Shown here one piece after another: positions 1-64,000 of a DNA stretch of 64,000 bases. Numbering within the stretch: position 1 is the first letter of the stretch; the number at the start of each line of letters is the position of its first letter. The notes under the pieces were generated by a model. That model saw only the letters and a list, made by a program, of their open reading frames with translations, did not search any database and had not been told where the DNA came from. This stretch comes from a virus: positions 1,572 through 65,571 of IMG/VR virus record IMGVR_UViG_3300027908_000022. The stretch is one strand, 5' to 3'. The position numbers were made by a program, and so were the translations under genes.

Positions 1-3000
1 GTCGTCGAGGACGAGGGCGTCCTCTTCGTGCCGAACACGCAGATCGAGGACTTCCTGCCGACGCAGGCGCTCTATCTCCAGCGCATGAGCGTTCCGCACA
101 AGGCCATCGCGCTTCCCGATAGCGTGCGCATCGTCGTCCGGGCGAATGACGTTTATTGTCCGCCCTACGACGTGCATCGGCCGCTGCTCGAGAGCGGGCG
201 CGCGGCGCTGGTCGCGAACACCAGGTGGCAAGCCGATCTCTTCGGGTTCGCCAAGGAGCGGATCGTCATCTCGCCGATGCTCGATCCGGTGCCATTGGTC
301 GGGAAGACTCAAAGACTTTTCGTTTACGCGTCGGGTCCCATGAAGGGCCTCGAGGCCACGCTGGCCATGTGGCGGCTCCTCTGGCGGATGCACCCATCGA
401 TGATGAATGGATCGCAGCTCGTCATCATTTCGCCAGGTTGGGGGGATTTCTCTGGCGTGCCCGAAATCGATCGCGAAATCGGGGTCCGCTTCGAGGGAGC
501 GCCGACGCCTGAGAAATATCGCGAATGGATCGCCCGGGCCGAAGGCATCTTCTTTGTCAACACGATGCCCGAGACGTTCGGCAATGTGTGCGCCCTGGCC
601 GAGTGCTCGCGGACGCGAACACACGTTCTCTGCCGGACCGGCATCGCGGGACTGGCGGAGGCCGTGGCCCAGCGCGAGCTCATCACGGAATCGCAAGAGG
701 CGTTCGTCAATGGATTCTTCAGGTATCTCGGCCAGCCGACCGACGACTTCAAGTGGACCCCGGTCCGCGCTCGGAGCCCCGAGGCCATCATGCCGGAATG
801 GGAGAAGGCGCTCGAGCTGACGCCACCGAAGAAGGCGACGAAGGGCAAGGCCCGGAAGAAGTCGGCCGAGACGGCGCTGCCTGCCGGGCCGCTACCGCGC
901 GCGCCGACGGACACCTCGGACCACGCCGCGCTCTACAGCCAGTTCAAAGAGGCCCTTCTCTCGCTCGGCGATCCGGTCGGCAACGTCACGAGCTACTGGC
1001 GCGAACGCGCCGCGGCGCAAGCCGAGTTTGCGCGCACCAAGCCGGTCGAGGACTTCCTCGCGTGGTCCGACGACGTGGACATGCACGAGCTCGACCTGTT
1101 CACGCCGTGGTATCGCGCGCTCCAGGCCTCGCCGCAGTGGGATCGATGGAAGCGGCTCAGTCGCAAGGCGCAATACGGCAAGCCGCACGCGTTCTCGCTC
1201 GACGAGGGCACCTCGCCCGTCGGTCTGCAGCACGCCTATCACCTGATGTGCTACGAGCAGATGACCGGAGCGCGGTTCCTCGACGGCGTCCAGACGATCG
1301 TCGAGGTCGGCGGCGGATACGGAAACTTTGCCCGTATGCTCCGCGAAGATGGGTTCCGCGGGACGCACGTCATCATCGACTTGCCGCAGACGCGCGAGTT
1401 CCAGAAGCTTTATCTCGGCCTGAACGGCATTCGTACCTCGACGTGCGGTCTTCTGCGGGGTGACTTTCGCTCGAACCTGATAGTCGACGGCGTCAACCTG
1501 GTTCTCGAGGAGGACATCCCGGACGTTCTCCGCCGGCTCGGCGACAAGACGAAGGGCGTCGCGTTCGTCGCTACGTGGAGCCTCAGCGAGACGCCGCTCG
1601 CGTTCCGGAGCAAGCTCTTCCCGGCGCTCTTCGACAAGTGCGGCAAGTACCTGATGGCCACCCAGTGGCCTCAGCACCATACCGACGGTATCGCGAACGA
1701 CGAATACTTTACGCAGTTCATGAAGGCCGCCACGGCAGCTCGTCCCGAGCTCGGATGGCGAACGGCGGTCATCGACCATCACCCGGGATCGCGATACCTC
1801 TTCGCAGGCGAGAAGCTGACGGCGCAATCGGTCGAGCAGACCTTCGCCGATGATCCGTCGCTCGCCTCGAACAAGGAGCCCATGGGTCCTTTCTTCGGGG
1901 ACTTCCTGTCGCTCCTGCGCGGCGCCATCGCGCCCGGCGGGTCCGAGCTCGGCGTCGGCCTCACGCTCTTCTCCTTGGCGGCATCCATTCGCGCGGCGAA
2001 CATCGTCGAGATCGGCCGCTTCAAGGGGTTCTCGACGCTCGCGCTCGCGGCGGCCTGCAAGCTCCAGGCGATCGGCTGGAGGGAAGGGGCCGGAGCCGAG
2101 CAGCGTCCGGACGTCGATTACGCGAAGCTCCTCGGTGAGCGCGATCGCAAGGTCATCTCGATCGATCCCAGCCCGACGCGGGAGGCCGACGAGCTTATCC
2201 GCAAGGCCGGGCTCGAGCCCTACGTGGCGAAGATCGACAAGGCCTCGGGCGACGTGTCGCTCGATCTTCCGATCGACCTGCTCTTCATCGACGGCTCGCA
2301 CATGATCGGGGACGTCCAGCGCGACGTGCAGAAGTACGTTCCGCTCGTCCGGCCGGGCGGATACTTCGTGATGCACGACTATTACGGCTGGTTCCAAAAC
2401 GGCAAGAACGGCAGCCCCATCGCGCGAGTCATCGAGGAAGACCTCGGGGGCTTCGAGCGCGTGCTCATCGACACCGGGTTCGCGAGCATGATGGTCTTCC
2501 GCAACACCGCGACCCTCGAGGCGCGGCCCGAACCTGTGCCGAAGCGCGCGGACGGGCGGCCGACGGTGGGGCTCGTCGTCATCGCCAAGGGCGACGAGGC
2601 GAGCACGGTGATCGCGCGCGCCATCGTGTCGGCCAAGAAGATCGGGGTCGACTGCACGACCGTCGTATGCGACGCCCAGGACAAGGTCGCCGAGGTCTCA
2701 CGACACCTCGGCGCGGATGTCTTCATCCGGCCGAGCCCGAAGGTCGATTGGGAGCAGGGCTACGGCGTCATCGCCGGCGCGCGCAACGAGGCGCTCAAGA
2801 TCGCCGAGCGCCGGACGGATTACGTCCTGCTCATCGATGCCGACGACTGGATCGAGGGAGAGCTCCCGAAAGAGCTGACGGCCGACGGCTACGAGATGCT
2901 CGTCTACGACGGCGGCATGGTCTACCCGCGCATCCAGCTATTCCGCGCCGGCCGCGGCTTCCGGTTTCATGGCATCCGGCACGAGCACCTCGTGATGGGC

Positions 3001-3651
3001 GGCAAGATCGAGCGCACCGGATCGCTCCGGTACTACCGCGGCCATTCGAGCTACGGATTCCAGGACCAGGATCCGCCGGAGGTCAAGTACAGCAAGCACG
3101 CCAAGGACTTGACGAAGTGGCTCATCGACCACCCGGACGATGCGCGCGCGCAGTTCTATCTCGCGCGGAGCTACCAGGATGCGGGCCGCGTGGCGGAGGC
3201 CATCGTCGCGTATGAGAAGCGGCTCGCCATGACGAACGGCTGGGACGAGGAGCGGTTCTACAGCGCATTCCAGATCGGCCTGATGGCCATGCGCAAGGGG
3301 GAGGATCCGACGCAAGCGCTCCTCCGCGCCCACGAGATCCGGCCGACCCGCGCCGAGCCGCTCGTCGTCTTGGCCCAGTGGCACCGCGACGAGAAGCGCA
3401 AGCACTTCTCGACGGCGTACGCGTTCGCGCGGCGGGCCGCAGCGATCCCCATGCCGAATGACGGGCTCTTCATGCAGGCCGCGATCTACGAGTTCGAGGC
3501 CATTGCCGAGCTGGCCATCTGCGCGTACTGGGTCGGCAACAAGGCCGAGAGCCTCGAGATATTCCGGAAGATCGCCGCGACATGCGCGCCCCACCGCAAG
3601 GAATGGGCCGACAATATGGTCGCGATGTGTGCTAGAGAAGTGGCTGCATGA
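1..3651 (+). CDS. Multidomain glycosyltransferase-like / sugar O-methyltransferase / Methyltransf_24 / GT2-TPR fusion (probably 5'-partial)
   Basis: 1207-aa ORF from 28, frame open back to base 1. SAM motif VEVGGGYG; LFIDGSH..D..YVPLVRPGGYFVMHDY; GT2 DxD motif YVLLIDADD followed by TPR-like helices (RAQFYLARSYQDAG). Confidence 0.75.
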   Translation, partial: VVEDEGVLFVPNTQIEDFLPTQALYLQRMSVPHKAIALPDSVRIVVRANDVYCPPYDVHRPLLESGRAALVANTRWQADLFGFAKERIVISPMLDPVPLVGKTQRLFVYASGPMKGLEATLAMWRLLWRMHPSMMNGSQLVIISPGWGDFSGVPEIDREIGVRFEGAPTPEKYREWIARAEGIFFVNTMPETFGNVCALAECSRTRTHVLCRTGIAGLAEAVAQRELITESQEAFVNGFFRYLGQPTDDFKWTPVRARSPEAIMPEWEKALELTPPKKATKGKARKKSAETALPAGPLPRAPTDTSDHAALYSQFKEALLSLGDPVGNVTSYWRERAAAQAEFARTKPVEDFLAWSDDVDMHELDLFTPWYRALQASPQWDRWKRLSRKAQYGKPHAFSLDEGTSPVGLQHAYHLMCYEQMTGARFLDGVQTIVEVGGGYGNFARMLREDGFRGTHVIIDLPQTREFQKLYLGLNGIRTSTCGLLRGDFRSNLIVDGVNLVLEEDIPDVLRRLGDKTKGVAFVATWSLSETPLAFRSKLFPALFDKCGKYLMATQWPQHHTDGIANDEYFTQFMKAATAARPELGWRTAVIDHHPGSRYLFAGEKLTAQSVEQTFADDPSLASNKEPMGPFFGDFLSLLRGAIAPGGSELGVGLTLFSLAASIRAANIVEIGRFKGFSTLALAAACKLQAIGWREGAGAEQRPDVDYAKLLGERDRKVISIDPSPTREADELIRKAGLEPYVAKIDKASGDVSLDLPIDLLFIDGSHMIGDVQRDVQKYVPLVRPGGYFVMHDYYGWFQNGKNGSPIARVIEEDLGGFERVLIDTGFASMMVFRNTATLEARPEPVPKRADGRPTVGLVVIAKGDEASTVIARAIVSAKKIGVDCTTVVCDAQDKVAEVSRHLGADVFIRPSPKVDWEQGYGVIAGARNEALKIAERRTDYVLLIDADDWIEGELPKELTADGYEMLVYDGGMVYPRIQLFRAGRGFRFHGIRHEHLVMGGKIERTGSLRYYRGHSSYGFQDQDPPEVKYSKHAKDLTKWLIDHPDDARAQFYLARSYQDAGRVAEAIVAYEKRLAMTNGWDEERFYSAFQIGLMAMRKGEDPTQALLRAHEIRPTRAEPLVVLAQWHRDEKRKHFSTAYAFARRAAAIPMPNDGLFMQAAIYEFEAIAELAICAYWVGNKAESLEIFRKIAATCAPHRKEWADNMVAMCAREVAA

Positions 3652-4220
3652 TGGAGAACACAATGAATTCGAAGCCTGATGTGCGGTTGGTGATCGTCCG
3701 AGGCAACCACGTCACGGAGGATATCAAGAACCTGAACAGGTTCCTCGAGGACGGTTACGCCCTGCGGGAAGAACACGATTCCGTGAATTGCGCCGAGGGA
3801 TCCGTGCTGCTCTACACGGTGTGGAAGGCTGCGGAGCCGACCAACCCACTCGGCGGCAAGCCCGCGCGCAAGCCCCGCAAGGCTGCGAAGGCCGCGCCCG
3901 TCGTGGCCGCCACGGTCACCAAGGTTCCGGCGAAGCGTGGCCGCAAGCCGAAGGTCGTGATCGCGAAGCCCGTGGTGGTGGCGGCGGCCGCCCCGAAGAA
4001 GAGGGGACGCAAGCCGAAGTCGGCATCCGCCGGCGGCAACCTCGTCAAGGCGGCGCGCAAGTCCGCGGGCCTCACGCAGGCGGCGCTCGCTAAGAAACTC
4101 GGAAAAACTCAACCGGCCATCAGCCTGGCGGAGGCTTCGAACGGCTCGGTCGATCCGGCGTTCGTCGAGGCCGTTCTTACTGCGTGCGAGCTGCCGAGCG
4201 GGTGGCAGCCGAGCGCCTGA
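3648..4220 (+). CDS. XRE-type HTH protein with Lys/Ala-rich linker and AT-hook-like RGRKP motifs
   Basis: KRGRKPK occurs twice; C-terminal VKAARKSAGLTQAALAKKLGKTQPAISLAE is a classic HTH_3; ATGA overlap with upstream stop. Confidence 0.75.
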   Translation: MMENTMNSKPDVRLVIVRGNHVTEDIKNLNRFLEDGYALREEHDSVNCAEGSVLLYTVWKAAEPTNPLGGKPARKPRKAAKAAPVVAATVTKVPAKRGRKPKVVIAKPVVVAAAAPKKRGRKPKSASAGGNLVKAARKSAGLTQAALAKKLGKTQPAISLAEASNGSVDPAFVEAVLTACELPSGWQPSA

Positions 4221-4336
4221 TCGGGCATACTGTCCGGGAACTATCGGTCTCGGCCGATGGAGCGTCAGGGCAGGAGTGGACTGGCATTGGCAGTGACAGG
4301 ACCGGACAGGCGCGGCAGGCTGGCTAACTTCGTTGG

Positions 4337-4876
4337 GTGACCAGCGAAGTCGACTACTCGGACGCCGCATACCCCCTTGAGCTCGTGGTCAACGACGCCG
4401 GGGTAGGCGGCGTCTCGGGCCTCACTTGCACGGTCGCGATCCGCCAAGCGTCGACGACGAATTCGTATTTGGACTGGAGCGACGCGACGTTCAAGACGAG
4501 CGGATGGAGCGTCAAAAATCAGCCGCTAACCGACCTCGGAACCGGAATTTATCAAGTCGCGCTGAACGTCGCGAGCCTTGGGTTTACTCCGGCAGGCGGC
4601 CTCCCGGTCAAGCTCGTCGCCGAATATTCGTCGACGGGCTCGGGCACGTCGGGCCTGGCCATCGATACGCTCATCGTCAGCGAGCTTCGGCCGGACGCGA
4701 AGATCGCCAGGCAGTTCAACACAAACAAGCTCGTCGCCCAGGGCGGGAATCCTGGCACGTTGGTGCTTTACGAAGACGACGGCGCGACCGTCCAGAGCAC
4801 GCAAAACCTCGAAGATTATGCCGGCGGCGCCGTCACAAATACCCCCGGATCCCCGGCTCAGCGCGGCTCGGTGTAG
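4337..4876 (+). CDS. Hypothetical, possibly virion structural protein
   Basis: 179-aa Gly/Ser/Thr-rich ORF with GTG start, directly upstream of the head gene. Confidence 0.55.
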   Translation: MTSEVDYSDAAYPLELVVNDAGVGGVSGLTCTVAIRQASTTNSYLDWSDATFKTSGWSVKNQPLTDLGTGIYQVALNVASLGFTPAGGLPVKLVAEYSSTGSGTSGLAIDTLIVSELRPDAKIARQFNTNKLVAQGGNPGTLVLYEDDGATVQSTQNLEDYAGGAVTNTPGSPAQRGSV

Positions 4877-4879
4877 CCC

Positions 4880-7276
4880 ATGCAGGTCATTGAGCTCGGC
4901 GGCGTATCCGGCGTCGGCGGCTTGCCGGTTACGCACGGCCTCGGCCCGAGCGGCACCGGGATATTCGTCTCGGGTGATCAGCAGCTCGCCGGCTTCGAGC
5001 AGTCCGCCGTCGTCGCATTCACGGCCCCGCAAGGCATCGCGTCTTGGGGTTGGTTGCTGTCGACCGACAATTTCACTGAGCGCCGCAAGCGCAAGTGGAA
5101 GATGCAGTGGGAGCGCGAGGAAGAATCCAAACAGCAACGCAAGAAAGACCGCGAGAAAAAGCGGAAGCTCGAAGAGGCCGCGCGCGCCGCGGCAGCCGAG
5201 AAATCAAGGGGTGACGCGGCCCATACGTGGCTATTGCCCACACCGGATCCGCAGCCGGTCCGTGTACAACCGCCGCCGCCCCCTGTTTTTACATCCGTCC
5301 GATCTTTCCTCCCGGGGCTTTCCCAGACGGGTCGCGCCGGCGCGCGGCCCCCGCTCCGGTTCGGACTCGGCCGGTCCCGGCTGGGAGGGTTTGGGCAAAA
5401 GTCCGAGCTCGGATTCACCCCCGAACGCCGCGTAACGATTCAGCTCACGCTCGCAGGCTTCGGCCAGGCTGGGACGGTTTGGGAAGAAGTCCCCGTCTTC
5501 CCGGCTCGAGCGTACCAGGAGCTGGCCGGGCTCCGCGCGCGCGGCGCACTCCACCGCGAGCGGCCCGGGTTCCCGATCGCCGGCCGGAGCGCCCTGCCTG
5601 GCTTCGCCCAGCGCCACTACGGCCATGTCGACGGCGAGACGCCCGGCTTGAGGAGCCAGCTCGAAATCGAGCGCCAGGCCCACCAGGCGGCCATGGCGCG
5701 CGCCGACGAGGCCTTGGCCAGCCACCAGGCCGAGGCCGAGGCCAAGGCCGCCCAGGAGGCCGCGGAGCGCGCCGCGCGCATCGAGCGGCTCACGGCGGAC
5801 CGGGAGCGCGAGATCGCCCGCCATCGCGTCGCCGTCATCGAGGCAGACCTCGGCCGGGCGGACGCCGAAGACGACGCGGAGATCGTGCGCACCATGTACG
5901 CCACGCTCCTCGAGGACCAGGGCTTGGCCTTCGCTCGGACGCTGGAGGCGGTCGTCATCCCCGCGCCCGTCGAGCCGCCGCGCCCCGCCGACGGGTGGGT
6001 CTTCGCCCGGGTCGAGCTCGGCCAGTTCGCCCAAGCGGCTCGAGCGGCCGTTACGGACCCGCTGGCCAACGTGACCGATGAAGAGTTCGGGGCGGTTGTA
6101 TCGAAGCCCTCCTATGTGGCCGACCGGGTGGGATCCCTCGGGGAGCCGGACGATTTGGGCGAGCCCGAGGCTCAGCCGGAAGACCTGACGCCGCCGGCGC
6201 CCGACCTGGCGGCCGTCATCCCCATCGACCGGAAGAAGCGCGAGTTCCACGAGGATCCCGTGCGCGAGGTCAGCCCGGGCCGATGGCGGTGGGGCAAGAG
6301 CGGCAAGACCTACAAATCGAAGGCAGCCGCGCAACGGCAAGCCGCGGCGATCTACGCGTCCGGCTGGCGTGGGGATGCATTGCGCGCCAAGGCCGCGCCA
6401 CTCAAGCCGAGCCCGCGCGCCGAAACACGGTACGCGTTGGACCTCCAGCAAATCATGAAGGCGGTCCATGCCGCTGCGCTGCATATCGTCCACCGGGAAC
6501 TGAAGCCGCACAAGTCGGAGCTACACCAGGACAGCATCGGCGACGCAAAAAGCCGGCTGCACAAGCTTTCGTATCAGCTGGCGCCGTGGCTGCGCATGCA
6601 CGTCGCGAACGCTTTCAACCGAATGTCCGGCGAGGTCCGCACCCATTCGGGTACAGCGGCCAAGCTGGTCGGCGTCCCTCTGCGCCAATCCTTGAGCCTC
6701 GACCGGCTGATTGACGAGACCCGTCAGGCCAACGTCAACCTGATCACGAATGCAAGCTCGACATTCCTCGACCAGGTCCGAGACGTCCTGGACGAATACG
6801 GGGATCTGCCCGCGGGCCGCGGCGCGGGCGAAGAGCGGCTCGCCGACCTCGAGGAAGGCGCCGTGCCGCGCATGCTGAGCGAGGCGCTACAGCAACGCGT
6901 GGACGTGAGCAAGAGCCGCGCGCAGACCATCGCGAGAGACCAGGTCATTCGCCTGAACTCCAAGGTTCACGAGAAGCGCGCACGGTCGGCCGGCACGACT
7001 CACTATCGGTGGTCTACTTCAAGAGATGAGCGTGTGTCCGGGGACCCGAGCGGCAAGTATCCGAAGGCCGAGCCGAGTCACTTCGATCGCGACGGGAAAG
7101 TCTTCGCGTGGGACGATCCGCCCGACGAGGACTCCTACGACGGGCACCCAGGACAGAATCGGCCGAATTGTCGATGCGTCGCGTTGCCGATTATCGACGA
7201 GCTGGAGGATGACGACACCGAGTCGGAGCCGGAGCCGGAGGAGTCGAGCGACGACGACGAAGCGGCCGAAGGCTAG
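4880..7276 (+). CDS. Phage head morphogenesis protein (SPP1 gp7 / Mu F-like C-terminus) with long N-terminal extension
   Basis: C-terminal RAQTIARDQVIRLN, HYRWSTSRDERV and HPGQ..NCRCVA motifs of the gp7/Mu F family. Confidence 0.8.
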   Translation: MQVIELGGVSGVGGLPVTHGLGPSGTGIFVSGDQQLAGFEQSAVVAFTAPQGIASWGWLLSTDNFTERRKRKWKMQWEREEESKQQRKKDREKKRKLEEAARAAAAEKSRGDAAHTWLLPTPDPQPVRVQPPPPPVFTSVRSFLPGLSQTGRAGARPPLRFGLGRSRLGGFGQKSELGFTPERRVTIQLTLAGFGQAGTVWEEVPVFPARAYQELAGLRARGALHRERPGFPIAGRSALPGFAQRHYGHVDGETPGLRSQLEIERQAHQAAMARADEALASHQAEAEAKAAQEAAERAARIERLTADREREIARHRVAVIEADLGRADAEDDAEIVRTMYATLLEDQGLAFARTLEAVVIPAPVEPPRPADGWVFARVELGQFAQAARAAVTDPLANVTDEEFGAVVSKPSYVADRVGSLGEPDDLGEPEAQPEDLTPPAPDLAAVIPIDRKKREFHEDPVREVSPGRWRWGKSGKTYKSKAAAQRQAAAIYASGWRGDALRAKAAPLKPSPRAETRYALDLQQIMKAVHAAALHIVHRELKPHKSELHQDSIGDAKSRLHKLSYQLAPWLRMHVANAFNRMSGEVRTHSGTAAKLVGVPLRQSLSLDRLIDETRQANVNLITNASSTFLDQVRDVLDEYGDLPAGRGAGEERLADLEEGAVPRMLSEALQQRVDVSKSRAQTIARDQVIRLNSKVHEKRARSAGTTHYRWSTSRDERVSGDPSGKYPKAEPSHFDRDGKVFAWDDPPDEDSYDGHPGQNRPNCRCVALPIIDELEDDDTESEPEPEESSDDDEAAEG

Positions 7277-7650
7277 AGCGCACTTACCTCAGTTCTTCGT
7301 ACAAGCACGGCGCCCAGGCACGTAGTGCACTTCAGCATGGTGTAGTTGATCCCCGGGGCCGTCGTCGGCGAATCGACATAGTTGGCGTAGACGTCTTGGA
7401 TCACGTAGGCCGACTTCCCGCCGCATAATGGACAGTCGATATCCTTGACGGGAGCCTCGGGCACTCCCAGCAGCTCCCGTGCAATGCCCTTGGCGTGGTC
7501 TATGGTGCGGGCGTGCAGGACCAGCTCGAGCGCGCGCACTGCGGCGTTGCGCTCCGCCCATGCCGTATCCACCGTCCGTCCCGCGCAGTGGTGACACGGC
7601 TGCCGGTGCTGGCGGCTGCAGTCGTCAGGAAGAAGGCGAGGTCGGCTCAT
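7273..7650 (-). CDS. Hypothetical protein with CxxC pairs
   Basis: 125-aa ORF with ATGA coupling; CPLC and CTTC motifs. Confidence 0.55.
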   Translation of the reverse strand: MSRPRLLPDDCSRQHRQPCHHCAGRTVDTAWAERNAAVRALELVLHARTIDHAKGIARELLGVPEAPVKDIDCPLCGGKSAYVIQDVYANYVDSPTTAPGINYTMLKCTTCLGAVLVRRTEVSAL

Positions 7651-7880
7651 GACAACTTCGTCGTCGTCAAGCCTGGCGCCATCGCCGATAAGTCCCCTTC
7701 AATAATGTCGGCCAGTCTTCGAAGGGCTCCCGGGATGAGAACCGCATCCTCCCCCGTCACGTGGCACTCGAACCCGTTCCCGCGGTCGCCATGGATGACG
7801 ATCAGCAAAACGCCACGTGCGCGGGTCCTCTCCCGGATGATCTCCGCTTCTGCGTCGTACGCGCCCGGCCCGATCGCCAT
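7647..7880 (-). CDS. Small conserved phage hypothetical protein (MAIGPGAYD...)
   Basis: ATG at 7880 in a TGATG overlap with the upstream stop; 77 aa. Confidence 0.6.
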   Translation of the reverse strand: MAIGPGAYDAEAEIIRERTRARGVLLIVIHGDRGNGFECHVTGEDAVLIPGALRRLADIIEGDLSAMAPGLTTTKLS

Positions 7881-8470
7881 CACTCGCCCCCTGGAAGACT
7901 CGCATACAGCGCCTCGATCCACTGCTTGCGCTCCGCGGTTCGCGCCAGCTCCTCCGCGCAACGCTTCGCGTGAGAGACAATGGACTCGCGCGTGCTCTCG
8001 ATCTTGTCGGCCAGCCACTGCTTCGGGTCGTTCGGTACTGTATCGGTGTACGGTGTCCAATCGCTCCTGCAGAGGTCGATCTGTTCGAGCATGAATCGCT
8101 GGAGCCCCTCGTGTTGCTCCGTGGGCGGCTTCCACGCCTCGACCTTGGCGCGCATCGACGCGTAGCGCTTGCGCGTCTTCTCGCACTTGGCCAGGTGCGC
8201 CGCGTTGGCTCTCGTGATGCGCGAGACCTCGGCGTTGAACAAGGCCAGCGCGGCCACACTACTGAGGCCTTCGAGCTCGCGCAACGTGGCCCGAACGCGT
8301 TCGGCTTCTTCCGCGTGATAGTGGCTCGCCTCCGGCGCCTTCGGCAGGTCGTCCATGGGGTCATCGCGCTGATGGATACAGGCTCCCATGCCGCGAGCAC
8401 ACCGCAGGGCGAACTCGCGTAGCGTCAGATCGGGCTTCTCTTCGATGATCGCGGTATATCCTGTGGGCAT
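7880..8470 (-). CDS. Conserved phage hypothetical protein (MPTGYT..I..FALRCARGMG family)
   Basis: Recognisable N-terminal motif; ATG at 8470. Confidence 0.65.
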   Translation of the reverse strand: MPTGYTAIIEEKPDLTLREFALRCARGMGACIHQRDDPMDDLPKAPEASHYHAEEAERVRATLRELEGLSSVAALALFNAEVSRITRANAAHLAKCEKTRKRYASMRAKVEAWKPPTEQHEGLQRFMLEQIDLCRSDWTPYTDTVPNDPKQWLADKIESTRESIVSHAKRCAEELARTAERKQWIEALYASLPGGE

Positions 8471-8483
8471 GACTCGGTCCCTT

Positions 8484-8690
8484 TCACCCGTGATTCCACC
8501 ACGCACCGATGCGGCCCACGAGCCATAGAGTCGTCCCAGCGAGGAACATCACGGCGCCGACCGCCGGGGGCTCATGGCTCTGCACGAGGCCCACGCACAT
8601 CACGGGCGACAAGAGAAGCAAGAGCACGCCGACGAGCTGTACGCTTTTCCACTTTTTGCTGGTCTTTTCGATGGTCTGTACCTGGTTCAT
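8484..8690 (-). CDS. Small membrane protein, two TM helices
   Basis: 68 aa with two hydrophobic stretches; ATGA coupling. Confidence 0.6.
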   Translation of the reverse strand: MNQVQTIEKTSKKWKSVQLVGVLLLLLSPVMCVGLVQSHEPPAVGAVMFLAGTTLWLVGRIGAWWNHG

Positions 8691-8863
8691 GTCGTCACCC
8701 TTCCCTTCTTTTGTCCTGGTAGCTTGATTCCGAGCTTCATCGCCGCGCGCTCGATGCGCTCAGCCGATGCGGCGCGCACGTCGTCGCCAGCGAGATAGCT
8801 CGTGACGGTTCTTCGGTCGCATTCGCTTTCGGCCGAAAGCCGCAATATCTCTTGTCGGGTCAT
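8687..8863 (-). CDS. Small HTH DNA-binding protein
   Basis: 58 aa; LSAESECDRRTVTSYLAG...ERIERAAMKLGI is a LacI/Cro-like HTH pattern; paralog at 27405-27635. Confidence 0.6.
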   Translation of the reverse strand: MTRQEILRLSAESECDRRTVTSYLAGDDVRAASAERIERAAMKLGIKLPGQKKGRVTT

Positions 8864-8994
8864 CGTGGTCGCTCGTCTCGTTCTGGTCCTACGCCGCCCG
8901 GTGGGTGTTCGCGCCACCATCGGATGACGCTCGCTGCATTGTCCGGAGCCTCGCACAATATCACAACCTGCTGTCGCTCCCATATGAAGCTACC

Positions 8995-9021
8995 GGGACG
9001 CCCGGCTAACCCGAGCGTCCC
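8995..9021. terminator. GC-rich hairpin downstream of the small array
   Basis: GGGACGC/GCGTCCC arms plus an inner CGG/CCG pair; no U-tract. Confidence 0.3.
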
Positions 9022-9094
9022 GTGGACATCAACGCACCACACGTACCATGCGCCCATCGCGTGGCTTACGTGGACCCATTGTCCCTGATGAATT

Positions 9095-9499
9095 CTGCCG
9101 CTCCAAGCCATACTGGTCCCGCCCTTGCCTCGACTGCCTAGCCGTGCGCCGCCGCCCAATCCGGTCCTATCCCATCCTGCCCCGCCGCTCCGACGAGCCG
9201 CCTTTCCCGTCCTTTCCCTGCCTGCCGTTCCTCTCCCGTCAGACCATTCCGATCCGGTCCGTTCCATGCCTGCCCGTCCGCTCCGACCCATCCGATCCGC
9301 CCGGTCCGCTCCGGTCAATGCCAAGCCTGCCGTGCCTCGCCTGTCCGCTCGCTTCCGATCCTAGCCTGCCGAGCCGACCCAACCGATCCGATCCCTTCCT
9401 GGACTTGCCTGCCGAGCCGGTCCTGTTCCACCAGTACCCGCCTATCCTGCCACGCCCGTCCGATCCAATCCGATCCGCCACGTCCCATCCTATCCTGCC
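9095..9499 (-). ncRNA. Short GG(A/C)NN pentamer array, putative guide-RNA array (VIPR-like), ~9 segments
   Basis: Minus strand reads GGCAGG ATAGG ATGGG ACGTG GCGG ATCGG ATTGG ATCGG ACGGG CGT GGCAGG... GGCAGG separators (CCTGCC on +) at 9494, 9446, 9408, 9365, 9326, 9269, 9221 and 9176. Starts 7 nt after the stop of 9507-10139. Confidence 0.75.
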
Positions 9500-9506
9500 G
9501 AAGCTG

Positions 9507-10139
9507 TTATTCCGCCGCCTTATCTCGCATTGCCGCCCTCGACGCCTCGAACATGTCGATCGCCTCTCGCATCGAGGCCACGAAGTCGACGTAATGCTCC
9601 GGCACGTTGCTCGTGCGACACCAAAATTCGAGCTGCCGGAATGCGCCGGCGACCAGCGCAAACCGCGCCGACGCCACGCGTGACGACAGGTCGAAACGTT
9701 CCCTGGCATCGGAGGCAAGCACGTTCGTGCGGCCGCGTCTCTCCTTGCCGTCCGCATCTCGGAACGTCGGAACATCGTCGACGTTGACCAGCATTGCCTC
9801 GCCGTGCACTCCCGGGACATTGGCGGTCACGACACGAACAGACCGGATGAACTTCCGACAATATTCGAGATGGGTCATCTCGATCGCCCGCTTGTCGGAC
9901 GGCATGTAGTGCCACAGCACGCTCTCGCGATTCGCGCGCATGTACGCGTAAATCTGCTTGGCCGACACCATCGGGACGTCGACCGCATTCAGGCGGGCGA
10001 TCGCCAATAGCTCGGGCGCGATTCGATCTCGGACGTCTTCGGACGTCCACGGAAAACCGTCGGCACTCGTGATGGTGCCGAGGCGAGGAGCGCGCGCCGC
10101 TTTCTTCAGCGGCGCGGCTCCCGGCTTCGACTTCTTCAT
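9507..10139 (-). CDS. Accessory protein coupled to the RAMP-like gene
   Basis: 210 aa, ATGA overlap. SVLWHYM.SDKRAIE..HLEYCRKFIRSVRV resembles the phage family SPLH..FEWDD..AA..YRL.QAR.LIRS. Confidence 0.7.
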   Translation of the reverse strand: MKKSKPGAAPLKKAARAPRLGTITSADGFPWTSEDVRDRIAPELLAIARLNAVDVPMVSAKQIYAYMRANRESVLWHYMPSDKRAIEMTHLEYCRKFIRSVRVVTANVPGVHGEAMLVNVDDVPTFRDADGKERRGRTNVLASDARERFDLSSRVASARFALVAGAFRQLEFWCRTSNVPEHYVDFVASMREAIDMFEASRAAMRDKAAE

Positions 10140-10972
10140 TCGGCCTCAGCCTCGGCCGACTCGTCCGCTTCGTGACGACCAACGGCCCCGTTCACGGTGT
10201 TGACCGCCCCCATCGCCCTGCGCGGCATGTTCGACCGGTCCTTGTCGGCCACGATCGTGGTCGCGGCACGGAGCAGCTCCGGCGGGATCTTGAACATCCT
10301 CTCCGGCAGCGAGCAGGCCTTGACGATCGCGTCGACGCTCTTCTCGGGAAGCGCCTCGACGGTGAAGCTCCCGAGATCGCCGCCCTTCTGCTGCCGGAAC
10401 TCGCAGAGCCCGACTTCCTGGCCCGCCTGTCGCAGCGCGAGCACGATTTTCGCCGCCGGGATCACGTTGTGCGGATACCGAATGACGACGTCAATATACC
10501 AGTCGGTATAAAGGCATCGCGCGCGAACGTCCGGCACGCGATCATTCCACGGTCCGACTTCGACGATGCGCACGTCCATTTCGTGCGCGCCGTGAATCGG
10601 CGCCGTATGGCCCATGATGCGGACCTTCTGTTTGATCTCGCTGGGCTTGACGCTCTTGCCCGTGGCCGACGCGCCGCTGACGAGGCAGGCCTTGATCGTT
10701 CGGCACGGGAGCACGTGCTCGTCCTTGACGTTGCGGTAATGCGACGACTCGTATTCGCTCGTCAGGTCTTTGGGCCGTTGCGGCATGTCGTGGCCGGTCA
10801 TTCGAGAGAGCATCTCGATAACGGCTTTTTCGCTCCATTGATGAACAAGAAGCGCGTCGCCGCGAATTCGGACCGGCATGAGCGCGAGATCGCCGCTCAA
10901 CACCTGAAACGGATCGTGATTCGACTGCTCCGCGACTTCGGGCTCGTTTGCCTTCTTCTTCTTCGCTGCCAT
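10136..10972 (-). CDS. Stand-alone RAMP / Cas7-like RNA-binding protein (Vipr-like effector)
   Basis: 278 aa; GAGGA RBS before ATG 10972. VRIRGDALLVH strand, LPCRTIKACLVSG helix, DVRAR.LYTDW.IDV strand and C-terminal Gly-rich loop ALRQAGQEVGLCEFRQQKGGDLGSFTV. Confidence 0.75.
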   Translation of the reverse strand: MAAKKKKANEPEVAEQSNHDPFQVLSGDLALMPVRIRGDALLVHQWSEKAVIEMLSRMTGHDMPQRPKDLTSEYESSHYRNVKDEHVLPCRTIKACLVSGASATGKSVKPSEIKQKVRIMGHTAPIHGAHEMDVRIVEVGPWNDRVPDVRARCLYTDWYIDVVIRYPHNVIPAAKIVLALRQAGQEVGLCEFRQQKGGDLGSFTVEALPEKSVDAIVKACSLPERMFKIPPELLRAATTIVADKDRSNMPRRAMGAVNTVNGAVGRHEADESAEAEAE

Positions 10973-11041
10973 GTTCGGTTCCTCGGCCTTTCGTTTGCGC
11001 CTTGACGACGCGTTGCAAGATGTAGCAACATGGCGCGGCAT

Positions 11042-11062
11042 CGGTCAAGTATATTTTGACCG
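11042..11062. promoter_or_regulatory. Palindromic divergent promoter/operator between the RAMP gene and the long array
   Basis: CGGTCAA-GTATATT-TTGACCG, perfect 7-bp arms. Overlapping -10-like hexamers TATATT (+, 11050-55) and TATACT (-, 11053-48). Confidence 0.55.
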
Positions 11063-11068
11063 TCTCAG

Positions 11069-12882
11069 GGCAGGATGGGAACGGCGAGGACGGGTGGCAC
11101 GGAGGGAACGGGGCGCGGCAGCGGCAGGCGAGGACTGGCGAAGAGCGGACGGGACGGGACAGGAGCGTACGGGCACGGCAGGCTTGGCGACGGATGTGGA
11201 GTGGAGCGGGCAGGATGGCGCGGCAGGCTCGGATGGAATGGAGCGGATCGGGCACGGCTCGGCATGGCATGACAGGCTAGGATGGAAGTGGACGGGAATG
11301 GGCGGGCGGTGCGCGGCAGGAGCGGCAAGGACCGGACAGGTCGGCGTGGCAAGGCAGTCATGGCACGACACGGCGACGGGTGGAGCGGAAGCGCACGGCG
11401 GGGCAGTCATGGCGGTGAGGGATCGGGAAGCGACGGGTCATAATGGGCAATGCGCGGCAGCGGCAGGCAGGGAAGGGTCTGATCGGAATGGAGAGGCAAG
11501 ATCGTGGCATGGCAGGCAGGGAACGGCGTGACACGAACCGGCATAGCGTGGCCCGGCAGGCAAGGAAAGGCGCGGACGTGACGGGATCGGAACGGACCGG
11601 CACGGCCCGGCAGGATAGGCAGTGACGGATAGGGGAGCGGTCGGAGGGGAACGGCTCGGCAGGCGCGGACAGGTGACATGTGGACCGGTGGGTACGGTCG
11701 GCTCGGCATGGCAGGCAGGCAGGGACCGGACTGGATGGGACGGGAGCGGAGAGAATGGCTCGGCAGGCATGACTGGGCGGGCGTGGCTTGGCGTGGCTGG
11801 GAAGGGCAGGATAGGCGTGCACCGGATCGGATCGGCTGGGCAGGCAAGGACTGGACTGGAGCGGCTCGGCCCGGCAGGCTTGGATTGGACAGGAGAGTAG
11901 CGGACAGCGAGGCAAGGCAGGATAGGCAGGGCACGGTACGGAAGGGATCGGATCGGCTATGGCTTGGCAGGCTGGGAAGGGATCGGATTGGACAGGGACG
12001 GGATTGGCTCAGCAGGCTAGGCAGTATTGGGGTCCGGACTGGAGCGGCAGATCGTGGCAGGGCAGGCAAGGCAAGGCGAGTAGCGGCACGGCGTGGCCCG
12101 GCATGACAGGCAAGGACGGGACGGGCTCGGCGGTCACATGGCCGGGCAGTCGTGGAGAGCATGGTCGCGGCCGGAGAAGGGCTGGGTGAGCCAGGAGTGG
12201 CTTAGGACGGGATCGGACAGGCGAGGCTTGGCAGGCTGGGAAGAATATGGAACGGCAGATCATTGGAACGGCGTGGCAGGATGGGACCGCATCGGAGTGG
12301 AGTCGACAGGACTGGCAATGGCCGGGCAGGCTAGGCGGCGAGTGGCGCGGATTGGAGCGGCGTTGGCAGGATTGGAGAGGACAGGATGGGTTGGCGGGGC
12401 AAGGCTGGGCAGGATGGGACCGCACAGGACCGGAGTGGACAGGCGTGGCAAGGCTGGGCAGGCTTGGATGGTATCGGCGAAGGATGGGAGGGCGCGGTCA
12501 GGCGTGGCAGGAATGGCTGGGATCGTCACGGACGGGACGGGACGGGCGCGGACGGCAGGCGAGGAATGGTCTGGATAGGACTGGCGCGGAATGACACGGA
12601 GAGGCATGGGGCGGCAGAAGGGGAGAGGAGCGGATGTGACAGGAGCGGAAGGGCAAGTCAGGCTAGGATCGGTCGGACAGGTTGGCGCGGAATGCCAGGC
12701 AGGGATCGGACCGGGGGGATTGGGAAGGACGGGATCGGCTCGGCAGGCTAGGAGAGGAGAGAAGGAGCGGCCAGGCCGGGCAGGCAGGGCACGTCTAGGT
12801 GACACCGGAGTGCACCGGACCGGAAGGGCAGGAATGGCACGGACGGGACCGGACCGGCCGGAGAAGGGCTGGGCAGGCTCGG
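11069..12882 (+). ncRNA. Long GG(A/C)NN pentamer array, putative guide-RNA array (VIPR-like), roughly 35-40 segments
   Basis: Example 11555-11614: GGCAGG CAAGG AAAGG CGCGG ACGTG ACGGG ATCGG AACGG ACCGG CACGG CCC GGCAGG. The 5-nt phase holds between recurrent GGCA(GG) separators; extreme purine strand bias; ends at a hairpin. Confidence 0.8.
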
Positions 12883-12885
12883 ATA

Positions 12886-12919
12886 ACGCAGCGGGCGATA
12901 AGCGATTCGCCCGCTGCGT
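12886..12919. terminator. 13-bp perfect hairpin between the convergent array and terminase gene
   Basis: ACGCAGCGGGCGA-TAAGCGAT-TCGCCCGCTGCGT, directly after the array end and abutting the terL stop. Confidence 0.65.
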
Positions 12920-14427
12920 CAGATATGGCCGCCGCGCTTTCGCAACCGATCCATTGCCGAGACCCAGGTCGGGCCGCCGCGTAGCCGCGCCACGGCGAGA
13001 ACAGCGGCATCCGCCATGTCGGCGTGTCTGCCGTCTTTCGTGACCGGGGCATCGTACTTTGTCGCGCCGTTCGGCATTCGCTTGAGCCGCTTGCTGAGCA
13101 AGTCGACCCCCAGCTGTTTGATCGGCGCCAATTCGAGTTTACTGTCCAGTAGCAGGGTCCGAAAATCGGCGTGATTCTTCGCCGTCTGTTCTGTTGTGTC
13201 CCTAGACACCTGGACCGTTACGCCTTGCATGTCCCCGTGTTCGGCGATCAACGATCCGGCGAACCGGTCCGAATAGACCTCGTGGAGCTTGTACTCCCTC
13301 AAAATGGGGGCGATGTCCGCGAATACTTCGCGCGCCTTGAGCGGCGCGCCGGATGTCCCTTGCCATTCCCAGCAACCGGCGACGAAGTATTTGTCCTTGG
13401 AGCTATCTGTCACGTCTTGCCGCTTGCCGGCCACGACGAGCGACCATGCGTTGCCTGATATTCCCGGATCCATCGCTGCAACATAATCGCATAGCTGATC
13501 GTAATCCGTCATCTCCGGCGTCGGCCGCGTGGCGACGCGCACTTCCATTGCGGTCAGCCATCCCTGATCGGGATCGACGAACTCGCCGAGAACGTCCGTT
13601 TGATACGAACTGTGCGGCGCGAGCCGCTCGGCTTCGCATGCTTCCGGAGTCCAGTTGAACGGACATATCTGCGGCCCGGTCGCCCGCATGATGATGAGGT
13701 CTTTCGTCGGCTTGCCGAACGACTCCTCGACCGCGTCATAAATTGGCCCGCGCGCGGCCCACGGGCTGCTGACGGCCAAGAGCTGACCGCCGATGAGTCG
13801 CAGTCGCGCGATGACGGCGAGCCTCGAGTCGTCGAAGTTGATCACGCCGTCTTCTGTTCCCTGCATTCGACAGGCTTCGTCGAAGATGGCGGCGATCGTC
13901 CACCGCGAGACGAGCGAGGCTCCGCCCTTGCGTCCGGCGGCAATCACGATCTCGACCTGGCGCCCGTCGTCGCGTCGGATCCAGAGCCGCTCCGTCGACG
14001 GCTTCGGGTTCTTCATCAGGTATCGATTGAGGGCGCCGCCCTCACGCGTCAGTGCGCCCATGAGGTGGTCCATAATCGCGCCGGCTTTATCTTTATCCAG
14101 CGAGACGACCGACACGCGCATCGGCTCGTATCTCTTGATTTGCGGCGGCGGCTTGATCGTCAGCGCCGTATGCAGCGCGACTGCGGCCATGATCAAGCTC
14201 TTGCCCGAGCGGATCGCACCGACGAGATAGAACTCCGTCGGTCTTCCTGCGGCCTCGATGGCCTGGATGGCCTCGACGCCGCCGAACGTTTGAATGACCG
14301 TCGGGTCACTCGCCAGCTCACCGAGCCGGCTACCGTCGATCACCCTGCACATCGCCCGTTGCACCGGGCTCGCCGTCGTCAGGGCGAACGCGCGCGGGTG
14401 CGTCAGAATCGTTTCGAGCGACGGCAT
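12919..14427 (-). CDS. terL: Terminase large subunit
   Basis: Walker A GAIRSGKS, Walker B AIFDEAC, RuvC-like AAMDPG and C-terminal GRHADMADA. Confidence 0.85.
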   Translation of the reverse strand: MPSLETILTHPRAFALTTASPVQRAMCRVIDGSRLGELASDPTVIQTFGGVEAIQAIEAAGRPTEFYLVGAIRSGKSLIMAAVALHTALTIKPPPQIKRYEPMRVSVVSLDKDKAGAIMDHLMGALTREGGALNRYLMKNPKPSTERLWIRRDDGRQVEIVIAAGRKGGASLVSRWTIAAIFDEACRMQGTEDGVINFDDSRLAVIARLRLIGGQLLAVSSPWAARGPIYDAVEESFGKPTKDLIIMRATGPQICPFNWTPEACEAERLAPHSSYQTDVLGEFVDPDQGWLTAMEVRVATRPTPEMTDYDQLCDYVAAMDPGISGNAWSLVVAGKRQDVTDSSKDKYFVAGCWEWQGTSGAPLKAREVFADIAPILREYKLHEVYSDRFAGSLIAEHGDMQGVTVQVSRDTTEQTAKNHADFRTLLLDSKLELAPIKQLGVDLLSKRLKRMPNGATKYDAPVTKDGRHADMADAAVLAVARLRGGPTWVSAMDRLRKRGGHI

Positions 14428-14432
14428 AACGG

Positions 14433-14930
14433 CTACTGCTTCAGGCCAGCCTCCGCGCCCGACTCCGCGAGCTCATCGTCGAGGGAAGCGAACCCCTTGA
14501 GGTCGTTCGGGTCGCCGTCGGTCTTCAGTATCTCGTGCAGCACTTCGGCCGCTTTGACTCGAGCATTCGGCACCGGGGACGTGAACGCGATCGCCCGCAA
14601 GACGCGCCGCATCTCTTCCTTGCCGGCCTCGCTCTTGGGCATCGGCTCGCTGAACTTGTTCAGGAACGCGCGCTCCCATTCGGAGCGCTCGTGCTCCGCC
14701 CTCATGGCCTTGGTGGGCGACCACTCGGGCCGGTGTTCCTTGACCTGCCCGGCGACCGCCACGACCGTCCTCGGCTGCCTGACCGGGGGCGGCCCATTGC
14801 GGCGCGTAAACCCGTTCAGGCGGCGTTTCTCCGCGAGCTCGGGACAGTGATTGGTGCACCAATCCGAGCCCTCACGCGCCCAACAGGGGCGCTTCTTGCC
14901 AGCTCCACCGGGACACGGCCGACGATCCAC
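14433..14930 (-). CDS. Putative terminase small subunit
   Basis: Directly upstream of terL; Cys/His N-terminus, helical C-terminus RVKAAEVLHEIL. Confidence 0.45.
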   Translation of the reverse strand: MDRRPCPGGAGKKRPCWAREGSDWCTNHCPELAEKRRLNGFTRRNGPPPVRQPRTVVAVAGQVKEHRPEWSPTKAMRAEHERSEWERAFLNKFSEPMPKSEAGKEEMRRVLRAIAFTSPVPNARVKAAEVLHEILKTDGDPNDLKGFASLDDELAESGAEAGLKQ

Positions 14931-14953
14931 ACACTGAAGGTAGGGTTTTTGCT

Positions 14954-15487
14954 CTACCGTGGCGCGCCATCAGGAGCGGCGATCTCCTTGCTGCCCCCGG
15001 TCTCGACCAGCTCAAGCTCGGGCGCCGTCTTGTCGCACCGGCATCCCTCGACGTGGTCCGGGGCCTCACACCGCGGGTCCCGGCGCTTGGGAATCGGCTT
15101 GCGCTTGTCCTGTTCGCCGGAACAGAAGGTCTCGGCCATGTGGGCCCGGAGCGCGGCCATGGCCTTCGCTTCGGTGGCCTTCTGGTCGACGGCCTCGGAC
15201 ATCGGCATGGTCAGAACGATGACGCCGCATGCGCCACATGTCATCTCAAGGGTCTTGCCGGTGTTGCGCGGGGCCTCGAGGACTTTCCGGCATCCGGTCT
15301 TCAGCAGGTGGGTCGCGATGGCGGCCCGGGCCTGGCGCTGCCAGCGCTCGGGGTTCGTTTCGCTCCTCTTGGTGCGCATGCGAAAGACGACCTTGCCGCA
15401 CGCGTTGCACTTGGCCTCATTGACGGCCCTCGAGGCGGCTGCGCGGCGCTGCTTGCGGGTGCCGCGGTGGATCTCGTCGTCCATCAT
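14954..15487 (-). CDS. Hypothetical Cys-rich (Zn-finger-like) protein
   Basis: CNAC and CGAC motifs; coupled operon. Confidence 0.55.
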   Translation of the reverse strand: MMDDEIHRGTRKQRRAAASRAVNEAKCNACGKVVFRMRTKRSETNPERWQRQARAAIATHLLKTGCRKVLEAPRNTGKTLEMTCGACGVIVLTMPMSEAVDQKATEAKAMAALRAHMAETFCSGEQDKRKPIPKRRDPRCEAPDHVEGCRCDKTAPELELVETGGSKEIAAPDGAPR

Positions 15488-15717
15488 GGCGCCTTCTCCG
15501 GGATGAACTCGGACAGCGCCACGACTGCGAGCCCGACCTGATGGAGAGCGTTCTCGTAGGCCAGGTCCGGGGTCTCACCCAGCGCTCCGACCCAGGGTCC
15601 GGCGGGCGTGTCTTGCCCGTTGACGTAATTGCGCCAATCGATCGTGGGCGGCAGGTAGATCACGGCCTCCCACGAGTGTTCCGTGCGCCTCAAGACCACC
15701 ACATTGCGTTCGCTCAT
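15484..15717 (-). CDS. Hypothetical protein
   Basis: 77 aa, ATGA overlaps on both sides. Confidence 0.6.
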   Translation of the reverse strand: MSERNVVVLRRTEHSWEAVIYLPPTIDWRNYVNGQDTPAGPWVGALGETPDLAYENALHQVGLAVVALSEFIPEKAP

Positions 15718-16127
15718 GGCTTCTCCGCGATCCTCACAGGATCATCTATCACGCATTCGGGTCCCTCTTCACGCTCGCGCCACGCGTCGGCGAATTTCTG
15801 TTGGACCGCTCTCTCCGCAGCCTGAACCATTGTCTCCGCAACGTGGACCATAGCCTCCGGTACCCCCGTCGGCGCGGGCGGCCCCGAGGCCCCCGTCGGA
15901 CCTTTCTTGGCCCGGTGATCGAGCTCACCACCGATCGCCGACGCGAACGCGGCCTTCCGCATGCCCACGATCTGCCGCCCGCACCAAATCGCGAGCACGG
16001 CCAGGCCGGCCTGATCCCAATGCTCGAATTCAGGCCCGAGGATGAGACGACAGGCGACGAGCGTGTCGTCGAGCTCGCGCTTGTCGACGCCCACGAGGAG
16101 CGCGAGCTTGAGGAGCGCGGTGCTCAT
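15714..16127 (-). CDS. Hypothetical protein
   Basis: 137 aa, ATGA overlaps. Confidence 0.6.
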   Translation of the reverse strand: MSTALLKLALLVGVDKRELDDTLVACRLILGPEFEHWDQAGLAVLAIWCGRQIVGMRKAAFASAIGGELDHRAKKGPTGASGPPAPTGVPEAMVHVAETMVQAAERAVQQKFADAWREREEGPECVIDDPVRIAEKP

Positions 16128-17014
16128 TGGGGACCGCCGGCGGCCTTCCGTGTTGCCGCGTTGATCAGCGATCCGAGTATCTCATGGATGCACTTCGGGC
16201 AGATGCGCGCCCCGCTTTTCTCCGAGCCGAATAGCGCAAGCCGCTCGAGACACCAGTAGCATTGCATCGGATCGATCCCGAGCGTGAAGGCAACCTCGTT
16301 CGTGTCGAGCGTCGACGTCGGCGTCCAGTGGGTCTCGAGGTACGGGACCGGCTTGTCGCCCGGGTTCCACTGGTCCGTCCATGAGAAATTGGCGTCCTTG
16401 AATAGCGCGTCGGTCCACGGCACGCTCGCCGTCCGCTGCGGATGGTTCTCGTAGCCGAGGGAGCTCGGAACCGTCACGTCATGCACGACGAGCGCCGGGA
16501 TGCAGTTCCACACCGGCTCGCGGAGTTTGTACATGAACTGGATCAGGATGTTGTCCTCGTTCCAGGCCGTCACGCATTGCCGCGGCGCCCGCGCGTAGTA
16601 CTCGAGCACCTGGCGGGCGACGCCCTTCCGGAAGATATATCCCGGGCCCGTCACGTGGTAGGTCGATAGCCACCGCTGGCCGGCCTCGGCGAGCGAGCGC
16701 GCCATCGGGTGCACCGTGTGGAGCGAGAGAATGCGCGACGTCGGCATGCGAACCCACGCATGCATGGCCGCCGCAAGGTGCGGCGACACGTCGACGTCAT
16801 CGTTCAGGATGCACGCCATCTCCGGATCCTCGGCGGCGATGGCCTTGTAGATCCGCGTGGCCCACACGCTCGCGTGCTCGCGCTTGACGCTCTCGTGGAC
16901 GACGGCGCGAAGGCCCTGCGCTTCGAGCTGGCCGAGGAGCCGCGCGAGGGTCTCGGCGCGCTCAGGCAGGAACTTCGCGTGCGCGACGTGGAGGGTGATC
17001 CGGGGCTCGGCCAT
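16124..17014 (-). CDS. Glycosyltransferase-like protein (GT-A fold)
   Basis: CILNDDVDV DxD-type motif; NEDNILIQ and LVVHD motifs. Confidence 0.6.
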   Translation of the reverse strand: MAEPRITLHVAHAKFLPERAETLARLLGQLEAQGLRAVVHESVKREHASVWATRIYKAIAAEDPEMACILNDDVDVSPHLAAAMHAWVRMPTSRILSLHTVHPMARSLAEAGQRWLSTYHVTGPGYIFRKGVARQVLEYYARAPRQCVTAWNEDNILIQFMYKLREPVWNCIPALVVHDVTVPSSLGYENHPQRTASVPWTDALFKDANFSWTDQWNPGDKPVPYLETHWTPTSTLDTNEVAFTLGIDPMQCYWCLERLALFGSEKSGARICPKCIHEILGSLINAATRKAAGGPQ

Positions 17015-17412
17015 CAGCGTACCGCCATCGCGACCAGCGCAAACTCCCGGTGATCCATGGCCATACCGATGGCCGTGAGCTCGTTGGTGGTGAGATGAAA
17101 CGTCGCGTCCTTCTCGACGTGCTTCGCATAAAAGTCGTACTTCATCGCGGCCATCTTGTGATTGTGGATGCGCTCCTCCAGGTTGGCCACCGGATCTTGC
17201 CCCGCATATTGGCTGTTGCCGTAGGTGAATCCGGCGCTGCCGTCCGGGTTGAGGTACGCCGGCACCTTGAGGTCGTCGAGAATCTTCTTCAGCCGTGGCA
17301 GTTCGATTTGCTGCTGCTCGGCACGCTTCGCGTGAAACGTTGCGATGTTCGTGAATCGATCGGCCAGTTCCGCGCCCGTGACAGACAGCTTGAGGCTTTC
17401 GTAGATGTTCAT
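17014..17412 (-). CDS. Hypothetical protein
   Basis: 132-aa ORF in a coupled operon. Confidence 0.65.
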   Translation of the reverse strand: MNIYESLKLSVTGAELADRFTNIATFHAKRAEQQQIELPRLKKILDDLKVPAYLNPDGSAGFTYGNSQYAGQDPVANLEERIHNHKMAAMKYDFYAKHVEKDATFHLTTNELTAIGMAMDHREFALVAMAVR

Positions 17413-17425
17413 GATTCAGGTCTCC

Positions 17426-18088
17426 TTATAGCACGTTGAGTCGCTCCAGCGGCGGCAGCGCTCGCGCATAGGTCACCATGTTGGCTTCGTGCTGCCGTTC
17501 TTCGGTCGAGGCCGTCCTGTGCCAAGCCTCCGTCACGGCGTATATGTAAAGCACGTCGTTCAGGAACTTGCAGCGGTCGCGCCCCGCGAGCTCGGCGACG
17601 CTCCACATGAACGCCGGATCGTCCCCGCGGTCAATCCACTTGCCTGGCTCGTACTGCAGATATTCTTTCGGTATCCGTTGGAACAACCCGGCCCTGAACG
17701 TTTTTACGTGGGTCATCTTCCAGGGCACCCGCCTGTAGTCCTCCCATTCCTCGTACTTGTTCGCGAAGCCGCCGCTCCCATCGCTGTTCCGGAAGCTGCC
17801 CCACGTGACCCACGCGCCTTCGTCGTGAGCCTGGGCGACGCGGCGGAGGGCGTACCTTGAGGCAAGCCAATCGTCGCCGTCCAGGCATACCGTGACGGCG
17901 TCCGCCGGCAGCGTCCCGATGACGTCGACCAGGTTCTCCATCTTCGTCTTCGGCGGGTCCTGCTCGCTCGCCTCGATGTAGTGATGAACCGCCTCGACGC
18001 CGAGCTGCGCGCGCACCGAGGCCTCGCACACATGGCGCGTGGAATGCCGGAAGCCTGTGGATACCACGTGCACCCGAGGCAGCGTCAC
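17426..18088 (-). CDS. GT2-family glycosyltransferase
   Basis: VCLDGDDWLA, WVTWGSF, HVKTFRAGLF..I and GDDPAFM..V.E motifs; GTG start coupled at 18088. Confidence 0.75.
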   Translation of the reverse strand: MTLPRVHVVSTGFRHSTRHVCEASVRAQLGVEAVHHYIEASEQDPPKTKMENLVDVIGTLPADAVTVCLDGDDWLASRYALRRVAQAHDEGAWVTWGSFRNSDGSGGFANKYEEWEDYRRVPWKMTHVKTFRAGLFQRIPKEYLQYEPGKWIDRGDDPAFMWSVAELAGRDRCKFLNDVLYIYAVTEAWHRTASTEERQHEANMVTYARALPPLERLNVL

Positions 18089-18705
18089 CGGTGCCTCATG
18101 AGCCACTTCCGCGGCGTGTAAACGCGCTCCGTCGCGAAGAGCTCGAGGAGGAGCCAGTCCGCTGGCTCAGAGCAGAGATGCGCCGCCGAGTGCATGCTCA
18201 GCCTGAGTATGGCTTCCCGACGCATCAGCATAAACCGCGTGCCGTAGCTCTGGCCGACGCGGCAGACGAGCGGCGAGACCGGCTGCGGCATAGCTGTCTC
18301 TGGCATCCCACCGTGATCGCCAGCGCCGTGAATCATGATCCAGTCGGCCGGGACCTCGGCCATGAACGCTTCCCAGTGATCGCAAAAGTCCTCGGAAAAC
18401 TGGATGTCATCCTCGAGGATCGCGATCGTCTGAATGTGGAAAGCCTCGGCGGCCCGCACGATCGCCAGGTGGCTGAGCAGGCACCCGAGCTCTGTGGGCT
18501 TGAGCGGCTGCGGCGCCGGGCGCCCCTCGCGTCCGTGGGCGCTTCCTGCGAGCGTCGACAGCTGCATTCGCTCGCCGTCGAACGCATCGAAGTAGCCCCA
18601 AGACTGGAGACCGATGGCGTCCGCCTGCTTATTGAAGGCCTCGCGGCGCTCGGTCTGTCCGGAGCGCGAGATGACGACGGTCGGATCGGCAAATCGAACC
18701 ATCAC
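18085..18705 (-). CDS. GT25-family glycosyltransferase
   Basis: ISRSGQTERR, FDAFDG, ELGCLLSH and ILEDDI, all hallmark GT25 motifs. Confidence 0.8.
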   Translation of the reverse strand: MMVRFADPTVVISRSGQTERREAFNKQADAIGLQSWGYFDAFDGERMQLSTLAGSAHGREGRPAPQPLKPTELGCLLSHLAIVRAAEAFHIQTIAILEDDIQFSEDFCDHWEAFMAEVPADWIMIHGAGDHGGMPETAMPQPVSPLVCRVGQSYGTRFMLMRREAILRLSMHSAAHLCSEPADWLLLELFATERVYTPRKWLMRHR

Positions 18706-19199
18706 CGAACCTGCTTGACCGATATGCCCGGCTCGTTGCGATGCGGATCGAACGGCCGCTCATCGTCGATGAGGATGCACTCGTCGATCTCGTGCTCCAT
18801 CCACTGGCGAATGGCCATGCGGAGGGTCGCGGCGATATAGCCGCATAGGTCGCCCATGGGAGGCGGCGGCTCGCATTCGCATCCGATGCTGACCGCGATC
18901 AACTGCCGATGATTCGACTTCCGATCCGTCACGCGGCAGTCGAGCCGCCACGACAGCCGGAAGGCTCCCACGAGCAGCGTCGCGTGTTCAATGGGTAGAT
19001 CGAAGACGCGGAGCCGCACCCTCGCTGCCGCGTGCTGGTACGCCAAGAACTCGCCGGTCGTTCTCGGCGGGTAGACGTGGTCGACGTCGACCACGGGTTG
19101 CAGGATCCGACTGTGGTCGTATATATCCTCGCTGGTCACGGTGATTGGAAAGTGTCGATTCCCATCCATGGGCAGAAGGCTGTAGCTGTATCCCTTCAT
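18702..19199 (-). CDS. Hypothetical protein
   Basis: Coupled ORF (TGATG overlap). Confidence 0.55.
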   Translation of the reverse strand: MKGYSYSLLPMDGNRHFPITVTSEDIYDHSRILQPVVDVDHVYPPRTTGEFLAYQHAAARVRLRVFDLPIEHATLLVGAFRLSWRLDCRVTDRKSNHRQLIAVSIGCECEPPPPMGDLCGYIAATLRMAIRQWMEHEIDECILIDDERPFDPHRNEPGISVKQVR

Positions 19200-20047
19200 C
19201 ACCACGCCTCCGGCATCGGGACATTGCGGAACTTGCTGCCATGGCCGAGCGGAAACGGGCCGCCACGGCGCTGCTGTTCAAAGAGTTGCCCGTACTCTCC
19301 TGGCTCTCCAGGCTGTCCGCGGAACGCGAGACCGTCCTGATCGGCTTCTCGCCACAGAGTATAGCCGTACTTGTGGGCAAGAAGGCTTAGCACCGCTTGC
19401 TCGGTCCTATGCTCCTGCATCCCCTCTGGTTCTGGACCCAATATCGATGGCTCGAATGTGGTCGTCATGGGGTTTATAGAAAAAGTCAGCCATTCATACA
19501 ACAGCTGTTGTGGCTTGTATGGCCCCACCTTGAAGGCGGCCCAGCGTGCGCAACCAGCGGCCACGCCAGGCGCTAGATAATCGGCTCTCCCGTGGATCCG
19601 CTTCGCGTCAAGCATAGACGGATTTAGCCCCATCACGATTTCACAATCGCGAGTGCACCACCGCCGCTGATCGTGACCAGACGATCGAAACAGCATGGCG
19701 CCATCGCGGTCGGCCGTCTCGAACACGATCGAAATGTCGGCCACCGGTGCCGAATCACCATCGATATAGCAGACGATGTCGCCCGGCTCGCTTCGACGCA
19801 TGGCGTCGAGTATGATCAGCGGCTTCCACGCATAGAGTCCGTATCCTCGGCCCTTGGGCGCATACGCTCGTGAGCCCTCATGGTCCCAGAGCCATGCATT
19901 CAATTGCCGGAATGGATGCGCATCTAGCCAGCGGTCATCGTAGACGAGGAAAGAAGTCGCGCCGACATCGACGAAGCACTCGGTCACGCGCGCCGTGATC
20001 TCATCGTACGCGGCTCCGCCAAACGTTATCAGTCGTCGCTGGCTCAC
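19199..20047 (-). CDS. Nucleotide-sugar transferase-like protein
   Basis: GYGLYAWKPLIILDAM, IVCYIDGD and EHRTEQAVLSLL motifs; GTG start at 20047 coupled to the upstream stop. Confidence 0.65.
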   Translation of the reverse strand: MSQRRLITFGGAAYDEITARVTECFVDVGATSFLVYDDRWLDAHPFRQLNAWLWDHEGSRAYAPKGRGYGLYAWKPLIILDAMRRSEPGDIVCYIDGDSAPVADISIVFETADRDGAMLFRSSGHDQRRWCTRDCEIVMGLNPSMLDAKRIHGRADYLAPGVAAGCARWAAFKVGPYKPQQLLYEWLTFSINPMTTTFEPSILGPEPEGMQEHRTEQAVLSLLAHKYGYTLWREADQDGLAFRGQPGEPGEYGQLFEQQRRGGPFPLGHGSKFRNVPMPEAW

Positions 20048-20589
20048 GCTTCCCTCGATTTCATGAAAGCTATCAACCGCGCCACGTCCCCCGTCGCAAT
20101 CTTGCCCTCTAGCAGGTTGCACGCATGACACAGCCACGCACGAATCCGGCCCGTGCGGTGACAGTGGTCGAGCGTGAGCCTGCCGCCCTTCCCGCAGCAT
20201 TCGCAGGTCACCGGCTTCTTGTCTAGCCACCGCTGGACTTCCGCCAATGCATCGGCGCGATCCATCCCGTTGCATATCGGCGCGTGACCCTCTTTTTGCG
20301 CTCGCATGCGAGAGCCGTGGAGCATCACGCGCGCAACATTCCGCGCAGCCCACTCCTTCTGATAGGCGACCAGTTTCGGGTGACGAGTTCGCGCATTGCG
20401 CGCATCGATAGCCTTGTACTTGTCCGGATTCAGCCTTCTGTCGCGGCGCCGCCACGCGTTGCCATATTCCGGATTGGCGTCACGGCGCGCTTTCGCGCGC
20501 TGACGGCACTTGTCCTTGTGCTTCTCGTAGTATCGCTTCGCGCGCTCGTTCGGCGTGAGCGGCCTGTCCGGAAGAATTCGTGCGGGCAT
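20044..20589 (-). CDS. Endonuclease VII-like HNH protein
   Basis: CECC..LTLDHCHRTGRIRAWLCHACN. Confidence 0.8.
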   Translation of the reverse strand: MPARILPDRPLTPNERAKRYYEKHKDKCRQRAKARRDANPEYGNAWRRRDRRLNPDKYKAIDARNARTRHPKLVAYQKEWAARNVARVMLHGSRMRAQKEGHAPICNGMDRADALAEVQRWLDKKPVTCECCGKGGRLTLDHCHRTGRIRAWLCHACNLLEGKIATGDVARLIAFMKSREA

Positions 20590-21479
20590 TACTTATCCCC
20601 AACCCACATCTGCCGGTTGCCCGGCTCTTGATGGTACTCCGTCGCGCGGTTGCACTTGCGGCAGATCGAGCTGTCCATATTGGCGGCGGTCAAGCCATTC
20701 GACGCGGATGCCGCCTGCGCAAAGTAGCGCACTTCTTCGTACGTCATCGAAAGCAGATTCCCGATCGGTGCACGCAACCCGTAGTCCATGCAGCACAGGT
20801 AAACGTCCCCGTTCGGCATGAGCACGTTTTGGTCGTAGAACGGCGTGTACGAGCACGATACGGGACCTTTGTGCCGCACCGCCGGCTCGAGCGACGGCGT
20901 ACCGTGAACGCCTTCTCGGTTGAGGCTTCCAGCTCTATCGTGGCCTTCCCACATCGGCAGGTGCTTGATCCCGTGGCCGAGCCCGGACGCCACGCCGCCA
21001 GCGTGGTCCATCGTCATGAGCTCGAACCGTCGAATGAACCCGGCCTCGCGTACCATCATGAACCTGTCGAGCGCCAGCAGATACTCGCCCGTCTTCTTGA
21101 ACTGCCGCATGTGGCCGCCCTCGTCGGGCAGATGCAGACACACGACCTCGATCTGAGCCGCGTGGGCGTGCAGTAGCATCGCCACGTCGTCCGCGTCTTC
21201 CGGCGTCATGCCCTGGAGCGTCGTGTAGATGGCGACCGAGTAGTCCATCGCGAGCGTGAGCCGAAGCATGTTCGTGCACTCGGGGTTGGCCCACGGCTCG
21301 GCCATGCCCGAGAAGTCGATCCGGACGTGCTTCGGGATCTTCGGCAGAATGATGGCGAAGTCCTCGAGGGATAGCATCCGCTTCGCGAACTTCGGGTAGT
21401 TCGCGAGGAGCGCGTCCTGCGGGCAGTAGTCGCATCGCACGGGGCAGCCCACCATGGTCGTGATCTCAAGTGTCGGCAT
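20589..21479 (-). CDS. Radical SAM / SPASM-domain protein
   Basis: CxxxCxxC (CPVRCDYC), FSGMAEP, and SPASM-like C..PNGDVYLCC.D...IGNL...C..C. Confidence 0.85.
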   Translation of the reverse strand: MPTLEITTMVGCPVRCDYCPQDALLANYPKFAKRMLSLEDFAIILPKIPKHVRIDFSGMAEPWANPECTNMLRLTLAMDYSVAIYTTLQGMTPEDADDVAMLLHAHAAQIEVVCLHLPDEGGHMRQFKKTGEYLLALDRFMMVREAGFIRRFELMTMDHAGGVASGLGHGIKHLPMWEGHDRAGSLNREGVHGTPSLEPAVRHKGPVSCSYTPFYDQNVLMPNGDVYLCCMDYGLRAPIGNLLSMTYEEVRYFAQAASASNGLTAANMDSSICRKCNRATEYHQEPGNRQMWVGDK

Positions 21480-21858
21480 GGAGCAGGTTCACCCTCCGGT
21501 ACGTTACCCCATCGGGCGCCTTGTGGCGGAGCTTCCGCATCATGTCCTCGCCGCCGCGCGGGTTCATGGTGTGGACCGAGATGTCCGGCACCCACCTGCC
21601 ATGTTCCTCCATCCAAAGGAGGACGTCGTAGCCGGTTTTCTCCTTGTGACGTCTGCGGTCGATGGGCGTCGGTGGGGATCCATACCCGCCTGGTTCATCG
21701 GCATCTTCGTAGTGTTCGTCTGCGAGGTCGTGATCGAGGCTCACGTGCTCGACGTCGTGCGCCTGCAGCATCGCGATACACTCGTCCGCGGTCTTGGCCC
21801 ATAGATCGTAGTCGAACGGTTTCTTGCGCATATCGTCGAGCCAAAGACGCTTGCCCAT
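21466..21858 (-). CDS. Cyclic-phosphate-processing receiver-domain protein
   Basis: LWLDDMR, VSLDHDL, TGYDVLLW and HTMNP motifs; GGAG RBS before ATG 21858. Confidence 0.75.
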   Translation of the reverse strand: MGKRLWLDDMRKKPFDYDLWAKTADECIAMLQAHDVEHVSLDHDLADEHYEDADEPGGYGSPPTPIDRRRHKEKTGYDVLLWMEEHGRWVPDISVHTMNPRGGEDMMRKLRHKAPDGVTYRRVNLLHADT

Positions 21859-21928
21859 TAGTCCCTCTCCATCCTGATCTCGACGAGGATCCATGGCTCG
21901 GTCTGATATGTCCAGCATCCGTGGTGGC

Positions 21929-22582
21929 TCACCGAATCCACACACGAACGTCTCCGTCCGGATTCTCCGGGTTCCCGCGCACCATGTGCAGCCCCGCCGC
22001 CCGGCACGCGTGCTCCATGATGATGCGCTCGGTCTCGTGGTGGGACTCGTAGAGCGCCACCTTGACGCCGCCCCAGTGCCGATAGGAGGAGAACACCTCG
22101 TGCCCCACGCCTTCCGCATCGCACTTCAAGACATCCGCCGCCGGTAGATCGCCCGGGTCGACCACCGGGACGCGGGTCCCTGAGCGCACGCCGAACGTCT
22201 TACTGGCCCCCCAGTTCTCATCCATCGCAAGGTACGCGTCCCCGAGACGCGAGCTCGTGACGGCCGCGCAGGTGACGACGACTGGCACCGGCGCAGTGAA
22301 CTCGCCGCAGTTCTGAAACGCCAGGTCTATCGCCGCTTTGTTCGGGTCGTAGCCGTATATCTGCCGCAAGCTGGGCCACCACGCGCAAGCCCAGACGAAG
22401 AATGCGCCGACGTTGCAGCCGACGTCCACGAGCGTGCGGACGTCCTCCGGCGCAGTGCGCAGATACGAGTACTCGCCCTCGAAAACGCTACGGCAACAGC
22501 GTTCGGCGTGGTAGCTCGTGGCCTCCGGCTCGGCCGGAATGAGGAACGGCCCGCGCGGCCCCGTGATCGTTCGCGTCTTCAT
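21929..22582 (-). CDS. FkbM-family methyltransferase
   Basis: LVDVGCNVGAF, YGYDPN and LKCDAEG motifs. Confidence 0.75.
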   Translation of the reverse strand: MKTRTITGPRGPFLIPAEPEATSYHAERCCRSVFEGEYSYLRTAPEDVRTLVDVGCNVGAFFVWACAWWPSLRQIYGYDPNKAAIDLAFQNCGEFTAPVPVVVTCAAVTSSRLGDAYLAMDENWGASKTFGVRSGTRVPVVDPGDLPAADVLKCDAEGVGHEVFSSYRHWGGVKVALYESHHETERIIMEHACRAAGLHMVRGNPENPDGDVRVWIR

Positions 22583-23490
22583 GGCTCCCTGTACCACGCC
22601 ACCGTCCGATGCAGGCCCTCGACGAGCGAGATCGTGGGGCGCCATCCGAGGCTGTACGCCTTCGTCGAGCTCATGAGCTTGCGCGGCATGCCGTCCGGCT
22701 TGGAGGAGTCAAACCGGATCTCGCCCTTGAAGCCCACGACATCCGCGATGGTCTTGGCGATATACCCTACCGAATACTCCGCCTCGGTGCCAACGTTGAT
22801 CGGCTCCGGGTCCTCGTGCACGGCCATGAAGTGCACGCAGGCCGCCGCGAGATCGTCGACGTGCATCAGCTCACGCCGCGGCGTGCCGGTGCCCCAGACG
22901 ACGACCTCCGGCGCGTCCGCCAGGACACCGCGCGCCTGCTCGAAGCGCTCGATCAGCATCGGCACCATGTGGCCCTCCTCTCCGAAGTTGTCGTTCGGTC
23001 CGTAGAGGTTCGGGGGGATGAGGCAGACGGCTCGCAACCCGTGCTGCTTGCTGAACGCACGGACCATCTCGATCCCGGCGAGCTTCGCGATCGCATACGA
23101 CCGATTGGTCTCTTCGAGCGGCCCGGTCATCAGATCGACCTCCCGCATCGGCTGCGGGCAGTCGCGCGGGTAGATGCAGCTCGAGCCGAGAAAACAGAGC
23201 TTCGCGCCGTAGAGCATGCAGGCTTCGATGACGTTGGTCTGAATGCGGAGGTTGTCCGCGATGAAATCCCCGGGGCGATCGATATTGGCCTGGATGCCGC
23301 CCACCGTGGCGGCCGCGAGGTACACCTCGTTCGGCTGCCATGCGTGCATGAAGTCCCACACGCTTTGCTTATCCCTCAGATCGAGCTGGCGTCGCGCTGG
23401 GTCGATGATTCCACCCGGCGTTGCGCGCAGCGCCCGCACGATGGCCGAGCCCACGAGACCACGGCTACCGAAGACCACGCGCTCGGTCAT
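22579..23490 (-). CDS. fcl: GDP-L-fucose synthase
   Basis: GSRGLVGSA, LAAATVGGI.AN, FLGSSCIYP, YAIAK, NLYGPNDNF, WGTGTPRRE..HVDD, PDGMPRK. Confidence 0.95.
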   Translation of the reverse strand: MTERVVFGSRGLVGSAIVRALRATPGGIIDPARRQLDLRDKQSVWDFMHAWQPNEVYLAAATVGGIQANIDRPGDFIADNLRIQTNVIEACMLYGAKLCFLGSSCIYPRDCPQPMREVDLMTGPLEETNRSYAIAKLAGIEMVRAFSKQHGLRAVCLIPPNLYGPNDNFGEEGHMVPMLIERFEQARGVLADAPEVVVWGTGTPRRELMHVDDLAAACVHFMAVHEDPEPINVGTEAEYSVGYIAKTIADVVGFKGEIRFDSSKPDGMPRKLMSSTKAYSLGWRPTISLVEGLHRTVAWYREP

Positions 23491-24446
23491 CGCCCCGCCT
23501 CCCGCATCTCGTGGTCGACCATCATGCGGACGAGCTCTTTGAATGATGTGCGCGGGTACCAGCCAAGCACGTCGTGCGCCTTGGTTGCGTCCCCGACGAG
23601 ATTCTGGATCTCGCTCGGTCGCGTATACCGCTCCGCTATCCCCACGTACGGCCCCGTCTGATTGATCCCGGCGCACGCAAAGGCCAGGTCCAGGAACTCT
23701 TGCACGGAGTGCGACTGCCCCATGGCGATCACGTAGTCATCGGGCTTGTATTGCTGGAGCATCAGCCACATGGCCTCGACGTACTCGGCCGCGAAACCCC
23801 AGTCGCGTTTCGGCATGAGGTCCCCGAGATAGAGCTTGTCCTGCTTGCCCATTGATATGCGGGCCGCCGCCTTCGCGATCTTTCGCGTGACGAAGGTCTC
23901 ACCGCGGCGCGGTCCCTCATGGTTGAACAAGATCCCGCACGACACGTGCAGGTCGTACGTCTCCCGGTACATGACGGCCGTGTGATGCGCGGCGAGCTTG
24001 GCGATACCGTAGGGAGATACCGGAACGAATCGGCTGCGCTCGTTCAGCGGTCCCGGCGTGTTGCCGAACATTTCGGAGCTGCTCGCGACATAAACGCGGG
24101 CCTCCGGGCACATGTCGCGCACGGCGCGGAGCAACCTCGAGGTCCCCTGCGCGATCACGTCGTGCGTGTAGTCCGGCTGGTCGAAGGACACGCGCACGTG
24201 CGACTGGGCGGCAAGGTGATAGACCTCGTCTGGCCCCGAGCGGTCCACGGCGTTGCGGATCGATTCCACGTCGAGCATGTCGGCGAAGTGCAGCTTCAGG
24301 CGATCGAAGATGGGGTCGATCCGGCCCGTGTTGAACGACGAGGATCGGCGGACCGTGCCATGGACCTCGTAGCCCTTCTGAAGCAGGAGCTCAGCCAAAT
24401 AGCTACCGTCTTGACCGGTGATACCCGTGATGAGTGCCCGCTTCAC
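23487..24446 (-). CDS. gmd: GDP-mannose 4,6-dehydratase
   Basis: ALITGITGQDGSYLAELLL.KGYEVHG, LAAQSHV, SSSEMFG, SPYGIAK, GILFNHE.PRRGETFVTRKI. Confidence 0.96.
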   Translation of the reverse strand: MKRALITGITGQDGSYLAELLLQKGYEVHGTVRRSSSFNTGRIDPIFDRLKLHFADMLDVESIRNAVDRSGPDEVYHLAAQSHVRVSFDQPDYTHDVIAQGTSRLLRAVRDMCPEARVYVASSSEMFGNTPGPLNERSRFVPVSPYGIAKLAAHHTAVMYRETYDLHVSCGILFNHEGPRRGETFVTRKIAKAAARISMGKQDKLYLGDLMPKRDWGFAAEYVEAMWLMLQQYKPDDYVIAMGQSHSVQEFLDLAFACAGINQTGPYVGIAERYTRPSEIQNLVGDATKAHDVLGWYPRTSFKELVRMMVDHEMREAGR

Positions 24447-25108
24447 CGCTTCCACCATCCGTCGTTGTCCCGGAGGTGCGTCACGGCCGTCGAGAAGGAC
24501 GACCCCACGCACCCTTTGAACGCCTTCGATCCGCCGCACATGAACAGATCGACCACGGCATCGGAGAGCATCGTATTGCGCTGGCCCGCGTCGTCCTGGC
24601 GGTCGTGGACGCTGATGGGCCGATTGAAGAAGCAATGCGCGCCGAGCCAGTCAACGAGCGCGCGCTGCGTCGTGCCGTTGTCGGTCGCCACGTAGACCTG
24701 CATCGGTTGCGCCTTCGCCCACGCGACGAAGTCCTCGTCCTTCTCGTTCGACGCGAACCACTCCTTGGGGAGGTCGGTCCGGCGGATATGCATGGCCGCG
24801 TACGGCCCGCGGCCGATCTTCAGGATGCTGATGCGATCGCGGATCTTCTCGACCGGCACGAGCAGGCTGTACTTGTGGGCCCACGCGCCGGCGAGCGGGT
24901 TCAAGGACTTGAGCTCGTCGCCGCGGCCCTCGTCAAGGAACGTGATGCCATCGATGGGCTGGAAGACGTCGAGAAACCGAGCGTTGGCGATCTCCCCATC
25001 CGGTACCCAGACGATCTCGATGCCTTGGCTCTCGTACGCGGCCAAGTAGGAGAGCGCGACCCTGAGGCGATTGGCGAGACCCCCGATGGCTTGCACGCGG
25101 ACTGTCAT
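24443..25108 (-). CDS. Fucosyltransferase-like protein (NodZ/GT23-like motifs)
   Basis: GGLANRL, AMHIRRTD, VYVATDN and VDLFMC..SKAFKG..SSFS; adjacent to gmd-fcl. Confidence 0.7.
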   Translation of the reverse strand: MTVRVQAIGGLANRLRVALSYLAAYESQGIEIVWVPDGEIANARFLDVFQPIDGITFLDEGRGDELKSLNPLAGAWAHKYSLLVPVEKIRDRISILKIGRGPYAAMHIRRTDLPKEWFASNEKDEDFVAWAKAQPMQVYVATDNGTTQRALVDWLGAHCFFNRPISVHDRQDDAGQRNTMLSDAVVDLFMCGGSKAFKGCVGSSFSTAVTHLRDNDGWWKR

Positions 25109-25290
25109 ATGAGGCCTACGCGACTCAGTAGCGTACCTTTGGGACATGTCGCCGAATGTTGTCCGGACCCGATTGCGTCGCATTCACATCGATAACCGAC
25201 GATGAACTCGATCGCCTCCAACGCCTTGACCTCATCGGTCAATAGTTGCAATTCACGTCGACGAGTCTCGAGCAGCGTCTTTATATTCAC
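25105..25290 (-). CDS. Hypothetical protein
   Basis: 61 aa, coupled on both sides. Confidence 0.5.
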   Translation of the reverse strand: MNIKTLLETRRRELQLLTDEVKALEAIEFIVGYRCECDAIGSGQHSATCPKGTLLSRVGLI

Positions 25291-25508
25291 GGCAGCCCCG
25301 CATGCATGCGCCGCCGGTCGATCTCCCGGAGGGCCAGCTTGTAGAAGGCCTCGGCGCCACGAATGGCTTCCGGCGTGCCCATACGCCGCGCGCTATTCAG
25401 GTTCGCCAAGAGCCGGGCCGTCCGCGTGTTGAGGTAGGCGTCGCTATCTCCGCGGAGAATGCTCGCCATCTCGGCCATGTCGTAACTCGGGAGGTAGCCA
25501 TTCGCCAT
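25287..25508 (-). CDS. Hypothetical protein
   Basis: ATG at 25508, 73 aa. Confidence 0.5.
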   Translation of the reverse strand: MANGYLPSYDMAEMASILRGDSDAYLNTRTARLLANLNSARRMGTPEAIRGAEAFYKLALREIDRRRMHAGLP

Positions 25509-25513
25509 CCGCT

Positions 25514-26245
25514 TCACCACTTGGTGACGTACCACACGCTCGAATGGCCGTTCTCCCAGCCTTCGCGCTCGACCGGCCACGGGGCGAGCAGGTAGCCGCG
25601 CGCGCCCACCTTGAAGAGGAACGCGTCGCGTACGGCGCGCTGGACGTCGCCTCCCCAGGACACCTGGGTGAAATCGTGACCCGCAATCACACCGCTGGGC
25701 TTGGTGATGCGCCGTGCTTCCTCGATATCGGCGAGCAGGCCGTCGTAGGTGTGATCGCCGTCCAAGAACGTCAGGTCCACCGACGCGTCCGGAACGAGCT
25801 TGAGCATCTCGCGCGAGCCGCCGCGCAGGATCTTGAATGGGGACGGCTCCAGGACGAAGTCCGGCTCGAGCGTCGCAGCTTCGTGGACGATCGAATAGCC
25901 GCCAGCAAGGATTTCGGGCGCATGCGCCATGAGCATCGCCCAGAACGCTTCGAACATCCCGCCGTGCTTGTCGCGGAGCTCGCGGTCCGGGCCGACCGGC
26001 AGGCGCTCGCCCGCGTCGTCCCACTCGTTCAGCCACTGGTCCACGGATATGAGCCTTAGGTCCGCCCGCTCGAGCCCCACGAACGACAGCGAGCGCCCGA
26101 AGAAGCTCCCCACCTCGAGGTAGGTCCCGCCCTGCGGGACGAGCGGGAGGAGCAGATCCCGCATCGCCACGAGTATATCCGTGGATCCTCCCGGAAACGT
26201 AGGCTTCCACGCGATCGATTCTTCGGGCGTCATCTGCAGCGCCAC
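25514..26245 (-). CDS. Class I SAM methyltransferase (Methyltransf_24)
   Basis: YLEVGSFFGRS and FLDGDHTY..LLADI...KPSGVIAGHDF motifs. Confidence 0.8.
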   Translation of the reverse strand: MALQMTPEESIAWKPTFPGGSTDILVAMRDLLLPLVPQGGTYLEVGSFFGRSLSFVGLERADLRLISVDQWLNEWDDAGERLPVGPDRELRDKHGGMFEAFWAMLMAHAPEILAGGYSIVHEAATLEPDFVLEPSPFKILRGGSREMLKLVPDASVDLTFLDGDHTYDGLLADIEEARRITKPSGVIAGHDFTQVSWGGDVQRAVRDAFLFKVGARGYLLAPWPVEREGWENGHSSVWYVTKW

Positions 26246-26615
26246 TCCCCCGATCGAATCCGGTCGGGATCGTTGAATAGTTGCGTAATGGTGTCTGTCC
26301 TGTACCAGAGCGACCAGAGGAGTCGCTGCCAGCGGCCGTTCGCGTCGATATAATCGACGATTCTACCGCCATTCGCATGACGCGTCGGCGCCCACGCGAA
26401 CCGCCACAACTTCCAATGAAACCAGGTCACTTGGCCGCCTTCCGCTCGCGCTCGAGCTGAGAGAACCGGATCCGGTCGACCGGATGCCGGGACAGGGCGA
26501 CCTGACCGCAGAGCGCGCAGCTCTTCGCCGGCGCCATGCCGATGGGCTTGACCTTGTGCTCTTCGGCACACGCGTCGCAAATCATCTTCCACTGTGATGC
26601 GCCGCCGAACATCAC
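26230..26615 (-). CDS. Two small hypothetical ORFs (26230-26430 and 26427-26615)
   Basis: Coupled GTGA/ATGA overlaps; the second has CxxC pairs. Confidence 0.45.
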
Positions 26616-26851
26616 TCCTCCCCGTCGTCTTCGGGCATCGCGGCCGCCCGCTTGGCCCGCATGGCCCGGCCGCCTTTGCGACCGGCGGCTCTGGCCTCGT
26701 CGGAGTTGAACTCGTGTGCTGTCTGGGCAGCGTGCGCCGCCTTGCCGCCCTTGCTGGCTATTTGGGCGACGAGCGCCCTGTCCATCGCCGCGAAGCCGCG
26801 CTTCTTCTTCGGCGCCGGCGCGTCCGGCTTCGTGTCGTCGTCACTCGGCAT
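26612..26851 (-). CDS. KGG-repeat general stress protein
   Basis: RGFAAMD..IASKGGKA..HEFNSDEARAAGRKGG. Confidence 0.85.
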   Translation of the reverse strand: MPSDDDTKPDAPAPKKKRGFAAMDRALVAQIASKGGKAAHAAQTAHEFNSDEARAAGRKGGRAMRAKRAAAMPEDDGEE

Positions 26852-27173
26852 TGGCCGGCTCGATGACGGCCTGGATCTGGCTCGCCACGATGAATAGATA
26901 TTCCTCGTCGCCGACCTTTCGATCCTGGCCGTCCCACTTCCCGAAGACGACGACGTCCCCCGGCTTGACGCCCGTGGGCACACGGAACCCGCTCGGCATC
27001 TCGAAGCCCGGCCCGACGGCGAGCACCTCGCCACGCTGGGCCTTCTCCTGCGCACCCTCGGGGATGATGATGCCGCCGGCCGAGACGGTCTCGGTCGGCG
27101 CACGCCGCACGATGACCCTGTCCCCCATGGGACGGATCCGGATCTTCGCCTTGAGCTCTTCGCTATACCCCAT
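26841..27173 (-). CDS. groES: Co-chaperonin GroES
   Basis: IRPMGDRVIVRR, GGIIIPE.AQEK, GEVLAVGPG, VKPGDVVVF. Confidence 0.93.
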   Translation of the reverse strand: MGYSEELKAKIRIRPMGDRVIVRRAPTETVSAGGIIIPEGAQEKAQRGEVLAVGPGFEMPSGFRVPTGVKPGDVVVFGKWDGQDRKVGDEEYLFIVASQIQAVIEPANAE

Positions 27174-27408
27174 CGTCGTCGTCCTCCACCAGTTCCACCC
27201 GTACACACCCGTTACCCCCGAACGCATCTTTCGGCACCGGGCTGCCGTATGCGTCGATCCCCTTCTTCGGCCATACGCGATCGGCCGGATTCTCGGCCTT
27301 CCACAATGAGCCCGCGCATCCCGGCGAGCACGTGCGCGCGTCCACGCGCTGATACGGCCGTCGCGGGATCGGTCGTCGGCACGCCTCGCAAAGCGGCGCG
27401 TCCGTCAT
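27163..27408 (-). CDS. Hypothetical Zn-binding protein
   Basis: CEAC...TCSPGC motif. Confidence 0.5.
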   Translation of the reverse strand: MTDAPLCEACRRPIPRRPYQRVDARTCSPGCAGSLWKAENPADRVWPKKGIDAYGSPVPKDAFGGNGCVRVELVEDDDDGV

Positions 27409-27635
27409 CGCGGCCCCGCCTGTATACCGAGCTTCGCCGCCGCTATTCGTAGCCGGGTATCGGTATTCTCCGAGACGTTCTTCCCGTCCGCCCACTTCCG
27501 TACCGTCGAGGGGTCGCATACCGCTTCGAGTGACAGTCGAAGCACCTGACGCCCGGTTAGTGCGATGACGGCCCGTCCACTGGGCGTCCCCGGTTTTCCG
27601 TTGGAATCACCCGATGTTTGCTTCGGTTCCGCCAT
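27405..27635 (-). CDS. Small HTH DNA-binding protein
   Basis: LSLEAVCDPSTVRKWADG...RLRIAAAKLGI; paralog of 8687-8863. Confidence 0.6.
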   Translation of the reverse strand: MAEPKQTSGDSNGKPGTPSGRAVIALTGRQVLRLSLEAVCDPSTVRKWADGKNVSENTDTRLRIAAAKLGIQAGPR

Positions 27636-27744
27636 GTGTTCGCGAAGCCATTACTTGCCCAGCCCGTTTCGCTTTGCAAGGAAAAAGTGCTGGTCAGGCG
27701 TCCACCGAACGTAAATCCACCGACAGGCGCGCTTGGTAATGCGC

Positions 27745-28632
27745 CTACATGAGCGCCAGGCCGGCGAACCCACCCACCGGCTTGTCGCACCATTCGACGC
27801 GGACCGTCACCGGGCGCGCGCCGCGCCGACGCAATTCGGATCGCAATATGTCGTGCGTCGAATAGGCTCTATGCGCGAGCAAGAAGCCATCGAATCGATT
27901 GAGCAGTGGGATGCGGGCGGTCCGTAGGCTCGTGGCAAACCGCACCTGCGTATTGCAAAATTGTTCGGCGGGATTCCACGCAAGCGCGGCGCGTTGGCTC
28001 GCTACCCTGGCGTCGCGCTCGTCCCGGCGCGCCTTCGCATACCGCACGTCGGCCCGTGCTTGCTCCGGACTCTCGGGCCATACGCCCTTGCGTTGCCAAC
28101 GCCGCACGTCGGCTTCGGCGAAATCCTCGCTCGTGATGAGGCCGTCCTCGTAGCTACCCCTGGATACCTGGTCTAGGTCCTGCTCGGTATACCCGAGCTC
28201 GAACGAGACGTTCTCGTCCTCCTTGCCGCGCGGTACGCGACTCAGGCCCTCGCGCTGCACGAGACACTGGATCTCGTATAGGATCTTCCACTTGACGAAG
28301 CCCGATAACTTGCCCTTGTCGGGGTCGTAGCAATCCATCGCCTTGACGAGGGCCATGAGGGCGCACTGGTAGGCGTCATCCCAGTCGACATCCCGAAGGC
28401 CCTTCAGGCCGGAGCCCGGGAGCTTCAAGTCGTTTTTCCTGGCCGGTCCGCGGCCGATGACCTGGTCGAGAAGCACCTTCACGAGCGGCTCGTTCTCGTA
28501 GACGAGCTGCCCAAGCAGCTTTCGTTTCTCGGGCCCCGGCTCAAGGGCGCGGTAGGTTCGGAAGAGGACCGGGTCGAACGTGCCGCGCCGCGATGGGTCG
28601 TGCATGTGTGGGTAATTGCGTAGGTACGCCAT
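27745..28632 (-). CDS. Sigma-70 region-2-like transcription factor
   Basis: DDAYQCALMALVKAMDCYDPDKGKLSGFVKWKILYEI aligns by eye with sigma regions 2.2-2.4. Confidence 0.65.
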   Translation of the reverse strand: MAYLRNYPHMHDPSRRGTFDPVLFRTYRALEPGPEKRKLLGQLVYENEPLVKVLLDQVIGRGPARKNDLKLPGSGLKGLRDVDWDDAYQCALMALVKAMDCYDPDKGKLSGFVKWKILYEIQCLVQREGLSRVPRGKEDENVSFELGYTEQDLDQVSRGSYEDGLITSEDFAEADVRRWQRKGVWPESPEQARADVRYAKARRDERDARVASQRAALAWNPAEQFCNTQVRFATSLRTARIPLLNRFDGFLLAHRAYSTHDILRSELRRRGARPVTVRVEWCDKPVGGFAGLALM

Positions 28633-28938
28633 GCGCCCGACGACCGCACGAACAATTTCGCTGGCGTCGGGCGATCTATCCTACCCGTGCGAACTGGAAT
28701 TCAATCGTTGCCGTTCCACCACATGGGCACCGACGCGTCTGGGCGACCCCGGTCATCCCATCTCGACCATCACTGTTTTCTCCGATGTAACCTATGCAGA
28801 CAACCGCCATGCTCTGCCATGCCTTCATGTTGAGCAGTGTTCCGCATCCAATGACGCAAATATCCGAGCGAACCGGCACGGCGACTTGGATAACCAGTCG
28901 CCGAAATGCTTGTCACTCGCCCCCAACGCAGGCCCAGC

Positions 28939-29118
28939 TCAGTCCAGGATGAGTGGGCGCTCCATCAGCGCACCGATTCTCATGCGTGGCTTGCCCGCGT
29001 CGTCCGTGATCACCGCCGAGCCGTCTGCGTCGGCCGCGCGCATGACGAGAGACGGATCGCTCTCGAACTCGTCCTGTCGGAAGCACTTGGGCTCGGATGG
29101 ACGTTCTTCCGTGCTCAT
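28939..29118 (-). CDS. Small hypothetical protein (possibly Phd-like)
   Basis: 59 aa; F...P..VMRAA...G.AVITDD.GKP pattern. Confidence 0.4.
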   Translation of the reverse strand: MSTEERPSEPKCFRQDEFESDPSLVMRAADADGSAVITDDAGKPRMRIGALMERPLILD

Positions 29119-29181
29119 CGCAGCCCCCTGCCGTGATGATGCGCGACCGCCGCGCAGTCTGACAAGGAGCAACCGCAGGTA

Positions 29182-29550
29182 TTGCAGTGGTCCCATGGTG
29201 GCCTCCGATCACGGATCGTACAGTTCGACGAGGCCGCACGCAAGCTGCGCGACGCCATGTTGGCTGCAACAGAGGGGGGCGCCGTATCGATCGAGGCGAG
29301 GCGACAAGCGATCGCAACGGCCGGCGCGGCGATCGACCTCTTTGAGAAGGCGCATGTTCTGGTCCTGACCATTCTCGAGGAGATCATCGCGGCCAACGAG
29401 AAGACGACTGGCGAGGACATGTCAGAGCACAGAAAGCAGGCGGTCACAGAAGCCGGGGGTACGCGCAAGTACATCGGCGACGAGCGCGCTCGACTTGATG
29501 CGCTGGACTCGGCCCTGAAGGATCTCAAGGGACCGATCGGTCAAGCATAA
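29182..29550 (+). CDS. Hypothetical coiled-coil protein
   Basis: Helical 122-aa ORF on the counter strand. Confidence 0.5.
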   Translation: MQWSHGGLRSRIVQFDEAARKLRDAMLAATEGGAVSIEARRQAIATAGAAIDLFEKAHVLVLTILEEIIAANEKTTGEDMSEHRKQAVTEAGGTRKYIGDERARLDALDSALKDLKGPIGQA

Positions 29551-30053
29551 CCATCGAGCCGTCGGGCCCGATCCTCCAGCTTCCAAGAGGCGAGGTCATT
29601 GTCAGCGACCCATCGGCACCGCACTCGGTTCTGTAGACAGCATCGCCTTGCCTGGTCTCCAACGCGATTCCGCCGTCCGCCAGTAAGAGCGCCCGACCGG
29701 TAACCGGAGGTTCAGAGGTTGCCTTCGTCGTGGACACGGCCGTCACGCAGCCCCCGCGTCGCACCGGTCGCCCACGAGCCGGACGATCTCCGCGATGCAC
29801 TTGGCGATCAGCACGACGGCCGGCGTGCTGTCCGTTGGGCTGGCTCCGCCCATCACCCACTCTCTTTCGTGAGACGCTGCGTCCGCCAGTGCGCGCCGAA
29901 CGTGTCGACCCGGATCGCGGCAGTCTCCCCGGTGTCGAGACGGAGCTGGATGTAGGGCGCTTCCTTGACGAACGCGCCCACCACCACGGCGCGCTCACCT
30001 TTCGGGAAGGCGCCGTGACCGCGGATGCATTCGGCCGTGACGTCGTCGCTCAC
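29525..30053 (-). CDS. Run of small hypothetical ORFs (29525-29746, 29743-29853, 29853-30053)
   Basis: Chain of GTGA/TGATG start-stop overlaps. Confidence 0.4.
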
Positions 30054-30955
30054 TGCTCCGGCGTCCCCTCGATGACATCGAGCCCCGTCTCTTCGCCCAC
30101 CGTGACGCACGCCTCGTTCAGGGCGTGGTCGAGGACAGCCTGGGCGCGGTGCATCTCGTACGACCACGAGATGACGCCCTGGTTCACGCGGTACCGGAGG
30201 CGCGTCGGGATCTGATACAGCTCGCCCTGTCGGAACACCGGCAGCGCCAGAAGAAACGCCTGCGGCACCTTGAGGGCCGCGCCGCCCGCGTCCGAGTGCG
30301 ACTCCTCGAACGCCATCGAGATTTCGCCCGTGCCGAGGCGCACGTGCTGCTTGACGCGCTGCCCGACGTGCAGCTCGAGCCCACGGCTCACCTCGAGGAG
30401 CTTGCTCGGGCTCGCGAATCCGCAGGACAAGAGCTCGACGAACGCCTTTGCACCTTCGCCAGCGGCCGCCGGATCGGCAATCTCCGTGATGTGGTCCTCG
30501 AGCCATGCCGCGAACGCGTCTTGGCCCATCTTGCCGCCGTTCGAGCCGCTCCACGCTTTCCACTCATCGCTGAACGGAAACAGATATTCGCCACGGTGTA
30601 CGCCGAACCGCGGATCCCCATCAGCCCCCTTGCGGTGGTAGTCGAACACGCAGCGCAGACAGGGACCCGACCGGTCCATGAAGACGAGCGAGTCCCCGTC
30701 CTTGAACCGCTTGGTGTGGGCGATGAACGACTCGAGGGTCGTGAGCTTCGCCGTGCCCTTGCGGCGCTCGGGCTGGGTCCGATATTCCTCGAGGAGCCGC
30801 TTGACCGAGTGCTGGTGATATCCGCCCGATTCGTTCGGGACCAGTAGCACCTGGGCCTTGAGCTCTTCGTCCTCGATCTCGATCTCGATCGTCTGCGGCC
30901 TCTGCGCTCCCTCGATAGCGAGCTTGGCTCCCGCCTCGGCCTCCGTATCACTCAT
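30050..30955 (-). CDS. DUF2303 family protein
   Basis: RRKGTAKLTTLESFIAH, FDYH, W..W...GQ.AFA..LED, FLLALPVF..G.LY....RLRYR. Confidence 0.85.
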   Translation of the reverse strand: MSDTEAEAGAKLAIEGAQRPQTIEIEIEDEELKAQVLLVPNESGGYHQHSVKRLLEEYRTQPERRKGTAKLTTLESFIAHTKRFKDGDSLVFMDRSGPCLRCVFDYHRKGADGDPRFGVHRGEYLFPFSDEWKAWSGSNGGKMGQDAFAAWLEDHITEIADPAAAGEGAKAFVELLSCGFASPSKLLEVSRGLELHVGQRVKQHVRLGTGEISMAFEESHSDAGGAALKVPQAFLLALPVFRQGELYQIPTRLRYRVNQGVISWSYEMHRAQAVLDHALNEACVTVGEETGLDVIEGTPEQ

Positions 30956-31373
30956 GGCTGCCTCCCTCGGCGACGACGCCGTCCTCGTCATGCGCGACCG
31001 GCTTCGCGGCCTCCTTCAAGGCGTCGCGATTCGCCTTCGTGAAGCTGACCTCCCTAAGCGGCAGCTTCGTCTGTCGCGGATTCTCGTTGGCGAGCACGTT
31101 GCCCTTGCCCATCCAGAACACCGAGCGACCGCGCGGCGCCTTCGGCTCCTTGACGACGATCTCGCTGTCGATCATGACGGTGCCGCCCTGCGAATCGCAC
31201 GTCAGCTTGAGCTTCAGCGTGAGCTCGCCCTTCGCCTTGCCGACGTTGTCCGCCTGCTTGGCGAGCTTGTCGTTCATTTCTTGCAGCTTGTCCCCGAGGT
31301 CGACCAGAAGCTGTCCGTCCTCGAGGTTCTGGAGCAACTGCCCGAAGCCCCTCACGTTTCCGCCGTCCGTCAT
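30948..31373 (-). CDS. DUF2303 partner protein
   Basis: KAKGELTLKLKL..KEPK.PRGRSVFW....L..ENPRQ.KL pattern, typical upstream of DUF2303. Confidence 0.7.
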   Translation of the reverse strand: MTDGGNVRGFGQLLQNLEDGQLLVDLGDKLQEMNDKLAKQADNVGKAKGELTLKLKLTCDSQGGTVMIDSEIVVKEPKAPRGRSVFWMGKGNVLANENPRQTKLPLREVSFTKANRDALKEAAKPVAHDEDGVVAEGGSHE

Positions 31374-31433
31374 GTTTTGCCGCCTTTCGTGCTCAGCAGT
31401 TATGCCCGTTCCGGGGGCATATGTCTAGTGCGT

Positions 31434-32441
31434 TCAGGCCCAGACTTCGTGGATCACCGGATCGTCTTGCGCGTAGCGGCCGAGGTTCGCGAGGCCCTGC
31501 GGAATGCTACGGCGCGCGTCGTCCAGCGTCTCGAATGCATAGGCTACGATCGACGGCTCCTTGTCGTACCACTGCCGCACCACCCACTTATCCGGGAAGT
31601 CGCGCGGACTGCAGTAGATCACCCAGAGGATCACGACGTTCCCGCAGCGCCCATCGCGAGACGCTCGGCATACACCATCTCTTTGAGCTTCTCGCCAAGC
31701 CGGAGGGCGTATGCAAGCTCGTGCTCTCTCGGCGGGCACCCCGAGATGATGAGCTCGACGACCTCCCCGAGGACGGCGAGCCGGATCGTGCGAAGCCGCG
31801 CCTCAATGGCGTCCGTCGCGATCGCGCGCGTATCGGCGGGGACTCCCAGCCCGTGCCAGAGCTTCTCGATGATCTCCACGGCCAGGGCCCGCACGTCGTC
31901 GCTCATGGCTCGTACTTCTCCCCCAGGTATTTCTCGGCGCACGCGCGGCAGTAAAGGCCGTGTCGAATGTCGATGTTGTCAGCTCGCCACGCAGGCGCCG
32001 TGACAAGATGGTCCGGAATGTCGTGCCCGAAGAACCCCATGGCTGCGGCACATCGCCAACCGCCAGTGAAAAACGAGTCGCTCGGTACTCCGCGCGGAGG
32101 TCCGTATGGGATATCGTTGGTCCAGCTCATGATGGTTGCTCCGTGAAGACCTTCTCCCGATTGACCGCGAGCATCAGGCGCGCGGTATCGGCGAGCAGGG
32201 TGAGGGTGTTGCGCGAGCACGCGGGGCACTCGCATCGATTGCGCAGCCGCCAGATCACTCCGACGAGCCAGCAGTGCGCGATGCGCTGGGCGTGGTCGAC
32301 GGGTGTCACGGCCCAACCTTGAGGCACCGTGCCGGCAAGTCCTTGAGCGGCATCCATCCGAGGCTGTCGCAGTCCGCCAGGCACGACACGTAGATCGCGC
32401 TCACGACGAGCACCGCCGAGAATAGCACCATCAGCGGCCAC
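31434..32441 (-). CDS. Four small hypothetical ORFs (31434-31634, 31631-31906, 31903-32130, 32127-32441)
   Basis: Coupled overlaps; the first has the IY..PRDFP..WVVR.W phage motif. Confidence 0.5.
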
Positions 32442-32463
32442 GCGAGCCAGTCTTCACGCCGAA

Positions 32464-32949
32464 TCATGGGACCTCCTCGATCCGCTCGATCCGGATCTCG
32501 ACGCCATATATACCACGCTTGACCTTGCGCTGGTCAAGGACCCACGTGAAGGCCCGGTTATCGTCGCGGAGCTGGAAGACGTCGGCCACGCCATCGATCA
32601 GAGGCTTGCACGCCGCGCCAAGTCCGTCCCACGCGTCCAGCTTCCCGGCGCTGAGGCGCGTGATGGTCACCCGCGCTGGGAGCAGCATGTGGGGATGGAA
32701 TCCAGCTGCACGAATGTGAGCGCCCACCGTGAGCCGCGTCGCGTTGCGGATGCCGGCCCGCTCCCGAGCTCGGATGATCGCCGCGAGACGGCTGTTGCCT
32801 TGCGCGCCGTTATTTGGATTTCGCGTGCGAACCGGAAGCGTGGCGATGACGTACGTAGGGAATATTATCAGCGGCGGCTCGGGCGGAACGCCGGCCGCGC
32901 AGGCCTTGCACCGGAGAGAGCCCTTTGCGGCGCTGCATGTGTGCCGCAT
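32464..32949 (-). CDS. RusA-like Holliday junction resolvase
   Basis: RVTITR....KLD.WDGL...CKPLIDGV......DD. Confidence 0.6.
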   Translation of the reverse strand: MRHTCSAAKGSLRCKACAAGVPPEPPLIIFPTYVIATLPVRTRNPNNGAQGNSRLAAIIRARERAGIRNATRLTVGAHIRAAGFHPHMLLPARVTITRLSAGKLDAWDGLGAACKPLIDGVADVFQLRDDNRAFTWVLDQRKVKRGIYGVEIRIERIEEVP

Positions 32950-33731
32950 TAGTTATCCATCGACAGTTGCAGCATTGCGTCGCCATAGTGACGCTCCATG
33001 CGACGCCAGAAATCGTCCTTGTTCGCACTTTGGTGTGCGAGGGCCTCCACGATGTCGAGCTGAGACGCCAAGTAGTCTCGGCCCTCCGGCGTCAACAGTT
33101 GGTGATGGTTGCTGCCGAAGTGCGGGGTCGGATTGCGAACCTTGAATTCCCGTCCGCCTTCGCACGAGAAAATCGTGTCATATATTTTTCGGTTCGTGCT
33201 CGCCAGAAACCTAGGGTGACTGCCGCCGTCGTGTTGCACGCCGTGCAGCGCCGCGAGCGCCTTCACCAGCGTTGGCTTGAACATGATCTCCCAGTCGCCC
33301 GTCGCCTTTGGCAAAAGAAACGCGTCGTATAGTCGTCGAAGAATGCTGCTGTTTATGCGCGTCGCAGCTGCCTGCTGTTCCAGGAACTGACGAAACACAC
33401 GCACCATCAGCTTGCGCACCTCGGCGGCCTTTGGTGTGGCCGCGTGCACGCACACCATGAGGGTTTGATCCTGGTCGAGCCAAGCTTCCTCAACCTCGAC
33501 GGCCCGAGTACTGCCCGCCTTCGCGATTACGCGCGCCACCGTGGCGCGCGTAATAACGTATGCAATTTCGCCATCTTCCACCAACCTTTTGATGAGCTTT
33601 CGTATATCCCTAGGCTGCTTGAAGCCGAGCCGCTTGGCCAAGTCGATGTCCCTCACCCTGGGTTCGCCGTCTTCATCCGACTGGAGAGACAGTCCGTCCA
33701 CACAAAACGCCACCATCTGTTTTTTCGCCAT
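32949..33731 (-). CDS. Antirepressor-like protein with P63C domain
   Basis: N-terminal RDIDLAKRLG...PRDIRKLI; C-terminal WE.MF...TN..IYD...NHHQLLT. Confidence 0.6.
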   Translation of the reverse strand: MAKKQMVAFCVDGLSLQSDEDGEPRVRDIDLAKRLGFKQPRDIRKLIKRLVEDGEIAYVITRATVARVIAKAGSTRAVEVEEAWLDQDQTLMVCVHAATPKAAEVRKLMVRVFRQFLEQQAAATRINSSILRRLYDAFLLPKATGDWEIMFKPTLVKALAALHGVQHDGGSHPRFLASTNRKIYDTIFSCEGGREFKVRNPTPHFGSNHHQLLTPEGRDYLASQLDIVEALAHQSANKDDFWRRMERHYGDAMLQLSMDN

Positions 33732-33784
33732 GTTCCTCGCTCCTCACCGTCAATTATACAGCACCCGGCCCTCGCGCGCGCGCG

Positions 33785-35527
33785 TCATCCGAATAGGCTT
33801 CCCTGCTCGGCGCGCCTCTCCTGCACCTCGCACTCCGTCGGGTTGACGTGCGCCGGAACCTCGGCCCACCGCTTGAGCCGGGCATGGGCGATGCGGATGT
33901 AGCCGCGCTCGTCGTCGTCCGCTGTGCGCTGGATGCCGACGACGTGGCCCCAGCCGGCGCGGAGGGCTCCGATCATCTCCGAGCCGACCCCGGCATAGGG
34001 AACGAGCAGGCGGCGGCCTTCCCCGGGCGGGAGAATGAGCCGGGCGAGGTACCGGGCGAGCTCGATGGGTTTGATGGTCGGATGCCCGTTGCGGACAGCG
34101 GGCCCGATTCCGATGAACTCCGGCGTGTGGGCCCCATCCGGACACGGAGTGGCAGCGCGGCCACCACCGAGGTGTAGACCGCAGGACGCGCACCGGAATC
34201 TCGCGGCTCCGGCGCCGCGACCTGCTCCAGCTCGAGCGCTGGCGTTCCCCGCGCTATCCGGATCGCGGTTAGTGAGGTCATCGGCCTTGAGCGCCGGCAA
34301 ATCCTCGCATCCGAACTCCCGCTCGAAGCGGGACGCCTTGGCGCAAAAGAAGAACCGCGAGGCCCCGCCGGAGTCGCCGCGGGCGGTCCCCGCCGAATCG
34401 ATACCTCCGAACATCCCGCCGCCGTAGCCCTCGCGGTGGACACCGCCGCCGGACATGCCGGGCCGGTCCCCTGACTGGGCATCCAGCATCGCAATCGGAC
34501 AATCGTCGACGCACTCCCATGCCTCGACCTGTTCCTTGCCGTCGGGGCCGGCGTAGCTCATGTCGGCGAGCGCCGGCTTCGCCTCGTCACCGCCGAAGGT
34601 CCGACCGCCGCCGTTCGTGCGATGGGCGGTTCCGGTCGAGACCCGTTTCGTCCCGACGCGCCGGCACCCCTCGTCGTGCGACATCACGACGTTTGCGGGC
34701 CAGCGGCCTTCCGGGGCTGTATCGGGACCGTGGAACGTCTCGCCGCTGGTCGAGCGACCGGCATTCCCGTGGCCGAGACATCGACCGTCGGCGCTGCGGT
34801 TCGTGCAGTTCGTCCCGGCGCCGGCTCCCGCAATCCGGCACGCGTCAATCGCGAGCGCCCCGGTCCCGTGCTCGAGCACGGTCTGCACGACGGTGCCGTC
34901 GAGCGGCTTGCGGGCGAGAATGCAGGGTTCTCTGGCGGGCTTGAGGGCCGTTCCATAGCCGGCGAAGCGGGCAGCCTCCTCGGTGGCCGGCGCCGTCACT
35001 CGGCTGATGAGGTACCCGCGCTCGTCGGTGTCTCGGCTCTCTGCGCCTAGCGCCGTGCCGCTCTTCTCGTTGTTGGCGTACTTCCAGCGCCCGACCGTCT
35101 CGGACACGACGCGACGCTCGACGCCCGCCGCCTTGTCGATCGCCTTGCTGACATCGAGTGATTTCGGAAATCCGCTCGCATAAATCCAGTCAATACAGTC
35201 CCTTATCTCGAATCCGGCCGCCCGCATCCCGATCGAGATGAGATCCTGCGTGCGCGTGCCGGCAAAGACGAGCAGGTGCGCGCCCGGCTTGAGGACCCGG
35301 AAGACCTCGCGCCACACGGCGACGGGCGGGATCTGCCAAGTCTTCCCCATGAAGTCGCCACCCATGTCGAGGCCGCCCTCGCCGAGGATGTACGCCGCAA
35401 GCTGCCTCGCCGTGGGCTCCCGCGTCCCGAGCCCGTACGGCGGGTCCGACAGGACGCCATCGAAGCTCGCTTCGGGGAGCGTTCGGAGGACTTCGAGGCA
35501 ATCGCCTTCGAGCAGCTCGTAGCTCAC
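33785..35527 (-). CDS. DNA methyltransferase (N6-A/N4-C, beta class)
   Basis: LLEGDCLE, SDPPYGL, WIYASGFPKS, HPTIKP, LVPYAGVGSE. Confidence 0.9.
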   Translation of the reverse strand: MSYELLEGDCLEVLRTLPEASFDGVLSDPPYGLGTREPTARQLAAYILGEGGLDMGGDFMGKTWQIPPVAVWREVFRVLKPGAHLLVFAGTRTQDLISIGMRAAGFEIRDCIDWIYASGFPKSLDVSKAIDKAAGVERRVVSETVGRWKYANNEKSGTALGAESRDTDERGYLISRVTAPATEEAARFAGYGTALKPAREPCILARKPLDGTVVQTVLEHGTGALAIDACRIAGAGAGTNCTNRSADGRCLGHGNAGRSTSGETFHGPDTAPEGRWPANVVMSHDEGCRRVGTKRVSTGTAHRTNGGGRTFGGDEAKPALADMSYAGPDGKEQVEAWECVDDCPIAMLDAQSGDRPGMSGGGVHREGYGGGMFGGIDSAGTARGDSGGASRFFFCAKASRFEREFGCEDLPALKADDLTNRDPDSAGNASARAGAGRGAGAARFRCASCGLHLGGGRAATPCPDGAHTPEFIGIGPAVRNGHPTIKPIELARYLARLILPPGEGRRLLVPYAGVGSEMIGALRAGWGHVVGIQRTADDDERGYIRIAHARLKRWAEVPAHVNPTECEVQERRAEQGSLFG

Positions 35528-36721
35528 GGCAGCGCCCCCGCAGCCTTCTCCGCGGCGACCCACTCGCGGAGGGCCTGCAAGGCCTCACGCCTGGACTCCA
35601 TCGCCAGTCCGCAGCCGATGGCGATGGCCTCCGCTTCGACCATCCGCACTCCGGCCAAGAGCGCCAGGTCCCGCTTTGCCGCAGCCGACCGCTTCTTCGT
35701 CATGCCTGCAGGTGCAATATTCGTCGTCATGGTTTCCTCATGAGGGCCGCCCGTTTTTCCGTCGCGTCGGCCATCTTCATCAGATACACGCCGATCTCCC
35801 GAGCGCAGTCCGTCGGCATGTCATAAGCGTGGCCGAACCGGTCGAATTCGAGCCGCACCCAGCCATCATGTTTGCGACTCCGGCTCACGGTGATTTCCTC
35901 GCGCATGACGCCGCGACGGCGGTAGTAGGCGTGCCGTGCCAAGAGCACGCCGAGCAGGAACCACACGGTCGCCGTGTACCAGGGAATCATAACGGCAGTT
36001 CCACGGTCTTGCGCTTGGTCGGCGTCGCCTCGGCGACCATGGCCTCGAGCTCGGTGCGGGCCTCGGCGAGAGTGTCCGTTGGACGCCAGCGACTTTGCCA
36101 TTGCTGCACGGCATGGCCTGAGACGTAGAGTCTCATTGGCAAGACCTCACTGCGGAAATGGCCGCCCACACAAGCAGGCCGATCACCGGTATGGCCACGA
36201 GCACCGCAAGCACGGTGTCCGAAACGAACTCCGCCCGGGTGCACTGCGAGCACGGCGCGGGGTTCATGTGGTCCTCGCAGACGGGCGGGGGTGGTGGAAT
36301 GGGTGGCTTTGGCGTGGGCCGGCGTCGTATGGCGCTCACGACACCCTCTCGTCCGGTCGCAGCGCCGCCTCGAGGATTTGGTACTCCGCCGCGTCGAGGC
36401 CCCTCACGACGTCACCGCGTGCAGCAGCCAGCCGAAGCCGCAGAGCGTGGCCGTGCGCACGGCCATTTTGGCGAACATCCACAGAACCTGATCGTTCACG
36501 GGTTTCGATGGGTCGCGCTTTTCGGGTGTCACCGTGTAAAAACAGGCGACCACCACAGAGACCCCGGCCGCGCCGCCGAGGCCGAGGTGCGGGGCCCCGA
36601 GCGGGACCGCAAACCAGTTCCAGTTGAGCATCACGCAGAGGGCGTTCGCCGCAATGCTGAGCGGCAGCCCGATGAAGAAAACCACGGCCGCCGCGAGGCA
36701 GCCGCTTTCCTTGTCGCTCAT
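35524..36721 (-). CDS. Run of small ORFs (35524-35730, 35727-35990, 35987-36136, 36133-36339, 36404-36721), several membrane proteins
   Basis: ATGA-coupled, with hydrophobic helices. Confidence 0.5.
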
Positions 36722-37488
36722 GACGTCCTCCCGCAATCGATGATCCTGGCCCCCTCGAAGAGCCTTCGGGCGATGCCCTCGCCGTACTTGGCCGCCGCCT
36801 TGTCTGGCGTCAGCCAAGTCGTGATCCAGAGCGGCCGCTGCTCCGCGTGCCGCTTGAAGACGACCTCCGTCACCGCCGACCGCGCGATGTCCGCGTCCGT
36901 CCCGAGGTCGTCGAGCAAGAGCAGTGGGGCGAACATCGCGTCGACGACCTCCGACGACTCCCGGCCGAGCGGCGCTCGCGACCGGGCGCTCGCCAGGTCC
37001 GTCGCCAGCGCGAAGTGAGCCGGGACACGGTTGCGCTCCACCCACCGGCGCATCATGGCGACCGCGAGCGACGTTTTGCCGGTGCCGCTTCCTCCGACGA
37101 GGATGACTCTGGACGCGTTTACGGCTCCCATGGCCCTCCGGGTAGCCTCGATGCCTCCGGCGCAGCGCTGGGCCAAAAGCGGCGCAGCAAACGTGCTCCA
37201 CGCGAACCCGGGCGGGATGACGCCATCGAGCATCTCGCGGGCTCGTCTGGCGTGCTCGACCTTTTCGAGGCAGTCCCAGCAGACCAGCGGGGAGCCTCCG
37301 CCGCTCGTGAGCTGGCCGCACGTCGTGCAGGGTCGGAAGGTCGGCGAGAGCCGCGACAGAACGTCCGCGATCGTCTCGGTGACGGGTTCCGGTGGCGCTA
37401 GTGGCGGCGGGTCCACGTGGCTCAGAACCGACCCATGGATTGGGCAGAAAGTCGTAACTTCACACACACATGCAGTCTCTTGCGTCAT
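36718..37488 (-). CDS. DnaC/IstB-like ATPase (helicase loader)
   Basis: Walker A GGSGTGKT, LLLLDDLG, R....P..ITT..., YGE.IARRL. Confidence 0.85.
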   Translation of the reverse strand: MTQETACVCEVTTFCPIHGSVLSHVDPPPLAPPEPVTETIADVLSRLSPTFRPCTTCGQLTSGGGSPLVCWDCLEKVEHARRAREMLDGVIPPGFAWSTFAAPLLAQRCAGGIEATRRAMGAVNASRVILVGGSGTGKTSLAVAMMRRWVERNRVPAHFALATDLASARSRAPLGRESSEVVDAMFAPLLLLDDLGTDADIARSAVTEVVFKRHAEQRPLWITTWLTPDKAAAKYGEGIARRLFEGARIIDCGRTS

Positions 37489-38270
37489 TGTCCGTCCCCT
37501 GCTTTCCAGACCCTCACGGCTTCGGTGGGTTGCTTGTCGGAGGTGATGCGGCGGACCCCGGCGGCCCGGTCGCGCGCTTCGGTCGACCGCCAGCTAGCGC
37601 AATAGCTCTGCCATTGACCGGAGACGTGGATGACGCGATCGGCGTGCTTGCCGCAGAACTTGAGCCAACACGTCTCGATGTCCACGACCCCGATCATTTT
37701 CGCGACCTCGCGGAGTTCGTCCGGGATCCGGTCCGTCGTGCGCACAACCCGTTCGCTCAACAGCGCGACGGGCATCAAACCGGAACCCCTCTCGGGCTCT
37801 CCCAGAGATCCAGAAGAAGAACCAGAGCGAGAGTCAGAACCAGAACCAGTGACCAACGCGCGTTGCGAACCAGTTAGTAACGCGTTATGCTCATCCGCAT
37901 GAACCAAATTAGTAACGCCGTTAGTCCGCGCCCTTTTCTCACGAAAAGTCGCCTGACGCTCGCGCGTGGCGGTTCTTCGCGCATCGATTTGTTCTCGCGT
38001 CTCGTTCTTCTCGGCGTACCGGACGAGGTAGTAGCCTCGTACATGCGGCTCGAACAGACCGACGTCGACGAGCTTCGAGGCGAGCTTTTTCGCCTCCCTG
38101 GAACCGACGCCGAGTAGGTCGCCGGCCATGTCGTGGTCGAGGATCCCGTCCGGGCTCTCCTCGTCCCGGAGGTACGCCAGCGCCGCCGCGTAGAAGCCGC
38201 ACGCGGCCACTCCGGCGCGCTTGAACTTCTTGTGCCGCCAGAAGCAGACGTCGAGCTTCGCGAAGATCAC
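37485..38270 (-). CDS. Phage replication initiator-like protein
   Basis: Typical N-terminus (KLD..FW.H.KF..AG..A.G.Y) directly upstream of the DnaC-like gene. Confidence 0.65.
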   Translation of the reverse strand: MIFAKLDVCFWRHKKFKRAGVAACGFYAAALAYLRDEESPDGILDHDMAGDLLGVGSREAKKLASKLVDVGLFEPHVRGYYLVRYAEKNETREQIDARRTATRERQATFREKRARTNGVTNLVHADEHNALLTGSQRALVTGSGSDSRSGSSSGSLGEPERGSGLMPVALLSERVVRTTDRIPDELREVAKMIGVVDIETCWLKFCGKHADRVIHVSGQWQSYCASWRSTEARDRAAGVRRITSDKQPTEAVRVWKAGDGQ

Positions 38271-38776
38271 GTGTCCCCCAAGAAATGCGAGAACACTGAC
38301 TCGGCTTCCTGATGAGTCAGGGCATCCGTGTCCAAAAAGTCTTGGTGGAACGTTGTTAGGCAGCGTCTACCGGCATCCAGTCCCGAGGACTCCAATACGC
38401 GCTCAATTTCGCTGACGCACGCCTCCGGGTCTCGCATCAGCTCGAGCGCCATGAAGCGCATGGTCGGGATACCCCATCGGAGAAGCAAACGGTCGCGGCG
38501 TCGGTCCCCGGCTGCCTGCTCCTGCGTTCGTTCGTGGAACTCGAAACCATCGACCTCGATGGATATGATCGGGTGCTTGGAACCGATCCTAAAGCACAAG
38601 AAGTCTGGGACTACCGACTCGACACCGAATGCTCTCATGGGAGGCTTCGGCACGACGACAGTTTCCTTGCGCAGCAGAAAAACCCAACCCGGTTTCTGGC
38701 GCATACGTCTCCAGGCGAAGCCCGACCCCTCGGCGTGCGAAACGAGCTTGTTCTCCGGATGCGAGAAGACATTCAT
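38267..38776 (-). CDS. DUF559 / Vsr-like endonuclease
   Basis: VPDF..IEVDGFEFHE...Q...DRRRDRLL...G...MRF. Confidence 0.8.
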   Translation of the reverse strand: MNVFSHPENKLVSHAEGSGFAWRRMRQKPGWVFLLRKETVVVPKPPMRAFGVESVVPDFLCFRIGSKHPIISIEVDGFEFHERTQEQAAGDRRRDRLLLRWGIPTMRFMALELMRDPEACVSEIERVLESSGLDAGRRCLTTFHQDFLDTDALTHQEAESVFSHFLGDT

Positions 38777-40253
38777 CGTCCGACCTCGGCGATCCGCATC
38801 TGCCCCGCCGCCTCTCGCTCACGCATGACGGCCCTGGCGTCCTCGGCCGCGTCGTAGAAGGCCTCGCAGGCCTCGGCGGTGCGCTCCCCGGGATCGTGCT
38901 GGTAGCGGAGCTCGCCGCACCGCTCGCAGATGTCGTAGGCCTCCGGCTCGCACTCGGGGCAACAGTACGAATCCACGGGACCTCCGTGGCACCGGCAACC
39001 GCAGTCGGGCCGCATCATGGCTCCCTCAGAGCGGCCCGCTCCGCGTCCACGCAGGCCGCTTCGATCTCCGCGTAGAGGTTCACGCTGTGCCTGGTTTCCT
39101 GTGACGTGTACCTGGCGTCCACCCACATCGAGGGGTGCTCCTCCCGCATGCGCTCCATCCAGCCGCGCACGACCGACACCGGGATGGCGGCCTCGCTCAT
39201 CGGTGGCTCCCGTTGGCCTTGCCGTTGATCTTCACGACCGGCCGAGCGACCTTCTGCCGGAGGGGTAGACCCGTGTCCCTACCCTCCCACTCGACACGGA
39301 CCGTTGCCTCCGATTCCTCGACTTGTCGCCAGCTTAGCGATGGGGGTGGCGGCGGGGGTCCCCCGCGCGGGGCGTCGGGTGCCGCATCCATGCCGAGCAC
39401 CGCCGCCGCGTGCTCCCGCGCGTCGTACCAGGACGCGGCGGCGACGGTGATGCTGCGGCGCCGAACCCGCGTAATTCCCCATGTCTGGCCATTGTCGTCC
39501 GCGATCTGGAAGCCGTCCTCGACGACGTCCGTCCGGGTAAAGCACCAAGCCATCACGTGGGGTACCCCTTCCTTCTCGCTGTCGTGCACGAGCGGCAGTC
39601 GCACGGATAGCGGGCCGCCAACCGCTCGGAGGACAGCACCACCGCCACATGCGCCCGCTCGCGCTCCTCACGCGTCTCGGCGGACTCCGCCGCCTCGAGG
39701 GCTTCGAGCTGCCGACGGACGCTCTCACGCATGACAGACCCCCCTTGAGAGGACCCGCGGCCAGCGGTCGGACGGGCCGCGGGGCCCCCACGGCGCGAGT
39801 CCACTCAAAGGGTGCCCTGCTGTCCTACATCTCCGCATGAGGGTCCGACTCCTCCACGCCACACCGAACGCTGAACATCCCCACATACAGAATCGCCACG
39901 CGACTGGCAAGAAATTGCCGAACTTGCTTCGGATTTTGCGATTGCCGAGCAACGGCGCGGGCTTGAATACGGACTCGTCACGCGTCACGGAATGGGTGAT
40001 CGCGAACCTAGCGGGACGATTCGCTACCTCTAACCCACACCTGAAATATCGATCATCACCGAGCCTCGTAGGGCTTTCCCGATCGCGTCGGCGGTTTGCG
40101 CGGGAGCGCATTTTTATCTTCCATCCACGCCGGCCGGTCGCGACTCGACGGCTTCGCGAACTCGCGCATGCGGAACTCCTCGGCCTCGGCCGCGCGCTTC
40201 TTCTCGTCCGCCTTCATGAACCGGCCGCGCTTTGCGTCGATGGGCATCACCAT
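38773..40253 (-). CDS. Small hypothetical ORFs (38773-39018, 39015-39200, 39197-39604, 39553-39732, 40056-40253)
   Basis: Mostly coupled; no recognisable motifs. Confidence 0.4.
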
Positions 40254-40265
40254 GATCGAGTGCTC

Positions 40266-40808
40266 CTAGGTTTGGATCCGAGATATATTCCTGACGAACT
40301 GCGTATTGTATCCGAGCATCAGCGGGTGCTTCGGGGATCCATCGGCGTTGAACCCGAGCGTTCCACAGTCGCACGTGTCCGGCGCCTCGAAGAATGGCGT
40401 ATTCGCCAAGCGCTGCTTCACGAGCTTCGCCACGCGCGCGTTGTGCTTTCCCCAGGCCCATACGACGCGGTGGGCGTCCCGGAGCGTGTCGGCGATCTCC
40501 GCGTCGTTCTCGGGACCGATGGGATCCTCGACCTTGAGGAGCTGCGTCACGTCGGTCGAGACGAGGGCAAATAAATTACAGACATCGATGGCCCCGAATC
40601 TCCATCGCCTGGCGAAGCCGATGCACTTTCGGATCGTCGGATCGTCGGTCTCGTGATCGGCCACGGATGGATTGATGCATACAAAAACGCATCGGTGCGC
40701 CGGGTCACCCCATGTTCGCCAAAGCGAGTACCGGTACCGCCGATCATCGGAGAAGATCGCCCCGGACTCTCCGGGGCCGTATAGGCTCGGCGAGCCGAGA
40801 CGGATCAC
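40266..40808 (-). CDS. DUF1643 family protein
   Basis: AIFS..RRYRYSL.R.W, INPS.AD...DDPTIRKCIGFA..W, PKHPL. Confidence 0.85.
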   Translation of the reverse strand: MIRLGSPSLYGPGESGAIFSDDRRYRYSLWRTWGDPAHRCVFVCINPSVADHETDDPTIRKCIGFARRWRFGAIDVCNLFALVSTDVTQLLKVEDPIGPENDAEIADTLRDAHRVVWAWGKHNARVAKLVKQRLANTPFFEAPDTCDCGTLGFNADGSPKHPLMLGYNTQFVRNISRIQT

Positions 40809-41332
40809 GGCTCCCACCCGAAGGACCGTTCGGCGTTGACGACGATCTTGCAGGCGCGCCACCAGAGCGCGTGATTGCCCTGGACGAGGTGCGGGAGGAG
40901 CAGCTTCTTCTCCCGGATGTAGACGCGGGCGAAGTCCGGATCCCTCTCGAGGATGCTGTCCTCGTTGTCGATGAGGTCCGCGAGCTTCACGGTCTTGGCT
41001 TCCGCCGGAGCGCGCGCCAGGTGCTCGCGGTCGATGCGCTTGCGCTCGGCGTGGTTGCCATCGCTCGGACGGCTGACGTCGGTCAGACACGACACAAGAT
41101 GCGCAACTTCATCACCGAAGACCGCGGCGATCTTCAGGATGCTCACGTCGCAATCCTCAACCACGTCGTGCAGGTACGCCGCGGCGATCATGGCCTCGGT
41201 GTGCAGCACGCTCCGGACGATCTCGGCGACGGCGATCGGATGTTCAATGTACGGCGCGCCCGTATACTTTCTCTTCTGTTCCGCGTGCGCCTTCGTCGCG
41301 AACGCCAGCGCCGCCTTCTCGAGATCGCTCAT
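40805..41332 (-). CDS. HD-domain phosphohydrolase (RelA/SpoT-HD, Mesh1-like)
   Basis: AHAEQKRKYTGAPYIEHP, AAYLHDVVED, VKLADLIDN. Confidence 0.85.
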   Translation of the reverse strand: MSDLEKAALAFATKAHAEQKRKYTGAPYIEHPIAVAEIVRSVLHTEAMIAAAYLHDVVEDCDVSILKIAAVFGDEVAHLVSCLTDVSRPSDGNHAERKRIDREHLARAPAEAKTVKLADLIDNEDSILERDPDFARVYIREKKLLLPHLVQGNHALWWRACKIVVNAERSFGWEP

Positions 41333-41685
41333 CGCTTCCTTCTTTTTTCCCCGTTCAGCACGTGCTCGTGACGTCGGACGGCCGCGTGAACCGTTGTGTG
41401 ATCGCGGCAACCGAAGATGCGGCCCAGCTCCGGGTACGACAGCCCCGAGCTCCAGCGGATGACGGCCAGCGCGTGATCTCGGGCACGAACGATGTGCGCG
41501 TAGCGCAAGGGCGAGAGCAGAGACGTCACTGTGATGCCGTGCGCCTCGGCGATCTCCGCGCACACCGAGCGAATGAGCTTTGCAGCCCATTCCGCCGGCG
41601 GCGGAGGTTCCGGCTCGACGACGGGCGGCACGATGATCCGCGGTCGCGGCAGATCCGGGAAGTAGCCGGCGAGAGCGAGGCTCAT
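41329..41685 (-). CDS. DnaA C-terminal-like HTH protein
   Basis: RAR.....LSYPELGRIFG.RDHTTVHAAVRR. Confidence 0.8.
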   Translation of the reverse strand: MSLALAGYFPDLPRPRIIVPPVVEPEPPPPAEWAAKLIRSVCAEIAEAHGITVTSLLSPLRYAHIVRARDHALAVIRWSSGLSYPELGRIFGCRDHTTVHAAVRRHEHVLNGEKRRKR

Positions 41686-42194
41686 TCCGTCTCGCACGCC
41701 TCGTAGTATATCTTTTCCGGCGCAAAGCCCATGTAGAGGGCTCCGAGGGATTCTTTGACTGCGTCCGAAGCCGCCTGCGCGGCCTTGTTGAGATCCGTGA
41801 TGGTCGTGTCGTTACGGACCTCGATGGACAAGCGGATTCGTACCGGCTGAGTTGTGTATTCGTTCATGACTTTTCCTTGAATACGAGAAGGCCCGAGCGC
41901 TCGCCCAGCGTGACCTTCTGGATCGACTTCATGTTCGGATGAACAGCCTTCGGCCTGATGTGATCCCACCGTCTTGCCGCGCCCCTCGTAGAAATCAGCT
42001 CGCGTTCCCATGATTCCTCATCTCCTGTTCGGCCATCGTGTTCCGTCCGCCACGTAGTCCGGCATCATTCGCGCCTCGGCCTCGATGGCCTTCTTGCCGG
42101 CCGGGCAGAGGTTGAACGGGTGCTCGCCGCACCACCGGCACACATCGAGGTGGTCATGATACGGCGTCTTGCTGGGCTTCTCGTCAGACAACAT
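41682..42194 (-). CDS. Two small hypothetical ORFs (41682-41867, 42018-42194)
   Basis: Short ORFs with plausible starts. Confidence 0.4.
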
Positions 42195-42201
42195 TGCGCG
42201 C

Positions 42202-42762
42202 CTATAATAACGAAGCGAGGTAGCGTGGTCTAGGCTGGCCATGATGGACACGGGCGGCCCGCAGCACGTCCCGGTTTTTCTGAGCGAACCGGACGAACCG
42301 ACGGATATGCGCGGCCACCTGCTTTGCCGACGGCCGATATCCAGCCTCCACGGCATCCAAGTCGAATCCTGGAGATTCGGGCAGTCCCGAATAAGGCCCC
42401 TCGTCCGCTGGCGTGAAGAGGTAAAGGGACTCGTCGGTTGTGAGGCCAAAAGCCTCCGCCCCCGCGGCGATCGATGTCTCGAGGTCTTCGTCATACTTCC
42501 CGAGTCGACGACCGCGCGTTACCACGCAATCGTGATGCTTGGTTTGGAGCAGCTCTAGGTTCCATTCGCGAATAGTCGTTGCCCATCCAAGCGCGCATGC
42601 CGTTGTTCCGCAGGAGAGATCCCGCGCGCCCTTCCAACCGAGGCCCACCCATGCGTAATAGTCGAACCGTTTGGGTGGCAGGTTGGTCAGAAGATCGGCC
42701 AGCTTGAGCAGCCGTCGCGTGTTCGGGAAGACCATTCGGTTTCGTTTACGGGGCATCGACAT
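42202..42762 (-). CDS. Hypothetical protein (CGTTACALGWA family), paralog 1
   Basis: Shares motifs with 43979-44422. Confidence 0.7.
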   Translation of the reverse strand: MSMPRKRNRMVFPNTRRLLKLADLLTNLPPKRFDYYAWVGLGWKGARDLSCGTTACALGWATTIREWNLELLQTKHHDCVVTRGRRLGKYDEDLETSIAAGAEAFGLTTDESLYLFTPADEGPYSGLPESPGFDLDAVEAGYRPSAKQVAAHIRRFVRFAQKNRDVLRAARVHHGQPRPRYLASLL

Positions 42763-42789
42763 CGTCCTTTCTCCTCACGAGTAGCCAGT

Positions 42790-43008
42790 TCACGAGCGCC
42801 ACGAGCGCGCCTTGCCCGAATCCTGGAAGACCATCGTCTCGTAGTAGCGATCGACGCCGATCGTCATCGGCGCCTGTCGGTCAGGCGGCCATGAAGGCCA
42901 GTAGTCGCCTACCGTCGACACGATGTAGCCGTTGACGACGTCCGTCACGCCGAACCGGCAATCGCGAGAGCCGATGAAGTGCGAGGCCTTGTCCCAGTGA
43001 GTCGTCAC
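42790..43008 (-). CDS. Hypothetical protein
   Basis: 72 aa; VSTVG..YYETMVF phage motif. Confidence 0.55.
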   Translation of the reverse strand: MTTHWDKASHFIGSRDCRFGVTDVVNGYIVSTVGDYWPSWPPDRQAPMTIGVDRYYETMVFQDSGKARSWRS

Positions 43009-43216
43009 GGCTGGATCTCCCCGAGAATGACCATCCGTAGATAATCCGCGGGGTTGCGGTTCGCCTTCGCCGCCCGCTTATCCAGCGCGGCCCTCTCCGC
43101 ATCGCTGAGGTGGAGGTGGTAGGGCTTTCGGACCCTGTCCTTCGGCGCTTTTCGTTGCGCAGGGGTCTTGCTCTTTCGGCCCATGCGAGGCAGTATGGGG
43201 CACCCGATGGGTACCC

Positions 43217-43257
43217 GTCAAGTACCACTTGACGAATATGCCCGACGGGTACATATT
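43217..43257 (+). promoter_or_regulatory. Divergent promoter region, possible leaderless + transcript
   Basis: GTCAA-N7-TTGAC palindrome; TTGACG-N17-CATATT ends 7 nt before ATG 43264; lies at the strand switch. Confidence 0.45.
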
Positions 43258-43263
43258 AGTGGC

Positions 43264-43982
43264 ATGAAGCCCACCGACCCGATTCGCGCCACGCCCGTCA
43301 GGCTGGAAGAGGACACCCCGGCCTACCGTGTCACCGGCCATCCGGAGCCCATGGGGTACTTCCTAGAACGCATCGACGGCAAGGTGACCGAGTGCACCGA
43401 CGTGCAGCCGAAGCGCGCCGCTACCTGGTGGACGGACCGCGTCGAATACATCTGCCCGGTCTTTTCGTCGGCCACGCGGGCCGATCTCGCCGAGGAGCTT
43501 CGCAAGGCGGCGGAGCTGTCCGGTATTGACCTCGTTATCGAACCGCCCGAGTGCAACGCGGATGAGGGGCATCCGTGCGACGCGTACGAGGACGAGCACG
43601 GAGAACCAATGCCGTGCCCGGCGTGCGTGAAGTTCAATTCGGAGAGCGCTGCCGACGCCAAGCGGGCCATCGGCGGCCTCGAATGGCACACGTGGAACGA
43701 CGCAAGGATCAAGGAGACGACATGATCACCAAGACCGACCGATTGCTGCGCGACCTGACCGAAGAGCGTGACGCCGCCGTGCCGGCGCCCAAGGGAGCGC
43801 CGTTCCACATCCGGGCGACCTTCGAGCTGACCCTGCCCGCGGGCACCGAGGCCGCGACATATAAAGCCGCCGTCCTCGAGGCGCTGCAAGCCTTCGCGAG
43901 CCATGCTATTGCGGCGCGTGTCTTCCGGCTCGAGTTCGCGCCGACGCGCACGCTCCCGCCCGTCACGATGGAGACGCGATGA
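43264..43982 (+). CDS. Two hypothetical ORFs (43264-43725, 43722-43982)
   Basis: Coupled by an ATGA overlap. Confidence 0.55.
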
Positions 43983-44422
43983 ACAAGCGACGGCTATTGC
44001 GTCTTGCCCTGCTCCTCGAAACGTTGCCGCGCAAGCGGTTCGATTATGGACACTGGGTGGGCGAGGACTGGAAGGGGGACAAGAGTCTCTCGTGCGGCAC
44101 GACCGCATGCGCGCTCGGCTGGGCGACGACGGTTCCGTCATTCGGGCTCGTGCTGCGATTGTCTGGCCCAGATAGCGGCGGCTACGTGTCGCTCAGAGGA
44201 TCTCGGCTTGGATCGAAGGGGGACGAACCCGAGGAGGCTGCGATGTCCGTGTTCGGGCTTACGAAGGAAGAGGTGTTCTATCTGTTTTATCCGTACTATT
44301 CGGGCCTAAGGTTCAACGCGAGCCCGAAGCGCGTCGCCAAGCATATCCGCGACTTCGTCAAGCGCGGCGGCCTCCCACCGGGCCACCCGGCACCGCGCCA
44401 CCCGGATGCGGTGCCGTTTTGA
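43979..44422 (+). CDS. Hypothetical protein (CGTTACALGWA family), paralog 2
   Basis: RLL.LA.LL..LP.KRFDY..WVG..WKG...LSCGTTACALGWATT shared with 42202-42762. Confidence 0.7.
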   Translation: MNKRRLLRLALLLETLPRKRFDYGHWVGEDWKGDKSLSCGTTACALGWATTVPSFGLVLRLSGPDSGGYVSLRGSRLGSKGDEPEEAAMSVFGLTKEEVFYLFYPYYSGLRFNASPKRVAKHIRDFVKRGGLPPGHPAPRHPDAVPF

Positions 44423-44854
44423 ACGCGAATGGGCGAGCCCGGGCGAGGGAGCAGGCGCGAGCTGCGGCTGCCGATGCGCGTCAATTGGCCACCACCGACG
44501 AGGCTTCAGGGATAAAAGTGATGAAGGCCGATATCGCAGCGCTCGCGGCCGCGATCGATCTGCTGGCCGACGTGAGCCAAGCGCAGGACGATCTGATCGC
44601 GAGGCTGGAGGACCGCCATGGGTAACATCCGAACCGCAAGCACCGAGGCCCTTGAGGCCGAACTGGCCCGCCGTAAAGAGACGTCGTCGGCCCGGCCGAC
44701 GCCGCTACCCACTCCGGACTGGGCCCCGCTCGTCAATCTCATCACGGAGGGCGAGCACCAAGACGACGACTTCGCCCACTACGTCTACGAGGCCGCCATG
44801 ACGGCGGTGTACGGCGAAGCCTATTGGGAATGGCGCAGGAAGCAGGACTGGTGA
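44419..44854 (+). CDS. Two small hypothetical ORFs (44419-44625, 44618-44854)
   Basis: Coupled overlaps. Confidence 0.5.
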
Positions 44855-45816
44855 TGACGCCCGCCACCGCCGCCGTGTCCACCGAGCTGATCGAGGAGCT
44901 CGCGCGACCCGAGCCGCCCGGGCCGACGATCCTTGATCTGCCGAACGGCATTCATGAGGGCGTGCCCGGGACGCAGTATTACGCCCGGGTTCTCGGTGTC
45001 GCGAGCAACAGCATCCTGACGAAGTTCGCGCGCGCCGAGGTGCTCTATCACCTCTGGGTCACGGGGCAGCTGCCGGACGAGAGCACGAAGGCGCTCAACT
45101 TCGGGATCGCGTTCCACATGGCCGTGCTCGAGCCGGACCAATACGCGCGGCAGTACGCGGCCGAGCCCGACTTCGGATATTGCGTGGCCCACCAGCCCAG
45201 CGGCACGACGAAAGAGCAGGGCGCGGAGAATAAGAAGCGCCGCGACGCGTGGCGGGCCGCGCACGCCGGCGCGGTGCGGCTCGACAGCGACGACGCCCTG
45301 CACATCGCCGGCATGCGCGAGAGCCTCCTGCGGCACCCGCTCGTGCGGACGATGGTCGAGCGTGGGCGTCGCGAAACGACCGTGAAATGGGAGGACGAGG
45401 AGACCGGCGTCATCTGCAAGAGCCGGATGGACACGTGGCTCGACGGCATCGCGCTCATTGGGGACTTGAAGAGCACCGTCGACGCGCGACCGGACGCCTT
45501 CGCGCGGAGCGTCGAGAAGTACGGCTACGCGCGGCAGGCCGTCTTTTACCCGCAAGGCGTGCATGCGGTGACGGGGACCCACCAGCGATTCGCCATGGTG
45601 GCCTGCGAGAAGCGCCCTCCCTATCTGAGCGCGGTGTATACTCTGGCGCCCGACGCGCTCCGCGTGGGGCAGTATGAATGCAGGGTGCTTCTGCGGCGGT
45701 TCCGCCGATGCATCGATCGGGGCGTGTGGCGCGGACTGCCCCAGGGCATCACCGAGCTCGCGCTGCGACCGTGGTATGAGCCTGAAACGGACGATGAGGA
45801 AAACGAGGACCAATGA
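44854..45816 (+). CDS. PD-(D/E)XK exonuclease (RecE/ExoVIII, DUF3799-like)
   Basis: FGIAFH.AVLEP, ICKSRMD, IGDLKST, YGYARQA.FY, EKRPPY. Confidence 0.85.
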   Translation: MTPATAAVSTELIEELARPEPPGPTILDLPNGIHEGVPGTQYYARVLGVASNSILTKFARAEVLYHLWVTGQLPDESTKALNFGIAFHMAVLEPDQYARQYAAEPDFGYCVAHQPSGTTKEQGAENKKRRDAWRAAHAGAVRLDSDDALHIAGMRESLLRHPLVRTMVERGRRETTVKWEDEETGVICKSRMDTWLDGIALIGDLKSTVDARPDAFARSVEKYGYARQAVFYPQGVHAVTGTHQRFAMVACEKRPPYLSAVYTLAPDALRVGQYECRVLLRRFRRCIDRGVWRGLPQGITELALRPWYEPETDDEENEDQ

Positions 45817-46985
45817 CGACGCAAGCTCCCGGCACGCAGCAACCCGCAGCAACGCCAGCGGCGCCCCCAGCCAAACCATCCACCGCGCTCGCGCGGCCGC
45901 CGGACGACGGCGCGGCGCTGAACGCCTTCGCGAGCATCGCGAACTTCGAGGCCGCCCAGCGCATGGGCAAGATGCTTTGCCGAAGCTCGCTCGTACCGAA
46001 GGCGTATCAGGGCGAAGAGAACCTCGGCAACTGCATTATTGCCTTGGAGCTCGCCGCTCGCATCGGCGCGAGCGTGTTCATGGTGATGCAGAACCTGCAC
46101 ATCATCCAGGGGCGCCCCGGGTGGGCCGCGCAGTTCTTGATCGCCAGCGTCAACGCGTCGGGCCGCTTCACTCCCCTGCGGTTCCGTGCCGAAGGCAAAA
46201 TCGGCGAGGACTCGTACGGCGTGCGCGCGGTCGCCAAGGATATCAAGAGCGGCGAGGAACTCGAGGGCACACTCATCACGTGGGAGATGGTCAAGGGCGA
46301 GGGCTGGCTCGGCAAGCCCGGCAGCAAGTGGCGCACGATGCCGGCCCAAATGTTCCTTTACCGCGCAGGGTCATTCTGGACGCGCACGTACGCTCCGGAA
46401 ATTGGGCTGGGCCTGCAGACCGCTGAGGAACTGCACGACACGATTGATACCGTCGGGTCCTCGGTGCCGGACGACGGCCCGGCTCTGCCGGCAGAAGGCG
46501 CGGCACAGATCGAGGACGCGCTCCGTGGGCTCGGCAGCAACGGGACGCCGGCGCCCAGCGTGCCGCTCAACTTCCATGTCACCATGCCGCCGGCGACCAC
46601 CGGCCAGGCGATCGCCCAAGGCGCGACCCACCCGCCCCTCACCCCGAGCGCATCGGAGTCGCCCCAGGCGACCGCTGGAGCGCCTCCGGCCCCCGCGGCT
46701 ACCCCTGACGCCACGCCTCCCGCCGCGCGCCGCGGACGCCCGCCGAAGGCCCAAGGCGCCCCGGCGCCCGCCTCCCCCGCGGAGCCCGCCGCCGCTGGTA
46801 CCATATGCTGGGTGTGCGGGAAGGTGTGCGGGGCGGATGCGGTGGCCAGCCAAGGCCCCAAAGGTCCAGGCCATCGACACCCAGACTGCGCGCCTTTCGG
46901 CGCCGCCGCCGAGCCCGCCGATCCGGAACCGCCGGCCGACGTCAAGACAGAGACATTCGATGACGATCTAGGAGGTCGAGAATGA
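45813..46985 (+). CDS. RecT-like single-strand annealing protein with Pro/Ala-rich tail
   Basis: NCIIALELA.RIG.S..MVMQNL.II.GRP.W; KW.TMP.QM..YRA..F..R.YAPE...G..T.EE. Confidence 0.75.
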   Translation: MTTQAPGTQQPAATPAAPPAKPSTALARPPDDGAALNAFASIANFEAAQRMGKMLCRSSLVPKAYQGEENLGNCIIALELAARIGASVFMVMQNLHIIQGRPGWAAQFLIASVNASGRFTPLRFRAEGKIGEDSYGVRAVAKDIKSGEELEGTLITWEMVKGEGWLGKPGSKWRTMPAQMFLYRAGSFWTRTYAPEIGLGLQTAEELHDTIDTVGSSVPDDGPALPAEGAAQIEDALRGLGSNGTPAPSVPLNFHVTMPPATTGQAIAQGATHPPLTPSASESPQATAGAPPAPAATPDATPPAARRGRPPKAQGAPAPASPAEPAAAGTICWVCGKVCGADAVASQGPKGPGHRHPDCAPFGAAAEPADPEPPADVKTETFDDDLGGRE

Positions 46986-47194
46986 ACAAGGAATTTGCAG
47001 TCCATATGCTGAACGAGGGTGGCAAAGCCAAGGCCACGGCGATCGCCAACGCGTTCGACGAGTGCCTGACCACGCTGCTCGCCATCCTTCCGGAGCCGTC
47101 GCGGGAAATGTCGATCGCCCGAACGAAGCTCGAAGAGGCGTGCTTCTTCGCGAAAAAGGCCATGGCGAGCAAGCCAGAGAACGTCGGTGGTTGA
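46982..47194 (+). CDS. Acb2/Tad1-like helical-hairpin protein
   Basis: SREMSIARTKLEEACFFAKKAMA matches the SRE.S.A.TKLEEA..W...A.A signature. Confidence 0.65.
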   Translation: MNKEFAVHMLNEGGKAKATAIANAFDECLTTLLAILPEPSREMSIARTKLEEACFFAKKAMASKPENVGG

Positions 47195-47447
47195 CGCCTA
47201 TCGTGAGCCGCCGCCGCCCACACGGGAGGAGTTCACCGCCTTGGAAGATCGGATCGCCGCCGTCGAGAAGCGGCGCCCGTGGACCAAGGTGATCGTGCTG
47301 GCGTTCGTTCCGGGTGTAGTCGTCGCGCTGGCGTATGACCACGAGTGGGGCGGCCCGGCTCTGCGCGGAGTCGGTATCGCCATCGCGGCGGTCTGCTCCG
47401 GGGCTGCGGTTATGTGGCTGATCGAGACGGAAGGGAAGCCGGGGTAG
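47187..47447 (+). CDS. Small membrane protein
   Basis: Two TM stretches. Confidence 0.55.
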   Translation: MVDAYREPPPPTREEFTALEDRIAAVEKRRPWTKVIVLAFVPGVVVALAYDHEWGGPALRGVGIAIAAVCSGAAVMWLIETEGKPG

Positions 47448-47491
47448 TAGGGTCCCAATGATGCGCGCGAGGTCCCCGGCGTACAGCCTCA

Positions 47492-47548
47492 CTGTATATA
47501 CAGGCCGTGTCGAATACCCCTTGCGTGCGCCGATACCGTGTATATACT
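47492..47548 (+). promoter_or_regulatory. Sigma-70-like promoter with two GTATATAC palindromes
   Basis: CTGTATATACAG at 47492-47503; TTGCGT-N16-TATACT at 47521-47548; GGAGG RBS before ATG 47567. Confidence 0.6.
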
Positions 47549-47566
47549 GATGGTGTGGAGGCGAAC

Positions 47567-47881
47567 ATGACGACGGACCTGATGACCTGGGCGACGACAG
47601 CGAGCGAGGGCGACTACCTGGCGACGTGGGCCGCGATGACGACGGACGAGGTGCGCCCCGGGTACTACGTCGTGACGCACGACGACTCGGACGCCGTGAT
47701 TTGGGAGGGCGAGGCGTCGTCCAATCAGGTCGCGTACGAGGCCGCCGAGCGCGCCGACATCGGCTCGCGGTGCGGGTGGAGCGACCCGGAGCTGGACGCG
47801 GTCAAGCGCGTCCTGCGCCGCGGGGGCCTGACGCTCGCCACGGACGATCGCGGCCTGTATGCGGCGCGGGTGCAGTCGTGA
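47567..47881 (+). CDS. Hypothetical protein
   Basis: GGAGG RBS, 104 aa. Confidence 0.65.
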   Translation: MTTDLMTWATTASEGDYLATWAAMTTDEVRPGYYVVTHDDSDAVIWEGEASSNQVAYEAAERADIGSRCGWSDPELDAVKRVLRRGGLTLATDDRGLYAARVQS

Positions 47882-48063
47882 GCCGGGCCACGGTGCCTGG
47901 CGGCAAGGAGGCACGCCGCCGCACCCGCCCCGCCAAGCTCCTGACGCTGTCGGTGGAGGCGTGGGCGCGGCTCGACGCAATTGCGGCGGAGCGAGGACAG
48001 ACGCGATCAGGCGCGGTGGAGCAGCTGGTCCGACGCGCGCGGCTCAAGAGCGACGGCGAGTAG
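47878..48063 (+). CDS. Ribbon-helix-helix (CopG-like) regulator
   Basis: LTLSVEAWARLDAIAAERGQTRSGAVEQLV. Confidence 0.75.
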   Translation: MSRATVPGGKEARRRTRPAKLLTLSVEAWARLDAIAAERGQTRSGAVEQLVRRARLKSDGE

Positions 48064-48098
48064 GGTCGGAGAGATGCGCGCGAGAGGAGACGAGAAGC

Positions 48099-49592
48099 AT
48101 GAAGGGCAAGCGCCTTCCGTTGGGTGAGTGGCCGAAGGAGCCCGGCGACTACATGGGCCCGATCATGGGGTACACCGGCGACAAGCCGGCTGTCTTCTTC
48201 CTCAAGCCCAACGCACGCGATCCGGGTGTACCGGCCATCGCTCGCGCGCTCCAGCACGCGGTGTCACCACCGCATACGTTTCGAGAGTGCCCCGATGGGA
48301 GCCTCGAGATCCGCGCATCGCTCGGCGACATGCACGAGCAGTCCGACGGGTCCAAGCTCATTCAGGTGAGCGACGGATGGCATGGGTACCTCGACGAGGG
48401 CCACGAGTGGCGGAAGTGCTGATCATGCGCGCGAGAAAGGAGGAGACGATGGGCCTCAGCGAGAAGTACTGCCGGGAGCTGCATAGCGACCACCTGGCCA
48501 ATCACGCCATACACTGGTGGCGCTGCTACCTGCTGAAGGGTCACGAGGGCCCCTGTCGGCGCATCGACACTCTGCCAGATGACGTGACCGCTGTGCAGAT
48601 GGGGGAGCCGTGCGACACCTGCAACGACACTAGGACCGTGCCGGACTGTCTGGGTACAGCGACCCCAAGGATGCTCCCGTGTCCGGCGTGCTCCGCAGCC
48701 CCACTGTCCCAGGAGTGAAGACCGTGCGCGCTTACACGCTGGCGACGAAGGAGACGTAGCGATGAGCCTCTGGGACTGCCACAAGGTGACCGATCCGAAG
48801 GAAGTAGACGAGGCCCTGAGCAAGATCCGGGCGTTGTCGCCAGAGCAGCTCAAGGCTGAGCGGGAAGCTCACCTCGTGACCTACTGCGAGCACGGCACCC
48901 TGCGCACAGCGCACTGCCCCTGGTGTCACATCCAGACGCCGGCCTACCGGCAGGCGCTCGCTAATGCCATGTGGACGGTGCTGGATTGATGCGCGCTTTG
49001 AGCGGGAAGGAGAGAGGGCCATGAGTGACGGACCGACGAGGCAGGAAGCGGCACGCGACAAGCTCGAACGTGCGGCGATGCGATTCAGCGTGGTCGGACG
49101 TCGGCCGGCGACGGACGAGAACCGACCCAAGTTCCAGCGAGCGACGGCAGCGCTACATAGTGCCGCGATGGACTATGCCTCCGCCGTCTCGAAGAGGCAG
49201 GAGACATGACGCACGAAGAGGGGGCCCGGAAGTGGCTGAACGATCGTAACCTGCTGGTGATCTTGGGCGACCACGAGGCGCAGGTCGTCACCTCCCTCGC
49301 CGCCGAGTTCGAGGCGGTCGCGGCGGAGGCGGCCGATACGGAGACGGTTCGAGCGAGGGTGCATGCCGCGAGTGCGAATCTGTGGGCGAAGAAGCTGGAC
49401 GAGGAACGCGCCGCCCATGAACGCACCAAGATCGAACTGAGCCAGCAGGTGGGCGCCGCCCTTGTCGAGCGCGACGAACTCCTGGCCCAGCGCGACGCCT
49501 TCGGGCAGAAGGCGCTGCAGCTACAGGACAGGGTGCGGGAGCTGGAGGCGCAGCAGCTACTGCTCGCCACCACCGCGGGCACGGGAAAGTAG
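48099..49592 (+). CDS. Run of small hypothetical ORFs (48099-48422, 48425-48718, 48762-48989, 49021-49209, 49206-49592)
   Basis: RBS-preceded starts; the first has the PPH...E..DG.L.I..S....WHGYL motif. Confidence 0.55.
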
Positions 49593-49600
49593 CCTCGCAA

Positions 49601-50146
49601 TCACCTGAAGTCGCTTGCCGCGAGCTCGGGCGGATCGTTGAGGCCGAGCGCCAGCCTGAGAAGATGCCGGGCGCGCTCCACTCTGTGAGCCGCCGCGTGA
49701 CGCGACGTCGTGCCCTCGGCGACTACGTCCACGTTGCAATCCCCCCACATGATCGATGCGGGCGACGCCGGACAACGCTTGGCCCCACGCTTGAGTAGCT
49801 TCCGCCACGCGCGAGCCTGCGCCATGGCCGAGCCGTCCCCTTCGACGCTCTGGAGCTGCCAGGCGCCGTGGCTCTTGCCGCCGTCCCCGCTCTTCTCTTG
49901 GAGGTTCAGCGAGCTCTCCTTGAAGGCCCAGTAGACCTGGACTGCGGCGTCCTCCGCGTACGAGCCGAAGACCGGGGCGTATTCGGCCGCCTCTTCCGGC
50001 GTCTTGGCCAGCATGGCGTCCTCCGCGTCGTCCGCCACAACCGTGGCCGTAGCCTCCGCGATGGCGCTAGCGTCCCTCGTGTGGTCAAGACCTCGACCGG
50101 TAAGGGCGAGGATGGCGAGCAGGCAGAGCTTGAGTAGGTGGGCCAT
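49601..50146 (-). CDS. Lysozyme-like / SLT-fold protein with N-terminal signal
   Basis: FKESSL....SGDGGKSHGAWQLQ motif; hydrophobic N-terminus. Confidence 0.6.
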   Translation of the reverse strand: MAHLLKLCLLAILALTGRGLDHTRDASAIAEATATVVADDAEDAMLAKTPEEAAEYAPVFGSYAEDAAVQVYWAFKESSLNLQEKSGDGGKSHGAWQLQSVEGDGSAMAQARAWRKLLKRGAKRCPASPASIMWGDCNVDVVAEGTTSRHAAAHRVERARHLLRLALGLNDPPELAASDFR

Positions 50147-50199
50147 GGCGCGCAACCCTAGGCCATGAGGCCGGATGAGGCAACTTTGGAACGCGACTG

Positions 50200-50937
50200 T
50201 TACGGGATGCCGGGCTGCGTGTCTTCCGAGTCGGATTCCGGCGGCATCGTGTCCCGGGTCGCCCCCTCGGGGATCGGGATGGCCCACCGGCCCGTCGACG
50301 TCGCCCAGATCGCGAAGCACGACCGGCCCTCGAAGTCCTCGAACGCGGCGTCGAAGTCGACCTCGGTCCCGCCGCATTGCTGATCGAACGGCAGGCCCTG
50401 GACGAGGCAGTACCCGCATTGCGGCTCGGCGGCGTTGCCCTGAGCGTCCACGATGCGGCTCCCGCTCTTGTAGTACCGTGTGGCCGCCAAGGCGTAGAGC
50501 TCGGCGCTGGTCATCGTGAGGCCCGCGCCGATGTAGGCGCCGCTCGTGCAGCCGGTCGCCACGATCGTGGCGGCAAAGGCGTGCTCGTAGGTCGTGATGT
50601 CGGCGATGATCGCGCCGGCGGGGTCCTCGAGGTCCACGAGGATCGTCAGCATCCCGCCGCGCGGGACGCCGATGCTCTTCAGGTGGTCGAGGATGGCTTG
50701 CGCGTCGGCGGCCCCTGACGCGGCCGTAAAGCCGCTCTTGCGTCCGTAGCTGATGAAGACGACGCCGAGCCCTACGCTCGTCAATGCGAGGACTTCGGCC
50801 GACGTGACCGAGGTCCCGTACCGGATCGCGAAGGTCTTCCCAGCGGCCCGCCAGGCGGCGGCAATCGTGGGGGTCGCCACGGCCACGGTGTCGACCCCGG
50901 CCGAGCCGGGGGGGATGGGGCGAGCGACGAGCGTCAT
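50200..50937 (-). CDS. DUF1906 / GH25-like glycoside hydrolase (putative endolysin)
   Basis: GVDTV, AGKTFAIRY, EV.AL...GLGVVFI, G.ADA, VDLE, GAYIG. Confidence 0.75.
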   Translation of the reverse strand: MTLVARPIPPGSAGVDTVAVATPTIAAAWRAAGKTFAIRYGTSVTSAEVLALTSVGLGVVFISYGRKSGFTAASGAADAQAILDHLKSIGVPRGGMLTILVDLEDPAGAIIADITTYEHAFAATIVATGCTSGAYIGAGLTMTSAELYALAATRYYKSGSRIVDAQGNAAEPQCGYCLVQGLPFDQQCGGTEVDFDAAFEDFEGRSCFAIWATSTGRWAIPIPEGATRDTMPPESDSEDTQPGIP

Positions 50938-50950
50938 GGTGCCCGTGAAG

Positions 50951-51719
50951 TTAGATGGCCCGGATCCCGGCGATGGCGCCGGCCACGTTGCCCACCGCGC
51001 TGCCGATCCCACCAAGCGCCGAAATGATGGCGAGGACGCGCTGACCCGCGGGCGTCGCGGGATCGGTCCAGTCCATGTCATCGTAACACGCGAGCTCAAG
51101 CGCCTGCAGGCTTGGCGGTAGCGCCGCGATGCGCCGCCACTTCGGGCCATCGATGTGGGTCACCTGCTCGAGCTCGACGAGCAGCGTCGTCTCGTCGCTC
51201 ATGGCAGGCACCCCGCGTCGGCGGCGACGGGCGATGCCGCGCCGTGTCGGTGGAGCATCGACCCTAGGTTGCAGCCGATGGCGTCGAAGCAGCCGGCCGC
51301 CTGATCCGACGTACATCCGGCATCCGACAGACAGAGCGCCTCGCACCCCTTCGCGAGCTGGTCGGAGTGCGTCCCCGAGACCGTATCCTTGGCCTCCCAC
51401 GGGGGGCTACTGCCGCACGCCGTAAGTGCCATGGCGAAGATCACGAGCTTCACGGACCGCCGTCGCCCCGCGTGCAGGGGACGGCGCACGTCTGCACCGT
51501 GCTGCCGTGCACGTACATGCAGGCAAGCCATGCAGGCTCGTCCGGGGCTGCGTGTTGGGCGTGGACCGCTGCGACGCCGCCGTCGCTCGGCGCGAGACAG
51601 CCGGCCTCGACGAGCGCGCTGTACACGGTCGCGTCACTCGGGAGCGACGGCGAGCAGTCGCCGCACGCCACGGGGAGGAGCGCGACGGCCCATCCAACGA
51701 GGAGAACTGCGGCTTTCAC
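50951..51719 (-). CDS. Three small ORFs (50951-51202, 51199-51453, 51450-51719); the latter two lipoprotein-like
   Basis: Lipobox-like LTAC and PVAC after hydrophobic leaders; coupled starts. Confidence 0.55.
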
Positions 51720-52729
51720 GATGCCGCCGGCCAGCTGGCCGCCATGCCGGCTTGTGCGTTGGCGATGGCCTGCGCTTGGGTCTGGAGGGGATCGCCGGCC
51801 GTGATGCCGGCTGCCGCCCCCGCAAGCGCCTCGGCGAACGTGGCGCTCCCCGCCGGGGGGGGCGCTGGCGGCGTCACGGGTCCGGGAACTTGGACGCTCC
51901 CACCGAAATACTGATTGAACGCCGTAATCATCGCCGCGGCGTTGAGGCCGCTCGGCGCGGTCCCGCTCTTCTTGTTCACCCAGTCCATCGAGACGCGGAC
52001 GGCCATGCCGCCGCCCTGCGCGGGCGCGAACCAGGCTGCGACGGCAGCCCAGGTCACCAGGCCCAGCATGCCCCAGGTCATCACCAGGAGGCCCTCGGCC
52101 GTCGCTGCGACGGCGACGATCGCCTTCGGGTTGTAGCCGCACGAGCCGATGCAGTGGCCGTTATTGGCGTCCGCGGTCCCGGCCGTGACGTCCCAAACGA
52201 ACCCGCTTTGCGACGGCATGTTCTGGACGATGCTGTCCGGGATGCCAAACCACATCTTGAGGTTGCCGAACTCCGCGAGCGCGTACTTCACCTCGGCCTG
52301 ATTGGTGGCGTCGACCATGGCCCAGCCGGCGTCCTTGCTGCCGTCGGCGTAGCCGTGGCTGACGCGGTAGTTCAGGTCGGCGATCGGGTCGGTCCCCTGG
52401 TCGGTCGACGGGTCGGACTCGACGAAGCCCGTGATCGCGCTGTAGTCCGCGAGCGCTTGCTGGTCGCTGTACTCGTAGATCGCGCCCGCGTTGCCCGTGA
52501 TCACGCCGAGGTAGTGCGCGTCCTCGGCCTCGACGCAATCGCCATAATTGGCGTTGCCCTCGATGTCCTCGATGACGGAGATCGCGGCAGGTGACCAGTC
52601 GACCGTGTCGGGCGTCGCCGGGATGGCGCCCGCCTTGAGGAACGCCTTGAGCTTGGGGGCATGCAAATGAGCGAACGGCGACGGGAGCTTGCAGGCTCCA
52701 ATAACGCGGCCGTGGACGATGCGCTTCAC
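51716..52729 (-). CDS. Papain-like cysteine protease (C1/C39-like)
   Basis: DW....GNANYGDCVEA (catalytic Cys) and NNGHCIG..GY (catalytic His). Confidence 0.6.
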   Translation of the reverse strand: MKRIVHGRVIGACKLPSPFAHLHAPKLKAFLKAGAIPATPDTVDWSPAAISVIEDIEGNANYGDCVEAEDAHYLGVITGNAGAIYEYSDQQALADYSAITGFVESDPSTDQGTDPIADLNYRVSHGYADGSKDAGWAMVDATNQAEVKYALAEFGNLKMWFGIPDSIVQNMPSQSGFVWDVTAGTADANNGHCIGSCGYNPKAIVAVAATAEGLLVMTWGMLGLVTWAAVAAWFAPAQGGGMAVRVSMDWVNKKSGTAPSGLNAAAMITAFNQYFGGSVQVPGPVTPPAPPPAGSATFAEALAGAAAGITAGDPLQTQAQAIANAQAGMAASWPAAS

Positions 52730-53625
52730 TTGGCCACCGTCGCCGCTGGCGCTGCGGCAGGCAATGGGCCCACGACGCTCGGGCAATTGCCGTTCGCGAA
52801 GTTCGACGCCGTGTACTCGGAGAAGGCCGTCAGTACGACAGCGCCCGCGCCGGCGACGGCGGCGCTGATGGCGAGGCCCTCCTGAGCACTCGCGTTCGAG
52901 CTCGGAACGGCGGCCGCCGTTCCGCCGAGCGCCGCGGCCGCGCCGCCGAGGGCGAAGTCGCCAATAACGAACCCGTCATGAAGGGTCGCCGTGTTCTCAC
53001 AGCTCGAGACCTGGGCCGTATTGGCCGGCGTCACGGGGACGATCGGCGCGGAACTCAAACACCCGGACTGCAGGAGCCCGAGGGCCATCACGAGGATGCC
53101 GAGCGCCCAGCCACCGATCCGGGCCGCCGCCGGGGGCGTGGGCGGAGGCGCCGCCGGCACCACAACGGGTTGCTGGATGACGCCAGGGATCTGAGGCGGC
53201 TTCTTCTTGCCGGTCTGCGTGTGCTGGTGGATCGTGACGCCGATCGTCGAGCCGCCGAGCGAGAGGAAACCCGCCAGCGTCGCGTTGAACCAGGCCGCGC
53301 CGTTCACCGTGGGTACCGACTGGAGGTAGGCCACGAAGTTCAGGAGGTAGCCGCCGATGAGGCCGACGTAGGGGAGCCACGCGGTGGGGACCGTCGCGAC
53401 GCCGAACACGGACCCGCTGTTCTTCGCGTTGATCAGGAACCCGGCGATCAACGCGAGAATCGCGATGGTGGCGGACGTCGGGTTGAGGACCGCAACAGGT
53501 GCGACCGTGATCGCCCCCTGCGCGTACGCGATACGGTCGAGCAGGCACACCAGCACGAGGCTCAGCAGCAAGGTGCCGAGCACGCGCGTCAGGGAGAGCG
53601 GCCGGAGGCCGTGGTAGAGGCTCAT
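52726..53625 (-). CDS. Multi-TM membrane protein (holin-like N-half) with lipoprotein-like C-half
   Basis: Four or more TM segments; LLQSGC motif. Confidence 0.55.
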   Translation of the reverse strand: MSLYHGLRPLSLTRVLGTLLLSLVLVCLLDRIAYAQGAITVAPVAVLNPTSATIAILALIAGFLINAKNSGSVFGVATVPTAWLPYVGLIGGYLLNFVAYLQSVPTVNGAAWFNATLAGFLSLGGSTIGVTIHQHTQTGKKKPPQIPGVIQQPVVVPAAPPPTPPAAARIGGWALGILVMALGLLQSGCLSSAPIVPVTPANTAQVSSCENTATLHDGFVIGDFALGGAAAALGGTAAAVPSSNASAQEGLAISAAVAGAGAVVLTAFSEYTASNFANGNCPSVVGPLPAAAPAATVAK

Positions 53626-53666
53626 GCGTGCGAAGATAGGCCCATGGCGTGCATGGGCTGCCGCCC

Positions 53667-53846
53667 ATGATGACCATCCTCGTGCCTCTCGCCGTCTGCC
53701 TTGTCGGTGCCGTCGTGCACCTGCTCTCGAGCGGTTCCGCGGCCCCCGGCCGCGCGCGCTTTGCCACGCTTGGGGCGTACGCGTTTGCGGTCGGGCTCTG
53801 GTGGACCCTCGGCGAAGCGGCTCACCACGTGATCCACATCGGCTAG
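53667..53846 (+). CDS. Small two-TM membrane protein on the counter strand
   Basis: MMTILVPLAVCLVGAVVHLLS...FAVGLWWTL. Confidence 0.5.
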   Translation: MMTILVPLAVCLVGAVVHLLSSGSAAPGRARFATLGAYAFAVGLWWTLGEAAHHVIHIG

Positions 53847-54502
53847 TGCCCGAACCGCAGCAGTAGCTCGCGAAGCACGCCGATCAGCATGACGGCGCCG
53901 GCGCCGATGACGGCCCACCGAGTCGTAATCTTCTGCTGAGCGTTCAGCGCCTTGAGGTTGTCCTCGCGGAGCTGAGCCTCCCTGGCGAGCGCCTTGCGGT
54001 CGATCTCCGCTTGCTTGGCGAGGGCGACGCGCTCGGCCTCGGCGGCGGCGGCGGCGGCCTCGCGCTTGTCGAGCTCCAGGGCCTTCACCCGGTCGATGGC
54101 GCGCTGGAAGATGTCCTCGCTGATGTCTGCGACCTTGTTGACGTCCGGCGGCGGCGTGCTCGTATTCTTGAGCTCCGCCACGACGCGCTGACCGATCTCC
54201 TGCGACGCGTCCTTCACGAGGGCCACGTCGCTCGTGCTGCTCAGACGTTGCCGCATGGGGGGCAATTCCTGATCGTCCTGCACTTGCTCCGCGTGCCATA
54301 TCTCGAGGCGCCCGATGCGCACGCCGTGGGCCTCTTGGATGACGCGCATCTCGGCCATGTCCTCGAGGATCTCCGGGAGCTGGCTGGAGTACGCCGCCGC
54401 GATCGTGGCATATGCGCTGGCCATCTCCTGGAGCGCATGGATGATCTGATCCATCGTCGCGCCCTCAGGCAACGGCTTGAACTCACGCTGCACGGCCGCC
54501 AT
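53843..54502 (-). CDS. Coiled-coil protein with C-terminal TM anchor
   Basis: Start uncertain (54502 or 54541); C-terminal WAVIGAGAVMLIG. Confidence 0.6.
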   Translation of the reverse strand: MAAVQREFKPLPEGATMDQIIHALQEMASAYATIAAAYSSQLPEILEDMAEMRVIQEAHGVRIGRLEIWHAEQVQDDQELPPMRQRLSSTSDVALVKDASQEIGQRVVAELKNTSTPPPDVNKVADISEDIFQRAIDRVKALELDKREAAAAAAEAERVALAKQAEIDRKALAREAQLREDNLKALNAQQKITTRWAVIGAGAVMLIGVLRELLLRFGH

Positions 54503-54549
54503 GGCCGGCCGCGTCGTTGCTCGCGATTGACTGCTGGGCATGGGGGATC

Positions 54550-55875
54550 TCAGAGCGGCGTGTTGAGCAGTGGCAGTCCTGTAACCCCCGACAGGTGCGA
54601 GAACCGAAACCAAAGACTGTTGTACGTCAAGAACCCGCACGGGCTCGCGGCGATGAGGCGCGGCGTATAATACGGGTTGCCCGTCGCGATATTTGACGTC
54701 AAGACGGCCTGCGACAGATAGAACGTGATGCCGCCGTCGGGGCTGAAGGCCGCAAAGCTCGCGCCCGCGCTCGCGACATCGAGCGTCGCGAGATAGACGG
54801 CGGGGCCGATGGCCTTGAGGTCGGTGCCGTATTTGATCTTCCCCGGCGTGGCGATCATCTGTTCGGTCCAGTTGATCCCGTCCGCCGAGCGCCAGAGGTC
54901 GCAGTCGCCGCTCGAATTGTGGAACACCCCGAGCAGGAAACAGGGCCCGACGGCGTCCATCGACCAGCAGATACCGAAGATGGTCGAGGTCGAAGGGACG
55001 ATTGGCGCGCCGAGCGTCTGCTGCGTCCAGCTCACGCCGTCGGGGCTCGTCCAGTAGACGTCGACGCCCTCGGTACCCGTCGGCACGGCCACGAGCAGGT
55101 CGTTTGGGCCGCCATATCCAGCGTTATCAGCGAACTTGATCGTCCCGGTGGTAACGCCGGTGATGCTATACGATGGCGACGTCGCGCCGGTGTTCGGGTT
55201 CGGATAGAAGCCGCCGCCGTTGGCCGACAGACTGCCGATACCCACGACTACGTTTCCGTTGAACGCGTGCAGCGTGCCGACAAGATTGGCCGACGGCAGC
55301 GGACCGGTGCTGACGATATAGGTCGTGCCACCGTGTCCCCACGAGGAGCCGTTCCACAGGTTGGTGATTATCTCGCCGCCGCTCGTCGAGGCGCTGTAGG
55401 CCACCCACAAGTCCCCGGCCGTCGTCGCGTCCTCTCGGATCGAGACGTTCGTCGGAGGGTTCGCGCTGATGGTCCCGAGTGACAGCCATGTCGCCTGCGT
55501 GTTCCCGTCGAGCCCATAGCTCGCGAAGAACGAGAGCTGCGGCCCCGTGCTACCCTGGATAGCAATCGCCCAGACGTTGGACTTCGGCATCCAGCATGCC
55601 GCCATGAGCGATTCGCTCGTGCCCGCGAAAGGCGTAATCGCCTGCTCGGCGTACCAGTTCTGGAGGGCCGGCTGATAGCTTGCGGCCTGCACGGCCTGGA
55701 CGCCGGCCGACAGCTCGTTCAGCTTCCAGTTCATGAACTCCGGGACGAATGGCGTTTGCGGCGTGAAGATGTCGCCGACCGGCGTCACCTTGCACGGCTG
55801 CCCGTTCCATGGGTTCGGTCCCGCCGGATAGTCGGTCTCCAGCGCCCATCCTGTGACGTAGGCTCCTCCACTCAT
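54550..55875 (-). CDS. Tail fibre / distal baseplate protein (beta-propeller-like)
   Basis: Follows the baseplate genes; repeated S.DG..W motifs. Confidence 0.65.
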   Translation of the reverse strand: MSGGAYVTGWALETDYPAGPNPWNGQPCKVTPVGDIFTPQTPFVPEFMNWKLNELSAGVQAVQAASYQPALQNWYAEQAITPFAGTSESLMAACWMPKSNVWAIAIQGSTGPQLSFFASYGLDGNTQATWLSLGTISANPPTNVSIREDATTAGDLWVAYSASTSGGEIITNLWNGSSWGHGGTTYIVSTGPLPSANLVGTLHAFNGNVVVGIGSLSANGGGFYPNPNTGATSPSYSITGVTTGTIKFADNAGYGGPNDLLVAVPTGTEGVDVYWTSPDGVSWTQQTLGAPIVPSTSTIFGICWSMDAVGPCFLLGVFHNSSGDCDLWRSADGINWTEQMIATPGKIKYGTDLKAIGPAVYLATLDVASAGASFAAFSPDGGITFYLSQAVLTSNIATGNPYYTPRLIAASPCGFLTYNSLWFRFSHLSGVTGLPLLNTPL

Positions 55876-56549
55876 GATCGGGTCATCTCCTGCGCCGCGA
55901 GCGGCAGTCCGCCTAGTCCAGATTGATAGTAGCTACCCCAGACACCCTGGCCGGATGTCGGCGAATACACGCTGCTCCAAAGGGCATCGTTCCCGGTCGG
56001 CCAGGTCGAGTAGCTGAAGACTCCGCGCGTTCCGTTCGGCACCGCGTATCCCAAGATCCCGGCCACGAGATTCGGGTTCAGCGCCATCCCGAATATCGTC
56101 AGGCAGAAGCTCGCGCTCCCGGCCATCTGTGGAGCGATATCCGGCTGCCCTCCGTTCGGGTTCGCATCGTAATATCCGACGGGTCCCGTCGCGGTTTGGA
56201 GCAAAATGCCGGCGATCTTCGACCAGTCGGTCGTGCGCCCCGTCGCGCGATTGACCGCGATCCGGAGGTAGATAAGCGACTTGTAATCCGCGTCGTCGTA
56301 CCCGTCGCGCCCCTGGCCGACGAGGGCCCCGATCGAATCGAATACGGTGTTTGTCTCCGGCAGCGTGTACGTCGGCGCCGATGCGAGAAACCGCGCGCCG
56401 AGGACTTGCCACGACGCGTCCTCGATGTCCTGCAGCGGCTGCAGTAGCGCGGCGAGCCAGTTGCGCACGTTGTACTTCGTGGCATAGGCCGAGGTGAGGC
56501 GCGCGAGGCCTTGGGCCACGATCCGCGGGTTGTAGAGGGGAAGCGCCAT
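55872..56549 (-). CDS. Baseplate protein (DUF2612 / Mu gp48-like)
   Basis: DSIGALVG..R....D..Y...I.L.I..N motif downstream of baseplate J. Confidence 0.75.
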   Translation of the reverse strand: MALPLYNPRIVAQGLARLTSAYATKYNVRNWLAALLQPLQDIEDASWQVLGARFLASAPTYTLPETNTVFDSIGALVGQGRDGYDDADYKSLIYLRIAVNRATGRTTDWSKIAGILLQTATGPVGYYDANPNGGQPDIAPQMAGSASFCLTIFGMALNPNLVAGILGYAVPNGTRGVFSYSTWPTGNDALWSSVYSPTSGQGVWGSYYQSGLGGLPLAAQEMTRS

Positions 56550-56552
56550 GCA

Positions 56553-58043
56553 TCACCCCTCCGTCAGATCGATGTTGCTGGCCGAGATCGCCGCGATCTG
56601 ATTGGCCTCGACGACCAGGGACGTCGTGACCGACGGCGATGGCGGGAACTGGATCTGCAGGTTCGAAACGTCAAGCACCCCGGGGACGCCGGAGATCACG
56701 GCCTCGATCTGGGACGCATAAACGTTGCCTCCGGGAGTCATCTGACCGGGCGGCGGCTGGCCATTCGCAGGGGTCTTGGCGGTGGCTGCCTCGACGAGTG
56801 CCGCTTCGATGGCCGTCTCGAGTGTCGCCCATACGACGTTCGCCCGCGGCGTCACGGTGGCGATAATGGTGAGCGGCTTCGGCGTCGGGACGCTGTACGA
56901 GACGGTTTGAACACCGAGGTTCGGATCGACGATCGTCACCGAGATCGACCCCACGGGGGAGATCCCGGCGGGCTTGTTGTTATAGATGATCTGCCCGATC
57001 TGGGCGGGCGTCAGCGTGCCCGTCGGGTCATACACGAACACGGCGTACGAAAACGGCGGAATGCCGATTCCGTTGATCACCTGGAAGTACCATTCCGGGT
57101 TCTCGAGGACCGACGCATTGATCGAGACTGGCGGCTCCAAGTTCGCGGCGAACTCGATCAGTGCCGCGGCCGTTGCGGCGGCCGTGCACGAGCCGCTGGC
57201 GGCGATTTCCTCGGCCTGTCGCGGACCATATGCGGGATCGAGTTCCTCGTTCTCGCCGACCTGCGTCTGCGAGCCCGGGCCCGGGTTGTCGATCGAGGAC
57301 CAGCCGGTGACGGGTGTCGAGATATCGGTCAGCGTCCCGTCGTTGACGGCCGGCGTCTGCCCGATGACCTGCGACTGGAACAGTGCCACGCAGTTCGTCC
57401 CAAACGTCACAACTCCGCCGGAGACATAGGCGTTCGCGTATGTCGATCCTTGGATGGTAAAATGTGTACTGTCGACGACCGTGATCTCGGCGGTGCCGTT
57501 CGCCTCCGTCGTGCCCTGCACCTGCGAGATCGTGACCGTCTGATTGGTCGTCAGCGCCGAGGTGCTGGCAACCTCAATCTCGACGAGGCCGCTATCGTCC
57601 GACGTTCCGAGCACGGCCATATTCGGCGTGATCTGCGCGGCAACGATCGTATACACGTTCTGGAACGTGAAGGACGGTGTCCCGTCGATATAGGCGACAA
57701 GGGAGCCGGCGGCATAGGGCGCATGCGCCGGATCGAGCGTGAGCGTGCATTCGACTTGCGTGTAGGATGCACCCTCGCGCGGCACGCCGATGATGTCGCC
57801 CAGATTGTCAAGCGCGGCGCCCTCGGCGTCTTCGCGATTGAACTGGTTGAAACAGACCTGCAGCAGCTCCCACGCGCTCGAGTAGTATGCTCCGTAGATT
57901 GCAAGGATCTGGCCGTCCGCGGTCTGCGGCGACAGATCGAGCTGCGGGTCGATGGCATTCCAAAGCTGTTGCTGGATGCCGCTTATGATGACGGACAACG
58001 GCGGGACGACGAACCCCGCGGGCGTGACGCCATAGGCCGGCAT
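56553..58043 (-). CDS. Baseplate J / Mu gp47-like protein
   Basis: YGVTPAGFV.P.L, DLSPQT.DGQ, A.G.ALD.LG.IIG..R, GW..IDN....G...E.D. Confidence 0.85.
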   Translation of the reverse strand: MPAYGVTPAGFVVPPLSVIISGIQQQLWNAIDPQLDLSPQTADGQILAIYGAYYSSAWELLQVCFNQFNREDAEGAALDNLGDIIGVPREGASYTQVECTLTLDPAHAPYAAGSLVAYIDGTPSFTFQNVYTIVAAQITPNMAVLGTSDDSGLVEIEVASTSALTTNQTVTISQVQGTTEANGTAEITVVDSTHFTIQGSTYANAYVSGGVVTFGTNCVALFQSQVIGQTPAVNDGTLTDISTPVTGWSSIDNPGPGSQTQVGENEELDPAYGPRQAEEIAASGSCTAAATAAALIEFAANLEPPVSINASVLENPEWYFQVINGIGIPPFSYAVFVYDPTGTLTPAQIGQIIYNNKPAGISPVGSISVTIVDPNLGVQTVSYSVPTPKPLTIIATVTPRANVVWATLETAIEAALVEAATAKTPANGQPPPGQMTPGGNVYASQIEAVISGVPGVLDVSNLQIQFPPSPSVTTSLVVEANQIAAISASNIDLTEG

Positions 58044-58044
58044 A

Positions 58045-58419
58045 TCAGTTCCCGTTGGCCAGGACAGAGAACGGCTGATTCGATCCGCCCGTCAGGATCG
58101 CGCCGGTGTTGAGGACTGCCTCGAAGTTGTACGAGAACGCGCGCTGTACACGGTTGAAGTTGACCTGAGCCGTGACGCTCACGACCCCGGTGACGCTGAG
58201 AATTGCCTGCTTCAAAAGCGATTCGATCTGCGTCGTGCTGACGATCTTGAGGCCGAGTATCGTCTTCCAGGGGAATCCGAGGTTCTGGTCAAGGAACCAC
58301 TCACTGGCCCACAAGCCGAGAATTTGGACGCACTGCAGGCGCGCGCACTCGCCCGGATCGGTGACGAGCACCCGCGGGATCTGGAGGTCGCCGTCGTCTT
58401 CGATCGCGAAAGTGGACAC
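58045..58419 (-). CDS. Baseplate wedge / sheath initiator (gp25-like)
   Basis: L.LW.SEWFLDQNLGFPW..ILG...I..V.GV.SV. Confidence 0.8.
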   Translation of the reverse strand: MSTFAIEDDGDLQIPRVLVTDPGECARLQCVQILGLWASEWFLDQNLGFPWKTILGLKIVSTTQIESLLKQAILSVTGVVSVTAQVNFNRVQRAFSYNFEAVLNTGAILTGGSNQPFSVLANGN

Positions 58420-58520
58420 GCTCCGCGAAGGTAGGGCGCGGGCCCCATCATCCCACCTGTACGGTTGAGCAATTCCGTCGGGTTCTCCGGGGCCTTACCT
58501 TAGAGATGGAGGGACGATAG

Positions 58521-59201
58521 ATGAAGGCTCTAGCGGTGGTGGTCCTGGTCCTCGGGTGCGTGGGGTGTTCCGGCGCCGTGGACGGCATTGGGAGCGCCCA
58601 CGGAGGCGACCCCACCAAGGGCGCGGGCGAGGGCGGCGACGCTCAGACGGCCGTCCAGGGCGAGGCAGGCCCCACGGACGAGGCCTCCGCGGCGGACGCG
58701 GGCGGCTACTGCTTCGCCGCTGGCGCCATGTGCGATCCGGCCAAGGGCGCGGAGCCCGGGATCGCGTGCTGCGAAGGGTTCTGCTCGGCGACCACGGGGC
58801 TCTGTTCGGTGCCGACAGACGGCGGTGTCGCACATGAAGACGCGTCGCCCCCGGACGCGGGTTCGCCGACCGACGATGCGGGCTTCTGGACGGACGCGAG
58901 CTCGCCGGACTGTGATGCCGCGACGTGCTCGCTCGGCGGGACGATGTGCGTGAACGACCAGGCTGCCGGGTGCCAGCCGGACGAAGCCGCCTTGCAGGCG
59001 GGCGCGTGCAATGCCCACCCGGGGACCGTCGCGTTTGCCTGCACGGATTCGGCCCTTCTGCCATCGTTCGTGTGGAGCGGGGTCTGCTTTCCGGTCGGTG
59101 TTGGGGATGCCGGTAGCGGGGTATGCTGCCCTCCGGTAAGCCAAGGCGCCTGGACGCTGTGCAGCTCGAACGAGTGTCACGCGCTCGGGACCTGCCGCTA
59201 G
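58521..59201 (+). CDS. Cys-rich lipoprotein on the counter strand
   Basis: GGAGG RBS, hydrophobic signal ending LGCVGC, many Cys pairs, DAG repeats. Confidence 0.7.
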   Translation: MKALAVVVLVLGCVGCSGAVDGIGSAHGGDPTKGAGEGGDAQTAVQGEAGPTDEASAADAGGYCFAAGAMCDPAKGAEPGIACCEGFCSATTGLCSVPTDGGVAHEDASPPDAGSPTDDAGFWTDASSPDCDAATCSLGGTMCVNDQAAGCQPDEAALQAGACNAHPGTVAFACTDSALLPSFVWSGVCFPVGVGDAGSGVCCPPVSQGAWTLCSSNECHALGTCR

Positions 59202-59911
59202 GTCGCCTTCGTCGCGGTCGTCGTCGGCGGTGGCAACAGACCGAGCGCCTGCAGTAGCGTCGTTGCTGCGCCTGCGATCTGAGTTGCCGTGGTCGCGGTC
59301 GAGACTGTCATAGCGAACGCACCGAGCGCGGAGGCCAGCCCAGTGGCCCACGGGCCCACCGCGAGCGTGTTTGCGCCGCCGGCGATCGTCACCTGAGCCC
59401 CAGTCTTGCCGAGCGTCAGGGCCGCAGCCGCGAAAAGGATTTGTGCCGTGTCGCCATCGAGGCCGAGCAGGAACGCCGCCGCCGCTTCCGAGGCGTCCTT
59501 GATTGGGCCCGTCAGATCCGTCGGCGTGGCGCTCCAATAATTCCCGGACAGCCGACGTACGTCGTTCGGCGCGACCGGCTTAGTGGATCGGCCTTGGGCG
59601 AGCCAAGTCGTCGGATCCAAGTCGAACGCTTCGAGCGTCACGGGATCGTACTGCTTGAGCGGGCCGACGAGCACGAAGCCGCCGAACCGCGGCCACGCGA
59701 TCGGCACGTTTTTCAGAACCGGCCACGGCTCGAATACGTTGCCGTCCGTGTCGAGGTTCGTGCGCACGTCGTTCGGGTTCGGCTGGATATCCGCCGTCAT
59801 CGTTGCCGGGTAATAATTGACGACGTTGCCGCCCATGCGCACATAAACGCTCGCCTTGTGGCTGTCGACCGCGGCTTGAATGACCTGCTCTTGCGTGATT
59901 TGTCGCTGAAT
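59198..59911 (-). CDS. Baseplate spike (Gp138 N-terminal-like); start uncertain
   Basis: G.VVNY....ADIQP...PVL.NVPI.WP..GGF....PL...D.V.L.....D; frame open up to ATT 59911, first canonical start GTG 59842. Confidence 0.75.
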   Translation of the reverse strand: MQRQITQEQVIQAAVDSHKASVYVRMGGNVVNYYPATMTADIQPNPNDVRTNLDTDGNVFEPWPVLKNVPIAWPRFGGFVLVGPLKQYDPVTLEAFDLDPTTWLAQGRSTKPVAPNDVRRLSGNYWSATPTDLTGPIKDASEAAAAFLLGLDGDTAQILFAAAALTLGKTGAQVTIAGGANTLAVGPWATGLASALGAFAMTVSTATTATQIAGAATTLLQALGLLPPPTTTATKAT

Positions 59912-59954
59912 TGGACTACCCTGCCTTTCGCATGAACCACTCGTGCGACAGTCT

Positions 59955-60851
59955 TCATCCTAACCCAGTCCCATACCGTCGCGCCTCCACATTTATGTTC
60001 CAGTCGTTTCCCCTTGTGTCACCTGTATACTCACAGCTCACCGCCCGATAAAGGCCCGTCACATATTTGCAGTTCATTTGCACCGGCGTGCCGGGCCGCA
60101 TGCCGGGGAGCATCAGGGTGGAGAACGAGCACACGCCCTTCGTATCGACGCTCGGCGAGCCGATGAGGCCCGAGTCGCTGCTGATAAGATACGCTTGGCC
60201 CCCGAGTGGCTGCCCCTGCGAAACGAACTGCGGGACGCCTTGCTGCAGGCTCACCTCGAGGCCGACGCTCTGGGCCAGGTCCTTGAGCATGGCCATGGCG
60301 TTGCCCTTGAGCACAGCGCCCTTGTTGTAGAGCGGCGAGGCGCGCAAGACTTGGGCGACCGTCGCGATATTCCCTTGGCCGAGGCCCATCGCGCCGAGGA
60401 GCGCCTTCGCGACGACGTAGGCGTTTGCGCCGGCGCCGAAGCTCTGATTGAGCCGCGACGTGATGGCGGCGGCGTCGCCATCGCCGGTCGTTAGCTCCGT
60501 GACTGTGTCGGCGCCGTCCGTCATCGTCTGGGCGCTGCGGAGCTCGCCGAGGAAAAGCGTACTCTCTCCGCCGACGTAGCCGGCGACGATCTTGACCGGG
60601 ACGACGGTGTTCGTGCCACCTGGTTGCGCGGGGCCAGGGCTCGGCGAGGCGCTCGACTCGATGGCCTTCCGGCTCGCGTCGCTCAGGTTATAGAGCCGCA
60701 GGTCGCAGGTGTTCGGCTCCTGGGGCCGGAGCGAGCGCCGTACTTGGAACCAGACGTCTAGGCCCGTCTGGAGGCCGAAGTCCGTGATCTGGATCGTGCC
60801 CACAGTTACGGTGCACGCGCGGTTCAGCAGCGAGACCGCCGGCTGCGTCAT
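59955..60851 (-). CDS. Baseplate hub protein
   Basis: F.V.RSL..EPN.C.L.LYNLS, AGY......LF.G, GLIGSPS, L.LP..RPG..V, Y.GDTRG.DW. Confidence 0.8.
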   Translation of the reverse strand: MTQPAVSLLNRACTVTVGTIQITDFGLQTGLDVWFQVRRSLRPQEPNTCDLRLYNLSDASRKAIESSASPSPGPAQPGGTNTVVPVKIVAGYVGGESTLFLGELRSAQTMTDGADTVTELTTGDGDAAAITSRLNQSFGAGANAYVVAKALLGAMGLGQGNIATVAQVLRASPLYNKGAVLKGNAMAMLKDLAQSVGLEVSLQQGVPQFVSQGQPLGGQAYLISSDSGLIGSPSVDTKGVCSFSTLMLPGMRPGTPVQMNCKYVTGLYRAVSCEYTGDTRGNDWNINVEARRYGTGLG

Positions 60852-60857
60852 GGGAGC

Positions 60858-61258
60858 TTACCTGGGTGCGCGGACGGGCTTCGGCGGCTTCGGTCCGAAC
60901 TTCGGGTTGGGGCGCTCGGCGATCTGGGGCTTTGGCGTCGGCCACTGGCCGGGCCGCGGCGCGATCGTCGGCTTCGGCGCCTCACTCATCGACGCGCCGT
61001 CTTCGCCAGCTCGGCGCACTGCGCGACGGTGCGCTCGTAGCCCTCGGCGGCCTCGATGTGCGTCTTGGCCATGCGCTCGTGCATGTCCTTGTCGTCGGCC
61101 GTCTTGGCCTTGCTGGCGTCCGCGGTATGGGACGCGACGAACGCGCGGTGCCCGTCGGCCGCCTTTTTCGCGGCGGCGCTCTTCTTCGCGAGCTCGCGCT
61201 TGCTCGGCTTGTGGGGCTTCTTGGGGCCGGGAATGAGGATCGGGAGAAGTCCGGGCAT
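60858..61258 (-). CDS. Two small basic/Pro-rich ORFs (60858-60989, 60986-61258)
   Basis: ATGA coupled; KP repeats. Confidence 0.45.
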
Positions 61259-61271
61259 GGTTCAAAGGTAG

Positions 61272-61345
61272 CGCGCCTGGTCGGGTTCGAACCGACGGCC
61301 ACCGGATTCTTCAGGCCCGGTGCTCTGCCGCTGAGCTACAGGCGC
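61272..61345 (-). tRNA. tRNA-Phe(GAA)-like with 9-nt anticodon loop
   Basis: Acceptor GCGCCTG/CAGGCGC, D arm TAGCTCAG..AGAGC, T loop TTCGAAC; loop CCTGAAGAA. Confidence 0.7.
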
Positions 61346-61348
61346 GTT

Positions 61349-61430
61349 TGGCTCCGACCGCATGAATCGAACATGCTCCCTCCCTCCAGCGCAAGCGCCT
61401 TCGGGTGCTCTGCCAATGAGCTAGGTCGGA
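61349..61430 (-). tRNA. tRNA-like RNA with aberrant anticodon arm, CCA encoded
   Basis: Acceptor TCCGACC/GGTCGGA-GCCA; D and T arms intact; 29-nt central region lacks a normal 5-bp/7-nt arm. Confidence 0.55.
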
Positions 61431-61435
61431 AAATG

Positions 61436-61508
61436 AGCCCCGGGACCGAGTTGAACGGCCGACCTTCGGCTTATACGGGCCGATGCTCTGACGCTGAGCT
61501 ACCGGGGC
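61436..61508 (-). tRNA. tRNA (Ile-TAT or Tyr-GTA-like) with 8-nt anticodon loop
   Basis: Acceptor GCCCCGG/CCGGGGC; stem TCGGC/GCCGA; loop CCGTATAA; variable loop AGGTC; T loop TTCAACT. Confidence 0.65.
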
Positions 61509-61517
61509 GCGGTCTCC

Positions 61518-61841
61518 TCAAGTGCGGTTCGGCACCTCCCTCAAGCAAGGCAGGCCGCCGAAATGCGGCTTGAGGAGCTTTCGCGGCCCGGGCGGGACGC
61601 CGATCGCCATGAGCTGGCCCGACCACGGCGGCGTGTCCTCGCGGATCTCGACGATCTCGAGCCCCCGCGCGCGGAGCCGCTCGGTTTGCGCGACGAGCGA
61701 GGCCTCGTCCGGCACGCACAGGAGAGCCCCATGCGTGTCGGGCGACAGGTTGCCCGGCGACGACTCTCCCGCGGCGTGAAGCACGGCCAGCGCGAGAATG
61801 TTTCTGGGCAAATCATCGCGCACCAAAATATAATGAGTCAG
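61518..61841 (-). CDS. Peptidyl-tRNA hydrolase 2-like protein
   Basis: HYILVRDDL...AVLHAAGES...L.V.DE..L...IRE....GQLMAIG..P; probable CTG start coupled to the upstream TGA. Confidence 0.7.
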   Translation of the reverse strand: MTHYILVRDDLPRNILALAVLHAAGESSPGNLSPDTHGALLCVPDEASLVAQTERLRARGLEIVEIREDTPPWSGQLMAIGVPPGPRKLLKPHFGGLPCLREVPNRT

Positions 61842-62455
61842 GACTTCAGTGGCGGCAAATCCGGAAGACTCGCGATGTATTCCAGCAATCCCTTGCTGCA
61901 CCGGAACCATTCTCCGCGTGGCCGTATTCGGTCCGCAAGAAATCGATCGTGAATCTTGACTTCTTCGCCCCGCGTCCCGCCTGTCACCTTCAGCAGGGTG
62001 ATTGCCTCGTGGTTGCCACACTGCAGGCCCTGCATTCTCGCTGCCATGCTCATTGTCGTGAAGCCGATTTTGATCGGCCCCGACGTTACCTGTATGAAAT
62101 ATATTTTTGGTCTCCCGTCCGCAGTGAACTCCGCCCGTCGCTGCCGATGCTTCGCGAGCCACTCCTCGCGATGCTGCTCCCGCCATTTCTTGGCGTCCCT
62201 GCGGCTCCTCTCGCGCTCTTTCGGCATCGCCCGGCGACCGCGCATGTATTCGGTCACCTTGGCCCGTCTGGCCTCCGGCGTCCGCTCCTCTGCTGGGAGG
62301 AGTTTCCTCCCCAATGGCTTCCCCCCGTTTCTCTTGCGGGCCTGCTTGTACCAGCGGCAGTAATCGCGGTGCTTCTGAGCGTACTCCGGATCGGCCTTCC
62401 GGCGGTTCAGCTGATACTGACGCTCGTACGAGCGCTTCTTCTCGAGGTCTCGCAT
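61838..62455 (-). CDS. GIY-YIG (T5orf172-like) endonuclease
   Basis: KIYFIQ....IKIGFT...RM..LQ.GN...E..IH..F......GEWF. Confidence 0.8.
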   Translation of the reverse strand: MRDLEKKRSYERQYQLNRRKADPEYAQKHRDYCRWYKQARKRNGGKPLGRKLLPAEERTPEARRAKVTEYMRGRRAMPKERERSRRDAKKWREQHREEWLAKHRQRRAEFTADGRPKIYFIQVTSGPIKIGFTTMSMAARMQGLQCGNHEAITLLKVTGGTRGEEVKIHDRFLADRIRPRGEWFRCSKGLLEYIASLPDLPPLKS

Positions 62456-62572
62456 CGACAGGTCCCAGCTCGGGCTGGGCGCGCCCCTCAGGCGCGGCGA
62501 TGAAGTCGGCTCAGGTCCACGGAAGACAGGATAGGACCACCCGCCGGGCCCGTCAAGGACGGGTCACTCACC

Positions 62573-62656
62573 TGGTACCCGGGGCGAGAATTGCACTCGC
62601 ATGGCCGAAGCCGCGGCGGCCTGAACGCCGTGTGTCTGCTGTTCCACCACCCGGGC
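62573..62656 (-). tRNA. tRNA-Leu(CAG)
   Basis: Stem CGGCG/CGCCG, loop TTCAGGC, long variable arm, CCA encoded. Confidence 0.9.
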
Positions 62657-62662
62657 ATTTTG

Positions 62663-62745
62663 TGGGATCGGAGGGAGTTGCACCCTCATGGCCTTTCGGT
62701 CGCCAGCACCTCAAGCTGGTGTGTCTGCTGTTCCACCACGATCCC
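62663..62745 (-). tRNA. tRNA-Leu(GAG)
   Basis: Acceptor GGGATCG/CGATCCC; loop TTGAGGT; variable arm. Confidence 0.9.
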
Positions 62746-62747
62746 GT

Positions 62748-62817
62748 TTCGGGGCCTCGGTGTCGATCCGAGCTGGCTGGGTTCAAGGCCCAGCTACCAG
62801 AGCCGCTGGAGCCCCGA
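62748..62817 (-). tRNA. tRNA-Gln(TTG), atypical
   Basis: Stem CTGGG/CCCAG, loop CCTTGAA; short D arm; T loop ATCGACA. Confidence 0.7.
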
Positions 62818-62818
62818 G

Positions 62819-62898
62819 TGCGCGAGGGGAGAATTGAACTCCCATGCCCGAAGGCGCCGGGGTTTGGGCCCGGTGTGTCTGCGTTTCACCACTCGCGC
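62819..62898 (-). tRNA. tRNA-Leu(CAA)
   Basis: Acceptor GCGCGAG/CTCGCGC; loop CCCAAAC; variable arm. Confidence 0.85.
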
Positions 62899-63024
62899 GA
62901 AACTTACTTCATGCACGCCAAGACCAGCCATAAGCCCTGTTGGCTTAGGCGTCCCGGCTGACGAAGTAGCTGCAAGCGGCTCACGAGGAGGAGCTTACGA
63001 TACGACGCGACGGCGGTCAAGTTG

Positions 63025-63107
63025 CGGAGCCAGGTGGAGTCGAACCACTCACCTTGCGGTGTCCCGGGGTAGCAACCCAGTGAGCGTCCACACGCTCGTC
63101 AGGCTCC
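63025..63107 (-). tRNA. tRNA-Ser(GCT), 8/4 fold
   Basis: GGAGCCTG/CTGGCTCC (one U-U mismatch), T stem GTGG/CCAC, loop TTGCTAC. Confidence 0.75.
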
Positions 63108-63111
63108 ATAG

Positions 63112-63194
63112 CGGAAGACGGAGTACTCGAAACTCAGCGCCGAAGCGCCCATCGGTATTCGAAGCCGCGCCGAGCCCCGCTCGGTTCATCTTCC
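63112..63194 (-). tRNA. tRNA-Ser(CGA), 8/4 fold
   Basis: GGAAGATG/CGTCTTCC, 6-bp D stem, T stem GAGT/ACTC, loop TTCGAAT. Confidence 0.75.
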
Positions 63195-63198
63195 GTAG

Positions 63199-63282
63199 CG
63201 GATAGGAGAGGTCTCGATCCCCAGCGCTTTGCGCGCCCTGCCGTTTTCAAAACGGTGCCGCACCCCGTGCGGTTTCCCATCC
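63199..63282 (-). tRNA. tRNA-Ser(TGA), 8/4 fold
   Basis: GGATGGGA/TCCTATCC, D stem CCGCAC/GTGCGG, loop TTTGAAA. Confidence 0.8.
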
Positions 63283-63283
63283 G

Positions 63284-63371
63284 TGGCGGAAGACGAGGGA
63301 CTCGCACCCCAGCGCTTTGCAGCGCCGCACCGCATTCCAAGCGGGCCCGCGCCTCGCGCGGTTCGTCTTCC
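63284..63371 (-). tRNA. tRNA-Ser(GGA), 8/4 fold, CCA encoded
   Basis: GGAAGACG/CGTCTTCC-GCCA, D stem CCGCGC/GCGCGG, loop TTGGAAT. Confidence 0.8.
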
Positions 63372-63375
63372 ATAG

Positions 63376-63448
63376 TCAGCGCCGCGGGAGTTGAACCCGC
63401 CTCGTCTTGACCCCCAGTCAAGTGCCTGGGCCGCTAGGCTAGGCGCTG
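63376..63448 (-). tRNA. tRNA-Pro(GGG)
   Basis: Acceptor CAGCGCC/GGCGCTG; stem CTTGA/TCAAG; loop CTGGGGG. Confidence 0.9.
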
Positions 63449-63456
63449 ATGGCGCG

Positions 63457-64000
63457 TCACGCTGTCTGCGCGACCGCCGCGATATACGGCAACCAGATCG
63501 CGGGCGCCGAGCTCAGGTCGATGAGCATCGGCGGCGCGTCCGGGAGCGTCGTCGGCCGGTACGGTTTGAAGTGCATGGACCACCTCATCTCCGCCGGCGT
63601 CTTGTTGCCCTTCCTTCTATTGCATGGCTTGCACGCGCTCACGATGTTGAGCCACGTGGTCTTCCCGCCTCGAGAGCGCGGGAGGACGTGGTCGTACGTG
63701 AGGTGCTTCGGGTGCATGCGGAGCCCGCAGTAGCAGCACCGCGATCCGTCGCGCGTCAGCACGTTCGAGCGGCTGAACTTCACGCCGTCTTTGTGCTTGC
63801 GAACGTGCTTGCGAAGCCGGATGACGGCCGGGAACTGGATCGAGATACTCGGCGAGCGACACTCGACGTCGTATGTCTCGAGCACGTCGACCTTTTGCAG
63901 GACGACGAGCGTCACGGCCTTTTCCCAGGACATGATCTTGTCTGGCTGCATCGTCGTCGACAGGACGAGCGCCCTGAGCTGTTGGTCCTCTTCACCTCGC
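63457..64000 (-). CDS. HNH endonuclease (McrA-like), 5' end probably beyond the window
   Basis: RDG.RC.YCG, LTYDHVLPRSRGG..TW.NIV.AC..CN..KG; frame open to base 64000. Confidence 0.9.
   Translation of the reverse strand, partial: RGEEDQQLRALVLSTTMQPDKIMSWEKAVTLVVLQKVDVLETYDVECRSPSISIQFPAVIRLRKHVRKHKDGVKFSRSNVLTRDGSRCCYCGLRMHPKHLTYDHVLPRSRGGKTTWLNIVSACKPCNRRKGNKTPAEMRWSMHFKPYRPTTLPDAPPMLIDLSSAPAIWLPYIAAVAQTA

Follow-up and report, generated by a model that had tools for sequence, protein, structure and literature searches.

The two coupled minus-strand genes and the two GG-rich arrays that flank them very probably constitute a phage-encoded VIPR system, of a kind that has already been described. 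VIPR (Viral Interference Programmable Repeat) is a CRISPR-like system of RNA-guided DNA silencing first described in 2026 (bioRxiv 10.64898/2026.04.26.720920, 10.64898/2026.04.26.720927), and what is known of its mechanism in detail comes from a single type of E. coli phage. The initial annotation had referred to such a system, and the two preprints just cited describe it. The locus lies in the window, i.e., the whole 64-kb stretch of DNA that was analysed, which belongs to a 104-kb record containing head-morphogenesis, terminase, portal and protease genes. The record is that of a high-GC soil phage, and the sequencing runs in which its sequence is found are soil DNA runs; a terminase search of GenBank phages and IMG/VR retrieved no close phage relatives. 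The locus is composed of the following features:

9095–9499, minus strand: downstream putative vrRNA array of GG(A/C)NN pentamers, co-directional with the operon and beginning 7 nt past the stop codon of the partner gene.
9507–10139, minus strand: vap-like partner gene (P0002, 210 aa), overlapping vipr by 4 nt.
10136–10972, minus strand: vipr (P0001, 278 aa), coding for a RAMP protein that has one RRM, a G-loop and a thumb hairpin.
10973–11064, no strand assigned: putative control region that separates vipr from the divergent large array.
11065–12885, plus strand: large divergent putative vrRNA array (1.8 kb) of GG(A/C)NN pentamers.
12886–12919, no strand assigned: hairpin with a perfect 13-bp stem and an 8-nt loop, read from the sequence at the end of the right array and reaching up to the stop codon of the terminase gene, which is convergent.

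The start codon of vipr at position 10972 is preceded by a Shine-Dalgarno-like GAGGAA motif. The overlap of the two genes, both on the minus strand, consists of the sequence ATGA (10136–10139), and the coordinates originally given for a coupled gene pair between two arrays were confirmed. The AlphaFold2 model of the vipr product (pLDDT 75) has a long β-hairpin at residues 127–166 and a Gly-rich loop at residues 184–201. A Foldseek search of the PDB with this model returned 45 matches at E ≤ 1e-3, the best of which were Csm3/Cas7 subunits of type III complexes with a probability of 1.0, and VIA-align comparison of the model with Csm3 gave Z scores of 11.5 and 10.8. A profile of the protein family matched PDB chain 36pp_D, “SUSP1 Vipr protein”, over 142 residues (E 9.7e-5, a modest match), and the family extends to 2161 representative clusters at E ≤ 1e-3. 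The best five AlphaFold-cluster matches of the protein, A0A0F9A1L0 (E 1e-12), X1U2U4, A0A661D0E2, A0A1F4YLN4 and A0A2D6XG06, are exactly the five founding Vipr proteins according to the methods of the discovery preprint (bioRxiv 10.64898/2026.04.26.720920 / 10.64898/2026.04.26.720927). The family also matches phrog_4652, and Vipr patterns gave no match in species genomes. Judging from these profile matches and the predicted structure, the product of 10136–10972 is a Vipr homologue with a Cas7/Csm3 RAMP fold, and the RAMP/Cas7-like nature first ascribed to the gene is borne out.

In the cryo-EM work on SUSP1 Vipr, residues H17, D177, W178 and R138 hold the two guanines (bioRxiv 10.64898/2026.04.26.720920 / 10.64898/2026.04.26.720927). 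In the profile alignment, the SUSP1 G-loop residues D177-W178-R179 correspond to E191-F192-R193 and the thumb residue R138 corresponds to R152; the alignment of the clade shows E191, R193 and R152 as invariant and F192 as variable. SUSP1 H17 falls outside the aligned stretch, and the invariant H44 of strand 1 is a candidate counterpart only.

The model of the partner protein (pLDDT 73, pTM 0.43) contains one recognisable fold element, a C-terminal helical hairpin. No identifying match was found for this protein in Pfam, PHROG, PDB or AlphaFold clusters, and a word search for further sequence homologues retrieved none. Homologous partner genes adjoin vipr in the related loci L001, L002 and L008, and a partial downstream gene is present in a fourth, L030, within a stretch of 80% DNA identity.

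The repetition of GG every 5 nt is restricted to 9095–9499 on the minus strand and 11065–12885 on the plus strand, with no further such tract in the 104-kb record. In both tracts, GG-to-GG autocorrelation at lag 5 is 2.4–2.5 times the expectation, while at lags 2–3 it is 0.05–0.41. Lag-5 GG pairs occur at 17–19 per 100 nt in regions confined to ~9067–9540 (CC on the plus strand, GG on the minus strand) and 11006–12935 (GG on the plus strand), against a maximum of 6–7 per 100 nt elsewhere in the window. Three other flagged tracts of the record were rejected as arrays, being the poly-G end of a contig and ordinary sequence that lacks regular GGxNN units. In a set of 246 in-phase pentamers, G occupies positions 1 and 2 in 92%, the third position holds A in 52%, C in 36%, G in 10% and T in 3%, and positions 4 and 5 have entropies of 1.99 and 1.97 bits. 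The autocorrelation and this composition agree with the GG(A/C)NN grammar in 5-nt phase given in the initial annotation. The right array has a G content of 48%, and long spurious open frames run through it.

Both arrays are divided into units by a 4-nt GGCA step, which occurs once per ~45 nt, so that neighbouring units abut at GGCA/GG and are spaced by 5k-1 nt. There are ~46 units over both arrays, all of them different. The left array, which runs along with the genes, has 9 GGCA/GG boundaries, which makes ~8 units, spaced by 43 nt at the median. The right array, oriented oppositely and divergent from the genes, has 39 such boundaries versus 4.0 expected from composition, corresponding to ~38 units, spaced by 45 nt at the median. 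In the large array, a unit is ~7–11 pentamers long; the pentamers of its body are mostly GGA, and the final two ahead of GGCA are mostly GGC. A first impression of duplicated guide families was not significant in comparison with shuffles. The conserved structured 3′ tail that is a feature of type II VIPR is absent after the repeat tracts, where units join directly, and an Rfam scan of the locus revealed no RNA family and no hammerhead ribozyme.

The putative control region contains a 6+6 palindrome, GGTCAA and TTGACC separated by 7 nt (11044–11062), within which a TATATT box (11051–11056) lies ~12 nt ahead of the first GG unit and is a candidate promoter element only. No σ70-like promoter was recognised by a consensus scan of the region. 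At the other end of the large array, the hairpin at 12886–12919 has no T run and was not listed by the terminator scan; it is probably a bidirectional terminator.

Profiles of Cas1 and Cas2 detected nothing in the 104-kb record, and positive controls gave a signal. There are no other cas genes and no CRISPR repeat-spacer array, the period of the arrays being 5 nt. In the initial annotation, the absence of cas1, cas2 and a CRISPR repeat was noted from the letters alone; that of cas1 and cas2 holds for the whole record. VIPR loci are minimal, lie mostly in viruses and adjoin non-coding arrays of at least 4 tandem 5-nt units in which GG is conserved and two bases are hypervariable, and the present locus agrees with this description.

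Lag-5 GG arrays are found beside the vipr homologue in 21 of 22 IMG/VR loci. Homologues devoid of such arrays had been named as an observation that would speak against a joint system; since homologues elsewhere accompany the same kind of array, this objection falls away. Units of 5k-1 nt ended by a 4-nt step recur in L002, L008, L006, L012 and the Gordonia phages UmaThurman and ODay. UmaThurman gp39 and ODay gp19 are 26–28% identical to the Vipr described here, and after them come staggered arrays that are punctuated by GGCA, as at the present locus, and have unit lengths of 39, 49 and 54 nt. Their arrays differ in having C or T at the third position, in their length of ~0.2–0.35 kb and in an orientation co-directional with the gene. 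The annotated gene 40 of UmaThurman lies almost wholly inside the array and is probably not protein-coding. The neighbourhoods of the arrays vary: portal and capsid genes in L002, an immunity cassette in UmaThurman and tail genes on both sides in ODay. The closest relative, L030, has a Vipr that is 84% identical, operon DNA that is 80% identical and the same divergent array. Sequence homology between L030 and the phage studied here ends at the array edge, at position 11037, and the free bases of their arrays are unrelated.

Taken together with what is known of SUSP1, the locus suggests the following mode of action. The G-rich strands of both arrays would be transcribed, the left one with the operon and the right one divergently, and the 4-nt GGCA steps would split the transcripts, by a presumed processing event, into ~46 short guide RNAs (vrRNAs) of ~7–11 pentamers each. 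In the cryo-EM structure of SUSP1, one protomer is bound per GGx and NN is displayed (bioRxiv 10.64898/2026.04.26.720920 / 10.64898/2026.04.26.720927), the arrangement that the initial annotation had proposed. By homology, each pentamer may be held by one Vipr protomer, with GG and the third base buried and the two free bases presented, and the Vipr filament, if SUSP1 is a guide to this clade, would read double-stranded DNA and pass over one base of the target for each pair of free bases, usually at the codon wobble position. Target binding would then silence transcription, and the likeliest targets would be genes of competing related phages or of resident prophages.

A search for targets by the free dinucleotides, with skipped bases allowed, had been suggested at the outset, and its outcome was divided: it yielded nothing above shuffles for the phage's own guides but a match for a guide of L002. 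The L002 guide fits the PF09979 head-protease gene of the phage studied here at 18 of 20 free-base positions under the one-base-skip rule. Among 1000 shuffles, only 1 scored as high, and with skip lengths of 0, 2 or 3 the guide scored no more than 14–15. The skipped bases of this match sit on wobble positions. The best matches of the same guide in its own genome (15/20) and in L035/L036 (17/20) fall on the same homologous site.

The guides of the phage studied here match its own genome no better than shuffled guides do. Nothing above shuffles was obtained when they were read as codons and compared with the six-frame proteome. The same holds for searches of ~218 kb of relatives' loci, of 32 kb from the L002 phage and of 1.1 Mb of head-module sequence surrounding the PF09979 protease genes in 80 related viral contigs. 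In exact one-base-skip scans, guide 11559 (20 fixed bases) had 0 matches in IMG/VR, the 22-base guide 12558 matched neither IMG/VR nor any of 185,579 species genomes, and guides 11127 and 12461 had 0 matches. A single JGI metagenome match of guide 11559, on an AT-rich contig and with a misfit at the dinucleotide that follows, was judged to be due to chance; two matches of guide 12412 (18 fixed bases), in unrelated genes of unrelated contigs, correspond to the chance expectation.

These results bear on whether the VIPR guides are instead aimed at the host chromosome or at resident prophages, serving takeover, prophage induction or silencing of defence genes, and not at competing lytic relatives. 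We regard this as rather unlikely, though it is the most serious of the alternatives. It is favoured by the finding that most guides of the P. fulva clade match resident prophages (bioRxiv 10.64898/2026.04.26.720920 / 10.64898/2026.04.26.720927) and by the lack of any match for the phage's own guides in the related head modules or in L002. However, the 22-base guide found nothing among the species genomes searched, and the sole evidence of a target in the clade points to a rival phage's gene, the head protease.

It is improbable that the large divergent array is mainly something other than a guide store, i.e., a decoy or sponge for the Vipr of competitors or a decaying, largely non-functional expansion. 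Extra internal phase slips occur in about half of the units, because of which some units may be decayed, and several GGCA steps succeed one another at distances of 4–9 nt. According to a preprint of October 2026, vrRNAs from other loci can compete for Vipr, which would suit a sponge; the failure to find targets for these guides also speaks for this alternative. On the other hand, the entropy of positions 4 and 5 is near-maximal, with GG retained at 92%, all units are different, and the closest relative has the same divergent architecture with different free bases. This pattern is consistent with selection on information content and not with decay. That the arrays have nothing to do with the RAMP gene, being a packaging or replication signal, G-quadruplex-forming DNA by the terminase or a repetitive coding region, is highly improbable: the right array does abut the terminase gene and its G-rich composition does produce long open frames, but a 5-nt period with 4-nt steps is incompatible with a reading frame, and such arrays accompany vipr homologues in the differing neighbourhoods of L002, UmaThurman and ODay.

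Within the preferred reading of the locus as a VIPR system with a store of guides, a narrower proposal can be put forward only tentatively: together with L030 and L002, it may form a distinct VIPR subtype. Such a subtype would have a third-base pocket that accepts A, units with a GGA body and a GGC 3′ end, a GGCA step that replaces the tail as the filament or processing boundary, and a separately controlled divergent store of ~38 guides. If this is true, the third base would serve as a positional signal rather than as a mere scaffold.

The locus provides a clean, large and tail-less example of VIPR, with ~46 guides in two oppositely oriented arrays, and its mostly purine third base and array layout widen the known range of VIPR repeat grammar and architecture. 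The L002 guide that matches the head-protease gene of this phage, the allele of L002 itself being spared, supports a role of such systems in conflict among phages that are related. UmaThurman and ODay, both of them cultured Gordonia phages with GGCA-punctuated arrays, are tractable models for work at the bench.

[quoted passage not shown] The locus differs from class 1 CRISPR-Cas in having neither CRISPR repeats nor cas1, cas2 or other cas genes, in its period of 5 nt versus 6 nt and in a protein identity of 8–14%.

The type II VIPR of Escherichia phage SUSP1 (PDB 36pp; vap1; four vrRNAs) has a homologous RAMP protein, with which an acidic-aromatic-Arg G-loop motif and a thumb Arg align, and likewise a two-gene operon with an array on either side, in a phage. 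However, SUSP1 vrRNAs are ~100 nt long, with 9–16 GGY-NN repeats and a 3′ pseudoknot tail, whereas the units here are ~45 nt long and tail-less; the third base here is mostly a purine, Vipr has 278 aa versus 202 aa, and the guides are ~ten times more numerous. The 1.8-kb array divergent from the genes is a further difference from published type II VIPR. A pyrimidine third base (GGY) is not the rule at this locus, given the composition above. The third-base pocket of SUSP1 is reported to exclude purines, and the discovery paper permits “a related consensus”, with NNNGG-type repeats in other types (bioRxiv 10.64898/2026.04.26.720920 / 10.64898/2026.04.26.720927). Since the third base is mostly A here, its recognition must differ from that in SUSP1; since a related consensus is permitted, the A-rich third base sets the locus apart from type II and not from VIPR overall.

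A further counterpart is the staggered-array VIPR, as far as it is described in the legend to figure S18 of the discovery paper (bioRxiv 10.64898/2026.04.26.720920). According to this legend, it likewise has a phage operon of vipr and an accessory gene with flanking non-coding 5-nt GG-x-NN arrays, and its tail-less abutting units are consistent with the 5k-1 spacing and the GGCA/GG junction seen here. In comparison with what the legend describes, the present locus has A or C as the third base, with A dominant in the unit body, ~46 units and a larger array that is divergent. On the basis of that legend, we infer that the locus is an instance of the staggered architecture.

Autocorrelation revealed that in both tracts flanking the candidate genes GG recurs at a lag of 5 nt at 2.4-2.5 times the expectation and is close to absent at lags 2-3. 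Across the 64-kb window, lag-5 GG pairs peaked (17-19 per 100 nt) only at ~9067-9540 and 11006-12935, the maximum outside both tracts being 6-7 per 100 nt. The GG dinucleotides of the second tract are on the plus strand; the first is C-rich on the plus strand and thus carries its GG on the minus strand. Three further tracts flagged in the whole 104,108-bp phage record that holds the window corresponded to the poly-G contig end and to ordinary sequence without regular units. More than 20 consecutive G open the contig (G000:C1:1-30) and are probably an end artefact of assembly or sequencing. By CheckV, the record is linear and 89% complete.

A Viterbi parse resolved both arrays into runs of pentamers composed of GG, then A/C, then two free bases. 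Among 246 in-phase pentamers, positions 1-2 were G in 92%, position 3 was A (52%), C (36%), G (10%) or T (3%), and the entropies of positions 4 and 5 were 1.99 and 1.97 bits. The three analyses agree with the GG(A/C)NN grammar in 5-nt phase that the initial annotation had proposed for the two arrays. The two coupled minus-strand genes that it had placed between them were also found, sharing an ATGA overlap:

9095-9499, minus strand, left array
9507-10139, minus strand, partner gene (210 aa)
10136-10972, minus strand, vipr gene (278 aa)
11065-12885, plus strand, right array, divergent from the genes

The VIPR system named in the initial annotation is described in two bioRxiv preprints (10.64898/2026.04.26.720920 and 10.64898/2026.04.26.720927). 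In it, an accessory gene accompanies a RAMP protein, Vipr, and the vrRNAs alternate GGY with NN; these RNAs read double-stranded DNA with one base skipped for each pair, and transcription is silenced. Most such systems are carried by phages and directed against competing elements. The 278-aa protein has no Pfam match and matches phrog_4652 (function unknown). Its proposed RAMP/Cas7-like nature was borne out by the AlphaFold2 model (pLDDT 75), which is matched by Csm3/Cas7 subunits (Foldseek probability 1.0, VIA-align Z 11.5), and by a family profile built from 12 homologues, which matched the Vipr protein of Escherichia phage SUSP1 (PDB 36pp, E 9.7e-5). In the profile alignment, E191-F192-R193 correspond to the SUSP1 G-loop D177-W178-R179, and R152 to the SUSP1 thumb R138; D177, W178 and R138 are among the residues that hold two guanines in SUSP1 Vipr (cryo-EM VIPR preprint). 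The best five matches among 2.3 million AlphaFold clusters (A0A0F9A1L0, X1U2U4, A0A661D0E2, A0A1F4YLN4 and A0A2D6XG06) are precisely the five founding Vipr accessions of the discovery preprint. The family is large (2161 representative clusters at E <= 1e-3), and the record carries a single vipr copy. As had been claimed, a profile search of the record found neither Cas1 nor Cas2.

The 210-aa partner matched neither Pfam nor PHROG, and a fold search with its predicted model gave no identifying match. The gene is kept beside vipr in three relatives (L001, L002 and L008), and a partial gene occupies the same place in a fourth, L030. The VIPR locus is bordered on one side by the large terminase gene and on the other by a head-morphogenesis gene of the Mu F-like type. 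The single record that holds the window is of soil origin, has 65% GC and also carries, away from this locus, portal-NUDIX and PF09979 head-protease genes. Portal-NUDIX fusions are seen here (G000:C1:88044-91000, equal to L032:3045-5999 in a locus cut from the same record) and at L002:1500-5843, the latter also carrying Zeta-toxin/AAA_33 domains; portal genes of this phage group are unusually large owing to domain fusions. In the 1207-aa product of 28-3651, TPR repeats occur together with a methyltransferase domain (PF13578), and the protein also resembles a phage glycosyltransferase family. A promoter scan of the locus recognised none. Between vipr and the right array, at 11044-11062, lies a palindrome whose arms, GGTCAA and TTGACC, stand 7 nt apart and which has a TATATT box inside it. 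It could serve as operator or promoter in one direction or in both; the corresponding position in L030 is occupied by an AATATT box.

Both arrays are punctuated by GGCAGG, with 39 copies in the right one (4.0 expected from composition; median spacing 45 nt) and 9 in the left (43 nt), GGCA being a 4-nt step within the 5-nt phase. Right-array spacings of at least 14 nt equal 5k-1 nt in 13 of 30 cases (p = 0.003), and the rest contain extra internal slips. Unit bodies are mostly GGA pentamers, the final two ahead of GGCA being mostly GGC. No two units are alike, and similarity between guides, as we call the units, is at shuffle level. Direct reading shows that the right array closes with a perfect 13-bp hairpin, which abuts the stop codon of the terminase gene converging on it. 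Rfam detected no ribozyme or other RNA family at the arrays.

Vipr homologues lacking such arrays would have spoken against the proposed association; lag-5 GG arrays directly adjoin the gene in 21 of the 22 IMG/VR loci that encode a homologue. Vipr identity to the protein studied here is 50% in L002, 38% in L008 and 26-28% in the cultured Gordonia phages UmaThurman and ODay; these four, together with L006 and L012, share units of 5k-1 nt ending in a 4-nt step. The third base varies by clade, being C/T in L008, L006 and the Gordonia phages, A/C in this phage, L002 and L030, and nearly always A in L012. The distant homologue at L012:2755-3300 has a 1.4-kb array in which nearly all pentamers are GGA-NN and units end GGAaa GGAac GGCT, then GTA; in this clade a third-base purine is the rule. 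In L030, Vipr is 84% identical, and the DNA alignment (80% identity) runs from the partner gene to window position 11037 and ends there; its divergent array shares the grammar, with unrelated free bases. This is the behaviour expected of a guide store. In UmaThurman, annotated gene 40 ("hypothetical protein", L116:3065-3388), directly 3' of the Vipr homologue gp39, lies nearly all inside a GGCA-punctuated GGY-NN array and is probably a vrRNA array, not a coding gene; this vipr locus adjoins an integrase, repressor and excise cassette.

The initial annotation had proposed searching phage and host genomes for targets of the guides with one base skipped per dinucleotide. Shuffled controls were not exceeded by any guide in the phage's own genome, over 32 kb of phage L002 or over 1.1 Mb surrounding the protease genes on 80 related contigs, and exact scans of five guides with the one-base skip returned either no match or matches at the chance level. 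The discovery preprint likewise reports no self-matching guides for its systems. In a reverse test with 18 guides of relatives, one (L002:6876-6929) matched the PF09979 head-protease gene of this phage at 18 of 20 positions (G000:C1:87913-87942, equal to L032:2914-2943; codons 21-30), a score reached by 1 of 1000 shuffles (~0.02 after correction for 18 guides). All skipped bases are wobble positions, and skips of 0, 2 or 3 bases scored 14-15. The best matches of the guide in L035 and L036 (17/20) and in its own genome (15/20) were again at the homologous protease site. The L002 VIPR locus lies between portal and PF09979 protease genes. This match supports a one-base-skip code and a presumptive inter-phage role in this clade, not targets of this phage's own guides.

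In the discovery preprint (10.64898/2026.04.26.720920), "staggered arrays" are those in which the end of one vrRNA is the start of the next, with a 1-nt overlap, which fits the junction between GGCA and GG seen here. Together with the VIPR description, this fit led us to file the locus as a staggered, tail-less VIPR system, an assignment supported by its sequence features; by homology, it would be expected to carry out RNA processing, RNA binding and silencing. The preprints mention other repeat consensuses among VIPR systems. The SUSP1 Vipr pocket is reported to exclude purines (cryo-EM preprint), whereas the third base here is mostly A, and the third-base contact must therefore differ in this phage. 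VIPR having already been described, what is notable about this locus is the size and orientation of its arrays and the purine third base.

What the first reader, a model, noticed from the sequence alone, without database searches (positions are those of the whole stretch)
11069..12882. 1.8-kb divergent array of roughly 35-40 putative guides
Seen: GG recurs every 5 nt, e.g. 11555-11614 GGCAGG-CAAGG-AAAGG-CGCGG-ACGTG-ACGGG-ATCGG-AACGG-ACCGG-CACGG-CCC-GGCAGG, which gives the NN string AA AA GC CG CG TC AC CC AC CC. The NN positions vary freely, so this is not a microsatellite. It starts 13 nt after a TATATT hexamer and ends at a 13-bp hairpin, like a dedicated transcription unit. The segment count is by eye.
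Basis: seen in the sequence. Interest (0 to 1): 0.9.

Follow-up and report, generated by a model that had tools for sequence, protein, structure and literature searches.

The report
Phage VIPR guide-RNA array
The 1.8-kb tract of five-base GG repeats is a very large guide-RNA array of a phage VIPR system, a CRISPR-related RNA-guided DNA-silencing system first described in 2026 preprints, so it is a real and well-supported new example of a known kind, with some unusual grammar.

Summary
Window 11069-12882 (+) is non-coding, 48% G, with GG about every 5 nt. The pattern of five GG at 5-nt spacing occurs 50 times in the window against 0.5 expected, and 49 of those lie in this tract or in a second, shorter tract at 9090-9500 (- strand).

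Between the two tracts lie two genes on the - strand. Gene A (10975-10136) is a lone Cas7-like RAMP. Its family profile hits the solved SUSP1 Vipr protein at E=1.9e-15, and its AF2 model matches Csm3 at Z 11. Gene B (10139-9507) is a conserved partner, probably a vap.

This is the architecture of VIPR systems (bioRxiv 10.64898/2026.04.26.720920, .720927 and 2026.10.15.759431): Vipr coats GGY-NN pentamer RNAs, and the NN bases read DNA with a 1-nt skip.

Here positions 4 and 5 are fully variable (1.99 and 1.97 bits). About 39 + 10 units are separated by a 4-nt GGCA register break. I found no conserved 3' tail and no ribozyme. Position 3 is A or C, not a pyrimidine.

Seven related loci carry vipr homologues next to GGCAGG-punctuated arrays.

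Expression could not be tested, and no targets were found.

This scan has already reported VIPR arrays on other DNA (105 notes, at least 91 genomes).

The parts
11069..12882 (+). Array 1: long vrRNA-type array of about 371 pentamer-class units in about 39 GGCAG-delimited guide units (median spacing 48 nt). It is G-rich on the + strand and divergent from vipr.
   Evidence: Entropy at positions 4 and 5 is 1.99 and 1.97 bits. Period-3 power is 2.5. RNA fold z-score is -0.01. No Rfam family matched.
9090..9500 (-). Array 2: short array with the same grammar (85 units, about 10 GGCAG-delimited guide units). It lies on the same strand as vipr and vap, starts about 7 nt after the stop of gene B, and is probably co-transcribed with them.
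10136..10975 (-). vipr: a lone Cas7-like RAMP protein of 279 aa (PHROG 4652, no Pfam family).
   Evidence: Family profile A1 against PDB 36pp 'SUSP1 Vipr protein', E=1.9e-15. AF2 model with pLDDT 87. Foldseek top hits are Csm3 at E about 5e-7. VIA Z 11.2, 156 residues aligned, rmsd 3.3, and all top 50 rows are Cas7-type RAMPs. R153 aligns with the SUSP1 thumb residue R138; E192, F193 and R194 align with G-loop residues D177, W178 and R179.
9507..10139 (-). Candidate vap (vipr-accessory protein), 210 aa. Its start overlaps the vipr stop by 4 nt.
   Evidence: A homologous partner lies directly downstream of vipr, or after the array, in L003, L004, L005, L008, L009 and L010. No Pfam or PHROG hit. 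The model has pLDDT 72 and no significant fold match; the weak top rows (E 0.4-2) are winged-helix proteins.
10976..11068 (.). Divergent control region between vipr and array 1, containing TATATT at 11050-11055 and TTGACG at 11003-11008. These are inferred back-to-back promoters.
   Evidence: The region is 84% identical over 68 nt to the equivalent region of L004, while the arrays themselves do not align colinearly. The consensus sigma-70 scan found nothing.
12886..12919 (.). Perfect 13-bp hairpin between the end of array 1 and the stop codon of the convergent terminase large-subunit gene. It looks like a shared two-way terminator but has no T-run on either strand.
   Evidence: It is not listed by the terminator scan.

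Best explanation
The tract is the main guide-RNA (vrRNA) array of a phage-encoded VIPR system.

Shown here:
- A Vipr-family RAMP gene and a conserved partner gene sit between two non-coding arrays of GG-x-NN pentamers.
- GG is fixed and NN is free.
- The same pairing of gene and array recurs in related viruses.

Inferred by homology with the SUSP1 and P. fulva systems:
- Each array is transcribed on its G-rich strand. Array 1 would run rightwards from the divergent region at about 11000-11060. Array 2 would be the 3' end of the vipr-vap transcript.
- Vipr protomers polymerise one per pentamer, burying GG and the third base and presenting the NN pairs.
- The NN pairs read double-stranded DNA with one skipped base per pair (NNx)n, which silences genes of competing phages, satellites or prophages.

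The 4-nt GGCA unit shifts the register by -1 every 45 nt or so. I take it as the boundary between adjacent guides of about 8-10 pentamers. That would make this a tail-less 'staggered' array of about 39 + 10 guides.
For: Periodicity and entropy.

Non-coding and unstructured: period-3 power is 2.5 against 13-15 in the flanking genes. RNA fold z-score is -0.01. No Rfam hit and no ribozyme.

Vipr homology: profile E=1.9e-15 to PDB 36pp SUSP1 Vipr, with the thumb Arg and the G-loop E/F/R aligned to R138 and D177/W178/R179. The fold matches Csm3 (Cas7) at Z 11.2.

Comparative evidence: vipr homologues of 35-85% identity in L003, L004, L005, L006, L007, L009 and L010/L011 all have GGCAGG-punctuated pentamer arrays beside them.

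Guide variability: the L004 Vipr is 84% identical and the control region is conserved, yet the array content is not alignable. This is the behaviour expected of hypervariable guides.

No self-targets above the shuffled-guide level, as published.

Phage context: terminase and head genes are present, and no cas genes or CRISPR repeats.

Published mechanism: 10.64898/2026.04.26.720920 and .720927.
Against: Position 3 is A or C (T 3%). The published SUSP1 pocket sterically excludes purines.

There is no conserved 3' tail or pseudoknot like that of type II vrRNAs.

Twenty per cent of units lack GG.

No canonical promoter or terminator was found.

The single-sequence match to SUSP1 Vipr is not significant (E=1.3); only the family profile is.
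Confidence: 0.88

Rival explanations
1. The arrays are decoy or sponge RNAs, not working guides. They would soak up or redirect the Vipr of competing elements, as satellite-encoded solo vrRNAs do in E. coli.
For: The third VIPR preprint shows standalone vrRNAs that redirect a rival's Vipr. Array 1 has its own divergent control region. No target was found for any guide tried.
Against: The locus carries its own intact vipr and a conserved partner gene. Array 2 lies on their transcript strand. NN positions are at maximum entropy and non-redundant, which a simple sponge would not need.
Confidence: 0.06
2. The tract is a DNA-level element such as a packaging (pac) site, a replication origin, or an R-loop or G-quadruplex-forming region next to the terminase gene. 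It would be read as DNA by a protein rather than transcribed into guides.
For: It lies directly downstream of the terminase large-subunit gene. It has a strong strand asymmetry in G.
Against: In relatives the arrays travel with vipr, not with terminase. L001 has a large ORF directly upstream of vipr with no array between them, whereas L003, L005-L007, L009 and L010 have arrays flanking vipr on its own strand. The G-rich strand always fits the GG grammar of an RNA bound by a RAMP.
Confidence: 0.03
3. The tract is a decaying or runaway-expanded remnant of a VIPR array that is no longer functional.
For: Twenty per cent of units lack GG, and several stretches of 85-170 nt have no clear GGCAGG boundary. 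The size far exceeds the four vrRNAs of SUSP1.
Against: The 5-nt register and the GG content are kept over 1.8 kb, and at 95% GG-start in the 84%-identical relative L004. vipr and vap are intact. The discovery paper notes frequent internal degeneracy in working vrRNAs.
Confidence: 0.03

Closest known systems
VIPR systems with 'staggered' vrRNA arrays (discovery preprint 10.64898/2026.04.26.720920, text and legend of fig. S18)
   Same: It has a lone Vipr RAMP plus an accessory gene in a virus. The arrays are contiguous pentamer repeats without ribozymes. Adjacent guides abut, and the described 1-nt overlap fits the 4-nt GGCA unit that shifts the register by -1 here.
   Different: I could read only the legend, not the figure, so identity of architecture is inferred. 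The third base here is A/C rather than pyrimidine. The locus holds about 49 guides in two oppositely oriented arrays, one of them 1.8 kb with its own control region.
Type II VIPR of Escherichia phage SUSP1 and the Pseudomonas fulva prophage (Vipr + vap1 + vrRNAs; cryo-EM entry 36pp; 10.64898/2026.04.26.720927)
   Same: The Vipr proteins are homologous (profile E=1.9e-15), with the thumb Arg and the G-loop acidic/aromatic/Arg triad conserved. The pentamer code has GG fixed and NN free. There are guides on both sides of the genes. No self-targets were found.
   Different: SUSP1 Vipr is 202 aa; this one is 279 aa, with a C-terminal helical extension. SUSP1 has four vrRNAs of about 100 nt, each with 9-16 GGY-NN repeats and a conserved pseudoknot tail. 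Here there is no tail, units are about 45 nt, and the grammar is GG(A/C). Gene B has no detectable similarity to anything named.
Cas7 backbone subunits of class 1 CRISPR effectors (Csm3/Cmr4, type III and VII)
   Same: It has the same RAMP fold: RRM core, G-loop and thumb (Z 11.2, 156 residues aligned). The RNA is bound in a periodic register by a protein filament.
   Different: There are no CRISPR repeats, no other cas genes, and no Cas10 or nuclease. The period is 5 nt with 3 bases buried, rather than 6 nt with 1 flipped. Sequence identity is only 10-14%.

Membership tests
VIPR system | A Vipr protein: a minimal RAMP (RRM core, G-loop, thumb) homologous to characterised Viprs | tested here: met
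   Profile of 87 family members against PDB 36pp_D SUSP1 Vipr, E=1.9e-15. AF2 model with pLDDT 87. Csm3/Cas7 are the top fold matches, at Foldseek E 5e-7 and VIA Z 11.2. The single-sequence phmmer search alone gives only E=1.3.
VIPR system | Conserved GG-contacting residues (SUSP1 thumb R138; G-loop D177, W178, R179) | tested here: met
   In the HMMER alignments R153 aligns with R138, and E192, F193 and R194 align with D177, W178 and R179. R153 is invariant and R194 nearly invariant in 87 homologues. These are conservative substitutions, and the equivalence rests on alignment only.
VIPR system | Tandem pentanucleotide repeats with invariant GG and hypervariable NN | tested here: met
   86% of units are 5 nt and 80% start with GG, against 19-25% in control regions. 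NN entropy is 1.99 and 1.97 bits. There are 50 matches to the five-GG pattern against 0.5 expected.
VIPR system | Third repeat base is a pyrimidine (GGY) | tested here: not met
   Position 3 is A .46, C .39, G .11, T .03 in array 1 and A .57, C .30 in array 2. The same A/C grammar is seen in L004, L005 and L006. L003, L007, L009 and L010 are C/T. The discovery paper allows 'a related consensus' and lists NNNGG repeats, so this does not exclude membership.
VIPR system | An accessory vap gene next to vipr, in a minimal two-gene locus without cas genes or CRISPR repeats | tested here: met
   Gene B overlaps the vipr stop, and homologues accompany vipr in six other loci. No CRISPR-like repeats. 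The neighbours are terminase and head genes. Whether gene B belongs to vap1-6 could not be tested.
VIPR system | vrRNAs are expressed, are about 100 nt or less, and co-purify with Vipr | not testable with these tools
   This needs RNA data or an experiment. The only runs holding this DNA are DNA runs.
VIPR system | Guides match natural targets under the 1-nt skip rule, with no self-targets | tested here: inconclusive
   There are no self-matches above shuffled guides in the 104-kb genome. In the small local set, skips of 0, 1 and 2 nt give the same best-match fraction. The target searches that gave nothing are listed under Tried and rejected.
Type II VIPR (SUSP1 clade) | An invariant 3' tail of about 40 nt with a pseudoknot after each repeat tract | tested here: not met
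   Units are separated only by GGCA(G). The consensus around boundaries shows nothing conserved beyond GGC..GGCAGGC. The RNA folds no better than shuffles, z -0.01.
Ribozyme-interspersed VIPR arrays | Hammerhead ribozymes between guides | tested here: not met
   Rfam found no ribozyme in 8900-13000 at the gathering threshold, and none at E<=1.
CRISPR-Cas class 1 | A CRISPR repeat-spacer array plus several cas genes | tested here: not met
   There are no direct repeats of CRISPR type. Only one RAMP gene is present, and the flanking genes are phage structural and packaging genes.

The most novel reading that the evidence does not exclude
This sub-clade of Vipr proteins reads a changed scaffold code, GG followed by A or C rather than by a pyrimidine. 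It uses tail-less guides of about 45 nt that are delimited only by a 4-nt GGCA register slip. This lets one phage carry about 49 different guides, possibly the largest VIPR repertoire seen.

The switch between A/C and C/T has happened more than once among close relatives. The third-base pocket would therefore be evolutionarily tunable, and might insulate a phage's guides from a rival's Vipr.
Probability: 0.35. Interest if true: 0.55.

Novelty: new member of a known kind. Interest (0 to 1): 0.4.

Why it matters
VIPR is a months-old discovery, characterised mainly in two type II systems with a handful of guides each. This locus shows how far the design can be stretched in nature:
- about 49 non-redundant guides in 2.2 kb;
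- no tail or ribozyme between guides;
- a purine-tolerant third position, which conflicts with the purine-excluding pocket seen in the SUSP1 structure.

It is a good test case for three questions: how tail-less arrays are cut, what sets the third-base specificity, and whether scaffold grammar isolates competing VIPR systems from one another.

It also gives an annotation. PHROG 4652 ('unknown function') and a family of about 900 Pfam-less protein clusters are Vipr proteins.

Tried and rejected
Coding region: rejected. There is no period-3 signal, the ORFs in all six frames are short, and the 5-nt period is incompatible with codons.

Microsatellite or simple tandem repeat: rejected.

Known RNA family or ribozyme: none found.

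Before the Vipr hit I considered a TRAP-like ring-binding RNA, a CsrA sponge, Chi-like arrays, a rut site, an Ig-switch-like R-loop origin and a pac site. All were dropped because the arrays follow vipr in relatives, not the terminase gene.

Similarity to known phages: none in the phage collection, by DNA or by TerL protein.

Expression: no RNA holder is listed. The only holders are two soil-metagenome DNA runs, which may be the source.

Target search:
- Exact (NNx)n scans of viral contigs with four guides of 18-22 specified bases gave 0 hits each.
- A 16-base core in genome contigs gave 120+ hits. That is chance level: about 280 are expected for 596 Gb, and only 1 of the 120 extended over all 4 further positions.
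- The own genome and all fetched loci gave nothing above shuffled guides.
- Decoding guides to peptide motifs gave nothing I could recognise.

Gene B fold: no PDB match at E<=0.001. The winged-helix rows at E 0.4-2 are only a hint.

Residues explaining A/C versus C/T grammar: 15 alignment columns separate the two groups, among them S100, G106, K115, I137 and V150 next to the thumb Arg. With only 8 related sequences this is a lead, not a result.

Broader locus collection: the metagenome scan returned one locus.

Full report
**1. The observation**

Window 11069-12882 is 48% G. Its GC skew is +0.37 to +0.44 and falls to about 0 at both edges. GG recurs at lag 5 (2.5x) and lag 10 (2.0x) and is strongly avoided at lags 2-3.

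The pattern of five GG at 5-nt spacing occurs 50 times in the 64-kb window, against 0.51 expected from dinucleotide-preserving shuffles. Forty matches lie in this tract on the + strand and nine in a second tract, 9156-9476, on the - strand. The last one (44055) lies inside an ORF and is a chance match. A scan of the whole 104-kb contig found only these two arrays, apart from a poly-G run at the contig's start, which I take for an artefact.

A phase-aware parse gives 371 units in array 1: 318 of 5 nt, 44 of 4 nt, 6 of 6 nt and 2 of 3 nt. Eighty per cent begin with GG, against 19-25% in control regions.

Entropy by position:
- Position 3: 1.55 bits (A .46, C .39, G .11, T .03).
- Position 4: 1.99 bits.
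- Position 5: 1.97 bits.

**2. What the tract is not**

- It does not code for protein. Period-3 power is 2.5, against 14.9 for the terminase gene and 13.2 for gene A. The ORFs in all six frames are short.
- It is not a microsatellite. TRF finds only short fragments, and NN strings of different units are no more alike than after shuffling.
- It matches no Rfam family and has no ribozymes.
- As RNA it folds no better than shuffles, z -0.01.

**3. Context**

The contig is a phage from a soil metagenome. It carries a terminase large subunit at 14427-12919 (-), a Mu-F-like head morphogenesis gene and a tRNA cluster.

Between the two arrays lie two overlapping genes on the - strand: gene A (10975-10136, 279 aa) and gene B (10139-9507, 210 aa). 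Array 2 follows gene B on the same strand. Array 1 is G-rich on the opposite strand and diverges from gene A across a 93-nt intergenic region.

**4. Gene A is a Vipr**

Gene A has no Pfam family and matches only PHROG 4652, 'unknown function'. An exhaustive HMMER search found 902 representative clusters at E<=1e-3.

- A profile of 87 of these hits PDB 36pp, 'SUSP1 Vipr protein', at E=1.9e-15. The next hits are Csm5 RAMPs.
- The AF2 model (pLDDT 87) matches Csm3/Cas7 subunits first in Foldseek (E about 5e-7) and in VIA-align (Z 11.2, 156 residues, rmsd 3.3). All 50 top rows are Cas7-type RAMPs.
- The ESM Atlas structure search also lists Cmr6 and Csm4 families.
- In the HMMER alignments the invariant R153 aligns with the SUSP1 thumb residue R138. 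E192, F193 and R194 align with G-loop residues D177, W178 and R179. In the cryo-EM work these are the residues that hold the two guanines.

**5. The literature**

Three 2026 preprints describe VIPR systems. A lone, ancestral RAMP (Vipr) and an accessory gene (vap), mostly in phages, are flanked by vrRNAs made of 9-16 YNNGG repeats. Vipr polymerises one protomer per repeat and buries GGY. The NN pairs read dsDNA with a 1-nt skip, forming an R-loop triplex and silencing transcription of competing phages and satellites.

The discovery paper names seven types. It also lists 'staggered arrays with overlapping vrRNAs', in which adjacent vrRNAs overlap by 1 nt; ribozyme-interspersed arrays; and alternative NNNGG, YNNNG and NNNNG repeats.

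**6. Comparative support**

Homologues of gene A at 35-85% identity were fetched with their flanks. L003, L004, L005, L006, L007, L009 and L010/L011 all carry pentamer arrays punctuated by GGCAGG every 45-75 nt beside the gene. L001 and L002 lack an array upstream, but their contigs end at or just after the gene.

In L004 the Vipr is 84% identical and the divergent control region is 84% identical over 68 nt. The array itself cannot be aligned colinearly and shares no guide with ours. This is the behaviour expected of hypervariable guides.

A homologue of gene B accompanies vipr in six of these loci. Its fold is not recognisable (pLDDT 72, no PDB match at E<=0.001); the weak top rows are winged-helix proteins.

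**7. Anatomy of the arrays**

GGCAG occurs at 39 separate sites in array 1 (median spacing 48 nt) and at 10 in array 2 (median 43 nt). The consensus around a boundary is GGC..GGCAGGC..GGA..GGA.

The boundary is a 4-nt GGCA unit that shifts the 5-nt register by -1. That explains why the whole-array Fourier power at period 5 is low while the autocorrelation is strong. It also fits the '1-nt overlap' of published staggered arrays.

I therefore read the locus as about 39 + 10 tail-less guides of 8-10 pentamers each. The guide ends are inferred, not mapped.

**8. Differences from the published exemplars**

- The third base is A or C, with T at 3%. In SUSP1 the corresponding pocket sterically excludes purines.
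- The same A/C grammar appears in L004, L005 and L006, while L003, L007, L009 and L010 are C/T. Our protein is closer to the C/T-grammar proteins (46-50% identity) than to L005 and L006 (35-36%), so the preference seems to have switched more than once.
- Fifteen alignment columns separate the two groups, including V150 next to the thumb Arg. With eight sequences this is only a lead.
- There is no 3' tail.
- The protein is 279 aa, with a C-terminal helical extension.
- The repertoire is far larger than SUSP1's four vrRNAs.

**9. Targets and expression**

No guide matches the phage's own genome above shuffled guides, as published for other VIPRs.

I found no natural target:
- Four exact (NNx)n scans of viral contigs returned nothing.
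- A 16-base core in prokaryote genomes returned chance-level hits.
- The fetched loci gave nothing, with skips of 0, 1 and 2 nt indistinguishable.

These searches allow no mismatches and cover few guides, so they say little. No RNA data exist for this DNA. The consensus scan found no sigma-70 promoter or intrinsic terminator at the array ends. Transcription of array 1 from the + strand rests on the conserved control region and on the G-strand logic.

**10. Verdict**

This is a VIPR guide array, a kind already described in print in 2026 and already met many times in this scan (105 notes in at least 91 genomes).

It is a new member of that kind. Its notable variant features are A/C at the third position, tail-less GGCA-punctuated units, two oppositely oriented arrays and about 49 guides. 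Interest is moderate.

Noticed in passing
window 61271-63448 (- strand): There is a cluster of eight tRNA genes (Phe, three Leu, Ser, Pro and two others). ARAGORN gives the two others abnormal anticodon loops (2-nt and 4-nt 'anticodons'). Rfam confirms five of the eight.
   Followed up: no
L003, L007, L009, L010 versus window, L004, L005, L006: Related VIPR arrays split into two scaffold grammars: GG followed by C/T, and GG followed by A/C. The split does not follow overall Vipr similarity. Fifteen Vipr alignment columns separate the groups, for example S100, G106, K115, I137 and V150.
   Followed up: partly
PHROG 4652 and the 902 clusters: A large, almost purely viral protein family has no Pfam model and is labelled 'unknown function' in PHROGs. 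By profile match to the solved SUSP1 Vipr, it is the Vipr RAMP family.
   Followed up: partly
L005:5690-5830: A small ORF lies between vipr and its array in this relative. By eye it looks like a ribbon-helix-helix DNA-binding protein. In that locus the gene B homologue lies after the array instead of before it.
   Followed up: no
window about 11416-11450 (+) and about 9168-9202 (-): One guide in array 1 and one in array 2 share 11 of 14 NN positions. This is the only near-duplicate pair found, and it is near chance level (about 0.1 expected). They might address variants of one site.
   Followed up: no
G000 contig start (outside the window, bases 1-24): The contig begins with a run of 24 G, which is probably a sequencing or assembly artefact. 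Both contig ends lie in GGC-rich, Gly-rich coding repeats, so the genome may be incomplete or circularly permuted.
   Followed up: no
window 28-3651 (+) and 4880-7276 (+): A 1207-aa ORF combines a Methyltransf_24 domain, TPR repeats and a glycosyltransferase-like region. A 798-aa ORF ends in a Mu-F-like head morphogenesis domain.
   Followed up: no

What the first reader, a model, noticed from the sequence alone, without database searches (positions are those of the whole stretch)
11555..11614. 4-nt GGCA phase-breaker delimits guide units; triplet is GGA/GGC, not GGY
Seen: the 5-nt register is interrupted every ~35-55 nt by a 4-nt GGCA unit (GGCAGG; variants GACAGG and AGCAGG) in both arrays. 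The third base of the triplet is mostly A or C, rarely T. Inference: GGCA marks a processing site or filament boundary that yields ~7-11-pentamer RNAs (14-22 informative nt). The GGM triplet may define a distinct subtype with altered base recognition.
Basis: partly seen in the sequence, partly recalled or inferred. Interest (0 to 1): 0.75.

Follow-up and report, generated by a model that had tools for sequence, protein, structure and literature searches.

The report
Guide-boundary marks in phage VIPR array
The four-base GGCA step is real and marks where one guide ends and the next begins in the guide-RNA arrays of a phage VIPR system, a CRISPR-related gene-silencing device first described in 2026, so this is a good new example of a known layout, not a new kind of system.

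Summary
Observation confirmed. GGCAGG is the commonest hexamer in the 1.8-kb array: 39 copies against 6.5 expected, about 80 times the density in the rest of the phage genome. It recurs every 30-57 nt (median 44, about 8 pentamers) in both arrays. The pentamer register holds on each side of it and shifts by -1 exactly there. The third base is A 144, C 100, G 33, T 7.

The locus is a phage VIPR system: a Vipr RAMP protein, a partner gene and two vrRNA arrays. The same GGCA(G) step recurs in arrays beside Vipr homologues of 38-84% identity. A 26%-identity homologue has an equivalent GGCT step inside an invariant 19-nt junction. This fits the "staggered arrays" with 1-nt overlaps in fig. S18 of the 2026 VIPR preprint. 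This scan has already noted the same mark in at least four other genomes.

Three refinements:
- GGCA is not the only register break. About 44 other 4- or 6-nt units lie inside guides.
- "GGM" depends on position, with GGC next to the junction and GGA inside.
- One guide decodes, across exactly its GGCA-bounded span, to a conserved IS256-type transposase motif.

RNA ends were not testable. Verdict: a new member of a known kind, of moderate interest.

The parts
11069..12886 (+). Long vrRNA array A, divergent from vipr. It holds about 366 GG-anchored units and 49 GGCAG marks, which gives about 35-40 guides.
9095..9499 (-). Short vrRNA array B. It starts 7 nt after the partner gene's stop on the same strand. 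It holds 11 GGCAG marks spaced 38-57 nt (plus one tandem 4-nt pair) and follows the same grammar as array A.
10136..10972 (-). vipr gene (278 aa), encoding a RAMP / Cas7-like guide-binding protein.
   Evidence: The clade profile hits only SUSP1 Vipr (PDB 36pp) with E = 9.7e-5. The model has pLDDT 75, and the top Foldseek hits are Csm3/Cmr4-type RAMPs at E = 2e-5. The G-loop motif GLCE[FMK]R is conserved in all homologues. The gene matches phrog_4652.
9507..10139 (-). Partner gene (210 aa) in the position of a vap gene. Its start overlaps the end of vipr.
   Evidence: No hit in Pfam, PADLOC, PHROGs or NCBIfam. No similarity to SUSP1 vap1. A gene of similar length follows vipr in relatives.
11555..11614 (+). 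The stretch named in the finding: GGCA (11555-11558), ten pentamers (11559-11608), GGCA (11609-11612), GG.
12554..12617 (+). Guide G6: eleven pentamers (12558-12612) between GGCA at 12554 and GGCAG at 12613. Read by the 1-nt-skip rule, its NN string spells [DE][IM]LYLA[IM]T[DE][IM]A.
12886..12919 (.). Hairpin with a 13-bp stem that closes array A. It abuts the stop codon of the convergent large-terminase gene.
   Evidence: Read. The simple terminator scan did not call it because it has no T run.

Best explanation
The stretch lies inside the guide-RNA (vrRNA) array of a phage VIPR system of the tail-less, contiguous "staggered" type.

How the published mechanism would apply here:
- Each GG-anchored pentamer would bind one Vipr protomer. 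Its last two bases (NN) would pair with target DNA, skipping every third target base. This mechanism was shown for type II VIPR in the 2026 preprints and is inferred here.
- GGCA(G) is the punctuation between successive guides. It is the core of a degenerate 15-19-nt junction of the form GGC-NN GGC-NN GGCA GGM-WN. The junction removes one base from the 5-nt register.
- Successive guides of about 6-11 pentamers (median 8) are therefore out of phase with each other.

Inferred and not shown: the phase slip together with the specific GGCAG sequence ends one Vipr filament and starts the next. The transcript is then cut or trimmed there into separate guides of about 45 nt.

The A/C third base is a positional pattern (GGC beside the junction, GGA inside the guide). 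It is not one degenerate recognition class.
For: Shown here:
- GGCAGG is strongly enriched. Its spacing is non-random, 30-57 nt with no spacing of 14-31 nt. It is locked to the pentamer phase on both sides, and spacings favour 5n+4.
- The same 4-nt GGCA step recurs in arrays next to Vipr homologues:
  - L033 (84% identity) has the same grammar, but its array cannot be aligned to this one by blastn although the gene is 81% identical at the nucleotide level.
  - L010 (38% identity) has GGY pentamers in a clean register, with GGCA every 54-74 nt.
  - L004, L005 and L002 (about 50% identity) have GGCAG every 35-55 nt, with the next GG at +9.
- L014 (26% identity) has GGA-only pentamers cut by an invariant 19-nt junction that contains a 4-nt GGCT step. 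Variable segments of 5-15 pentamers lie between the junctions.
- Both arrays begin with GGCAGG and end with GGCAG a few units before the array stops, in the manner of repeat-spacer-repeat.
- All direct-repeat families in the arrays are centred on the junction. A 34-nt tandem duplication equals one GGCA-bounded unit.
- Guide G6 matches a conserved Transposase_mut (IS256-type) motif at 20 of 22 informative bases. The nine inner units match perfectly, across 15 DNA variants that differ at wobble bases. Matching falls to chance beyond both GGCA marks. Three other guides used as controls gave only incoherent hits.
- The protein is a Vipr.

From the literature: bioRxiv 10.64898/2026.04.26.720920 describes staggered arrays whose vrRNAs come from 1-nt overlapping positions (fig. 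S18 legend).
Against: - No RNA data exist. Neither transcription, nor processing, nor the ends of any RNA were observed. The preprint states that only the ribozyme-type and single-vrRNA layouts were confirmed by small-RNA sequencing, not the staggered one.
- In this window about 25 other 4-nt and 19 6-nt units lie inside the GGCA-bounded segments. Only 16 of 42 spacings of 30 nt or more are exactly 5n+4. A phase slip alone therefore cannot be what defines a boundary, or else many guides here are decayed.
- The transposase match is a single guide. It has mismatches in the first and last unit, sits in low-GC metagenome contigs unlike this 65%-GC phage, and no other guide hits those genes. Its significance rests on my rough estimate (about 0.01). 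The search pattern selected for the nine central units.
- I could not see fig. S18 itself, so the equation with staggered arrays rests on its legend.
Confidence: 0.75

Rival explanations
1. GGCAG marks a filament boundary or nucleation point on a long RNA that is never cut. The array would act as a string of separate Vipr filaments on one transcript.
For: - There is no hairpin, ribozyme or tail between guides. The region folds worse than its shuffles (z = +1.84), and Rfam finds nothing. No obvious structure-specific processing signal exists.
- The junction leaves no unprotected linker.
Against: - The preprint's legend speaks of individual processed vrRNAs at such boundaries.
- Other VIPR types yield discrete RNAs of about 100 nt.
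- A 1.8-kb RNA carrying about 40 filaments would be an unusual effector.
Confidence: 0.15
2. GGCA is only the commonest of many slippage or indel irregularities in a degenerate pentamer tract and has no function of its own.
For: About 44 other 4-nt or 6-nt units occur in array A. Fifty-six of the 297 pentamers lack the GG start, so the tract is noisy.
Against: - One specific tetramer accounts for 58% of the 4-nt units.
- Its spacing is regular, with no spacing of 14-31 nt.
- Its flanks are conserved.
- It is conserved across Vipr homologues of 38-84% identity whose arrays share no alignable sequence.
Confidence: 0.04
3. The G-rich tracts are not guide arrays. They could be a protein-titrating sponge RNA (CsrA- or TRAP-like), a decoy for rival Vipr proteins, or a G-quadruplex-forming DNA element.
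For: This was my first guess, made before the protein was identified. The GG motifs are dense and no RNA family matches.
Against: - The adjacent protein is a Vipr homologue.
- The grammar of fixed GG, a constrained third base and two free bases is that of vrRNAs.
- Array sequences turn over completely between close relatives while the grammar is kept.
- One guide decodes to a conserved gene motif in codon register.
Confidence: 0.04

Closest known systems
VIPR systems with "staggered" vrRNA arrays (bioRxiv 10.64898/2026.04.26.720920, fig. S18 legend)
   Same: - Vipr gene plus a partner gene in a phage.
- Contiguous pentamer arrays with no long leader or tail between guides.
- Neighbouring guides offset by one base, so the end of one marks the start of the next. 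This is what a 4-nt step in a 5-nt register amounts to.
   Different: - I could read only the legend, not the figure. I do not know whether the published example uses GGCA, or which of the seven types it belongs to.
- Here the third base is A/C rather than Y, and it changes with position in the guide.
- This array is noisy, with extra register breaks inside guides.
Type II VIPR of Escherichia phage SUSP1 and a Pseudomonas fulva prophage (same preprint; structures in 10.64898/2026.04.26.720927; PDB 36pp)
   Same: - Homologous Vipr protein: profile E = 9.7e-5, G-loop acidic-aromatic-Arg motif and thumb Arg aligned.
- Arrays both upstream and downstream of the operon.
- GG-anchored pentamers with free NN.
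   Different: - SUSP1 vrRNAs are separate units of about 100 nt, each with its own conserved leader and a structured 3' tail. Here there are none.
- SUSP1 uses GGT/GGY and a pocket that excludes purines. Here the interior units are GGA.
- The partner gene is unrelated to vap1.
CRISPR arrays with class 1 Cas7 filaments
   Same: - The RAMP fold of the guide-binding protein.
- An array of variable guides separated by a recurring mark. The number of marks is one more than the number of guides, and guide content turns over fast between relatives.
   Different: - The "repeat" is a 4-5-nt core in a degenerate junction of about 15-19 nt, not a 23-50-nt repeat.
- There is no cas1/cas2 and no Cas6-type hairpin.
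- The guide is read discontinuously, two bases in every five.
Non-canonical VIPR repeat units (NNNGG, YNNNG, NNNNG in 10.64898/2026.04.26.720920; GAC/NN, CAC/NN, WGT/NN, TGH/NN in 10.64898/2026.10.21.760802)
   Same: Departure from GGY while keeping the 5-nt unit and an adjacent Vipr-like protein.
   Different: - GGA/GGC with a position-dependent choice is not among the patterns named in the text I could read.
- GGA-only arrays (L012, L014, L015) and GGC-only arrays were seen here in IMG/VR contigs.

Membership tests
VIPR system | Vipr protein: a minimal RAMP (RRM core, G-loop, thumb) homologous to characterised Vipr | tested here: met
   - The profile of 12 clade members hits only SUSP1 Vipr in the PDB (E = 9.7e-5).
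- The AlphaFold model has pLDDT 75, and Foldseek's top hits are Csm3/Cmr4 RAMPs (E = 2e-5).
- R152 aligns with thumb R138, and E191-F192-R193 align with G-loop D177-W178-R179.
VIPR system | Flanking non-coding arrays of 5-nt units with a fixed GG, a constrained third base and hypervariable NN | tested here: met
   GGNNNGG occurs 231 times in array A and 53 times in array B. Positions 4 and 5 use all four bases, and position 3 is 85-89% A or C.
VIPR system | Third base is a pyrimidine (the canonical GGY) | tested here: not met
   A 144, C 100, G 33, T 7. The preprint allows "a related consensus" and NNNGG units, so this does not exclude membership.
VIPR system | Accessory vap gene next to vipr | tested here: inconclusive
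   A 210-aa gene overlaps the end of vipr, and a gene of similar length sits in the same position in relatives. It has no similarity to SUSP1 vap1 and no family hit.
VIPR system | Encoded by a phage or other mobile element | tested here: met
   The contig is 104 kb and carries a large terminase next to the array (phrog_2). An identical locus lies on a 100.7-kb contig from another sample.
VIPR system | vrRNAs are expressed and bound by Vipr | not testable with these tools
   No RNA or binding data are available.
VIPR system | Guides match natural targets by the 1-nt-skip rule, with skipped bases at codon wobble positions | tested here: inconclusive
   - One guide (12558-12612) matches a conserved Transposase_mut motif in codon register at 20 of 22 bases.
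- Three full-length exact patterns found nothing in viral contigs, and the one also tried in metagenome contigs found nothing.
- Three other guides gave chance-like hits.
Staggered vrRNA array (fig. S18) | Neighbouring guides abut with a one-base overlap (a -1 register shift), with no tail, leader or ribozyme between them | tested here: met
   The logo shows GG at -5 and at +4, +9 and +14 around GGCA. No structure or RNA family lies between guides. The same holds in relatives.
Staggered vrRNA array (fig. S18) | Processed RNA ends coincide with the boundaries | not testable with these tools
   This needs small-RNA sequencing. The preprint does not report it for this layout.
Type II VIPR (SUSP1-like) | Separate vrRNAs of about 100 nt, each with a conserved structured 3' tail; vap1 partner | tested here: not met
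   The SUSP1 intergenic regions show long conserved leaders and tails between repeat tracts, and none exist here. The partner gene is unrelated to vap1.
CRISPR-Cas | Direct repeats of 23-50 nt with spacers, plus cas1/cas2 adaptation genes | tested here: not met
   No such repeats were found. PADLOC and Pfam find no Cas family in the six neighbouring ORFs tested.

The most novel reading that the evidence does not exclude
The array may carry a second layer of code beyond the NN guide bases.
- The choice of third base (GGC in the two units before and the one after the mark, GGA inside) together with GGCAG would set where Vipr filaments start and stop.
- The junction-proximal units would then act as a handle rather than as guide. 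The one decoded guide fits this: only its first and last units mismatch, both as possible G:T wobbles.
- That guide is aimed at a conserved IS256-type transposase motif, which would extend VIPR targets from rival phages and satellites to transposons.
Probability: 0.2. Interest if true: 0.6.

Novelty: new member of a known kind. Interest (0 to 1): 0.4.

Why it matters
VIPR is a months-old discovery. Its staggered array layout is the one variant that the discoverers did not confirm by RNA sequencing.

This locus and its relatives give a clear, testable rule for that layout. The core mark is GGCWG, it makes a -1 register step, and it is conserved from 84% down to 26% protein identity.

They also show three further things:
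- The third base of the unit can be a purine.
- In this lineage the third base depends on position within the guide.
- Guide boundaries can be checked from natural targets.

Knowing where guides start and stop is needed to predict VIPR targets and to reprogram such arrays.

Distant homologues in cultured Gordonia and Mycobacterium phages may offer tractable systems for experiments.

Tried and rejected
- **Period-5 power.** A sliding Fourier measure found almost nothing, because the register shifts too often. GG-spacing counts and anchored logos worked instead.
- **RNA and protein family searches.** Rfam gave no match. Pfam, PADLOC and NCBIfam gave nothing for the two genes.
- **First guess.** A CsrA- or TRAP-like sponge RNA was dropped once the protein proved to be a Vipr.
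- **Promoter and terminator scan.** The sigma-70 scan found no promoter-like site, and the terminator scan missed the closing hairpin because it lacks a T run.
- **Strain variation.** The other assemblies that carry the identical Vipr are 100% identical across the locus, so they show no guide gain or loss.
- **Local target scan.** All units tested against the phage genome and fetched loci gave chance-level results (51 hits of 13-14 of 14 bases, about 33 expected).
- **Exact full-length guide patterns.** There were 0 hits in viral contigs for three guides and 0 in metagenome contigs for one. Three hits in unrelated gut MAGs are about what chance gives.
- **Interior patterns of guides at 11559, 11127 and 12412.** Hits had unrelated contexts, and their extension scores were as expected by chance.
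- **Other guides against the IS256-type genes.** Nothing rose above shuffled controls.
- **Host inference.** The terminase has no match in cultured phages. Relatives cannot be drawn for a virus record. Genome contigs held no Vipr relative.
- **Pocket residues against third base.** GGA-only loci carry Ser-Gly at the positions aligned to SUSP1 E71/M72. Within this Vipr family the residues do not track base usage cleanly, so I make no claim.
- **GGC enrichment beside the junction.** It does not hold in L004, L005 or L002, so it is specific to this lineage.
- **Complex prediction.** Not used, because it cannot model RNA.
Full report
**What is there.**
- The window holds two G-rich non-coding tracts. 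Array A lies at about 11069-12886 on the + strand. Array B lies at about 9095-9499 on the - strand.
- They flank two overlapping minus-strand genes, 10136-10972 (278 aa) and 9507-10139 (210 aa).
- In array A the distance from one GG to the next is 5 nt 149 times, 4 nt 73 times and 6 nt 39 times. Control DNA from the same window gives a flat distribution.
- A dynamic-programming parse gives 297 pentamers, 59 four-base units and 19 six-base units.
- The stretch named in the finding reads GGCA, ten pentamers, GGCA, GG, exactly as described.

**Is the GGCA step more than chance?**
- GGCAGG is by far the commonest hexamer of array A, with 39 copies. A first-order Markov null gives 6.5 +/- 2.6. The density is 21 per kb against 0.27 per kb of strand in the rest of the 104-kb genome.
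- Of 46 spacings between GGCAGG sites in the two arrays, 31 fall in 30-56 nt and none in 14-31 nt. The rest are tandem copies, one of 57 nt, or roughly 2-4 times the unit spacing (90-169 nt). Random placement gives 11 +/- 2.9. Shuffling the order of the parsed units gives P < 2e-4.
- With the shorter core GGCAG most long gaps fill in. There are then 49 marks in A and 11 in B, with a median spacing of 44 nt, or eight pentamers.
- A logo anchored on the mark shows GG at -15, -10 and -5 and at +4, +9, +14 and +19. The 5-nt register holds on both sides and slips by one base exactly at GGCA.
- Spacings are congruent to 4 mod 5 in 25 of 58 cases against 20% expected (P = 5e-5).

**Two corrections to the observation.**
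- GGCA accounts for only about 34 of the 59 four-base units. About 25 other four-base and 19 six-base units lie inside the segments.
- GACAGG is mostly the in-phase pentamer GGACA followed by GG, not a variant of the mark. AGCAGG at 12011 is a true variant.

**Third base.**
- In GGNNNGG the third base is A 110, C 87, G 28, T 6 in array A, and A 144, C 100, G 33, T 7 in both arrays together. T is 19-25% at the two free positions. "Mostly A or C, rarely T" is correct.
- It is not a uniform degenerate position, however. In the two units before and the one after the mark, C dominates (51 C to 20 A in array A). Elsewhere A dominates (90 A to 29 C). Fisher P is 1.8e-10 in array A, 5e-4 in array B and 2.7e-6 in the closest relative's array.
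- The mark is therefore the core of a longer degenerate junction of roughly GGC-NN GGC-NN GGCA GGM-WN.

**What the locus is.**
- VIPR systems were described in 2026 preprints. A minimal RAMP protein (Vipr) polymerises along vrRNAs made of GGY-NN pentamers. The NN bases pair with DNA while every third target base is skipped. The systems are mostly phage-borne and silence rival mobile elements (10.64898/2026.04.26.720920 and 10.64898/2026.04.26.720927).
- A profile of the 278-aa protein and its 11 relatives hits a single PDB sequence, SUSP1 Vipr, at E = 9.7e-5.
- The thumb arginine and the G-loop acidic-aromatic-arginine triplet align with the residues that hold G1 and G2 in the SUSP1 structure.
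- A model (pLDDT 75) finds Csm3/Cmr4-type RAMPs first in the PDB.
- The contig is a phage genome.
- The array layout is not that of the characterised type II systems. SUSP1 vrRNAs are separate units with long conserved leaders and structured tails. Here the guides abut directly, the RNA shows no structure (z = +1.84) and no Rfam family matches. The partner gene is unrelated to vap1.

**Comparative evidence for the boundary reading.** Arrays beside Vipr homologues show the same mark.
- L033 (84% identity) has GGA/GGC pentamers cut by GGCA into runs of 7-10 units. The array cannot be aligned to this one, although the gene is 81% identical in DNA.
- L010 (38% identity) has clean GGC/GGT pentamers with GGCA every 54-74 nt.
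- L004, L005 and L002 (about 50% identity) have GGCAG every 35-55 nt on both sides of the operon, with the next GG nine bases on.
- Pooled over these loci, 58 of 122 spacings are 5n+4 (P = 8e-12).
- L014 (26% identity) makes the logic plain. Its GGA-only pentamers come in variable runs of 5-15, separated 20 times by an invariant 19-nt junction that contains a four-base GGCT step.
- The junction core is therefore GGC-W-G, with a -1 slip, across very different Vipr lineages.
- Both arrays here begin with GGCAGG and end with GGCAG a few units before the array stops.
- Every direct-repeat family found in the arrays is centred on the junction.
- A 34-nt tandem duplication at 11805-11873 equals one bounded unit.
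- The preprint's fig. S18 legend describes "staggered" arrays in which vrRNAs come from 1-nt overlapping positions, so that the end of one marks the start of the next. That is what a four-base step in a five-base register amounts to.
- The preprint says that only the ribozyme and single-vrRNA layouts were confirmed by small-RNA sequencing.
- This scan has noted the same mark in at least four other genomes.

**A test from natural targets.**
- Exact full-length patterns built by the 1-nt-skip rule found nothing: three guides were tried in viral contigs and one of them in metagenome contigs. In the species genomes one pattern gave only chance-level hits.
- I then used only the inner units of the guide at 12558-12612. 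Three of the 8 viral hits and about 95 of 120 metagenome hits fell in one place, the motif K[MI]LYLAMTDIT near the C-terminus of Transposase_mut (IS256-type) proteins. They were in codon register, across 15 DNA variants that differ at the skipped wobble bases.
- Within the eleven-unit guide the match is 20 of 22. The nine inner units match perfectly. The first and last units each have one mismatch, and in both the guide has G where the protospacer has A, which could be a G:T wobble.
- Beyond both GGCA marks, matching drops to chance whether or not the mark is counted as a unit.
- Inner patterns from three other guides gave only unrelated contexts, with chance-like extension scores. They serve as rough controls.

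**Caveats on the target test.**
- It is one guide.
- The hit contigs are of lower GC than this phage.
- No other guide hits these genes.
- The nine central units were the search criterion.
- My significance estimate of about 0.01 is a rough one.
- I treat this as a supportive lead, not as proof.

**Base recognition.**
- In SUSP1 the third base sits in a narrow pocket that excludes purines (E71, M72, C173, T175, R179).
- In a MAFFT alignment of 25 Vipr sequences the G-loop is nearly invariant whatever the third base. The helix-1 positions that align with E71/M72 vary. They are R-T here and in L033, R-I in the rest of this family, Ser-Gly in the four GGA loci, and E-C in GGT loci.
- Within this family base usage differs without a clean residue correlate: A/C here, C/T in L010, T/C/A in L004 and L005.
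- The idea of a distinct recognition subtype remains a hypothesis. Non-GGY units are already reported.

**Mechanism and odds.**
- Most likely (0.75): GGCA(G) is the guide boundary of a staggered VIPR array.
- What is shown here: the enrichment, the spacing, the phase lock, the conservation across homologues, and one target whose complementarity ends at the marks.
- What is inferred: Vipr filaments end and start at the mark, and the transcript is cut or trimmed there.
- The many other register breaks inside guides argue that the specific sequence, and not the slip alone, carries the signal, or that many guides here are decayed. This remains unexplained.
- The main rival (0.15) is a boundary without cleavage. 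A functionless irregularity and a non-guide role are each about 0.04.

**Verdict.** The layout is already described in outline, so this is a new member of a known kind. It adds useful detail on the junction, the position-dependent third base and a candidate transposon target.

Noticed in passing
window 12279-12318 and 12412-12451: Two guides are 80% identical over 54 nt, and both start right after a GGCA. Five of their seven differences fall on the NN positions, as expected if paralogous guides track variants of one target.
   Followed up: partly
window 11058-11086, 11500-11528, 12050-12078: The first 29 nt of array A, just after the palindrome next to the vipr start, recur inside the array at 72-79% identity. 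A 68-nt block at 11499-11566 resembles the block at 12049-12116 at 74%. These are either segmental duplications that include the array's start, or internal start sites.
   Followed up: no
L014:2758-4052 (IMG/VR contig 3300033148_004297): This 1.3-kb array has almost only GGA pentamers (200 A, 0 C, 0 T), cut 20 times by an invariant 19-nt junction with a 4-nt GGCT step. One guide cassette with an internal 4+6-nt pair occurs three times. L015 and L012 are similar.
   Followed up: partly
Alignment of Vipr homologues, positions aligned to SUSP1 E71/M72: All four GGA-type loci (L009, L012, L014, L015) carry Ser-Gly at these positions. GGT loci carry Glu-Cys, as in SUSP1-like pockets. Small residues might open the pocket to purines. 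L008 (Gly-Ala, GGY) is a counter-example.
   Followed up: partly
L004:3535-5337: A 600-aa gene with an AcrVA2-like domain (PF26125) lies directly downstream of the VIPR array of a 50%-identity relative.
   Followed up: no
L002:500-4843: A 1447-aa gene combines portal, NUDIX and Zeta-toxin/AAA_33 domains and sits divergently next to vipr in a 75-kb phage contig. In that locus one array lies between vipr and its partner gene and a second lies after the partner.
   Followed up: no
Phage records NC_031249 (Gordonia phage UmaThurman, 32798-33343), MW534375 (ODay), and Mycobacterium phages Pippy, Brocalys and others: Cultured actinobacteriophages encode proteins 26-28% identical to this Vipr, annotated as hypothetical. 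They could be laboratory models. Their arrays were not examined.
   Followed up: no
window 11042-11062: An inverted repeat GGTCAA...TTGACC around TATAT sits between the vipr start and the first GGCAGG of array A. The sigma-70 scan calls no promoter here.
   Followed up: no
window 9239-9820, 11407-12162 and other ORFs inside the arrays; L004:2773-3242; L033:112-582: Long spurious ORFs run through the arrays on both strands. Gene callers have annotated some of them as proteins in public contigs.
   Followed up: no
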